From: a virus
Taxonomy: Duplodnaviria; Heunggongvirae; Uroviricota; Caudoviricetes
Length of the DNA stretch: 30,236 nucleotides
IMG/VR virus record: IMGVR_UViG_2597489893_000002
Coordinates: 1-30,236 of that record
Direction: 5' to 3' (one strand)
In this document: positions 1 through 30,236 of the stretch, piece by piece
Position numbering within the stretch: the first letter of the stretch is position 1
Layout: each line of letters opens with the position of its first letter
The notes under the pieces: generated by a model
What the model saw: the letters and a program-made list of their open reading frames with translations, nothing else
Told to the model about the DNA's origin: nothing
Databases searched by the model: none
Program-made: the position numbers and the translations under genes

Positions 1-11870: not shown

Positions 11871-11978
11871 TTACTGTTTCCTGAGTGCTTCTATGACGCC
11901 AGCAATACCGCCTAAAACTATGCCAGCAATGACAACGAGAACAATTGGATGCTTGTCAGCAAAATCCCAGAAGCCCAT
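11871..11978 (-). CDS. small hydrophobic membrane peptide, 35 aa
   Basis: ATG overlaps upstream stop as TGATG; one predicted TM helix (IVLVVIAGIVLGGIAGVI). Below the 60-aa ORF-track cutoff; found by manual translation. Confidence 0.45.
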   Translation of the reverse strand: MGFWDFADKHPIVLVVIAGIVLGGIAGVIEALRKQ

Positions 11979-12142
11979 CACTGATCCTTAGAAGCTGTTT
12001 TTAATATCGGCCATACCAATGTTACAGCTACTGCCACCAACGCCCCGTCCGATAAAACTGACAGGATTGTGCTGGTGAAATCCACCAGCACGGACAGCAA
12101 GAGAAAACCAATGGCGATTGCGATACGTGCCTTGCTTGCCAT
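11978..12142 (-). CDS. small membrane protein, 54 aa
   Basis: ATG overlaps the TerB-like gene stop as TAATG. Two hydrophobic segments. Manual translation. Confidence 0.5.
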   Translation of the reverse strand: MASKARIAIAIGFLLLSVLVDFTSTILSVLSDGALVAVAVTLVWPILKTASKDQ

Positions 12143-12576
12143 TACAGATAATCTTCCACACGAAGACCTAAACGACGGCCTACTTCTTCCAGTACTTTGT
12201 GTTCTGCTGGCTCGATTTCACCGTCCGCTTCTGCAATTGTCAGCATGTTAACGAATACTTCTTCCGCTTCTTTTGGATCGTTTTTGATATCTTCAATTTC
12301 GCGAAGGATATTCATGCGACCAACACGGAAGCCAGCTTCCAGTTGCTCGGTAAAGCGGGTAATTGTTGCAGTAATTTCGTTACCAAAATGACTAAGACGC
12401 GGATTAGAGCGGACAAGCTGATCAAGTTTCGCTGTTTCTTCTTTTTCGATTTCACCATCAGCGGCAGACACCAACAAACAGCCACCGATAATGGCCTCCA
12501 TCAGATCGCGATTCTCAACTTTTTTCAGCTCTACTTTTGCAGAAGCGACTTTCTTGCCGAACAATTTACCGAACAT
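12142..12576 (-). CDS. tciA: TerB-family (tellurite-resistance-like) protein, 144 aa
   Basis: Two-repeat TerB layout with AADGEIEKEE and AEADGEIEPAEHKVLEEVGRRLGL signatures. Position next to tRNA genes and ban matches P1 tciA. Confidence 0.8.
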   Translation of the reverse strand: MFGKLFGKKVASAKVELKKVENRDLMEAIIGGCLLVSAADGEIEKEETAKLDQLVRSNPRLSHFGNEITATITRFTEQLEAGFRVGRMNILREIEDIKNDPKEAEEVFVNMLTIAEADGEIEPAEHKVLEEVGRRLGLRVEDYL

Positions 12577-12769
12577 TGGTTATCCCTCAATAAAAGTGAC
12601 ATATTTATTAGATTGCGGTGCCGGGTTCCTCCCGGTGTCCTTTGGCTGGTTATCCACCGTGGACGGGGAAACAAGGAGAAATGAATGGACTGATATAACC
12701 ATTTCCCCGCGTGCGCTTAGCCGCATTCACCGCAACGGAAAGAGCATTCTTGGTGGACCTGTAGATTGG

Positions 12770-13508
12770 GATATGAACCCGTTACAGGAGAATGCTCTTA
12801 CCTGTTACGTGCTCCGTTTCGTGGAGCTAACGGCGGGTGATCGGGCCGCACCAGACTGGACTTATTTCAGCGTTATGCTCATGCCAGAGAATCAAACTGT
12901 GATGGTCGGTGCTGAACTCCGACACAGGGTTGTAGCAAGCCCCGCAAAGCGCGCACTACTGTAGTTGCGGCACATCAGCCTGTGCATTCACCACAATGTT
13001 GAGAACACTGGTTGTCACGCTGCAACGCAACATTTATTCGTAGATTGGGATATGACCCCGTTACGCCAGTGTTCTCAACGTTGTAGTGCCGGTTACGGTT
13101 CCGGCCAGGCCTCTTCCTCAACGGGGTGTTCTCCATACGGACTACCGTTTATTGGTCGTTCCTGCGGTTTATGTTGTGAAGCCAGATGCTTATCTTCTGG
13201 TTGCTTCAAAGAGCTGCACTTCATCACAACGGTAAGAGCACTCGATGCATTTAAGCCAAGCTCCATAAGGGAGAATGCCCTTACCTGTTGTGTTGTGATG
13301 ACCGGTGCTGATCTCCGGCTTGCGGTTATTTCAGACTCTCACGGGCGTTTAATTGCCCCGCCGAACAGCTCTTTTCCGCAATAGCTGCAATGTCTTTCGC
13401 GCATCAGCCTGCGCATTCATCACAACGGTAAGGGTACTTCGTAGGGATTCGAACCCTCTGCCAAGCTCGGCGATCTCCGACGTCGCAAAATACCCTTACC
13501 TGTTGTGC
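12770..13508. repeat. repeat-rich tRNA-like non-coding stretch
   Basis: Recurring motifs cccttacctgttg (13278, 13493, 13932; variant 12787), gtagattgggatatga(a/c)cccgttac (two copies), catcagcctg(t/c)gcattca(c/t)cacaa (two copies). One long hairpin (13421-13500) contains a tRNA T-arm-like GGGTTCGAATCCC on the - strand but does not fold as a canonical cloverleaf. Confidence 0.4.
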
Positions 13509-13584
13509 TGGTGCCGATTAACGGACTCGAACCGCTGACATCCTGCTTACAAGGCAGGCGCTCTACCAACTGAGCTAAACCGGC
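13509..13584 (-). tRNA. tRNA-Thr (anticodon UGU)
   Basis: 76-nt cloverleaf on - strand: acceptor GCCGGTT/AATCGGC, anticodon loop CTTGTAA, T-loop TTCGAGT, CCA end. Confidence 0.88.
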
Positions 13585-13586
13585 AT

Positions 13587-13662
13587 TGGCGATGGTGAAT
13601 GGATTTGAACCATCGACCCGTTGATTAACAGTCAACCGCTCTAACCGCTGAGCTACACCATC
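13587..13662 (-). tRNA. tRNA-Asn (anticodon GUU)
   Basis: 76-nt cloverleaf on - strand: anticodon arm GTTGA-CTGTTAA-TCAAC, T-loop TTCAAAT, CCA end. Separated from tRNA-Thr by 2 nt. Confidence 0.88.
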
Positions 13663-14316
13663 ACTTGCCGGGTACGTCTCCGGCGAGGGCTTCCACCTCC
13701 GTATGCTTTTCGGCGCACCTCGCCCTAGCTGCAATTCGGTAACAGGGGATGCACAACCCTGGCTTCCAGCGTGATTAGCGCCTTCAGCATGACGGGATAT
13801 ACCCGTAAATTCGTGGAACTGTACCCAAAGTGCTGTTAAGCACCGCTGTTACGCTGAAAAGAAAACGCAACAGGAAAGGACGCTGACCAACAGATGGCCC
13901 CTTCTCGTTCATCTGGTTAATCACACCAGCGCCCTTACCTGTTGTGCCTCCCCGTTCCCTAATACACAGACGGGGACACTCTGCGGTCGATTTTTTGACG
14001 GGGGACGACTCATACCCCGTGGCATCTGGCTTCTTAGGCCGCTACCATCATAAGATCATCGTTTGCATTTACTTTAATGGTCAGTTTCTAAACCGCCGCA
14101 AAGTCGCTAACCATGACGAAAACCCTGAAAAAAACGCCCACCCGAAGATGGGCAAACTGGAAGCTCGTAACGCACTTCGGCGTTGCCACTTAGGCGCATG
14201 GTCAACCTGGCAACTCGGTGGTTTGTCTGGGAGGACTAGGCCCAGCCATGCTTACCGCCGCGCCTGTCGCGGCTAACAGCTAAATCGCTCTATAAATCAC
14301 GATTCATTGAGGCGAT

Positions 14317-14344
14317 ATTACACTAATAAATTTATTAGAGCAAT
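14317..14344. promoter_or_regulatory. bipartite palindromic C1-operator-like site overlapping the dmt stop codon
   Basis: 14328-14344 on - strand reads ATTGCTCTAATAAATTT (17/17 to remembered consensus); 14317-14333 on + strand ATTACACTAATAAATTT (15/17). Both share the perfect palindrome ctaataaatttattag. Confidence 0.55.
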
Positions 14345-17217
14345 ATACCCAAAACGTCATGAGCTACACCTCGAGTGTCCCCCTTACAAGACACAGAACG
14401 TCTGGCAAAAAGAGGTTCCACTCTGAAGCCACTGTCATGATAAAGCTCTCTGATGTTTGGCGCGCCACTGTTAGTAATGAGAACCTTTGCACCTCGACGA
14501 TGAGCATCCGTCAACAGAGACACCAGGCGTTTTTGCTCTTCAAACTTAAAGTCATGACCGGAATAGTTCGTGAATCCCTCTGTATTTGGAAGCGGTTCAT
14601 ACGGCGGATCGCAAAAGATGACATCTCCTTCTCCGGCAGCTTCAATCACCGCTGCAAAATCACCGCATACAAACTCAGACCGCCCTTCCGCACCGAGGAA
14701 GGCTTCCATCTCCTGTAATGGGAAATACGGAGTTTTATACTTCCCATAACCGACATTGAACTCACCGGCCTGGTTGTAACGCGTCAATCCGTTAAAACAA
14801 TGTCGGTTCAGGAACAAAAACGCCGCTGCGCGATGTAAATCATCATAGACTTGTTTGTTAAACGCATTCCGTACTGCCAGGTATCCTTCCTGTGTGTTGT
14901 AGTCCTGGAAGAAACGATGTGCCAGAGTGATAAGTGAATGCGCCTCGCGTTGCAGAGTCTTGTAAAAGTTAATCAGGTCAGCATTCACATCATTTAGCAG
15001 ATTTTCCTGGTATCCGGCATTCATGAAGACAGCTCCGCCACCAACGAAAGGTTCAATCAGGCGCTTCCCTTCTGGCAAATAGCGAAAGATTTGTTCCAGA
15101 ACACCAAATTTTCCACCAGCCCATTTGAATATGGACCGTTCGAATTCTGCCGCTGGTTTAACTTTTCGCTCTTTTGTTTCACTTCCTTCTTTCTGCCGAC
15201 ATACGGCCTTAGTAATCCGATCGCCAATCCAGCGCATTACTGGTATTGCCATACTATTGCCGATCGCTTTGTAACGCGGTCCGTCAGCTGCAAGCATCGC
15301 GGCCTCTTCTTCGCTTAAATCAGGATAGTTATTGCGAAGGTATGCCAGTTCATCTGAAGAAACTTTTTTACGCTTTTCCGTAGGGATCAACGTATGCCCA
15401 TCAGGAAAACCTTGCAGCCTTTCACATTCGACAGGGGTAAGACGGCGTATTCTACCGTCGCCGAGCAATACAATTGGTGCTTCATGGTTACATGTTAAAG
15501 TTGGTGCCGAATTATCGGTTTTTATCTCAGCCCCTCCTTGCCCATGTGCCATGGCAACTATGTTTGTATCATCGCAAGATCTGATAGCGATGTTTGAAGT
15601 ATATCTGGTAGTTTCCTTCCCCTCGCCTCTGCTCGGCGCAATATCCCGGCGCACGCCTTCGAACTCAAAAAGTACCGTTGCGGGATCGAGGTCTGTTCGA
15701 GCACTTGCGACAACAAACACGCGTCGGCGTCGTTGTGCCACTCCGAAGTATTGGGCATCAAGGATTCTCCAGGCCACCTTTCGCTGCGGCCCATAAATAC
15801 AACCACACTGCGGCCACTTTGGAGCATGGCAACCGGTTTTGCCATCCCACCGCCAGAACGCGTTACTTTTTCCTGATTCAGGTCGATCACCTGGTTCAAA
15901 TGGCGCATCTTCTCCAGCCAATCCGGCAAGGAAACATCCGAAGGCGTTATCTGCCGATGACAAGACTCCTGGGACATTTTCCCAGACAATAACGGCTGGT
16001 TTGAGAAATGACTCAGCCCGTTTGTCGTCAATTGCATTTGCAAGCTCCACATACTTTAAAGTTAGCGCGCCACGCTCATCATCAAGCCCACCACGTAATC
16101 CCGCGATACTGAATGCCTGACAGTTATGGACCACCGCACCATTGAGGATATAGGAATGATCACCTTCGACTTCTATGTTGTATACAGTATCTAGGCCTAC
16201 CGATTTAAACTCTTTGACTGTTCGTAAAAGCATTCCATGAGCCAATCTTGATTTACGTGACAATTTCTGCGGGCAGATTGTTACCTGATAATAATTCCGT
16301 TGATTTACCACGCGATCCTCGATCACTTTTTTGGGCTCAACTTCAATAAAGCTGACCGAAGAAACATAACCACAAGTCTGTGACAACCCCGCAACGCCCC
16401 AAGCAAGCGCAGGACTAACACTATTAATTCTAAATCCCGCTTTACCACTTGGTGTCCCATCAGTATCAAGATAGCCTTGTAAAAACACATGACGCAATGG
16501 ATGCGACATCACCCATGCAGGGATACGCTTAGCATGGCTTAACTCGCCAAAATGTTCATTAAGCCAATTGGCATAACACGTATCATTCAAGGTTACTTTG
16601 ATGCTCCCTCGGATTTCGCTTGCCACGGAAAATATGTTTTCTGGTATGCGGCAATGAAACTTTCTCAATTTCTGGCAATTTATGCCAAAAACAACCGCCT
16701 TCTTAGATTTACCTCTCCATCTCCTAATATATCCATCGCCAACATAAGCGCCCGCAAGATACATAGCCTGTTCTTCAGACAAGAACCGAGAACAAATATC
16801 TGGAGATGCAATATTGAAATTAGTTAGAGCGCACCATTGATATCCCGGCATATCACATGCTGCTCGCCATTCCGGTTCAGACAACAACTCTCTCTTAAAA
16901 TATGTGCCATTTTTCCGGGTGTTTTGGGCTTTCCACCGAACAGCCAGGAAGGGATGGTCATTGGTTGTTCTTATACCTAAAGGCTGCCCAACGGCATTAA
17001 GTAACCCCGTATTAGCTATTTTTGAACCAACTCTTTTTACTTGTTGTAACCGCCCGAGATGACTGACTACGTAATCGCCAGGGCAAACATCTTCTATTGG
17101 TTTATAACCATTTTTACAAAGAACCATATGCCCCGCGGTAAAACATGGTGTTCCCCCGACGAGCACGTCAGGGGATTCGATTTCCCCAGCCAAGACTTTT
17201 TTGGCAAGTTTTGTCAT
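14335..17217 (-). CDS. dmt: DNA methyltransferase, fused C5-cytosine MTase (intein-containing) plus Dam-type N6-adenine MTase; main ORF lacking motif I
   Basis: After the intein: CQAFSIAG (motif IV with upstream GGTP), ENVPGV (VI), QRRRRVFVV (VIII), RRLTPVECERLQGFPD (IX), KAIGNSMAIPV (X). C-terminal 270 aa is Dam-like (FKWAGGK, EPFVGGGAVF, DPPY). The ORF begins only 24 codons before PC; motif I is in the upstream fragment. Confidence 0.85.
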   Translation of the reverse strand: MTKLAKKVLAGEIESPDVLVGGTPCFTAGHMVLCKNGYKPIEDVCPGDYVVSHLGRLQQVKRVGSKIANTGLLNAVGQPLGIRTTNDHPFLAVRWKAQNTRKNGTYFKRELLSEPEWRAACDMPGYQWCALTNFNIASPDICSRFLSEEQAMYLAGAYVGDGYIRRWRGKSKKAVVFGINCQKLRKFHCRIPENIFSVASEIRGSIKVTLNDTCYANWLNEHFGELSHAKRIPAWVMSHPLRHVFLQGYLDTDGTPSGKAGFRINSVSPALAWGVAGLSQTCGYVSSVSFIEVEPKKVIEDRVVNQRNYYQVTICPQKLSRKSRLAHGMLLRTVKEFKSVGLDTVYNIEVEGDHSYILNGAVVHNCQAFSIAGLRGGLDDERGALTLKYVELANAIDDKRAESFLKPAVIVWENVPGVLSSADNAFGCFLAGLAGEDAPFEPGDRPESGKSNAFWRWDGKTGCHAPKWPQCGCIYGPQRKVAWRILDAQYFGVAQRRRRVFVVASARTDLDPATVLFEFEGVRRDIAPSRGEGKETTRYTSNIAIRSCDDTNIVAMAHGQGGAEIKTDNSAPTLTCNHEAPIVLLGDGRIRRLTPVECERLQGFPDGHTLIPTEKRKKVSSDELAYLRNNYPDLSEEEAAMLAADGPRYKAIGNSMAIPVMRWIGDRITKAVCRQKEGSETKERKVKPAAEFERSIFKWAGGKFGVLEQIFRYLPEGKRLIEPFVGGGAVFMNAGYQENLLNDVNADLINFYKTLQREAHSLITLAHRFFQDYNTQEGYLAVRNAFNKQVYDDLHRAAAFLFLNRHCFNGLTRYNQAGEFNVGYGKYKTPYFPLQEMEAFLGAEGRSEFVCGDFAAVIEAAGEGDVIFCDPPYEPLPNTEGFTNYSGHDFKFEEQKRLVSLLTDAHRRGAKVLITNSGAPNIRELYHDSGFRVEPLFARRSVSCKGDTRGVAHDVLGILL
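16123..17145 (-). other. intein with LAGLIDADG homing-endonuclease domain, 341 aa, in frame within dmt
   Basis: Starts with Cys (CFTAGHMVL, block A), block B IRTTNDHPFL, two LAGLIDADG motifs (YLAGAYVGDGY, FLQGYLDTDGT), block F/G VYNIEVEGDHSYILNGAVVHN followed by Cys+1. Removal restores GGTP-CQAFSIAG. Confidence 0.85.
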
Positions 17218-17227
17218 TTCGCCCCGC

Positions 17228-17255
17228 GGGGGGGGGGGGGGGGGGCGGGGGGGGG
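17228..17255. repeat. G18-C-G9 homopolymer tract interrupting the dmt coding sequence
   Basis: Read directly from the sequence. On the coding strand it is a C-run that would encode poly-Pro. Frames on either side are offset so motif I and motif IV are not in one frame. Confidence 0.95.
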
Positions 17256-17390
17256 CCAGCGGAGCGCAAGAACGGCCGATGGAAAAGGCTCGATTTCAGC
17301 AAACCAAACCGGACGCATACCCAACGGTTCCCAGGCAATACTCGCGGCTTCAATTCCACTGCAAACAGATCCATAGCACAGCTCTTTCAC
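17256..17390 (-). CDS. dmt: 5-prime fragment of dmt carrying C5-MTase motif I
   Basis: GTG start overlapping the RdgC-homologue stop (GTGA). Translation [45 protein letters not shown] matches the motif I region of a C5-MTase subfamily as remembered; the frame is lost in the poly-G tract. Confidence 0.6.
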
Positions 17391-18292
17391 TGCTTAGCCT
17401 CTCCACCAAGGGCATTTACCAGAGCATCAACCAGGCACGAAATTTCACTGGTCAATAGGAAGAAATCTGCGTCCAGTCGCTGCGCAACATCTTCACTATC
17501 AATATCAGAGTTCTGCTCAAGCAATTCATCCGCAAAATTGACGCTGGTAATGCTGAAGTTATGGTCCAGTGTAAATTTAATGCGGTTCTGCCAGTCGAGT
17601 GCCAACTTAGTGACGAGCTTGCCAGCTTCCAGGTGTGTGGAAATTTCATCGCTTCCCAAATCCTGCTTTTTCACTCGGGCGATACCGCCATCCTCAAGCA
17701 CTGCCTTAAGTTCTGCCGCATCCCCCATTTGAAATCCCTGTGGAGCACTAGCATCACGTACCCAGTCGGTCAGCGTTAACTCAATGGGATTTTCAACACT
17801 TAGTGGCACAACAGGAAGAGAACCCAGAGACTTACGCATAAGCGCGAGCATATCCTCTGCCTGCCGCGCGCTGGCATTGATATAGATACGTTTAGTTGAA
17901 CCGTCGTAGATCGCCTGGATAACAGAAAACTTTGAAAAAGCCCGTGGCAGAAGAGAATGCAGAACTTCGTCTTTCAGGGAGTCCTTCTCTGTTTTCTTCA
18001 GTTTACGCGCTTGTTCTTGCTCAAGTTTTTCAATTTTTTCTTGAATAGCTCGCTGGATAACCGGCGGGGGAAGAATTTTTGTTTCGCGCTTTGCTTCAAC
18101 AAGGATAAAACCATTTCCATGCATAGCGATAACTTCGGAATTATCACCAAATGGCGATACAAAACCGAACTTGGCCATATCCTGACTACCGCATGGCGTG
18201 AAAAGGATCATTTTCTTTTTATCTTCTAAGTCGGTCAGATCCGCCTCACGAGAAAGTTTATAAATAGTAATATTTTTCCAGTGCTTAAACAT
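17387..18292 (-). CDS. hrdC: RdgC-family recombination-associated protein, 302 aa
   Basis: High similarity by eye to E. coli RdgC along its length ([13 protein letters not shown]..., [44 protein letters not shown]). Start taken at the internal ATG ([13 protein letters not shown]) rather than the track start at 18406. Confidence 0.88.
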
Positions 18293-18570
18293 GTTGTAAC
18301 CCTTGAATATCAACCACAGAAAGCTCGTCTTTGTAGAAAAAGGCCAAGTTGTGGCACCCCCTCGTTTGAGCGTATGAGCTGGGACCAATTTCGTTCTTCC
18401 AGACAAATGGCTTCAAATCCGTACGGCGAAGCATAAAAACGCGATTTGTTCCGCTCTGATTCCCAATGAGGCAAAAGCCTTCTTTCACCTTGATAGCCTG
18501 CAAGTTGTCGAGTTCACCGCTGGTTACACGGCTATCGAACTCCTTGCGGCTTATTAGCTCCATCTGCATC
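18285..18570 (-). CDS. hypothetical protein, about 95 aa, upstream of the RdgC homologue
   Basis: ORF ends 8 nt inside the rdgC-like start; start taken at MQMELIS (18570); operator-like site lies upstream. No motif recognised. Confidence 0.5.
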
Positions 18571-18640
18571 TGACGACTCCAAACAAATGCCCATTGAAGG
18601 GCGATGGCTGAATGGTACCGAAAACACGATATAAAAAACA

Positions 18641-18657
18641 ATATTTATTAGAGCAAT
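18641..18657 (-). promoter_or_regulatory. C1-operator-like 17-mer in the divergent region heading the - strand operon
   Basis: Read on - strand ATTGCTCTAATAAATAT, 16/17 to remembered consensus. Confidence 0.5.
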
Positions 18658-18738
18658 TTTGTAATAAGTAAACGCCATACAGACCACAAATAACCTAAGT
18701 TAAAATAACGAAAATCAGAGCAAATCATTGGTGACGAC

Positions 18739-19023
18739 GTGGCAAGTATTGCAACAAAAGACAGCATTTGTTCGGGGCACGGAGGATTCCCATCCAGGCC
18801 TCCTGTAGAGAGTGAACCACTACTTAAAGTCAACGGAGTCGAAGTGTTAGTTGATGGTAAGCAATATGCACAGCATACCGATGGAAACAGTACGCACGGT
18901 GGGCAAGCTATATCAACCAGGGCATGGTTTACCGTCAATGGTAAAGGGATCGTATGCGTTGGTGACCCTGTTTCATGCGGATCTACCGTAGCGTCCGGAG
19001 ACGGCCTAGTTCAGGTAAGTTAG
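18739..19023 (+). CDS. PAAR-motif-like small protein (possible spike tip), 94 aa
   Basis: GTG start; Gly/Cys pattern CSGHGG, VNGVEV, STHGG, VNGKGIVCVGDPVSCGSTVASGDG resembles PAAR repeat proteins. Start codon uncertain. Confidence 0.45.
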   Translation: MASIATKDSICSGHGGFPSRPPVESEPLLKVNGVEVLVDGKQYAQHTDGNSTHGGQAISTRAWFTVNGKGIVCVGDPVSCGSTVASGDGLVQVS

Positions 19024-19031
19024 GAGATATC

Positions 19032-19820
19032 ATGCTGGAAAAAGACTACCAGTTATCCGCATATAAAAAATTGGCCGCAGCCGGTGGGATGAAAACACTT
19101 GGTGCCATAACATCGGCACGAAACAGTGCTAACACGGCAAAACAGCTTGCAGAAGAATTGATCGGATTAATTTTGGATACAATTGTCTATCCCGACACTA
19201 TTACCAGTTATGTTTCAACGATCAGAACAACCACAACAGGCTTAACGAACATTGTCGAACTGGCAACTAAGCACGCGGACCTGTTGGCTGGTTATGCAGA
19301 TCTGTCAATGCTGCTTCAACTCGATATTGGTTGGGATGTTTACTGCCGTGCTAATGAGCGAGAAGTTTCAGAACTGCCGATCTCTATTGCCATTGGTGAT
19401 GTGACTATTACTAAATCGCTTGAGGACGCTGTAAACGCGCTTAATACATCAAGTTTAGTTGCTGCTATGGGGGAGATTAACCAGACCCTTAACACTGGCT
19501 CAGGAAGCTCGTCAGGCTCTGGTTCAGGCGGCGGCACTGCCACTCCCCCACCAGCACTAACAGAAGAGCAAATTGAATCTCTGAAAGTAGCAACTGAACA
19601 GTTTGGGGTTGTTTTCAACCAGACAACAGCGCCCACAACTGCGTTACAACAGCAGTATGAACGAGCGAATGAAAGCGCCAACGTAGCCATAACTGCTTAT
19701 AACCATGCTATCGGTACCGCGCTTGCGGAAGCATCAGCAAATAAGGCCAGCACAGCCAGCGCAGTTGCCGCTTTGGTTCCTGATTCTGTTCTTGATGAAT
19801 TAAACAAAGCGGCACAGTAA
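19032..19820 (+). CDS. hypothetical protein with Gly/Ser linker, 262 aa
   Basis: RBS AGGAG before ATG at 19032 (the track ORF from 18975 overlaps the previous gene). Internal GSGSSSGSGSGGG linker. No function recognised. Confidence 0.6.
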   Translation: MLEKDYQLSAYKKLAAAGGMKTLGAITSARNSANTAKQLAEELIGLILDTIVYPDTITSYVSTIRTTTTGLTNIVELATKHADLLAGYADLSMLLQLDIGWDVYCRANEREVSELPISIAIGDVTITKSLEDAVNALNTSSLVAAMGEINQTLNTGSGSSSGSGSGGGTATPPPALTEEQIESLKVATEQFGVVFNQTTAPTTALQQQYERANESANVAITAYNHAIGTALAEASANKASTASAVAALVPDSVLDELNKAAQ

Positions 19821-19859
19821 CAAAGGACTTCATTGATAATTTTTCTTCAGGAGGAAGAC

Positions 19860-20282
19860 ATGTCATTCTTTTCTACGTTAAAAACAGCTTTGTCTTTGAA
19901 GGAGAAACTTGCTGCTACTGGTGTTCTTGTTCTGATTTGCGCACTTGTTGGTGCTGGGTTTGCATGGGAACGTCATCAGCTAAAGCAAGCCATGGAGAAA
20001 ATTGGCAGTCTTGATCAGGCTGTTAAGGAACGTGATAAGTCAATAATGGATCTTAACCAGACCATTGAGACGATGAACAAAGCAGAGCAACATTTTCACA
20101 GCCAGGAAGTGAAAAATGAATCAGAACAAGCCAAATATGCTGACAGGCAAATGGAACGAAAAGCTGAAGTTCAGAAACAACTGGTTGCGTCGGGTAGTGT
20201 TCGCCAGCGCATTCCTGTTGACACTCAGCGGTTGCTCCGGGAGTCGATCAGCGAATTTAACGCCGACGCCGACAAAGGTTAA
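19860..20282 (+). CDS. i-spanin-like inner-membrane protein, 140 aa
   Basis: Strong RBS AGGAGG 5 nt before ATG at 19860; N-terminal TM helix then charged coiled-coil-like region. Confidence 0.5.
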   Translation: MSFFSTLKTALSLKEKLAATGVLVLICALVGAGFAWERHQLKQAMEKIGSLDQAVKERDKSIMDLNQTIETMNKAEQHFHSQEVKNESEQAKYADRQMERKAEVQKQLVASGSVRQRIPVDTQRLLRESISEFNADADKG

Positions 20283-20448
20283 TCACCCTGCCCCCAAAAG
20301 TGCGTTTATGTGCAGGATGCCAGAGTTTAGCAGTGAATATTTTGATGATCTGCCAGCCTATATCCTTGATACAGAAACGATGCTGATGGGGATTAACAGG
20401 AAGAATCGCAACGTTAATGATTACAACCACGCTATCAGTGGTAACTAA
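20116..20448 (+). CDS. o-spanin-like outer-membrane lipoprotein, partly nested in the preceding gene
   Basis: +1 frame overlapping the 3-prime end of the i-spanin-like gene; signal peptide ending in lipobox LTLSGC. Start codon uncertain (20116, 20137 or an internal TTG). In P1 a lipoprotein gene mlp lies near repA; the match is by position only. Confidence 0.5.
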   Translation: MNQNKPNMLTGKWNEKLKFRNNWLRRVVFASAFLLTLSGCSGSRSANLTPTPTKVNHPAPKSAFMCRMPEFSSEYFDDLPAYILDTETMLMGINRKNRNVNDYNHAISGN

Positions 20449-20459
20449 AAGGGATTTTT

Positions 20460-20852
20460 ATGTCTGATAAAGTAACAGTAAAGCAAACTATCAACAAAGC
20501 GACTTCAATCTACAAAATTGAGCAAATCACTGTTGGCAAGCCAGGATCTGAACAATACCGTCATGCTTTCGAGCTTGCCGATCAGCTTGGTTTAAAACAC
20601 CCGGATTGCATCGAGCATGTATTTCCGACCTATGCTGATGAGCAATGCACTCATGTTCTTACCGAAGAGGATTTTTTCAGCACTGAAGAACGAGAAGGCG
20701 TTGATCGCTGCATTGGTGTGATTTGTTCTTCGGTAAGTGATGAGTTATTCCCTAATGTGCCTGAATATGGTGGTATTGGATACCAGTTCCTGTATGAAGG
20801 CGATGAGCTTAAATGCTATGAACATGGTCTTCTTATCGAAAGCGTAGAATAA
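20460..20852 (+). CDS. hypothetical protein, 130 aa, immediately upstream of oriR
   Basis: RBS AAAGGGA before ATG; followed by a terminator hairpin at 20866-20889. No motif recognised. Confidence 0.6.
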   Translation: MSDKVTVKQTINKATSIYKIEQITVGKPGSEQYRHAFELADQLGLKHPDCIEHVFPTYADEQCTHVLTEEDFFSTEEREGVDRCIGVICSSVSDELFPNVPEYGGIGYQFLYEGDELKCYEHGLLIESVE

Positions 20853-20865
20853 TACCCTTCCTTCC

Positions 20866-20889
20866 AACCGGCTATGTTGGCCGGTTTTT
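20866..20889 (+). terminator. intrinsic terminator
   Basis: Stem aaccggc / gccggtt with loop tatgttg, then TTTT. Confidence 0.5.
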
Positions 20890-20892
20890 CAC

Positions 20893-21114
20893 TTATCCAC
20901 ATTATCCACTGGGTAGATCCAATAATTAGGTCCATACAGATCCCAATTAGATCCATATAGATCCCTGATCGTTGCAGGCCGCGCCACGTCTGGCTTAGAA
21001 GTGTATCGCGATGTGTGCTGGAGGGAAAACGATGTGTGCTGGAGGGATAAAAATGTGTGCTGACGGGTTGCTAATGTGTGCTGGCGGGATATAGGATGTG
21101 TGCTGACGGGAAAG
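20893..21114. other. plasmid replication origin, P1 oriR type
   Basis: Tandem DnaA boxes TTATCCACA and TTATCCACT (20893-20910); five GATC sites within 20916-20970 in AGATCC-type repeats; five direct iterons (core TGTGCTGGAGGGA and variants) at about 21-bp spacing, 21010-21114, directly upstream of repA. Confidence 0.85.
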
Positions 21115-21169
21115 CCTGGGTAGTTATCACCACTTATAAAAACTATCCACACAATTCGGAAAAAGTAAT

Positions 21170-22030
21170 ATGAATCAATCATTTATCTCCGATATTCTTT
21201 ACGCAGACATTGAAAGTAAGGCAAAAGAACTAACAGTTAATTCAAACAACACTGTCCAGCCTGTAGCATTGATGCGCTTGGGGGTATTCGTTCCGAAGCC
21301 ATCAAAGAGCAAAGGAGAAAGTAAAGAGATTGATGCCACCAAAGCGTTTTCCCAGCTGGAGATAGCTAAAGCCGAGGGTTACGATGATATTAAAATCACC
21401 GGTCCTCGACTCGATATGGATACTGATTTCAAAACGTGGATCGGTGTCATCTACGCGTTCAGCAAATACGGCTTGTCCTCAAACACCATCCAGTTATCGT
21501 TTCAGGAATTCGCTAAAGCCTGTGGTTTCCCCTCAAAACGTCTGGATGCGAAACTGCGTTTAACCATTCATGAATCACTTGGACGCTTACGTAACAAGGG
21601 TATCGCTTTTAAGCGCGGAAAAGATGCTAAAGGCGGCTATCAGACTGGTCTGCTAAAGGTCGGTCGTTTTGATGCTGACCTTGATCTGATAGAGCTGGAG
21701 GCTGATTCGAAGCTGTGGGAGCTGTTCCAGCTTGATTATCGCGTTCTGTTGCAACACCACGCCTTGCGTGCCCTTCCGAAGAAAGAAGCTGCACAAGCCA
21801 TTTACACTTTCATCGAAAGCCTTCCGCAGAATCCGTTGCCGCTATCTTTCGCCCGAATCCGTGAGCGCCTGGCTTTGCAGTCAGCTGTTGGCGAGCAAAA
21901 CCGTATCATTAAGAAAGCGATAGAACAGCTTAAAACAATCGGCTATCTCGACTGTTCAATTGAGAAGAAAGGCCGGGAAAGTTTTGTAATCGTCCATTCT
22001 CGCAATCCAAAGCTGAAACTCCCAGAATAA
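21170..22030 (+). CDS. repA: plasmid replication initiator RepA, 286 aa
   Basis: Complete ORF flanked by iteron arrays on both sides. Sequence and length agree with P1 RepA as far as I recall. Confidence 0.9.
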   Translation: MNQSFISDILYADIESKAKELTVNSNNTVQPVALMRLGVFVPKPSKSKGESKEIDATKAFSQLEIAKAEGYDDIKITGPRLDMDTDFKTWIGVIYAFSKYGLSSNTIQLSFQEFAKACGFPSKRLDAKLRLTIHESLGRLRNKGIAFKRGKDAKGGYQTGLLKVGRFDADLDLIELEADSKLWELFQLDYRVLLQHHALRALPKKEAAQAIYTFIESLPQNPLPLSFARIRERLALQSAVGEQNRIIKKAIEQLKTIGYLDCSIEKKGRESFVIVHSRNPKLKLPE

Positions 22031-22314
22031 GTGTGTGCTGGAGGGAAGCTGCATTAAAAAAATGTGTGCTGCCGGGAAGGCTTGTCTAATTTCCTGTTTT
22101 TGATGTGCGCTGGAGGGGGACGCCCCGCAGTTTGCCCAGACTTTCCCTCCAGCACACATCTGTCCATCCGTTTTTCCCTCCAGTGCACATGTAATTCTCT
22201 GCCTTTCCCTCCAGCACACATATTTGATACCAGCGATCCCTCCACAGCACATAATTTAATGCGACTTCCCTCTATCGCACATTCTGGTCCTGCATCATCC
22301 CTCCAGCACACATC
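22031..22314. repeat. incA-type copy-control iteron array (nine RepA-binding iterons)
   Basis: Three direct iterons (22031, 22061, 22102) and six in inverse orientation (CCCTCCAGCACACAT and variants; 22142, 22173, 22204, 22235, 22265, 22296), starting at the repA stop codon. Confidence 0.85.
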
Positions 22315-22329
22315 TAATAGCCACATCGC

Positions 22330-22415
22330 CATTTCTTTACGTGCAATAATTGACGCACGAATCAAAAAAAGTTGCACGTAGCAGAATCAAACGTACAATT
22401 CACTCATACGAAATG
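22330..22415 (+). promoter_or_regulatory. putative par promoter/operator region
   Basis: AT-rich region with repeated acgtgca/tgcacgt elements (cgtgcaataattgacgcacg, ttgcacgtagc...acgtaca) upstream of parA, then RBS AAGGAG. Inferred autoregulatory site. Confidence 0.4.
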
Positions 22416-22423
22416 ATAAGGAG

Positions 22424-23635
22424 ATGATGATGAAACGCGATTACGGCGGTGTCGGCACCATAGCTCTTCGTGCAAGCGCATTACTTAAGGCCATGAGTCA
22501 GGATATTGAAGATCAGCGCAAAGAGTTCAATCAGACCGAGTATTATCAGACGTTCACTCGTAACGCTGTGGCAAAGTTGCCGAAGCTGAGCCGCCGTATT
22601 GTGGAGCAGGCCATCAAAGAGATGGAAGATGATGGGTACCAGTTCAACAAGAAACAGGTCGGTAACGTTGAACAGTACGCGCTGACCATCCAGAACGTCA
22701 TTGATATCTATGCCCACCGTAAGATCCCCAAATATCGCGACATTCACAAATCGCCTTACGTTATTTTTGTCGTAAACCTGAAGGGTGGCGTATCCAAAAC
22801 GGTTTCCACAGTCACGTTGGCGCACGCTCTGCGTGTGCATCAGGATTTACTGCGTCACGATCTGCGCATTCTGGTAATTGACCTTGACCCTCAGGCATCC
22901 AGCACAATGTTCCTCGACCATACTCACAGTATTGGTTCCATCCTGGAAACCGCCGCGCAGGCGATGCTGAACGACCTGGACGCGGAGACGCTACGCAAAG
23001 AGGTGATTCGTCCGACCATCGTTCCTGGCGTAGACGTGATTCCAGCCTCTATCGACGATGGCTTTGTTGCCAGCCAATGGAAAGAGCTGGTTGAAGAGCA
23101 TCTTCCCGGACAAAATCAGTACGAAATCCTTCGACGCAATATCATTGATCGTGTTGCGGATGATTATGACTTTATCTTTATTGATACCGGTCCACACCTG
23201 GATCCGTTCCTGCTCAACGGTCTGGCGGCCAGCGATTTGCTGCTTACCCCTACCCCACCAGCCCAGGTTGACTTCCACTCAACACTGAAATATCTCACCC
23301 GTCTGCCAGAAATGCTGGAGCAACTGGAGGAGGAAGGCGTAGAACCGCGTTTGAGCGCCAGCATTGGTTTTATGTCGAAGATGACCGGCAAGCGCGATCA
23401 CGAGACATCACACAGCCTTGCGCGTGAGGTTTACGCCAGCAACATTCTGGACTCTTCTCTGCCTCGTCTGGATGGCTTTGAGCGATGCGGCGAGTCTTTC
23501 GACACCGTAATCAGTGCCAACCCGCAATCGTATCCAGGCAGTGCAGAGGCGCTGAAGAAGGCACGAACCGAGGCCGAGCGTTTCACTAAGGCTGTGTTTG
23601 ATCGAATTGAGTTTGTTAGGGGTGAGGCGGCATGA
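22424..23635 (+). CDS. parA: partition ATPase ParA, type Ia with N-terminal HTH
   Basis: Deviant Walker A VNLKGGVSKTVSTV, Walker A-prime and B (ILVIDLDPQ, DFIFIDTGPH), about 400 aa with long N-terminal extension. Collinear with P1/P7 ParA but clearly diverged from the P1 sequence as I remember it. Confidence 0.92.
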   Translation: MMMKRDYGGVGTIALRASALLKAMSQDIEDQRKEFNQTEYYQTFTRNAVAKLPKLSRRIVEQAIKEMEDDGYQFNKKQVGNVEQYALTIQNVIDIYAHRKIPKYRDIHKSPYVIFVVNLKGGVSKTVSTVTLAHALRVHQDLLRHDLRILVIDLDPQASSTMFLDHTHSIGSILETAAQAMLNDLDAETLRKEVIRPTIVPGVDVIPASIDDGFVASQWKELVEEHLPGQNQYEILRRNIIDRVADDYDFIFIDTGPHLDPFLLNGLAASDLLLTPTPPAQVDFHSTLKYLTRLPEMLEQLEEEGVEPRLSASIGFMSKMTGKRDHETSHSLAREVYASNILDSSLPRLDGFERCGESFDTVISANPQSYPGSAEALKKARTEAERFTKAVFDRIEFVRGEAA

Positions 23636-24597
23636 AAAAAATAGTTTCCCGTGGACGAGTGCTGGGCAAGAATAGCTCCGAGTTTGCTCGCATGCTTGAA
23701 GGCAGTGAAGGCACCAAAACCTTTACCCTAAAATCTGGCCGCCAGGCTAAATTCTTGCTTACCGTCGTGCTGAGTGGTGAGATTGAGTCGCGCACGTTCG
23801 TTGACCCGGCAGTTAACGGCCGCGATCAGTCTCTGCTCACCCCTGAGTCGGTAAGCGATATTTCCCGCACCATTAAATTGCAACAGTTCTTCCCGGCTAT
23901 CGGTCGTATGGTTGGGGAGCGCATTGAGGTATTGGACGGATCGCGTCGCCGCGCTGCGTGTATCTTCAATGAAACGAAATTTGAGATTCTGGTGACGAAA
24001 GATGAGATCAGCCTGGCGGATGCCCGCCAGCTGGCCATTGATATCCAGACAGCCCGCGAACACACTCTGCGCGAGCTGGGTAAACGCTTCGAGGTTATGT
24101 ACGGTAAGAATATGACCAAAGAAGAGATCGCCCGAGCTGAGAACATCTCAAAGGCAAAAGTGACGCGAGCTTTCCAGGCTGCCGCGGTGCCGGATGAGAT
24201 GATTGCTGTCTTCCCCGTAGCCAGCGATCTCGCCCTTCCAGATTACCAGTTACTGCTCCAGATCGCCGAGGATGCTAACGCTAAAAGCGTGCCGATTGAA
24301 GAGCTGGTTGATACGGTGCGCGAACGAATTGCAGAGACTGAGGGCGCGAAAGAGGATAAAGCGAAGATACTGGCTATCTTCAAAGCGGAAAGCAAAAGCC
24401 TGAAGCCCGCGCCGGTTAAATCTGTGGTGGTTGAGAAGCTGCGAGACTTCTCTGACCGTCGCCAATATGCCCGAAAGAAGTCCGATCCGAAAAAACGGGT
24501 TGTCGCCTACGAGTTCTCCAGACTCCCGTCTGAAGTGCAAACTGAAATTGACGAAGCAATAAAAAAAATCATTGGGAAAATGTCTGCTGGGGAATAA
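23632..24597 (+). CDS. parB: partition centromere-binding protein ParB
   Basis: ATG overlaps parA stop (ATGA). ParB-box GRQAKFLL, EILDGSRRR arginine patch, ISKAKVTRAFQ HTH. Confidence 0.9.
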   Translation: MKKIVSRGRVLGKNSSEFARMLEGSEGTKTFTLKSGRQAKFLLTVVLSGEIESRTFVDPAVNGRDQSLLTPESVSDISRTIKLQQFFPAIGRMVGERIEVLDGSRRRAACIFNETKFEILVTKDEISLADARQLAIDIQTAREHTLRELGKRFEVMYGKNMTKEEIARAENISKAKVTRAFQAAAVPDEMIAVFPVASDLALPDYQLLLQIAEDANAKSVPIEELVDTVRERIAETEGAKEDKAKILAIFKAESKSLKPAPVKSVVVEKLRDFSDRRQYARKKSDPKKRVVAYEFSRLPSEVQTEIDEAIKKIIGKMSAGE

Positions 24598-24639
24598 TCC
24601 CGCTGGTGGGAGGCGGCTTTAGCCCCCTCCCCTGTCTAA

Positions 24640-24740
24640 AATGTCCCGCGCCTATTTCATGTATAAATATATGATATATATAGATATTCATGGAAAATTT
24701 CAGACTGAAATTCCCACGATTTCACGCCTGTTTTACTTGC
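24640..24740. other. candidate parS centromere
   Basis: Immediately downstream of parB: heptamer ATTTCAC at 24719-24725 and a near copy ATTTCAT at 24654-24660, flanking an AT-rich segment (gtataaatatatgatatatatagatatt) that could be an IHF site. Boundaries approximate. Confidence 0.4.
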
Positions 24741-24863
24741 CCCCCTCCCCCGCACAAAAAATTTAAAAAATTACTTTTAGCGAGAAAGTCAACAAGTGAC
24801 TTTCAATAAAATCTCTTCCGAAAAGGGATTCACACAAGTGCCTTGTGTTTAAGGAAGAGTAAA

Positions 24864-26570
24864 TTGAGTAACTTACGCGAATACCAGAATCGTATTGCAG
24901 ATATCGCAAAACGCTCTAAAGCTGTGCTTGGCTGGGCAAGCACTGCGCAGTTCGGTACTGATAACCAATTCATTAAAGATGATGCCGCGCGTGCCGCATC
25001 TATCCTTGAAGCTGCACGTAAAGACCCGGTTTTTGCGGGTATCTCTGATAATGCCACCGCTCAAATCGCTACAGCGTGGGCAAGTGCACTGGCTGACTAC
25101 GCCGCAGCACATAAATCTATGCCGCGTCCGGAAATTCTGGCCTCCTGCCACCAGACGCTGGAAAACTGCCTGATTGAGTCCACCCGCAATAGCATGGATG
25201 CCACTAATAAAGCGATGCTGGAATCCGTCGCAGCAGAGATGATGAGCGTTTCTGACGGTGTTATGCGTCTGCCTTTATTCCTCGCGATGATCCTGCCTGT
25301 TCAGTTGGGGGCAGCTACCGCTGATGCGTGTACCTTCATTCCGGTTACGCGTGACCAGTCCGACATCTATGAAGTCTTTAACGTGGCAGGTTCCTCTTTT
25401 GGTTCTTATGCTGCTGGTGATGTTCTGGACATGCAATCCGTCGGTGTGTACAGCCAGTTACGCCGCCGCTATGTGCTGGTGGCAAGCTCCGATGGCACCA
25501 GCAAAACCGCAACCTTCAAGATGGAAGACTTCGAAGGCCAGAATGTACCAATCCGAAAAGGTCGCACTAATATCTACGTTAACCGTATTAAGTCTGTTGT
25601 TGATAACGGTTCCGGCAGCCTACTTCACTCGTTTACTAATGCTGCTGGTGAGCAAATCACTGTTACCTGCTCTCTGAACTACAACATTGGTCAGATTGCC
25701 CTGTCGTTCTCCAAAGCGCCGGATAAAGGCACTGAGATCGCAATTGAGACGGAAATCAATATTGAAGCCGCTCCTGAGCTGATCCCGCTGATCAACCACG
25801 AAATGAAGAAATACACCCTGTTCCCAAGCCAGTTCGTTATCGCGGCTGAGCACACGGTACAGGCGGCGTATGAAGCACAGCGTGAATTTGGTCTGGACCT
25901 GGGTTCCCTACAGTTCCGCACCCTGAAGGAATACCTGTCTCATGAACAGGATATGCTGCGTCTTCGCATCATGATCTGGCGTACTCTTGCGACCGACACC
26001 TTTGACATCGCTCTGCCGGTTAACCAGTCCTTTGATGTATGGGCAACCATCATTCGTGGCAAATTCCAGACTGTATATCGCGACATTATTGAGCGCGTTA
26101 AATCTTCTGGTGCGATGGGGATGTTTGCTGGTGCTGATGCAGCATCTTTCTTCAAACAGTTGCCGAAGGATTTCTTCCAGCCAGCCGAAGACTATATCCA
26201 GACTCCGTATGTTCACTACATCGGTACCCTGTTCGGTAACGTGAAAGTGTACGAAGTACCTGCTGGTATTTGTAAGAACTTAACGACAGAGAACATTCAG
26301 TTCAGCTCGATGGATGTGCTGTGCTACGTCCGTGATGAAAATCCGGGTAAAGCAGGCTTCGTGACTGGTGATGCTGTCCCGGCCATCCCGTTCCAGCATC
26401 CGACCACTCCGGCGCTGGTCAACCGTACCACGCTGTGGGGTTCGGCTATCAACGATATGCACCCACGCAACGGCGCTGATTACTTCACTCGTGTAACGCT
26501 GACAATGGCCAAAAAAGGCGGGCTTAACTTCATTAGCGGCGACACGATTGATGCCGGTGACTCTGAGTAA
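24864..26570 (+). CDS. putative major capsid protein with N-terminal delta-like domain, about 568 aa
   Basis: Large ORF directly after parS and before the sheath gene, where P1 has gene 23. No in-frame ATG near the 5-prime end; proposed TTG start at 24864 six nt after RBS AGGAAG (track starts at TTG 24843). Helical Ala-rich N-terminal 120 aa. Function by position and composition only. Confidence 0.4.
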   Translation: MSNLREYQNRIADIAKRSKAVLGWASTAQFGTDNQFIKDDAARAASILEAARKDPVFAGISDNATAQIATAWASALADYAAAHKSMPRPEILASCHQTLENCLIESTRNSMDATNKAMLESVAAEMMSVSDGVMRLPLFLAMILPVQLGAATADACTFIPVTRDQSDIYEVFNVAGSSFGSYAAGDVLDMQSVGVYSQLRRRYVLVASSDGTSKTATFKMEDFEGQNVPIRKGRTNIYVNRIKSVVDNGSGSLLHSFTNAAGEQITVTCSLNYNIGQIALSFSKAPDKGTEIAIETEINIEAAPELIPLINHEMKKYTLFPSQFVIAAEHTVQAAYEAQREFGLDLGSLQFRTLKEYLSHEQDMLRLRIMIWRTLATDTFDIALPVNQSFDVWATIIRGKFQTVYRDIIERVKSSGAMGMFAGADAASFFKQLPKDFFQPAEDYIQTPYVHYIGTLFGNVKVYEVPAGICKNLTTENIQFSSMDVLCYVRDENPGKAGFVTGDAVPAIPFQHPTTPALVNRTTLWGSAINDMHPRNGADYFTRVTLTMAKKGGLNFISGDTIDAGDSE

Positions 26571-26630
26571 TCAGGGGAAGTTCTCCGTTTAACATAGCGC
26601 CCCCGTGCGGGGCGCATAACAGGGAAAGTT

Positions 26631-28220
26631 ATGTCTCAATATTCAATTCAACAGTCATTAGGTAATGCATCCGGCGTCGCGGTTAGCCCGATCAATGCCG
26701 ATGCGACGTTATCTACCGGTGTTGCATTAAATAGCAGCTTATGGGCTGGTATTGGCGTATTTGCGCGTGGCAAGCCGTTTACTGTTCTTGCGGTTACTGA
26801 GTCCAATTACGAAGATGTTCTCGGCGAACCGCTGAAGCCGTCTTCCGGCTCACAGTTCGAACCAATTCGCCATGTATACGAAGCTATTCAGCAAACGTCT
26901 GGTTATGTTGTTCGCGCTGTTCCGGATGATGCGAAGTTCCCGATTATTATGTTCGATGAATCAGGCGAACCGGCTTACAGTGCGTTGCCATACGGTTCTG
27001 AAATTGAACTTGATAGTGGCGAAGCCTTTGCTATCTACGTTGATGATGGTGATCCGTGTATTTCACCTACCCGTGAGTTAACCATCGAAACGGCAACAGC
27101 GGACAGCGCGGGTAATGAACGCTTCCTCTTAAAACTGACCCAGACGACTTCGCTCGGCGTGGTAACGACCCTGGAGACACACACTGTGTCTTTGGCGGAA
27201 GAAGCGAAAGATGACATGGGCCGCTTGTGTTATCTGCCTACGGCTCTGGAAGCCCGTTCTAAATATCTGCGCGCGGTTGTTAATGAAGAGCTGATTTCGA
27301 CAGCGAAAGTAACAAACAAAAAATCGTTGGCGTTCACTGGCGGTACCAACGGCGATCAGTCGAAAATCTCAACCGCTGCGTACCTGCGTGCGGTTAAAGT
27401 GCTGAATAATGCGCCGTACATGTACACCGCTGTTCTTGGCCTGGGCTGCTATGACAATGCGGCTATCACCGCATTAGGTAAAATCTGTGCAGATCGCCTG
27501 ATTGATGGCTTCTTTGATGTCAAACCGACATTGACGTACACGGAAGCGATCTCTGCTGTTGAAGATACCGGTTTACTTGGTACCGATTATGTAAGCTGTG
27601 CTGTCTATCACTACCCGTTCTCCTGCAAAGACAAATGGACCCAATCCCGTGTGGTCTTTGGTCTGTCTGGCGTGGCGTATGCGGCGAAAGCTCGTGGCGT
27701 CAAGAAAAACTCTGATGTCGGCGGTTGGCATTACTCACCGGCTGGTGAAGAACGTGCCGTCATTGCTCGTGCGTCAATTCAACCGCTGTATCCGGAAGAT
27801 ACCCCGGACGAAGAAGCAATGGTCAAGGGCCGTCTCAATAAAGTATCTGTTGGCACCTCTGGCCAGATGATCATCGACGATGCTTTAACTTGCTGCACGC
27901 AGGATAACTATCTGCACTTCCAGCACGTCCCATCCCTGATGAATGCAATCAGCCGTTTCTTTGTCCAGTTAGCCCGACAGATGAAGCATAGCCCGGACGG
28001 TATTACTGCGGCTGGCCTGACTAAAGGGATGACCAAACTTTTAGATCGCTTTGTCGCCTCCGGCGCTCTGGTGGCTCCTCGTGATCCTGATGCTGACGGT
28101 ACAGAACCGTATGTGCTGAAAGTTACGCAGGCGGAATTCGATAAATGGGAAGTAGTCTGGGCCTGCTGCCCGACTGGCGTAGCCCGTCGTATCCAGGGCG
28201 TACCGCTGCTTATTAAGTAA
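26631..28220 (+). CDS. contractile tail sheath protein, 529 aa
   Basis: N-terminal region (VSPINADATLSTGVALNSSLWAGIGVFARGKPFTVLAVTESNYEDVLGEP) resembles the T4 gp18 N-terminus pattern; size typical of sheath proteins. Position corresponds to P1 gene 22. Confidence 0.65.
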   Translation: MSQYSIQQSLGNASGVAVSPINADATLSTGVALNSSLWAGIGVFARGKPFTVLAVTESNYEDVLGEPLKPSSGSQFEPIRHVYEAIQQTSGYVVRAVPDDAKFPIIMFDESGEPAYSALPYGSEIELDSGEAFAIYVDDGDPCISPTRELTIETATADSAGNERFLLKLTQTTSLGVVTTLETHTVSLAEEAKDDMGRLCYLPTALEARSKYLRAVVNEELISTAKVTNKKSLAFTGGTNGDQSKISTAAYLRAVKVLNNAPYMYTAVLGLGCYDNAAITALGKICADRLIDGFFDVKPTLTYTEAISAVEDTGLLGTDYVSCAVYHYPFSCKDKWTQSRVVFGLSGVAYAAKARGVKKNSDVGGWHYSPAGEERAVIARASIQPLYPEDTPDEEAMVKGRLNKVSVGTSGQMIIDDALTCCTQDNYLHFQHVPSLMNAISRFFVQLARQMKHSPDGITAAGLTKGMTKLLDRFVASGALVAPRDPDADGTEPYVLKVTQAEFDKWEVVWACCPTGVARRIQGVPLLIK

Positions 28221-28229
28221 GGGAATACA

Positions 28230-29045
28230 ATGAGCAAAAACTTTTTTCAATCCGGGGCATTTTTGGGGAATGGACTGTCTCGTTTCGCTTTGAACTCTGA
28301 TCCTGTGCAGCTGATGGAGTCTGCCCGAGCAAGCGCTGAACCGCCAACAGATCCGGTTATTAATAATAATCCGGAACCGGCGGCACAGACTAACGATAAC
28401 GTTCCATCTGCCCAGGCTCCTGAGCAAATCCTGGAAGGGAAAGACGGTAAAGAATGGACCGTCGAACAGGCGCACCAGATGATTCTGGAAGCTGCAAATC
28501 GAAGTGCTATGCAAAATGCGTTGAGTGATGCGGCCGACGCCGTTTTCGCCTGGGCTGATAGCGGTGATCTGACTTTCGACTCCCTTGATGGTTTCGTTCA
28601 GGCTATCGCTGGTATCTCTGATGACGACGACTCCGAAGTTACAGAAGAACAGGACGATGCCTATAACGAAGCATGGGCAAATGTTGCTGACTTCCTCGCA
28701 GCATGCGGTGTAGATGATGACCTGATCGAAGCACTGGCTGACGATGAAGACGACGACGCAGCTGCTGATGTTGGTGCCTCTATCGCTGGTTTAGATAGCG
28801 ACGACCGCGACGAACTGGAAGCGGCGTTTGTTGTTGCTGGCACTTCTGATGAAATGCTGACTGAAGCATTTAAGAAGGTTGTTCGTAACGGTGAGATCAA
28901 ACTCATCCGTAAACGCCTGCGTAAAAAACGTCTGACTGCGGCTCAAAAATCGGCGCTGAAAAAAGCGCGTCGAAAAGCCCAGACCGGCGCGGCAAAACTT
29001 GCCCGCAAAAAGTCAATGAAACTGCGCCGTAAGCGCCTTGGCTAA
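28230..29045 (+). CDS. hypothetical protein, acidic body with Lys/Arg-rich C-terminal tail, 271 aa
   Basis: RBS AAGGGA before ATG. Asp/Glu-rich central region (DDDDSEVTEEQDD, DDEDDDAAAD), last 45 residues highly basic. Confidence 0.6.
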   Translation: MSKNFFQSGAFLGNGLSRFALNSDPVQLMESARASAEPPTDPVINNNPEPAAQTNDNVPSAQAPEQILEGKDGKEWTVEQAHQMILEAANRSAMQNALSDAADAVFAWADSGDLTFDSLDGFVQAIAGISDDDDSEVTEEQDDAYNEAWANVADFLAACGVDDDLIEALADDEDDDAAADVGASIAGLDSDDRDELEAAFVVAGTSDEMLTEAFKKVVRNGEIKLIRKRLRKKRLTAAQKSALKKARRKAQTGAAKLARKKSMKLRRKRLG

Positions 29046-29052
29046 AGGAGGA

Positions 29053-29074
29053 GGCCGGAGAACTCCGGCCTTTA
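29053..29074 (+). terminator. intrinsic terminator or attenuator hairpin
   Basis: Stem ggccggag / ctccggcc followed by TTT; sits between two same-strand structural genes. Confidence 0.45.
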
Positions 29075-29080
29075 ACTTGA

Positions 29081-29662
29081 ATGGCACCTATTCCTTATGG
29101 GGTTTACAGCCAGGCTGACGGTGTATCGCCATATCTGAAAGTTACTTTAACGAACTCTCAGTACCAGGTTACCGGATATATCAGCCAGGGAGCGGCAATG
29201 AACATGGCCCAGAATTGGGAAGCGCCGTTTACCGGTATGTCCATGGGATCTGTTGCTGGTGCCTTCAGTGGTTTTGCGCAGGTTGGTACTGAAACAACGT
29301 CGGTTGCCCGTTGGAACAGCTTAATGGTTTGGGAAGGGGGAACACCGCCGACTTTCACGCTGCCAGTAACTTTCATCGCTTTGTTTGACCCATTCACGGA
29401 GGTTTCAGGAGCTATCGCCGCATTGTCAGCGATGATTAGCCCGGAACTTAAAGATGCCAGTATTGGTGGTCGAATCCCGGAGCGTGTGACGCTAAACATT
29501 GGTCGCCGGATCAACATCATTGATGTCGCTATCCAGGACATAAGTTTCGATCTCGATGCGCCCAGGGACAGCAATGGACATTTCCTGAAAAACACCGTCA
29601 ACCTCCAGTTGACCGGTTCTTCGATATATAACAGCTCCGATATTGTTCGGGCGTTCCAGTAA
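29081..29662 (+). CDS. hypothetical virion-block protein, 193 aa
   Basis: Intact ORF in the late-gene block; weak RBS; no motif recognised. Confidence 0.55.
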   Translation: MAPIPYGVYSQADGVSPYLKVTLTNSQYQVTGYISQGAAMNMAQNWEAPFTGMSMGSVAGAFSGFAQVGTETTSVARWNSLMVWEGGTPPTFTLPVTFIALFDPFTEVSGAIAALSAMISPELKDASIGGRIPERVTLNIGRRINIIDVAIQDISFDLDAPRDSNGHFLKNTVNLQLTGSSIYNSSDIVRAFQ

Positions 29663-29673
29663 AAGGATTTTAT

Positions 29674-30183
29674 ATGGGGCACAATAACACTAAGGGAAAC
29701 CGTAAATTTATTAAGGGCCGCTATACTGCCAACGCGGCCAAAGGCGAACGACTGGTATCTTCTGAATTCCAGCTCACTTTTGCAGGCCATGAAGATATCA
29801 GCGTACTGGTTCGCACGTCGCAAATTCCTGAAATGACCCGCGAGGATGTGGAGGACTATGGTCCGAATGGTGTGAAGTTCAACCAGCACGGTCCAATTCG
29901 AAACTCTGGGGAAATCCAGGTCCAGTGCGTGGAGACTATCGAAGGCGATATTCTTCAGTTCATTAAAGATCGCATTGCGGCGAAGGACTATGTTGATATC
30001 ACGATGGCTGCTACCCCTGAATCCAAATCTTCCGGGGTTAACGCTGTGACAAAAGCTGCTACAACAATTGAAATGTTGGACTGCAAAATCTACAGTGATG
30101 CAATCGACTTTAGTACCGAAGATGTGACTGCCGCTGTGCGCCCGTCACTTCGTATCGTCTACAACTGGATTGAGTGGGATTAA
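29674..30183 (+). CDS. hypothetical virion-block protein, 169 aa
   Basis: RBS AAAGGA before ATG; size and context fit a small tail or head component, but no motif supports a specific call. Confidence 0.55.
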   Translation: MGHNNTKGNRKFIKGRYTANAAKGERLVSSEFQLTFAGHEDISVLVRTSQIPEMTREDVEDYGPNGVKFNQHGPIRNSGEIQVQCVETIEGDILQFIKDRIAAKDYVDITMAATPESKSSGVNAVTKAATTIEMLDCKIYSDAIDFSTEDVTAAVRPSLRIVYNWIEWD

Positions 30184-30236
30184 GAGTCATCCCTTGTATT
30201 TTAAAGGGCACTGTTGCAAATAGTCGGTGGTGATAA

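Follow-up and report, generated by a model that had tools for sequence, protein, structure and literature searches.

Stems of approximately two helical turns, interrupted by internal loops or bulges and situated between the functional RNAs of a polycistronic transcript, are characteristic of the RNase III sites of the T7 early region (R1.1 and others) and of the processing stems of rRNA operons. Cleavage at these stems separates the products and can leave a stabilizing hairpin at the 3′ end.

Two isolated observations of RNase III activity, one on the late leader of phage lambda and one on the precursor of the small RNA DicF, have also been available for a long time. In the lambda late transcript, RNase III processing sites were reported in vivo by Daniels, Subbarao, Blattner and Lozeron (1988, Virology 167:568), according to the citation of this work in PMC7547250. 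For DicF of the Qin prophage, a species of 190 nt has been described that requires RNase III, the enzyme whose cut forms its 5′ end (bioRxiv 10.1101/2023.04.14.536235), confirming Faubladier et al. (1990).

In this article, five imperfect hairpins in the ban operon of phage P1, designated A to E, are compared with these and other systems. With a probability of roughly 0.6, they are RNase III processing and stabilizer stems. An initial annotation of the region had left the choice between decayed tRNA gene copies, processing or recombination signals, and structured small RNAs; the processing option has emerged as the best supported, given covarying hairpins on the transcribed strand and homologs at the Qin RNase III site and in the lambda late leader.

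The hairpin array of the P1 ban operon

The window, meaning the whole stretch of 30,236 nucleotides that was analyzed, is phage P1 as judged by sequence identity, as positions 12577-13700 match Escherichia phage P1 OP279344.1 at 100% and other P1-like phages at approximately 99% identity. The equivalent region of the reference P1 genome, NC_005856, is the C1-controlled ban operon, which lies on the minus strand of the window and is annotated there in the order of Pban promoters and operators, "dicF-like region", trnA (Asn), trnT (Thr), tciA, tciB, tciC, trnI, and ban. The window carries the same genes, as identified by ARAGORN, open reading frames, and Pfam. The stretch under study is the highly structured, untranslated middle of the ban operon transcript, in which the order of elements is Pban, DicF-like sRNA, hairpin E, tRNA-Asn, tRNA-Thr, hairpins D, C, B, and A, STnc100-like leader, tciABC, tRNA-Ile2, and ban. 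The mapped features are listed below in the direction of transcription, with bit scores from the covariance model R1 described in the next section.

14117..14220, minus strand: DicF-like leader sRNA region, mapped from the reference P1 annotation
13867..13951, minus strand: hairpin E; R1 38.2 bits, E 7e-8; fold -46.3 kcal/mol, z -5.5
13587-13662 and 13509-13584, minus strand: tRNA-Asn(GUU) and tRNA-Thr(UGU); found by ARAGORN, with 72.9 and 72.7 bits for the pair under the Rfam tRNA model
13413..13512, minus strand: hairpin D; R1 71.3 bits; fold -42.7 kcal/mol, z -4.7
13298..13412, minus strand: D-C spacer, with small hairpins GCGCAGGCUGAUGCGC and GCCGGAGAUCAGCACCGGUC
13216..13297, minus strand: hairpin C; R1 65.9 bits; fold z -4.2
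13091..13215, minus strand: C-B spacer, untranslated leader, sharing repeat family D4 with the D-C spacer, to which it is related
12984..13090, minus strand: hairpin B; R1 64.0 bits; fold -49.2 kcal/mol, z -6.5
12815..12983, minus strand: B-A spacer, whose upstream part (about 12898-12986) is nearly unchanged in SSU5-like plasmids
12723..12814, minus strand: hairpin A; R1 70.7 bits; fold z -4.3
12614..12734, minus strand: STnc100-like structured 5′ leader of tciA; Rfam RF02076, 33.9 bits, E 5e-5, below the gathering score of 47
12142-12576, minus strand: tciA, TerB family (Pfam TerB, E 2e-14)
11792-11867, minus strand: tRNA-Met/Ile2 of the same operon (ARAGORN)
10141-11511, minus strand: ban, same operon

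Within the operon, the tRNA-Asn/tRNA-Thr pair constitutes the cargo, its 3′ end adjoining hairpin D, and tciA is the first protein gene downstream of the array. The STnc100-like element lies outside the hairpins and starts at the last bases of hairpin A. A terminator scan placed an intrinsic terminator at 14154-14128 on the minus strand, inside the DicF-like region, and a weaker terminator match was observed inside tciA.

In the initial annotation, the interval 12770-13508 had been described as a set of several short repeat families and long imperfect hairpins. Repeats are indeed present there, including direct families D1-D6 and inverted families I1, I2, and I8, but the repeating unit is one family of minus-strand hairpins of 80-107 nt, which runs past both sides of the interval. 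The long imperfect hairpins were recovered as A to D, and a fifth, E, is located upstream of tRNA-Asn. All five share the stem base CACAAC(A)GGUAAG...CUUACCGUUGUG. The 5′ and 3′ arms lie at 12809-12791 and 12748-12731 in hairpin A, at 13292-13274 and 13242-13225 in hairpin C, and at 13507-13489 and 13438-13421 in hairpin D, the stem of which begins 1 nt past the CCA of tRNA-Thr. Hairpin A contains GGGUUCAUAUCCC in its loop, hairpin B has the stem variant CUACAACGUUGAGAACACUGG / CCAGUGUUCUCAACAUUGUGG and a loop with the degenerate T-arm-like sequence GGGGUCAUAUCCC, and hairpin E lacks the bulged A. Compared with shuffled sequence, A to E fold far better, with z values of -4.2 to -6.5 for minus-strand RNA versus -2.3 to -4.7 for the plus strand, and the minus-strand RNA is the better fold in each of the five.

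The recurrence of the motif CCCTTACCTGTTG, which had been noticed in the trailer of tRNA-Thr and upstream of tRNA-Asn, holds at the scale of the window: exactly three copies occur in 30 kb, at 13278, 13493, and 13932, where approximately 0.03 would be expected, and none of 100 shuffles reached three. The third copy stands upstream of the tRNAs because it is supplied by hairpin E.

A covarying RNA family in temperate enterobacterial phages

The family was defined from a seed alignment of 18 hairpins from P1, phage D6, two Escherichia albertii plasmids, SSU5-like phage-plasmids, and the lambdoid phage mEp460, from which the covariance model R1 was built after a check of the 18-bp stem. When applied to the window, R1 gave five matches only, namely A to E, each of them on the minus strand. 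Scanning viral contigs for the 3′ arm plus tail identified at least 120 loci, and 80 contigs were then searched with R1, yielding 115 sense-strand hairpins with 66 distinct sequences that span P1-like, D6-like, SSU5-like, and lambdoid phages. The specificity of the model was examined on 80 genome loci of unrelated bacteria carrying the same 15-mer by chance, drawn from a genome scan of 596 Gb in which this pattern proved too short; R1 was negative on 79 of these loci, and the sole match was an E. coli locus.

Among 64 distinct copies, standard pairs make up 94.5% of stem cells, and changes on both sides of the pair were observed at 12 of the 18 pair positions. None of 500 shuffles reached any of the five covariation measures, and slid controls paired in 35-64% of cells. 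At alignment columns 23-221, U-G is the commonest pair, and it is also frequent at three other positions; the sense strand, corresponding to the minus strand of the window, is therefore the one selected to fold.

The main stem has a median length of 22 bp (21-23 bp in hairpins A to D, with E lying outside this alignment). Its conserved base consists of CACAAC, a bulged A, and GGUAAG, paired with CUU(A/U)CC and GUUGUG, and further shared traits are a frequent U-U mismatch and the common tail GRUGAAUGC. The upper stem covaries, while the loop ranges from 9 to 98 nt and is unrelated between members. Hairpins A to E belong to one RNA family common to temperate enterobacterial phages. Rfam does not include this family, nor does PGAP annotate it: in a search of 11500-14400 at E≤10, the hairpins matched no Rfam family and returned only chance-level microRNA, plastid, and tmRNA matches, and within 12770-13508 every Rfam family had E>4, with none at the gathering threshold.

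The loops also contain traces of tRNA sequence. As had been reported, hairpin D carries a T-arm without a cloverleaf: the canonical sequence GGTTCGAATCC lies on the minus strand at 13445-13455, outside any tRNA gene, and forms part of the loop element AGGGUUCGAAUCCCU at approximately 13441-13459. With a canonical T-arm hairpin defined as a G-closed stem of at least 4 bp with the loop UUCRANN, 5 of the 49 distinct family loops contain one, versus 0.025 expected in shuffles, and near-matches are present as well, among them the GGGUUCAUAUCCC motif that hairpins A and B carry. Between the homologous loops of loci L006 and L012, the T-arm stem shows a compensatory change. These T-arms can be read as pieces of tRNA caught in a loop that is free to vary, and they may be relics of cargo.

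Distribution and genomic context

The unit consisting of hairpin D, spacer, and hairpin C is matched in 1263 of 5426 complete E. coli genomes (23%), in prophages and phage-plasmids, and among the matches listed, no annotation lies beneath it except tRNA-Thr. Matches on plasmids are nearly all from Enterobacteriaceae, including Escherichia, Klebsiella, Salmonella, Shigella, Citrobacter, and Cronobacter; one short plasmid match outside this family came from Trichlorobacter.

The association with phage tRNAs is close. In every P1-like, D6-like, and SSU5-like locus, the hairpin trailing a tRNA block starts 1-2 nt past the CCA, the single exception being the last tRNA-Ser of locus L009. One SSU5-like plasmid displays the arrangement at its purest: behind a sigma-70-like promoter called by eye come one hairpin, the block tRNA-Asn-Tyr-Thr, a pair of hairpins, tRNA-Ser, and one final hairpin of the family, after which a further hairpin, followed by a run of U, has the look of an intrinsic terminator.

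In lambdoid contigs, three sites were recognized, one in the early-left leader just downstream of a cI-like repressor, and two others between Q and the holin gene and upstream of tRNA-Arg/Met clusters. Wherever neighboring genes are readable, the hairpins have the same orientation as those genes. In lambda itself, the member at 44782-44867 (50.1 bits) directly follows the tR′ terminator of the 6S RNA. Weaker members in E. coli K-12 are situated upstream of essQ (Qin, 1641157-1641228), upstream of kilR (Rac, 1418475-1418570), and between ydfC and dicF (Qin). The Rac member overlaps the annotated sRNA KilS.

Evidence for the proposed RNase III processing

One line of evidence is provided by the Qin prophage. 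The member between ydfC and dicF, at 1649168-1649265 of NC_000913, is a weak R1 match (21.4 bits, E 0.002). Counting 190 nt back from the 3′ end of DicF places the 5′ end at 1649245 and the cut at 1649244/1649245, a position that derives from the published length and not from a published coordinate. This cut, CGUGCG^CUUCCGGUUGUGG, falls inside the 3′ arm of the weak member, 12 nt above the stem base. When it is carried onto the family alignment, the two base pairs that the staggered cuts would enclose are both formed in 61 of 64 copies, with a G-C among them in 53 of 64, values that, at a cut site placed by homology, appear to fit the in vivo rule of Altuvia et al. (PMC6212723). The same study gives the length of E. 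coli RNase III substrates as 22 bp, equal to the median family stem, and the irregular double-stranded stem of approximately 20-22 bp that is a trait of such substrates is present in the family.

By the same homology, the P1 copies would themselves be cut by RNase III, with cuts in hairpin D predicted at 13493|13492 and 13433|13432, and ends predicted near 13278/13236 in C, 13072/13003 in B, and 12795/12742 in A. The cuts of Daniels et al. in lambda probably fall in the hairpin at 44782-44867. The other lambda RNase III sites, sib and the N-leader, gave no match with R1, which is therefore not a generic hairpin detector.

The proposed mechanism is as follows. Host RNase III would cut the stem, which has about two helical turns, approximately 12 bp above its base. 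In hairpin D, this cut would release the tRNA block from the downstream RNA and leave a tRNA-Thr trailer of approximately 16 nt for exonuclease trimming. Further cuts in the other four hairpins would set the spacers, the DicF-like leader, and the leader of tciA apart, such that the leader sRNAs are freed from the mRNA. The stem remnants may stabilize the upstream products. A preference for cutting one strand, of the kind seen in T7 sites, could arise from the bulged A and the U-U mismatch, with the protective stem staying on the upstream product. Being repeated, the arms also serve as substrates of homologous recombination, which accounts for units gained or lost and for modules swapped between phages.

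Several observations extend beyond this mechanism. Sequence conservation at the stem base exceeds the known needs of RNase III, for which another factor or simple recent common descent could be the explanation. The enrichment of T-arms in loops is unexplained by RNase III processing. In addition, tRNA release cannot be the sole role of the family, because it also occurs in leaders that contain no tRNAs.

Variation between isolates and alternative explanations

Comparison of P1-like genomes bears out the expectation of the initial annotation that the repeats mark indels: reference P1 lacks exactly one unit, 13237-13408 (172 nt), between the equivalent arms of hairpins C and D. In the isolate Ro157c2YLVW, hairpin C, not D, abuts tRNA-Thr, an extra tRNA-Tyr is present, an insertion follows hairpin B, and hairpin A carries a 13-nt loop deletion that leaves the stem untouched. 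Phage D6 and its relatives have a tRNA-Ser with its own hairpin at the position of P1 hairpin A. In SSU5-like plasmids, the equivalent of about 12898-12986 lies just before tRNA-Ser, at which point P1 has an unrelated stretch of approximately 85 nt replacing the tRNA and its trailing hairpin. Exchange extends to the lambdoids, as the 137 nt at 13291-13427 are approximately 98.5% identical to a segment of the early-left leader of mEp460, Stx phages, and IME207, and lambda 44868-44930 recurs as the loop of a D6 hairpin. Homologous exchange between the repeated arms accounts for all the variation seen, and a dedicated mechanism is unneeded.

The alternatives to RNase III processing are considered in descending order of probability. 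It is unlikely that the hairpins are recombination signals bounding mobile tRNA or RNA cassettes, either as attC-like single-stranded DNA sites or as preferred sites of homologous exchange, although this explanation accommodates several of the above results: the differences between isolates are located at the arms (the unit lost from reference P1, the junction of hairpin C with tRNA-Thr in Ro157c2YLVW), the 137-nt module shared with lambdoids is bounded by arms, P1-like, D6-like, and SSU5-like replicons have spacers and tRNAs in common, and the stem base CACAAC...GTTGTG with its conserved bulged base resembles the AAC...GTT core and extrahelical base of attC. However, the attC consensus RYYYAAC/GTTRRRY is not matched, repeats of 20-40 bp suffice for homologous exchange as a by-product, hairpin orientation always follows local transcription, and one homolog is a mapped RNA cleavage site. 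Furthermore, no recombinase gene was found consistently near the hairpins, the flanking genes being repressors, Q, holins, TerB, and tRNAs with no integrase, and the contexts are as varied as repressor leaders, Q/holin leaders, and tRNA clusters. In a bolder version, which must be regarded as distinctly improbable, the hairpins would be boundary elements of mobile tRNA/sRNA cassettes in P1, D6, SSU5-like plasmids, and lambdoids, with arms recognized in single-stranded form to insert, delete, or swap cargo and with the loop T-arms as scars of cargo or decoys. Retrons, CRISPR-like repeats, and ToxI-like repeats were also considered and rejected: no reverse transcriptase or cas gene was found, and the units are not regular short repeats.

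A function in trans, as stable small RNAs or as tRNA-like decoys acting as sponges for tRNA-binding enzymes or anticodon nucleases, is improbable. The loops, where any seed or decoy surface would be situated, are not conserved, most members are without a T-arm, and neither a terminator nor an Hfq-type 3′ end is present, against which can be set the enrichment of T-arms in loops, the overlap of the Rac member with KilS, and the fact that the DicF-like and STnc100-like neighbors are sRNA families. The adjoining phage tRNAs, being of kinds that anticodon nucleases target, would likewise suit a decoy. The Pas sRNAs, considered on account of the link between STnc100 and TerB, are terminator-bearing Hfq sRNAs, unlike the hairpins.

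The suggestion that the hairpins are decayed tRNA genes, that is, eroded cloverleaves leaving stems and an occasional T-arm, is unsupported for the elements as a whole, since the conserved structure is a stem of 18-23 bp and not a cloverleaf, but retains a foothold in the T-arm enrichment. In its favor, the canonical T-arm of hairpin D lies beside an acceptor-like stem top, a compensatory change in the T-arm stem separates L006 from L012, and relatives have real tRNAs (Ser, Tyr, Arg) at neighboring positions. The covarying long stem, however, has no counterpart in tRNA, the T-arm is missing from most loops, and no remnant was detected, with ARAGORN reporting only tRNA-Met, tRNA-Thr, and tRNA-Asn in the window and the Rfam tRNA model giving no further match even at E≤10. 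Across 137 loci, no intact tRNA is enclosed by family arms, long spans being the result of cross-pairing between neighboring hairpins, and the loops found between the same arms are mutually unrelated. Decay of tRNA genes is thus a poor candidate for the origin of the family; some loops may hold captured tRNA fragments, but the element itself is not a tRNA pseudogene.

An effect on transcription, whether by shielding the untranslated leader of 1.7 kb from Rho or as terminator or antiterminator elements, is more doubtful again. Structured RNA offers few Rho loading sites, and the family does occupy long untranslated early-left and late leaders and a site directly after lambda tR′. On the other hand, Rho protection leaves the fixed stem length and the conserved base unexplained, no lambda-type Q or N system stands beside the hairpins in P1 or SSU5-like plasmids, and no U-tract follows the stems, whose tails read GRUGAAUGC; the terminator scan of the minus strand called none of the five hairpins, and the only minus-strand terminator of the leader is the DicF-like one. 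Protection from Rho is nevertheless compatible with RNase III processing as an added effect.

Finally, the coding explanation, by which the region would encode plus-strand Upl and Plp or small minus-strand peptides, is scarcely credible: upl and plp are listed in the reference annotation, and open reading frames of 139 and 157 aa on the plus strand and short minus-strand frames starting from the conserved UGAAUGC tail do exist, but Pfam gave no match for any frame in the stretch, neither upl nor plp keeps its frame between isolates (the 172-nt unit indel alters the C-terminus of Plp, and the 13-nt deletion in Ro157c2YLVW breaks upl), plp overlaps the tRNA-Thr gene, and both frames run antisense to the operon across stems with RNA-level compensation, in agreement with the earlier view that no convincing coding frame is present, so that upl and plp are probably spurious. 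The minus-strand peptides were rejected, as only their first codons are conserved, within a small hairpin that shows a compensatory change.

Comparison with known systems and significance

The identification of hairpins A to E as RNase III processing stems would have several consequences. An RNA element would replace the doubtful P1 genes upl and plp, and probably lambda orf-64 as well, and 1.3 kb of seemingly empty P1 sequence would become the processing scaffold of an operon carrying tRNAs, sRNAs, and mRNA. The two old and isolated RNase III observations, on the lambda late leader and the DicF precursor, would be tied to one hairpin family. A family model would allow processing sites to be predicted for phage-borne tRNAs and prophage sRNAs and spurious open reading frames to be flagged, and the family helps to explain how phage groups come to exchange tRNA modules in mosaic fashion.

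Although this kind of element is already known, the recognition that lambda, Qin, Rac, P1, and phage-plasmids share one family is new as far as could be found, as is the tight coupling of this family to phage tRNAs. Among the systems compared, STnc100 (RF02076) and PasD share the neighborhood of the hairpins, including phage tRNAs and TerB-family genes; unlike them, the hairpins match no Rfam family and have no terminator. Integron attC sites and REP/BIME elements are likewise imperfect hairpins in which the base is conserved, one nucleotide is extrahelical, and the top varies, and they too are repeated between cassettes and linked to rearrangements. They differ in that the P1 hairpins lack the attC consensus, have no integrase or RAYT gene nearby, and are co-oriented with transcription, and in that evidence at the RNA level comes from homologs. 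The T7 and rRNA stems show no sequence homology with the P1 hairpins, and the rRNA stems enclose their cargo, whereas hairpins of the P1 type follow it.

Likenesses are also found in lambda and Qin. The lambda hairpin at 44782-44867 shares the stem base, the bulged A, and the U-U mismatch with P1 and, like the P1 hairpins, lies in an untranslated operon leader; in contrast to P1, it is a single copy after tR′ with no tRNA. The RNase III site of Qin dicBF has the same architecture as the P1 hairpins and similar arms (CAUAACGCGAAAGCGCAU...GUGCGCUUCCGGUUGUGG), is located upstream of DicF, and resembles P1 further in that a DicF-like element belongs to the same operon. The order differs, however, since in Qin, which carries no tRNAs, the hairpin precedes DicF, whereas in P1 the DicF-like element precedes the hairpins.

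The tRNA-hairpin array, the tRNA upstream of ban and the dmt ORF

Long imperfect hairpins of the family defined by the covariance model R1 accompany tRNA genes in more than one group of phages, and the elements considered here are as follows.

L008 (CP090273 plasmid) 2200-3520, minus strand: compact protein-free operon of SSU5-like phage-plasmids
Window 11792-11867, minus strand: tRNA upstream of ban
Window 14335-17217, minus strand: dmt methyltransferase ORF, 960 aa

The SSU5-like operon is composed of a promoter, a hairpin, tRNA-Asn/Tyr/Thr, two hairpins, tRNA-Ser, a hairpin and a terminator, and because it has spacers in common with P1, the tRNA-hairpin array is, as judged from sequence, a mobile module exchanged between unrelated phage groups. 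The tRNA upstream of ban is called Met(CAT) by ARAGORN, whereas the reference P1 annotation (NC_005856) gives lysidine-dependent tRNA-Ile2, and in D6-like relatives a short 61-nt family hairpin is located approximately 180 nt downstream of its equivalent. In the dmt ORF, which in reference P1 comprises only 2265 nt, matches to Hint_2, LAGLIDADG_3 and Intein_splicing at residues 24-365 indicate the insertion, close to the N-terminus, of a putative intein that carries a homing-endonuclease domain.

Leaders and small RNAs related to known systems

Window 12614-12734, minus strand: STnc100-like element forming the 5' leader of tciA, a TerB-family gene
Lambda locus 44621-44815: annotated orf-64, spanning 6S RNA, the tR' terminator and the family-hairpin 5' arm
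L135 10476-10571, minus strand (NC_000913 1418475-1418570): Rac prophage family hairpin
Window 14117-14220, minus strand: "dicF-like" leader of the ban operon

The tciA leader matches Rfam STnc100 at 33.9 bits, below the gathering score of 47, with the match starting at the foot of hairpin A; TerB genes of lambdoid prophages are reportedly linked with STnc100 and PasD. Lambda orf-64 is probably not a gene. Upstream of kilR, the Rac hairpin shares sequence with the start of KilS, an annotated small RNA, which suggests that the KilS 5' end is generated when this hairpin is processed.

The "dicF-like" leader, closed by a clear intrinsic terminator (14154-14128), has no match to the Rfam DicF model, and its seed region therefore differs. 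It looks like a P1-specific DicF-type sRNA or attenuator, and its 5' hairpin matches the one upstream of DicF in the Qin prophage, with a compensatory change between them.

Follow-up and report, generated by a model that had tools for sequence, protein, structure and literature searches.

A C1 operator corresponding to Op72ab at the end of dmt in a phage P1-like genome, and the ban operon downstream of it

The DNA analyzed here, called the window throughout, is a single stretch of 30,236 nucleotides from a Caudoviricetes record (IMG/VR accession no. IMGVR_UViG_2597489893_000002, positions 1 to 30,236). Between positions 13300 and 15300, the window is 100% identical to Escherichia phage P1 under accession no. 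OP279344 and 99.2% identical to P1 under accession no. AF234172/NC_005856; for other parts of the window, identity to the best P1 record is 98.3% (400-4500) and 99.5% (14300-18800). Judged from these alignments, the window comes either from P1 itself or from a P1-like element very close to it, and it is no exact copy of a deposited genome. The conventional forward direction of P1 corresponds to the minus strand of the window. To place known features, the AF234172 annotation was mapped by a locus offset of +9410, which was checked by an identical 81-bp alignment around the site described below.

The region of interest lies at the end of dmt, on the minus strand. This gene belongs to the uhr-hrdC-dmt unit, which is driven by Pdmt, and its open reading frame ends at 14335, with the TAA stop codon at 14337-14335. 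Beyond it, on the same strand, tRNA scans and the annotation place tRNA-Asn (13587-13662) and tRNA-Thr (13509-13584) as the first genes of the ban operon. Open reading frames and the annotation then give tciA (12142-12576, minus strand), tciB (11978-12142, minus strand), and tciC (11871-11978, minus strand), followed by a tRNA with the anticodon CAT (11792-11867, minus strand), called tRNA-Met by ARAGORN and tRNA-Ile2 (ileX-like) in reference P1, and by ban, which encodes a DnaB-type helicase (10141-11505, minus strand, from open reading frames and annotation). On the minus strand, dbn comes after ban.

Outside the operator, the host element differs slightly from reference P1: its dmt is longer and contains an intein-like insert, a poly-C tract is present, and the content near 13300-13409 is different. 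The insert, of about 340 amino acids with Pfam Hint_2 and LAGLIDADG_3 domains, lies inside dmt at about 16123-17145 (minus strand), exactly at the catalytic motif GTPC|QAFS (PC|Q) of the C5-cytosine methylase half of Dmt; it is absent from the Dmt of reference P1 (754 amino acids), and OP279344 annotates a Dmt of 1013 amino acids. Farther toward the 5' end of dmt, at 17222-17255 (minus strand; poly-G on the plus strand), the poly-C-rich sequence CCCCCCCCCGCCCCCCCCCCCCCCCCCGCGGGGCGAA stands in place of the 20 nt ...CCCATGTCGCCAACCTTGGCGAC of P1 OP279344. This is a net gain of 14 nt that shifts the reading frame at the 5' end of dmt, and it could be either a sequencing or assembly artifact or a real lesion. 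At about 15535-15580 (Dmt amino acids ~546-560), the center of Dmt, between the two methylase halves, has no relation to the corresponding ~94 amino acids of the reference Dmt and is far shorter, which suggests, from the sequence comparison, a swapped variable or target-recognition segment. Between tRNA-Thr and tciA, positions 13300-13432 share 99 to 100% identity with two lambdoid phages, mEp460 and IME207, but do not align to reference AF234172, for which the alignment starts at window position 13409 and which has upl and plp there. This segment resembles a mosaic joint, different from one P1 strain to another.

At 14317-14344, the plus strand reads attacactaataaatttattagagcaat. The minus-strand form of this 28-bp element is ATTGCTCTAATAAATTTATTAGTGTAAT, an imperfect palindrome in which 24 of the 28 positions are self-complementary and which includes a perfectly palindromic stretch of 16 bp, ctaataaatttattag (14323-14338). 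The published consensus for operators of the P1 repressor C1 is an asymmetric 17-bp sequence, ATTGCTCTAATAAATTT, and 22 C1 operators are counted on the genome (PMC8546580). In a mismatch-tolerant motif search of the whole 30-kb window, this 17-mer was found exactly, with 0 mismatches, at 14328-14344 on the minus strand, where the initial annotation had reported a perfect copy. The same search returned the near-consensus copy that had been claimed to lie on the plus strand through the palindrome: it is ATTACACTAATAAATTT at 14317-14333, with 2 mismatches (G4A and T6A). The two 17-mers, referred to as the a-site (minus strand) and the b-site (plus strand), share a 6-bp core, AAATTT, in inverted orientation. 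The element thus has the layout of a bivalent operator, with inverted 17-mers that overlap by 6 bp in an incomplete 28-bp palindrome. The distance between the centers of the two sites is 11 bp, close to one helical turn, which would put two C1 molecules on roughly the same face of the helix.

The initial annotation allowed that the consensus it used might be wrong; that sequence agrees both with the published one (PMC8546580) and with our own derivation from annotated operators, since majority rule returns ATTGCTCTAATAAATTT whether it is applied to the six operators of the window or to 11, with Op99a-e included. Among the 11 annotated P1 operators compared, Op72a, the a-site, is the only one without a mismatch. 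From base composition, about 4.6e-6 exact 17-mer matches would be expected. At a threshold of no more than 3 mismatches, 6 matches were observed where 0.14 would be expected, and all of 100 shuffled sequences fell short of 6. All six are annotated C1 operators, without a false positive in 30 kb. Besides the a- and b-sites, they comprise near-consensus matches at Op86b (OpmgR; 583-599, plus strand), Op86a (OpmgR; 632-648, minus strand), and Op82 (O26; 4256-4272, plus strand), together with Op68 (Odmt), the upstream C1 operator at Pdmt, which was found by motif search and annotation at 18641-18657 on the minus strand with 1 mismatch.

Compared with other P1 operators, the element resembles the monovalent ones (Op68/Odmt, Op82/O26, Op86a,b/OpmgR, and Op99c-e) in using the same 17-bp asymmetric consensus; these typically overlap promoter hexamers. 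They are, however, single sites that each carry at least one mismatch (nine compared), whereas Op72a is perfect and has a partner site next to it. The layout recurs in Op99ab (Oc1ab), located at 94166-94193 in AF234172 at the c1 promoter of P1, which likewise consists of inverted 17-bp sites overlapping by 6 bp in a 28-bp element placed over a promoter. Op99ab is far more degenerate, with 3 mismatches in its a half, 7 in its b half, and 16 of 28 positions symmetric, against 0, 2, and 24 of 28 in Op72ab. It autoregulates c1, whereas Op72ab serves a lytic operon.

The element coincides with a deposited feature. Positions 68667-68694 of AF234172 correspond to 14317-14344 of the window and are annotated as the divalent C1-controlled operator Obanab, formerly Op72ab, which controls ban; its monovalent components are annotated as Obana (14328-14344, minus strand) and Obanb (14317-14333, plus strand), and in the P7 record the corresponding features are Op(ban[a]) and Op(ban[b]). 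The 28 bp, their location at the stop codon of dmt, the way they overlap the hexamers of the promoter P1ban, and the downstream genes are the same in Op72ab (Obanab) of P1 (AF234172/NC_005856; P7 Op(ban)) and in the window. The gene for the repressor itself lies outside the 30-kb window; in reference P1, where the site is identical, c1 (c1.100) is found at 93231-94082. As had been proposed, the operator overlaps the end of dmt: the TAA stop codon falls within the a-site, and the last three dmt codons, ATA TTG CTC (I-L-L), are also inside the operator. The accompanying statement that the site lies between dmt and the tRNA-tci-ban genes holds for the downstream side, since the site is upstream of those genes, about 650 bp before tRNA-Asn; on the other side, the operator is not intergenic and extends over the last three codons and the stop codon of dmt.

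In the AF234172 annotation, the operator also lies over a promoter. P1ban has its -35 hexamer, TTGCTC, at 14338-14343 (minus strand), inside the a-site, and its -10 hexamer, TAATAT, at 14315-14320 (minus strand), separated by a spacer of 17 nt. The a-site therefore contains the -35 hexamer, and the b-site reaches into the -10, as TAATAT starts within the last four bases of that site. A generic sigma-70 scan of 13700-14800 called no promoter and missed P1ban because only 7 of 12 hexamer positions match the consensus; P1ban is too weak for such a scan, so the promoter call is taken from the annotation. A further sigma-70 promoter, P2ban, is predicted in the AF234172 annotation at 14329-14360 (minus strand), with the -10 at 14329-14334 and the -35 at 14355-14360. 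The proposal that repressor controls the helicase operon from an internal promoter agrees with the placement of Obanab and P1ban here in AF234172, with the tRNAs, tci genes, and ban downstream; ban is also listed among C1-controlled genes, with induction measured after heat inactivation of C1.100 (PMC4713147). In the text of a transcriptome paper (PMC8201110), ban, tciA, and dmt are absent.

Because the palindrome sits at the end of a gene, we considered whether it acts in the RNA, as a terminator of dmt or a stabilizing 3' hairpin, and not as a protein site. The corresponding RNA hairpin has a folding energy of -16.3 kcal/mol (z = -3.7 relative to shuffled sequences) and is located exactly at the dmt stop codon, but any DNA palindrome yields an RNA hairpin of this kind, and a terminator has no need of a base-for-base match to the C1 consensus. 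The stem is nearly all A-U, and the next bases, CGCCUCAAUG, contain no U-run. A terminator scan passed over the palindrome yet flagged a GC hairpin at 14154-14128. A Rho-independent terminator at the palindrome was rejected, as the GC-rich stem and U-run that define one are lacking and the scan was negative at this position. We regard a role in the RNA in place of protein binding as very improbable.

To follow the site among related elements and avoid selecting on the operator sequence, a collection of viral contigs was scanned with a pattern made only of flanking sequence, in which 55 bases were left free; the 87 matches obtained were combined with 8 loci from annotated records, giving 95 loci with 32 distinct 88-mers. 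The 28-mer is identical in 88 of the 95 and carries a single substitution in the other 7, and the P1ban -10 hexamer is invariant; across the same loci, 8 of the 9 free upstream bases and most of the 8 bases past the -10 are polymorphic. The pattern is the same in seven P1-like elements with identities down to 88%: the 28-mer is kept in all, with a single base changed in just one element, while variation is seen in the adjacent upstream dmt codons and directly after the -10. Among plasmid records, about 490 contain the site, these being P1-like phage-plasmids of Escherichia, Salmonella, Klebsiella, and Shigella; 18 phage records contain it as well. At the corresponding locus of phage D6, which shares the tRNA region with P1 but not dmt, no operator match was found at 3 or fewer mismatches. 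The site is thus conserved in the P1/P7 immunity group and absent from D6, which we take to be a heteroimmune relative; lacking a P1-type operator, D6 gives no independent evidence on the architecture. The compared loci are close relatives (at least 88% identity), and their conservation is therefore suggestive and not decisive.

Conservation nevertheless bears on the last three Dmt codons, which the operator would also appear to fix, as they are frozen along with the stop codon. It also bears on the two deviating positions of the b half, which are invariant in all 95 loci. One of these mismatches is the first T of TAATAT, and a b half that followed the consensus would give CAATAT. Promoter function would then hold this T in place, which may explain why the b half never goes back to consensus. 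For the element as a whole, the notion that it is a chance AT-rich palindrome without function can practically be dismissed. It is true that the region is AT-rich and that short palindromes are common, but the very low expectation for a 17/17 match, the failure of any shuffled sequence to reach the observed motif count, the near invariance of the 28-mer amid variable flanks, and the annotation of the operator in both P1 and P7 all argue otherwise.

We conclude that 14317-14344 is almost certainly Op72ab (Obanab), the bivalent operator through which the C1 repressor of phage P1 represses P1ban and the ban operon. This identification follows from the consensus match, from the exact agreement in position with the operator and promoter annotated in AF234172, from the order of the genes, and from the selective conservation; the function is taken from that annotation and from two secondary papers (PMC4713147 and PMC8546580). 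Work on C1 at this operator was reportedly carried out in the Schuster laboratory in 1987-89, and mutational analysis reportedly showed that Op72 has two sites. Each 17-mer is bound by a C1 monomer, and C1 repression is made tighter by the co-repressor Lxc/Bof. In a lysogen, C1 on both halves would cover the -35 and the -10 and exclude RNA polymerase from P1ban, and the leader, tRNA-Asn, tRNA-Thr, tciABC, tRNA-Ile/Met(CAT), and ban would all be silent; once C1 is inactivated, P1ban would become active early in lytic growth. Promoter occlusion is the best-supported mechanism, with the occupancy by two C1 molecules and the occlusion itself being steps that we infer.

Another possibility is that C1 at Op72ab, besides occluding P1ban, acts mainly as a roadblock to transcription that reads through from Pdmt into the ban operon. 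The arrangement would allow this, as dmt and the ban operon are co-directional, no terminator lies between them, and the operator is at the very end of dmt. Op68 sits at Pdmt, however, so read-through across dmt toward the ban operon is also under C1 control, and with Pdmt repressed in this way, a lysogen would have little read-through left to stop. Occlusion is also favored as the primary role by the exact alignment of the a- and b-sites with the two hexamers of P1ban, and a roadblock would be an added function and no true alternative. We therefore consider it distinctly unlikely that roadblocking is the main activity, and we retain occlusion of P1ban as the preferred mechanism.

Downstream of P1ban, the first transcribed sequence would be the leader of the ban operon (14125-14308, minus strand), which AF234172 annotates as a "dicF-like region" and which aligns to the ydfC-dicB spacer of E. 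coli K-12. By BLAST and alignment, the leader shares ~77% identity over about 95 nt (14178-14272) with Qin prophage sequence of E. coli K-12 that directly precedes mature DicF, and this part is also similar to sequences next to dicB in lambdoid phages. A search for DicF itself (Rfam RF00039) gave no match at an E value of 1 or below in window positions 13300-14500; the K-12 locus scores 76.7 bits in the Rfam scan. Only the segment upstream of DicF is therefore homologous, and a different hairpin replaces DicF in P1. That hairpin, the one flagged by the terminator scan on the minus strand, resembles an intrinsic terminator, with a GC stem and a TTCG loop (14154-14135) followed by T7 to position 14128. 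It lies ~180 nt downstream of P1ban and about 470 nt before tRNA-Asn, and it is kept in the seven P1-like elements and in D6. The predicted fold of the ~184-nt leader as a whole is not clearly better than that of shuffled sequences (z = -1.7).

The likeness to the dicBF operon of the Qin prophage (a DicA-repressed promoter, ydfABC, the DicF small RNA [sRNA], and dicB) extends to the arrangement, in that both operons have a repressor-controlled promoter and a leader, with a terminator hairpin in the equivalent position ahead of genes that are linked to the inhibition of cell division. It is confined to the leader at the sequence level, however; the repressor and operator are unrelated, and mature DicF is not conserved in P1.

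The strong terminator-like hairpin between P1ban and the tRNA and ban genes may affect how much of the P1ban transcript reaches ban. It raises the possibility that Op72ab primarily controls a stand-alone C1-repressed sRNA or attenuator with a new 3' domain, with the tRNAs and ban expressed through regulated read-through of the terminator. P1ban would then first yield a leader of ~180 nt, of which about 95 nt would be DicF-precursor-like, ending at the GC hairpin and T7. We consider this reading unlikely. The first target gated by this known operator, the leader, may have gone uncharacterized so far.

The operator and its interpretation are already known, and the present result is a rediscovery that puts forward no new hypothesis. 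Its use is that of a positive control, in which a genuine operator, one defined by experiment, was picked out from the bare sequence and assigned its correct target. To what was known, it makes small additions: the operator and the -10 appear frozen across ~95 P1-like elements amid drifting flanks, the final Dmt codons would be dictated by the operator, and one b-half mismatch would double as the T of the -10. The leader, the dmt insert, and the poly-C tract are of more interest than the operator. For the biology of P1, the site is the control point, already present in the reference annotation, that silences the DnaB-type helicase operon in lysogens.

Follow-up and report, generated by a model that had tools for sequence, protein, structure and literature searches.

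The DNA analysed here (the window) is a stretch of 30,236 nucleotides of a virus (Caudoviricetes; IMG/VR record IMGVR_UViG_2597489893_000002). Its minus strand carries dmt, which encodes the P1-type fusion of a C5-cytosine and a Dam N6-adenine methyltransferase. The gene order uhr-hrdC-dmt-tRNA(Asn, Thr), judged from the annotated regions of P1, RCS47 and OP279344 and from the tRNAs, is conserved, and the GTG start of dmt overlaps the hrdC stop codon, as it does in P1. The C5 motifs I, IV, VI, VIII, IX and X are followed by a D12-class Dam domain, with matches to the Pfam models DNA_methylase and MethyltransfD12 and to the NCBIfam models TIGR00571 (dam) and TIGR00675 (dcm). In motif IV of the C5 methyltransferase, an in-frame insert of exactly 1023 nt separates Pro77 from the catalytic Cys. 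The features of the locus are as follows, with the junctions marked by a slash in all sequences given below.

17146–17390, minus strand: N-extein of dmt, C5 motifs I to IV through Pro77; GTG start at 17390
17218–17255, no strand assigned: poly-G (plus) or poly-C (minus) patch, 9 substitutions and 14 extra nt, which frameshifts dmt
16123–17145, minus strand: intein, 341 codons, 38.3 kDa, pI 9.35; clean 1023-nt indel
Intein residues 1 to ~107 and ~285 to 341, minus strand: Hint splicing domain (Pfam, profile, fold)
Intein residues ~110–285, minus strand: LAGLIDADG endonuclease domain nested in Hint (Pfam, fold)
17107–17145, minus strand: block A (N1) CFTAGHMVLCKNG with the Cys1 nucleophile (codon 17143–17145), from the alignment of homologues
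16945–16977, minus strand: block B (N3) GIRTTNDHPFL with the TxxH motif T61 and H64, both invariant
16732–16764, minus strand: LAGLIDADG motif 1 MYLAGAYVGDG with the putative catalytic Asp137; G132 and G138 invariant
16456–16488, minus strand: LAGLIDADG motif 2 VFLQGYLDTDG with the putative catalytic Asp229; G224 and G230 invariant
16123–16185, minus strand: blocks F/G VYNIEVEGDHSYILNGAVVHN with penultimate His340 and terminal Asn341 (codon 16123–16125); TIGR01443, invariant residues
16120–16122, minus strand: +1 Cys, the first C-extein residue and catalytic Cys of the motif IV PCQ, from comparison of the spliced sequence
14335–16119, minus strand: remaining C-extein including the stop codon, C5 motifs IV(Q) to X followed by the Dam-type domain
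15958–15984, minus strand: ENVPG in the C-extein
~15445–15633, minus strand: variant target-recognition region in the C-extein
~14425–15123, minus strand: Dam-type N6-adenine methyltransferase domain in the C-extein (Pfam MethyltransfD12, TIGR00571)

The reading frame of dmt in the window is disturbed upstream of the insert. Translation from the GTG at 17390 yields 46 normal codons (...LALRWP) before it runs into the poly-C patch, a frameshift and a stop, and the program-listed ORF 14335–17217 (960 aa) begins at an internal Met and not at the true start of dmt. No other long homopolymer run occurs in the window, and the patch is the sole difference from the laboratory P1vir genome OP279344.1 over ~11 kb to 27 kb of the window. 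Matches to this region among the listed plasmids and E. coli genomes span 1409 nt and not 1423 nt. As a poly-G/C patch was found neither in IMG/VR nor in these listed matches and is surrounded by 16 kb of perfect identity, it is probably a sequencing or assembly artefact and was treated as such; for the same reasons we rejected a natural phase-variable tract. A spliced product of 660–680 aa had been expected in an earlier note on this DNA. This size agrees with the intact, otherwise identical allele of OP279344.1, for which a precursor of 1013 aa (112.7 kDa) and a spliced product of 672 aa (74.5 kDa) are predicted, but not with the window as given, where motif I is out of frame and a spliced product of 619 aa without motif I is predicted.

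Across the two junctions the dmt reading frame runs ...SPDVLVGGTP/CFTAGHMVL...ILNGAVVHN/CQAFSIAG. The earlier note, made from the letters alone, had described a LAGLIDADG intein at 16123–17145 in the catalytic PCQ motif of the methyltransferase; these boundaries proved exact, and block A, block B, both LAGLIDADG motifs, blocks F/G and the +1 Cys all lie where it had placed them. Deletion of the insert in silico recreates the C5 motif IV, as proposed there: the resulting VLVGGTPCQAFSIAG is shared by 21 of 22 P1-like alleles that were examined and lack the intein, the exception being reference P1 with a W in place of the first G. The predicted spliced sequence around the motif IV Cys is GGTPCQAFSIAG, and the predicted junction peptide of the ligated exteins is ...VGGTPCQAFSIAGLR (also written ...DVLVGGTPCQAFSIAGLR). 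In the profile alignment, the N-extein stretch corresponds to residues 13–81 of M.HhaI and stops at the Pro-Cys motif of that enzyme. An ORF on the plus strand at 16552–16827, within the intein, has no family match in NCBIfam or PHROGs and is regarded as spurious.

Family models, profiles and fold comparison supported the assignment as an intein with a LAGLIDADG endonuclease. The insert scored above the cut-off with Pfam Hint_2 (28.7 bits versus 28.4), Pfam LAGLIDADG_3 (31.3 versus 22.5) and NCBIfam intein_Cterm TIGR01443 (25.9–28.9 versus 15.6, covering residues 321–341), and below it with Pfam Intein_splicing (18.3 versus 35.8). A search of the PDB with the single sequence gave only weak intein matches (best E 0.0014), among them the C-terminus of the Spl DnaX mini-intein, which matches that of the insert; stronger matches required a family profile and a comparison of folds. 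The profile retrieved PI-PkoII (1.6e-12), PI-SceI (1.4e-11) and also mini-inteins, over a range of 1e-12 to 1e-4. The AF2 model of the intein (pLDDT 92.8, pTM 0.89) returned as top Foldseek matches exclusively full-length LAGLIDADG inteins with E values of 9e-17 to 4e-9, namely PI-SceI (9e-17), the TliVMA intein, PI-PfuI and PI-PkoII, and in addition the endonucleases I-DmoI and I-SceI. In-frame insertion, block A, TxxH, blocks F/G with Cys+1 and the predicted Hint fold characterise the element as a class-1 intein, and the two motifs ending in a conserved acidic residue (D137, D229) together with the modelled alpha-beta-beta-alpha-beta-beta-alpha double-domain fold place its endonuclease in the LAGLIDADG (DOD) type. 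Bacterial intein-like (BIL) domains are Hint domains that have no nested endonuclease, usually lack a nucleophile at +1 and occur in variable regions of secreted or non-conserved proteins. Such a domain was rejected because of the nested LAGLIDADG domain, the Cys+1 and the location in the most conserved motif of the enzyme; the BIL structure 2lwy matched only the N-terminal Hint part of the insert.

The residues expected to carry out splicing are strongly conserved. Cys1, T61/H64, Asn341 and Cys+1 are invariant in homologues down to 23–30% identity. In block A, C1, F2, A4, G5 and G13 are the same in all 13 homologues compared (identity down to 24%), and in blocks F/G the homologue alignment shows V321, N323, V326, V339 and N341 to be invariant. 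His340 is usual and not fixed, being replaced by N, K or A in some homologues. With respect to the endonuclease, D137 is nearly invariant in one alignment (A3) and invariant in two others (A4 and A5), and D229 is nearly invariant; the exceptions at these two positions among the homologues are one Glu and one Asn.

By its sequence, the intein belongs to a large family that targets the P/CQ site of C5 methyltransferases. Among the best 150 representatives, 138 matched over the full length, with Pro at -1 in 126 of these 138 and CQ at +1/+2 in ~119. Members at the P/CQ site come from Mannheimia (phage vB_MhS_587AP2), Metarhizobium album, Propionibacterium (phage B22), Lactobacillus (phage Nyseid), the Asteriusvirus jumbo E. 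coli phages A4, ph0011, UE-S1 and TH47, and many metagenomic proteins. These relatives share with the P1-type intein the position between Pro and the catalytic Cys, the CF[TP]AG...VVHN/CQ blocks, the architecture and 27–57% identity; they differ in that they reside in other methyltransferase lineages and other hosts, while the P1-type copy is part of a C5–Dam fusion enzyme. None of their records that we saw carries an intein annotation, the names given being ‘DNA methyltransferase’, ‘Hint domain-containing protein’ and ‘DOD-type homing endonuclease’. The statement in the earlier note that inteins are rare in enterobacterial phages is hence only partly true, the same site being occupied in other phages including jumbo coliphages. 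For scanning genomes, the alignment of 9 intein sequences (A4) proved too diverse; the closer alignment A5, used on one genome per species, found only 4 loci, so that the family is sporadic at the species level though large in metagenomes. In engineered inteins, a Pro at -1 disfavours the first acyl shift; the whole P/CQ-site family carries it regardless.

P1-like elements are polymorphic for the presence of the insert. It is cleanly missing from reference P1 Dmt, and P7 and others lack it too, so that the segment is not an integral domain of all dmt homologues, the finding by which the earlier note would have been disproved. Carriers include RCS47, Ro157c2YLVW and P1vir OP279344.1, a stock that is a working lytic phage. 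In all 30 P1-like loci compared the indel measures 0 or 1023 nt and nothing else, as predicted for a clean 341-codon indel against intein-free Dmt proteins, and stop codons were absent from all 10 intein alleles compared. The insert was present in 126 of the 497 PLSDB plasmids with dmt, in 152 of 492 dmt-bearing E. coli genomes, in 8 of 27 P1-like loci of IMG/VR and in 3 of ~11 distinct phage genomes. The intein is thus borne by about a quarter to a third (~25–31%) of P1-like elements. The suggestion of an allele-specific invasion stands as far as the clean indel against reference P1 is concerned, but an element so common, and found even in laboratory P1vir, is not the rarity of one allele.

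The nucleotide diversity of the intein is 0.0045 (0.45%), compared to 0.03–0.08 in the N-extein of the same genomes, i.e. 7–18 times lower. At least 5 length variants of the C-extein are combined with the intein; two of these, the 595-aa and 677-aa types, also have intein-less representatives. This low diversity, together with the several specificity-domain backgrounds, indicates recent horizontal spread. Divergence between intein-plus and intein-less alleles reaches its maximum of 0.16 in the 21 nt adjoining the junction. A synonymous site at -1 tracks the intein perfectly, with CCA/TGT in 10 of 10 intein-plus and CCT/TGT in 22 of 22 intein-less alleles; most of the latter also differ from intein-plus alleles at -4 and -7. 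The intein-less junctions are GGTACGCCT/TGTCAGGCATTC (P1 and P7 type) and GGAACACCT/TGTCAGGCATTC, the natural dmt junctions reading GGT ACG CCT/TGT CAG and GGA ACA CCT/TGT CAG. In IMG/VR, no intein-plus junction had a base other than A and no P1-like intein-less junction had A, so that CCA at -1 of an intein-less P1-like allele, as expected after precise loss, was not found there. Six intein-less CCA matches in IMG/VR turned out to be distant homologues (66–70% identity) and not P1-like.

Taken together, we consider it very probable that a canonical class-1 intein, in which a LAGLIDADG homing endonuclease is nested, invaded the P1-type dmt between the Pro and the catalytic Cys of motif IV. From the sequence we infer splicing, cleavage specificity and ongoing homing as follows. 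The intact allele would be translated as a single precursor of 1013 aa (112.7 kDa), in which an N-S acyl shift at Cys1 would generate a thioester that is handed to Cys+1, which is also the catalytic nucleophile of the methyltransferase. Cyclisation of Asn341 would then free the intein, and an S-N shift would restore ...GGTPCQAFSIAG..., giving a bifunctional C5/Dam methyltransferase of 672 aa (74.5 kDa) and a free, basic endonuclease of 38.3 kDa. The latter is expected to cut the intein-less dmt of related P1/P7-type elements sharing the same cell, which may meet by co-infection or by superinfection of a plasmid lysogen. Repair off the intein-bearing copy would convert the cut allele and co-transfer a short flank.

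As an unlikely alternative, the intein may have kept its splicing while its endonuclease is dead or has run out of cleavable targets, so that it now spreads only vertically and by ordinary homologous recombination among P1-like plasmids. The position -1 differs in every P1-like intein-less allele, mostly together with -4 and -7, and these changes may be immunising; given the perfect T/A association at -1, the surviving intein-less alleles could all be cleavage-resistant and homing could have stopped. P1-like elements are also highly mosaic anyway, as the comparison of the window with OP279344 shows. Moreover, the ratio of non-synonymous to synonymous changes among the alleles is not clearly under the neutral expectation: ~11 distinct non-synonymous and roughly 7 synonymous changes, the latter not de-duplicated between alleles, are numbers too small to demonstrate that the endonuclease is under purifying selection. 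The analysis of dN/dS was limited to such simple counts because the P1-like alleles differ at no more than 6 sites and relatives of 50% identity are saturated. On the other hand, the aspartates and glycines of the LAGLIDADG motifs are retained across homologues at 23–52% identity, and the 7–18-fold lower diversity of the intein and the divergence peak centred on the junction fit site-directed transfer with co-conversion better than they fit random recombination.

The insert might also not splice at all, which would leave the C5 half permanently disrupted and dmt effectively a Dam-only gene with a dead N-terminal region. The unfavourable Pro at -1 agrees with such a view, as does the Mannheimia phage 587AP2, in which the C-extein is broken downstream of a related intein. 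According to the annotation note, Dam is the one activity that has been established for P1 Dmt. In a P1 CRISPRi screen (PMC10695390) dmt was non-essential, so that selection for splicing may be weak. We nevertheless judge a non-splicing insert to be very improbable, since all splice-site residues are intact and conserved, the extein of essentially all intein-plus alleles has an uninterrupted frame with motifs I, IV, VI, VIII, IX and X intact, and the same P/CQ site is used in >100 diverged host genes, which would be unexpected if invasion killed the gene. [quoted passage not shown]

One can speculate that the invading intein is more than a passenger, which we regard as distinctly doubtful. As Cys+1 is the catalytic nucleophile of the methyltransferase and is followed by the Dam half on the same polypeptide, splicing could be a post-translational gate (e.g. 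redox- or temperature-sensitive) by which cytosine methylation is switched on separately from adenine methylation in the course of P1 development. Alternatively or in addition, the freed endonuclease could be a weapon against competing plasmid prophages of the P1/P7 type, cutting their intein-less dmt and so biasing which element survives in a co-infected cell.

The literature searched describes no intein for P1 or dmt and reports no experiment on splicing or cleavage by the P1-type dmt intein; the only methylase inteins encountered were those of actinophages. The element represents a known kind of intein in textbook form and is, in that literature, new for P1-like elements. The best fold matches, PI-SceI (yeast VMA1), PI-PfuI, PI-PkoII and TliVMA (TM ~0.55–0.62; profile scores 1e-12 to 1e-10), have the same two-domain architecture, Cys1/TxxH/HN/Cys+1 and two LAGLIDADG motifs. 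Identity to PI-SceI and the archaeal inteins is just 10–16%, and the present intein differs by its length (341 aa compared to 454–537 aa), by its host protein, a DNA methyltransferase, and by its residence in an enterobacterial phage-plasmid. The inteins DNMT-1/2 in DNA methylases of cluster E/F mycobacteriophages (Kelley et al. 2016, PMC5050341; PMC9957025) are likewise LAGLIDADG inteins in phage methyltransferases, are patchily distributed and show evidence of horizontal transfer. Their relationship to the P1-type intein is distant (~27% identity over the full length); their host is an N6/N4 methyltransferase (PF01555) and their site, ...NVQMHV/C...VKN/CPLQFD in phage Dante, is not the C5 PCQ. 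Inteins in actinophage C-5 methylases have been catalogued (bioRxiv 10.1101/2025.01.02.630785); these may belong to the P/CQ-site family.

E. coli genetics relies on P1 as its workhorse for transduction, and resistance genes are commonly carried by P1-like phage-plasmids. Here, a natural pair of intein and putative homing endonuclease is available in the most tractable host, with donor and recipient alleles side by side in nature, and since both the lytic and the plasmid lifestyles are at hand, homing, co-conversion and the homing cycle would be directly measurable. If splicing is confirmed, this family would splice with Pro at -1 and with the catalytic Cys of the enzyme as +1 residue, which is relevant to intein engineering. 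Current annotation misses this putatively active intein and names the protein ‘Dam family methyltransferase’. The intein accounts for the size differences of dmt among P1 genomes, and the long allele should be called neither a fusion nor an error.

Translation of the ORF listed as dmt, the P1 gene for the bifunctional C5-cytosine/Dam N6-adenine DNA methyltransferase, yields MTKLAKKVLAGEIESPDVLVGGTP, then 341 residues running CFTAGHMVL...ILNGAVVHN, then CQAFSIAGLRGG. As fixed by the codons of Cys1 and Asn341, the insert occupies exactly the interval that an earlier note had claimed for it. The features of the locus are:

14335-17217, minus strand: ORF listed as dmt, 960 aa, with a C5 DNA_methylase domain and, at residues 699-931, a D12-class Dam domain (both Pfam)
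17143-17145, minus strand: codon of Cys1
16123-17145, minus strand: insert (predicted intein), 1023 nt, 341 codons
16123-16125, minus strand: codon of Asn341
16120-16122, minus strand: codon of the +1 Cys
13587-13662, minus strand: tRNA-Asn, downstream of dmt, as annotated in P1
13509-13584, minus strand: tRNA-Thr, likewise
11792-11867, minus strand: tRNA-Met, likewise

The window aligns colinearly with Escherichia phage P1 OP279344.1, and its locus order, uhr-hrdC-dmt-tRNA-Asn/Thr, is that of P1. Reference P1 (AF234172) encodes a Dmt of 754 aa that lacks the insert and reads ...VLVWGTP/CQAFSIAG... (slashes mark junctions), and the Dmt proteins of RCS47 (1095 aa) and OP279344.1 (1013 aa) carry it at the identical point. 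Alignment of the Dmt proteins, the check proposed in the earlier note, revealed a clean 341-column gap; reference P1 dmt indeed has no intein, and removal of the insert restores motif IV as stated there.

A family alignment of 13 homologues, with identities from 53% down to 24%, revealed invariant residues in block A (C1, F2, A4, G5), in the block B TxxH motif (T61, H64) and in blocks F/G (V321, N323, V326, V339, N341), and a nearly invariant +1 Cys. The LAGLIDADG glycines G132, G138, G224 and G230 were invariant and the aspartates D137 and D229 nearly so; in two further homologue alignments, D137 was invariant in one (A4) and both aspartates in the other (A5). Within the insert, Pfam models Hint_2 (28.7 bits, cut-off 28.4) and LAGLIDADG_3 (31.3 bits, cut-off 22.5) matched, and the NCBIfam intein C-terminal splicing model TIGR01443 scored above its cut-off. 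In the PDB, the profile of the family alignment matched PI-PkoII (1.6e-12), PI-SceI (1.4e-11), numerous mini-inteins and a BIL domain, and its N-extein part, preceding the insert, aligned to M.HhaI residues 13-81, i.e. as far as the Pro-Cys motif. The AlphaFold2 model of the 341 residues was confident (pLDDT 92.8, pTM 0.89), and its top 16 Foldseek matches were all full-length LAGLIDADG inteins, among them PI-SceI (9e-17), TliVMA, PhoVMA, PI-PfuI and PI-PkoII, with the free-standing LAGLIDADG enzymes I-DmoI and I-SceI ranking below. Conserved splicing and endonuclease residues, domain models, PDB profile matches and fold matches thus support the earlier reading of a LAGLIDADG intein in methyltransferase motif IV. 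By all sequence and fold criteria, the insert is a class-1 intein with a nested DOD endonuclease, predicted to be active.

Splicing would follow the class-1 route, with an N-S acyl shift at Cys1, trans-thioesterification to Cys+1, cyclisation of Asn341 and an S-N shift, and would convert a 112.7-kDa precursor into a 74.5-kDa Dmt with the GGTPCQAFSIAG motif restored and a basic (pI 9.35) 38.3-kDa endonuclease. The +1 nucleophile doubles as the catalytic cysteine of the methyltransferase, so the C5 half cannot be active before splicing; the Dam half lies downstream in this chain and might already be active in the precursor. Homing would take place in cells that contain P1/P7-type genomes both with and without the intein. 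The target is conserved owing to the motif and not to a need of the phage for dmt, which was non-essential in a P1 CRISPRi screen (PMC10695390).

Searches with the intein plus 200-nt flanks found it in 126 of 497 flank-matching PLSDB plasmid records, in 152 of the 492 flank-matching genomes among 5426 complete E. coli genomes, in 5 of 18 flank-matching records of the phage collection (3 of ~11 distinct genomes) and in 8 of 27 IMG/VR P1-like loci. The hosts of the 497 plasmid records were Escherichia (454), Salmonella (33), Klebsiella (8) and Shigella (2); among the matches listed, intein-bearing plasmids came from Escherichia, Salmonella and Shigella. The indel measured exactly 0 or 1023 nt in all cases examined. 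The OP279344.1 sequence is that of a P1vir stock kept by a working laboratory and was assembled from Illumina reads with Sanger closure (PMC10250240), so an intein-bearing dmt is compatible with a vigorous lytic phage. No intein annotation was seen in the matching phage, plasmid and E. coli records, where products are named 'Dmt', 'DNA methyltransferase' or 'Dam family ... methyltransferase'. The intein is useful as a common, naturally polymorphic and unannotated element of the best-known transducing phage of E. coli.

Between 8 and 11 intein-bearing alleles were compared, depending on the analysis. They differed at no more than 6 of 1023 sites (nucleotide diversity 0.0045) and contained no stop codons; in the same genomes, diversity was 0.03-0.08 in the N-extein and 0.011-0.015 in the first 300 nt of the C-extein, which follows the intein. 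Divergence between intein-plus and intein-less alleles peaked at 0.16 in the 21 nt immediately 5' of the junction. There, the −1 Pro codon (17146-17148, minus strand) reads CCA/TGT in 10 of 10 intein-plus and CCT/TGT in 22 of 22 intein-less P1-like alleles, a synonymous site perfectly linked to the intein. IMG/VR held no intein-plus junction with a non-A base at this site and six intein-less ...CCA/TGTCAGGCATTC junctions, all in distant homologues at 66-70% identity. In two intein-bearing alleles (L030, L031), positions −16 to −7 near the junction show a second haplotype, G..G..A..G; together with the CCA linkage, this pattern fits co-conversion from more than one donor. C-exteins of 542, 595, 677, 682 and 730 aa, representing different target-recognition modules, accompany the intein, and the 595-aa and 677-aa types exist with and without it. 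Low intein diversity, the junction peak, the linked −1 site and the several C-extein types together indicate that the intein was probably transferred recently and site-directedly with a short co-converted flank. The same diversity and junction data also fit present-day intein-less alleles that could be immune. Comparisons of alleles and junctions, in P1-like elements and IMG/VR, gave no evidence of precise intein loss.

Searches with the intein alone found relatives only in C5 methyltransferases, at the identical point: in metagenomic proteins (~50% identity), Metarhizobium album (48%), Mannheimia haemolytica and its phage 587AP2 (47-48%), actinobacterial proteins (~30%) and a Deferribacteres MAG (26%). 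Protein searches of phage genomes added Propionibacterium phage B22, Lactobacillus phage Nyseid and the jumbo coliphages A4, ph0011, UE-S1 and TH47; every one of these junctions reads ...P/C...HN/CQ.... Among 1.84 billion cluster representatives, 192 matched at E ≤ 1e-30 and 1619 at E ≤ 1e-10; of the best 150, 138 match over the full length, and 126 of these (91%) have Pro at −1 and ~119 have CQ at +1/+2. The family is therefore large and dedicated to the PCQ motif. Pro at −1 blocks the first splicing step in several engineered inteins, yet prevails in this family. The methylase inteins of cluster-F mycobacteriophages are distant relatives (27% identity) and, in contrast to the P1-type intein in the C5 PCQ motif, occupy another site in an N6/N4 enzyme. 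Two distant members, from Parvibaculum indicum (29% identity; ...FHPP/C...HN/CTRLCNSG) and a metagenomic HNH-domain protein (23%), have hosts without a precomputed C5-methyltransferase Pfam hit, so the family has moved to other sites on occasion. In Mannheimia phage vB_MhS_587AP2 (1264-3584), the intein-bearing C5-methyltransferase gene is broken just past the intein, its C-extein being annotated as a CDS of its own, and a free-standing HNH homing endonuclease gene follows, thus a second selfish element at this locus. In the literature searched, no paper mentions an intein for dmt, for P1 or for P1-like elements; a 2025 actinophage-intein preprint lists C-5 DNA methylase among hosts already reported to contain inteins (10.1101/2025.01.02.630785). 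The evidence supports a textbook intein, new for P1-type phages, from a large, already known family aimed at the C5-methyltransferase catalytic motif; a specialist will find little surprise in it.

From ~11 kb to 27 kb, the window matches OP279344.1 at every position except in a short patch upstream of the listed ORF:

17218-17255, both strands: poly-G patch with 9 substitutions and 14 extra bases, G18-C-G9 on the plus strand
17390, minus strand: real GTG start of dmt; the frame reads ...LALRWP, then PPAPPPPPRGAK, then stop

The patch frameshifts dmt after codon 46, and the GTG-initiated frame stops, so motif I is cut off from the 960-aa ORF. It was absent from IMG/VR and from all other P1-like sequences checked, and the plasmid and genome matches listed all align over 1409 nt, not 1423 nt. 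The patch looks like a sequencing or assembly artefact, e.g. poly-G of two-colour chemistry; if it were real, the Dmt made from the window copy would lack C5 activity even when spliced.

Further variation was observed in dmt. Codon 73 in motif IV encodes Trp in reference P1 (VLVWGTPCQ) and Gly in the other 21 intein-less and all intein-bearing alleles; the Trp may be a laboratory mutation that left the sequenced P1 strain without C5 activity. The presumed target-recognition domain between motifs VIII and IX (~15445-15633, minus strand) is variable, and the module of the window and OP279344.1 differs from, and is 82 aa shorter than, that of reference P1 and RCS47. The P1-like loci comprise at least six length classes of C-extein, which suggests that cytosine-methylation specificities are swapped. 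As the P1vir stock OP279344.1 (res and mod deleted) carries an intein-bearing dmt with the short module, unlike reference P1, laboratory P1 lineages are not uniform at dmt. Outside the ~16 kb shared with OP279344.1 (11001-27000), the window is mosaic relative to it, with ~1.5% divergence in 1-11 kb and 27-30 kb.

Follow-up and report, generated by a model that had tools for sequence, protein, structure and literature searches.

The G18-C-G9 tract that interrupts the methyltransferase gene dmt in contig AFYG01000045.1 is very probably a sequencing or assembly artefact, produced at a hairpin-forming palindrome and private to this contig. The real plasmid of Escherichia coli XH001 most likely carries the standard P1-family sequence, CCCCATGTCGCCAACCTTGGCGAC, at this site. 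An artefact is favoured because the tract is private to one draft assembly, because the sequences on both sides of it are identical to those of a relative, and because it coincides with the palindrome. It is on these same grounds that the initial annotation's preference for a miscalled stretch over a slippage-prone tract is upheld.

The window analysed (the whole stretch of DNA, 30,236 nt) is the entire contig AFYG01000045.1 of assembly GCA_000224395.2. E. coli XH001 is an industrial L-threonine producer, and the AFYG01 draft genome is listed as published in J Bacteriol in 2011 (October-November).

The tract and the sequence that it replaces

Direct reading of the plus strand gives G18 at 17228-17245, C at 17246 and G9 at 17247-17255, exactly as initially annotated, in the context TTTTGTCAT TTCGCCCCGC G18 C G9 CCAGCGGAGCGC. 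No other homopolymer in the 30,236 nt of the window exceeds 8 nt. About 3e-7 runs of G18 are expected by chance on both strands of the window, and the tract cannot be of chance origin. The coordinates of the tract and of the features around it are listed in Table 1.

The interval between CGCTGG and ATGACA is 38 nt in the window versus 24 nt in the relatives, a net gain of 14 nt; the proposal that the tract has about the length of the segment it replaces is therefore incorrect. In the relatives, the 24 nt between these two landmarks are CCCCATGTCGCCAACCTTGGCGAC, encoding RW-PHVANLGD-MTK. The terminal four G of the tract (17252-17255) are the genuine GGGG/CCCC of all relatives. The tract is a replacement of mixed sequence, and not a lengthened C4 run. 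The comparison with P1-family dmt alleles that had been suggested as a check gave a uniform answer: all relatives have an in-frame mixed linker of the CCCCATGTCGCCAACCTTGGCGAC type, with a single substitution in P7.

Table 1. Features of the window at and around the G18-C-G9 tract
Feature	Position	Strand	Description
G18-C-G9 tract	17228..17255	+	coding (minus) strand of dmt reads C9-G-C18
Full anomalous segment	17218..17251		34 nt replacing the relatives' 20 nt GTCGCCAAGGTTGGCGACAT (+ strand)
dmt N-terminal fragment, 58 aa	17214..17390	-	as written; C5-MTase motif I (SVCSGIEA) and motif II (FAEIEP)
Main dmt ORF, 960 aa	14335..17217	-	as written; ATG at 17217, begins MTKLAKKVLAGE
Intein, 341 aa, LAGLIDADG homing-endonuclease domain	16123..17145	-	between Pro and catalytic Cys of motif IV
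hrdC/rdgC-family gene, 301 aa (annotated form from ATG)	17387..18292	-	directly upstream of dmt, same operon

The dmt gene as deposited

Judged by its sequence, the gene bearing the tract is the dmt of the P1 family, predicted to encode a bifunctional C5/N6-adenine DNA methyltransferase. It is encoded on the minus strand, so that in the coding sense the tract is a poly-C. Pfam assigns to it a C5-cytosine DNA_methylase domain, a C-terminal D12-class domain (MethyltransfD12, Dam-type), and the Hint and LAGLIDADG domains of an intein. The operon order is uhr-hrdC-dmt, as in the P1 family. The mechanical ORF of the hrdC/rdgC gene extends to 18406, and its stop, a TGA, overlaps the GTG at which dmt, and hence the 58-aa fragment, starts. 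The ORF from this GTG (17390..17214) was confirmed as initially described. As a separate observation, an IS3-family element with a 404-aa transposase is found between the rdgC/hrdC-like gene and dmt in the complete P1-like plasmid CP031351.1 (L088, positions 1906-3119), and the C-terminus of the rdgC/hrdC-like product is changed by this insertion (310 aa versus 301 aa).

The tract occupies codons 46-58 of dmt. The 58-aa fragment begins with MKELCYGS, reaches LALRW, and then continues as PPPAPPPPPRGAK to a TGA stop. This stop and the ATG of the main ORF share the sequence ATGA, an overlap that arises because the Met codon of GDMTK precedes an A. The GTG and ATG starts are 173 nt apart and their frames differ by -1/+2, in agreement with the earlier reading that the two frames are offset by one nucleotide and that the gene is broken as written. 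The main ORF carries the C5-MTase motifs from IV onward (interrupted by the intein) and the C-terminal Dam-type N6-adenine MTase domain. It corresponds, with 100% identity, to residues 54-1013 of the Dmt of P1 OP279344 (UYD72463.1), a protein that is matched as well by the N-terminal fragment over residues 1-45.

The intein, bounded as GGTP/CFTAGH...VVHN/CQAFS, matches Hint_2 and LAGLIDADG_3 in Pfam and, weakly, Intein_splicing. P1 OP279344 shares it, as do roughly 125-150 of about 500 P1-like plasmids; the reference P1 (AF234172) and P7 lack it. A literature search for an intein in P1 dmt found no paper. The intein is part of the gene context and lies outside the artefact.

Occurrence of the tract

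The tract is absent from the 18 phage, 498 plasmid, and 493 E. coli genome records that cover the site. In the best matches among these records, 701 nt of the query are aligned to 687 nt, and none has the near-100% identity that is expected of a shared tract. In IMG/VR, all 76 P1-like contigs carry the reference 24-mer. Exact and relaxed patterns of the tract, as well as a pattern of at least seven C after CGCTGG, have no match in IMG/VR, in the GTDB species genomes (one genome per species, with little power for E. coli strains), or in the JGI metagenomes. At the protein level, a homology search with the 58-aa fragment in about 5.8 billion protein clusters detected no poly-Pro variant; the close N-terminal dmt fragments in these clusters all retain RWPHVANLGD, and the exact 58-aa fragment is not on record in a protein look-up. 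In the relatives examined, there is neither a precursor run beyond C4 nor any length variant.

Many other dmt alleles in the databases are broken at ordinary runs, either at an A6 (KLAKK; about 17187-17204 of the window) or at a G5 before motif IV. These frameshifted alleles yield fragments of 85-97 aa, some of them on contigs of 90-116 kb, and they may be either long-read homopolymer errors or real pseudogenes.

Over 30 kb, the window and P1 OP279344 show 232 differences. From 11.1 to 27 kb, the two sequences are identical except for 23 differences, all of which are located at 17218-17251, and the tract site is the sole indel in the whole 30-kb alignment. A second cluster of apparent indels, at 27548-27554, proved to consist of plain substitutions. 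The tract is flanked by 17 kb and 13 kb of correct sequence.

The blocks 1-11000 and 27000-30206 differ from OP279344, a laboratory P1, by about 1-2%, with the substitutions clustered, and the central 16 kb are identical, the tract aside. The plasmid is, on this pattern, a putative recombinational mosaic of P1-family lineages, because an identical 16-kb centre is set between flanks of 1-2% divergence. A recombination junction with P7 at the tract was considered and rejected. The apparent loss of homology to P7 reflects megablast stopping at the tract, and the linker of P7 is normal apart from its one substitution.

At the extremities of the contig, positions 1-30 and 30207-30236 are of non-P1 sequence. 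The terminal inverted-repeat end of IS26 makes up the last 30 nt, and the first 30 nt match the end adjoining an IS3-family (ISSen4-like) transposase in other plasmids. The presence of exactly 30 nt of an IS end at both termini suggests a k=31 de Bruijn short-read assembly that was broken at the IS copies of the plasmid.

A palindrome at the tract site

The true sequence at the site is a 24-nt palindrome, CATGTCGCCAA-cc-TTGGCGACATG, the 11-nt arms of which are 100% complementary and separated by a 2-nt spacer. It is located within the coding sequence (codons HVANLGDM), at L001 4316-4339 (OP279344), equivalent to window positions 17215-17252. Folded as single-stranded DNA, it forms a hairpin of -11.7 kcal/mol (z = -4.7 relative to shuffled sequences), and it contains TGGCG, with the GGC motif, on both strands. 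The inverted repeat is identical in 76 of 76 IMG/VR P1-like contigs, and one arm has a mismatch (GCC to GCG) in P7. Scans with Rfam and for promoters and terminators around the tract returned nothing relevant.

The anomaly extends from the second to the 21st base of the palindrome, and every difference from the relatives falls within the 24 nt. On the coding strand, the differences run from the A that follows CCCC to the C immediately 5' of ATG. Some of the original sequence can still be followed from both sides. Rightward on the plus strand, TCGCC is retained and AA has become CC. Leftward from CCAGCGG, the interrupting C occupies the position of the C of GGCGAC, and the interrupting C with the G9 has the same spacing from CCAGCGG as the reference C-GACATGGGG, in which A, C, A, and T have each been read as G. 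On both sides, the error met first repeats the base before it: T in place of G after CAT, and C in place of A after CCCC.

Runs of miscalls that begin at specific positions, with a loss of usable coverage there, have been described in Illumina GA reads (Nakamura et al. 2011, PMC3141275). The triggers of these sequence-specific errors are inverted repeats and GGC, the inverted repeats acting in both directions, and the miscalled bases chiefly copy the previous one or two bases (PMC3141275). By the criteria of that study, a trigger is an inverted repeat of more than 8 bp, GGC, or both, situated where the miscalls set in (PMC3141275); at the tract site, both an 11-nt inverted repeat and GGC are present. 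The 11-bp inverted repeat, which had escaped the initial annotation, is the likely cause of the tract.

Other short-read assemblies at the palindrome

Three Logan short-read contigs, from different P1-like plasmids, extend no further than 6, 2, and 0 nt upstream of the ATG at 17217 (SRR18937098_254, ERR10109266_92, and SRR25282076_145), that is, in the right arm of the palindrome. Two of them are long and differ from the window by 83-98 SNPs over 12.9 kb, and the third is 3.8 kb long with 3 differences. Two of the tips read GGCTAA/ATG and AA/ATG versus GGCGAC/ATG in the reference, and the C to A change at -1 is common to these tips and the window. A search for this variant before the ATG (AAATGACAAAAC) found none in IMG/VR; the change is therefore not a natural IMG/VR allele. 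One tip base (G to T in GGCTAA) copies no preceding base. Moreover, a noisy contig end from NCBI (L098) stops about 20 nt past the palindrome and also has A to C after CCCC.

For three ends in a 7-nt window among thousands of P1-like assemblies, the rough chance expectation is a few tenths, which makes the enrichment modest, and the non-reference tip bases held in common render chance contig ends less likely. An IS insertion was also considered as the source of the Logan breaks and was ruled out, the tips being 0-6 nt long and not the k-1 nt of a repeat. These observations suggest that the palindrome may be a general hot spot of short-read error or coverage loss in the P1-family dmt.

A possible route to the artefact

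If the tract is an artefact, it may have formed as follows. Reads that enter the hairpin from either side would lose register. Those of the coding strand, which leave CCCC for a C-rich arm (C at 10 of 18 bases), would tend toward C calls, and those of the opposite strand, in a G-rich arm that ends in G4, toward G calls; both kinds of call would appear as G on the plus strand. Correct k-mers would then be depleted on both sides, and the assembler, or a gap-filling step, might connect the degraded paths by way of the homopolymer, with the register arbitrary. Such a join would break the frame and leave the run 14 nt longer than it should be. Neither a clean G18 nor the additional 14 nt is explained by simple lagging-phase errors alone, and a strict de Bruijn assembler would require at least some reads with C-G18-C in them. 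The sequencing platform, together with the exact route of miscalling and joining at the tract, is inferred.

Effect of the tract on motif III

In an alignment to M.HhaI, E32 of dmt corresponds to E40 of M.HhaI (motif II), and the GD of NLGDMTK corresponds to G59-D60 of GDITQ (motif III), the Asp of which touches the cofactor in M.HhaI. By the same alignment, the replaced segment is located between motif II and motif IV. The initial annotation had described it as a short linker after motif I. The segment is more than a plain linker, as it includes the motif III Gly-Asp.

WP-x-V-x-NLGDMT is kept in homologues from Escherichia, Salmonella, Yersinia, Pseudomonas, and others. The codons lost to the tract are those for PHVANLGD, including the NLGD that is conserved family-wide. 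The sole nearby length that restores the frame (one additional C) converts PHVANLGD to PPPAPPPPPPRGE, which has no Leu-Gly-Asp (it reads RGE at this point). The C5-methyltransferase of an in-frame tract allele, the would-be ON state, is probably inactive or crippled, because the in-frame form is without the conserved Leu-Gly-Asp of motif III. A phase-variable tract is unlikely because these conserved residues are lost in every frame.

Alternative explanations

A real, non-adaptive, one-off lesion is improbable. It would be a deletion-insertion at the palindrome, in which 20 bp were exchanged for 34 bp of G:C-rich sequence and the C5-MTase part was inactivated; translation of the Dam-type domain might then continue from the internal ATG, given its overlap with the upstream stop (ATGA). 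In keeping with a lesion, the assembled consensus runs unbroken across the tract, XH001 is used for industrial production, palindromes are sites of instability in E. coli, and other dmt alleles in the databases are broken too, though at the ordinary A6 and G5 runs. However, palindrome instability usually takes the form of deletions, and no known mutational process of E. coli swaps a palindrome arm for an 18-nt homopolymer. The change is, moreover, the sole difference in 16 kb, and the way in which the retained C and G remain partly colinear with the reference, together with the C to A tip in unrelated assemblies, resembles base-calling trouble and not mutation.

It is highly improbable that the tract is a genuine hypermutable homopolymer, a contingency locus that switches the C5-cytosine methyltransferase half of Dmt. 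The tract does lie inside a DNA methyltransferase ORF, one added C restores the frame, and the overlap of the upstream stop with the downstream ATG could allow the Dam domain to remain expressed. Against this, the tract occurs in no other P1-family sequence examined and has no precursor beyond C4; it replaces mixed sequence and is accordingly not an expansion of C4; and zero divergence of the flanks speaks against an evolved locus. A functional length would also be expected of such a locus, but the in-frame form is predicted to be without the Leu-Gly-Asp of motif III. Very little credence is thus given to a tract physically present as a slippage-prone switch, from which the deposited frame would yield only the Dam-type half, by re-initiation, and the restored frame a full-length protein with a proline-rich insert. 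Were it true, homopolymer control of a methyltransferase would be seen for the first time in an enterobacterial phage-plasmid.

The initial annotation had named two technical routes, the no-signal poly-G of two-colour chemistry (NextSeq/NovaSeq) and a homopolymer over-call in flow-based sequencing, and either is most unlikely to have given rise to the tract. The run is indeed G on the deposited strand, and dark cycles in two-colour chemistry are classically called as poly-G, but two-colour Illumina instruments were introduced after 2011 and AFYG01 was already listed as published in October-November 2011; in addition, dark-cycle poly-G belongs at the 3' ends of reads or at contig ends, and the tract is internal, with 13-17 kb of correct sequence on each side. 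A flow-based over-call is unlikely in that the true sequence is mixed (CCCCATGTCGCCAACCTTGGCGAC), with a true run of only C4/G4 and no pre-existing long homopolymer to over-call.

Significance

With an artefact as the preferred explanation, the biological weight of the tract is small: dmt here is of the ordinary P1-family kind, and the DNA itself most likely does not carry the break. The consequences are chiefly for curation. From the contig as deposited, dmt could be taken for a pseudogene or a split gene; the break yields a spurious ORF of 58 aa and a truncated product of 960 aa, the latter now in protein collections. The analysis also flags a 24-nt palindrome in the P1-family dmt at which short-read assemblies may tend to fail, a caution that is useful for the calling of variants and pseudogenes in P1-like phage-plasmids of E. 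coli and Salmonella. In the unlikely event that the tract is real, it would be a contingency locus without precedent in enterobacterial phages.

Comparison with known systems

Phase-variable methyltransferases (phasevarions) with simple-sequence repeats in mod or other MTase genes are found in Haemophilus, Neisseria, and Helicobacter. Contingency loci of this type are not known from enterobacterial phage-plasmids. The XH001 tract resembles them in being a long homopolymer in the coding sequence of a DNA methyltransferase with one length in frame. In phasevarions, however, the repeats are located in a tolerant N-terminal or linker region, whereas the XH001 tract displaces conserved catalytic residues; it also differs from them in its occurrence in a single assembly, with neither precursor nor length variants in relatives.

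The Dmt of P1 (AF234172 annotation; OP279344, UYD72463.1) is the closest counterpart of the gene itself. The synteny uhr-hrdC-dmt is the same, and so are the 960 C-terminal residues (OP279344). In the window, as deposited, the gene is split by the tract.

The artefact is best compared with the sequence-specific errors of Illumina reads (Nakamura et al. 2011, Nucleic Acids Res 39:e90; PMC3141275). These errors were published as runs of substitutions with loss of coverage, whereas here there is a 28-nt homopolymer consensus with a gain of 14 nt; the XH001 case, for which the platform is inferred, requires the assumption of an extra assembly or gap-filling step. The trigger, an inverted repeat with GGC, is the same in both. 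The likeness extends to the start of the anomaly at the foot of the stem on both sides and to first miscalls that copy the preceding base, and the contig ends of unrelated short-read assemblies at the tract site may be a further instance of it.
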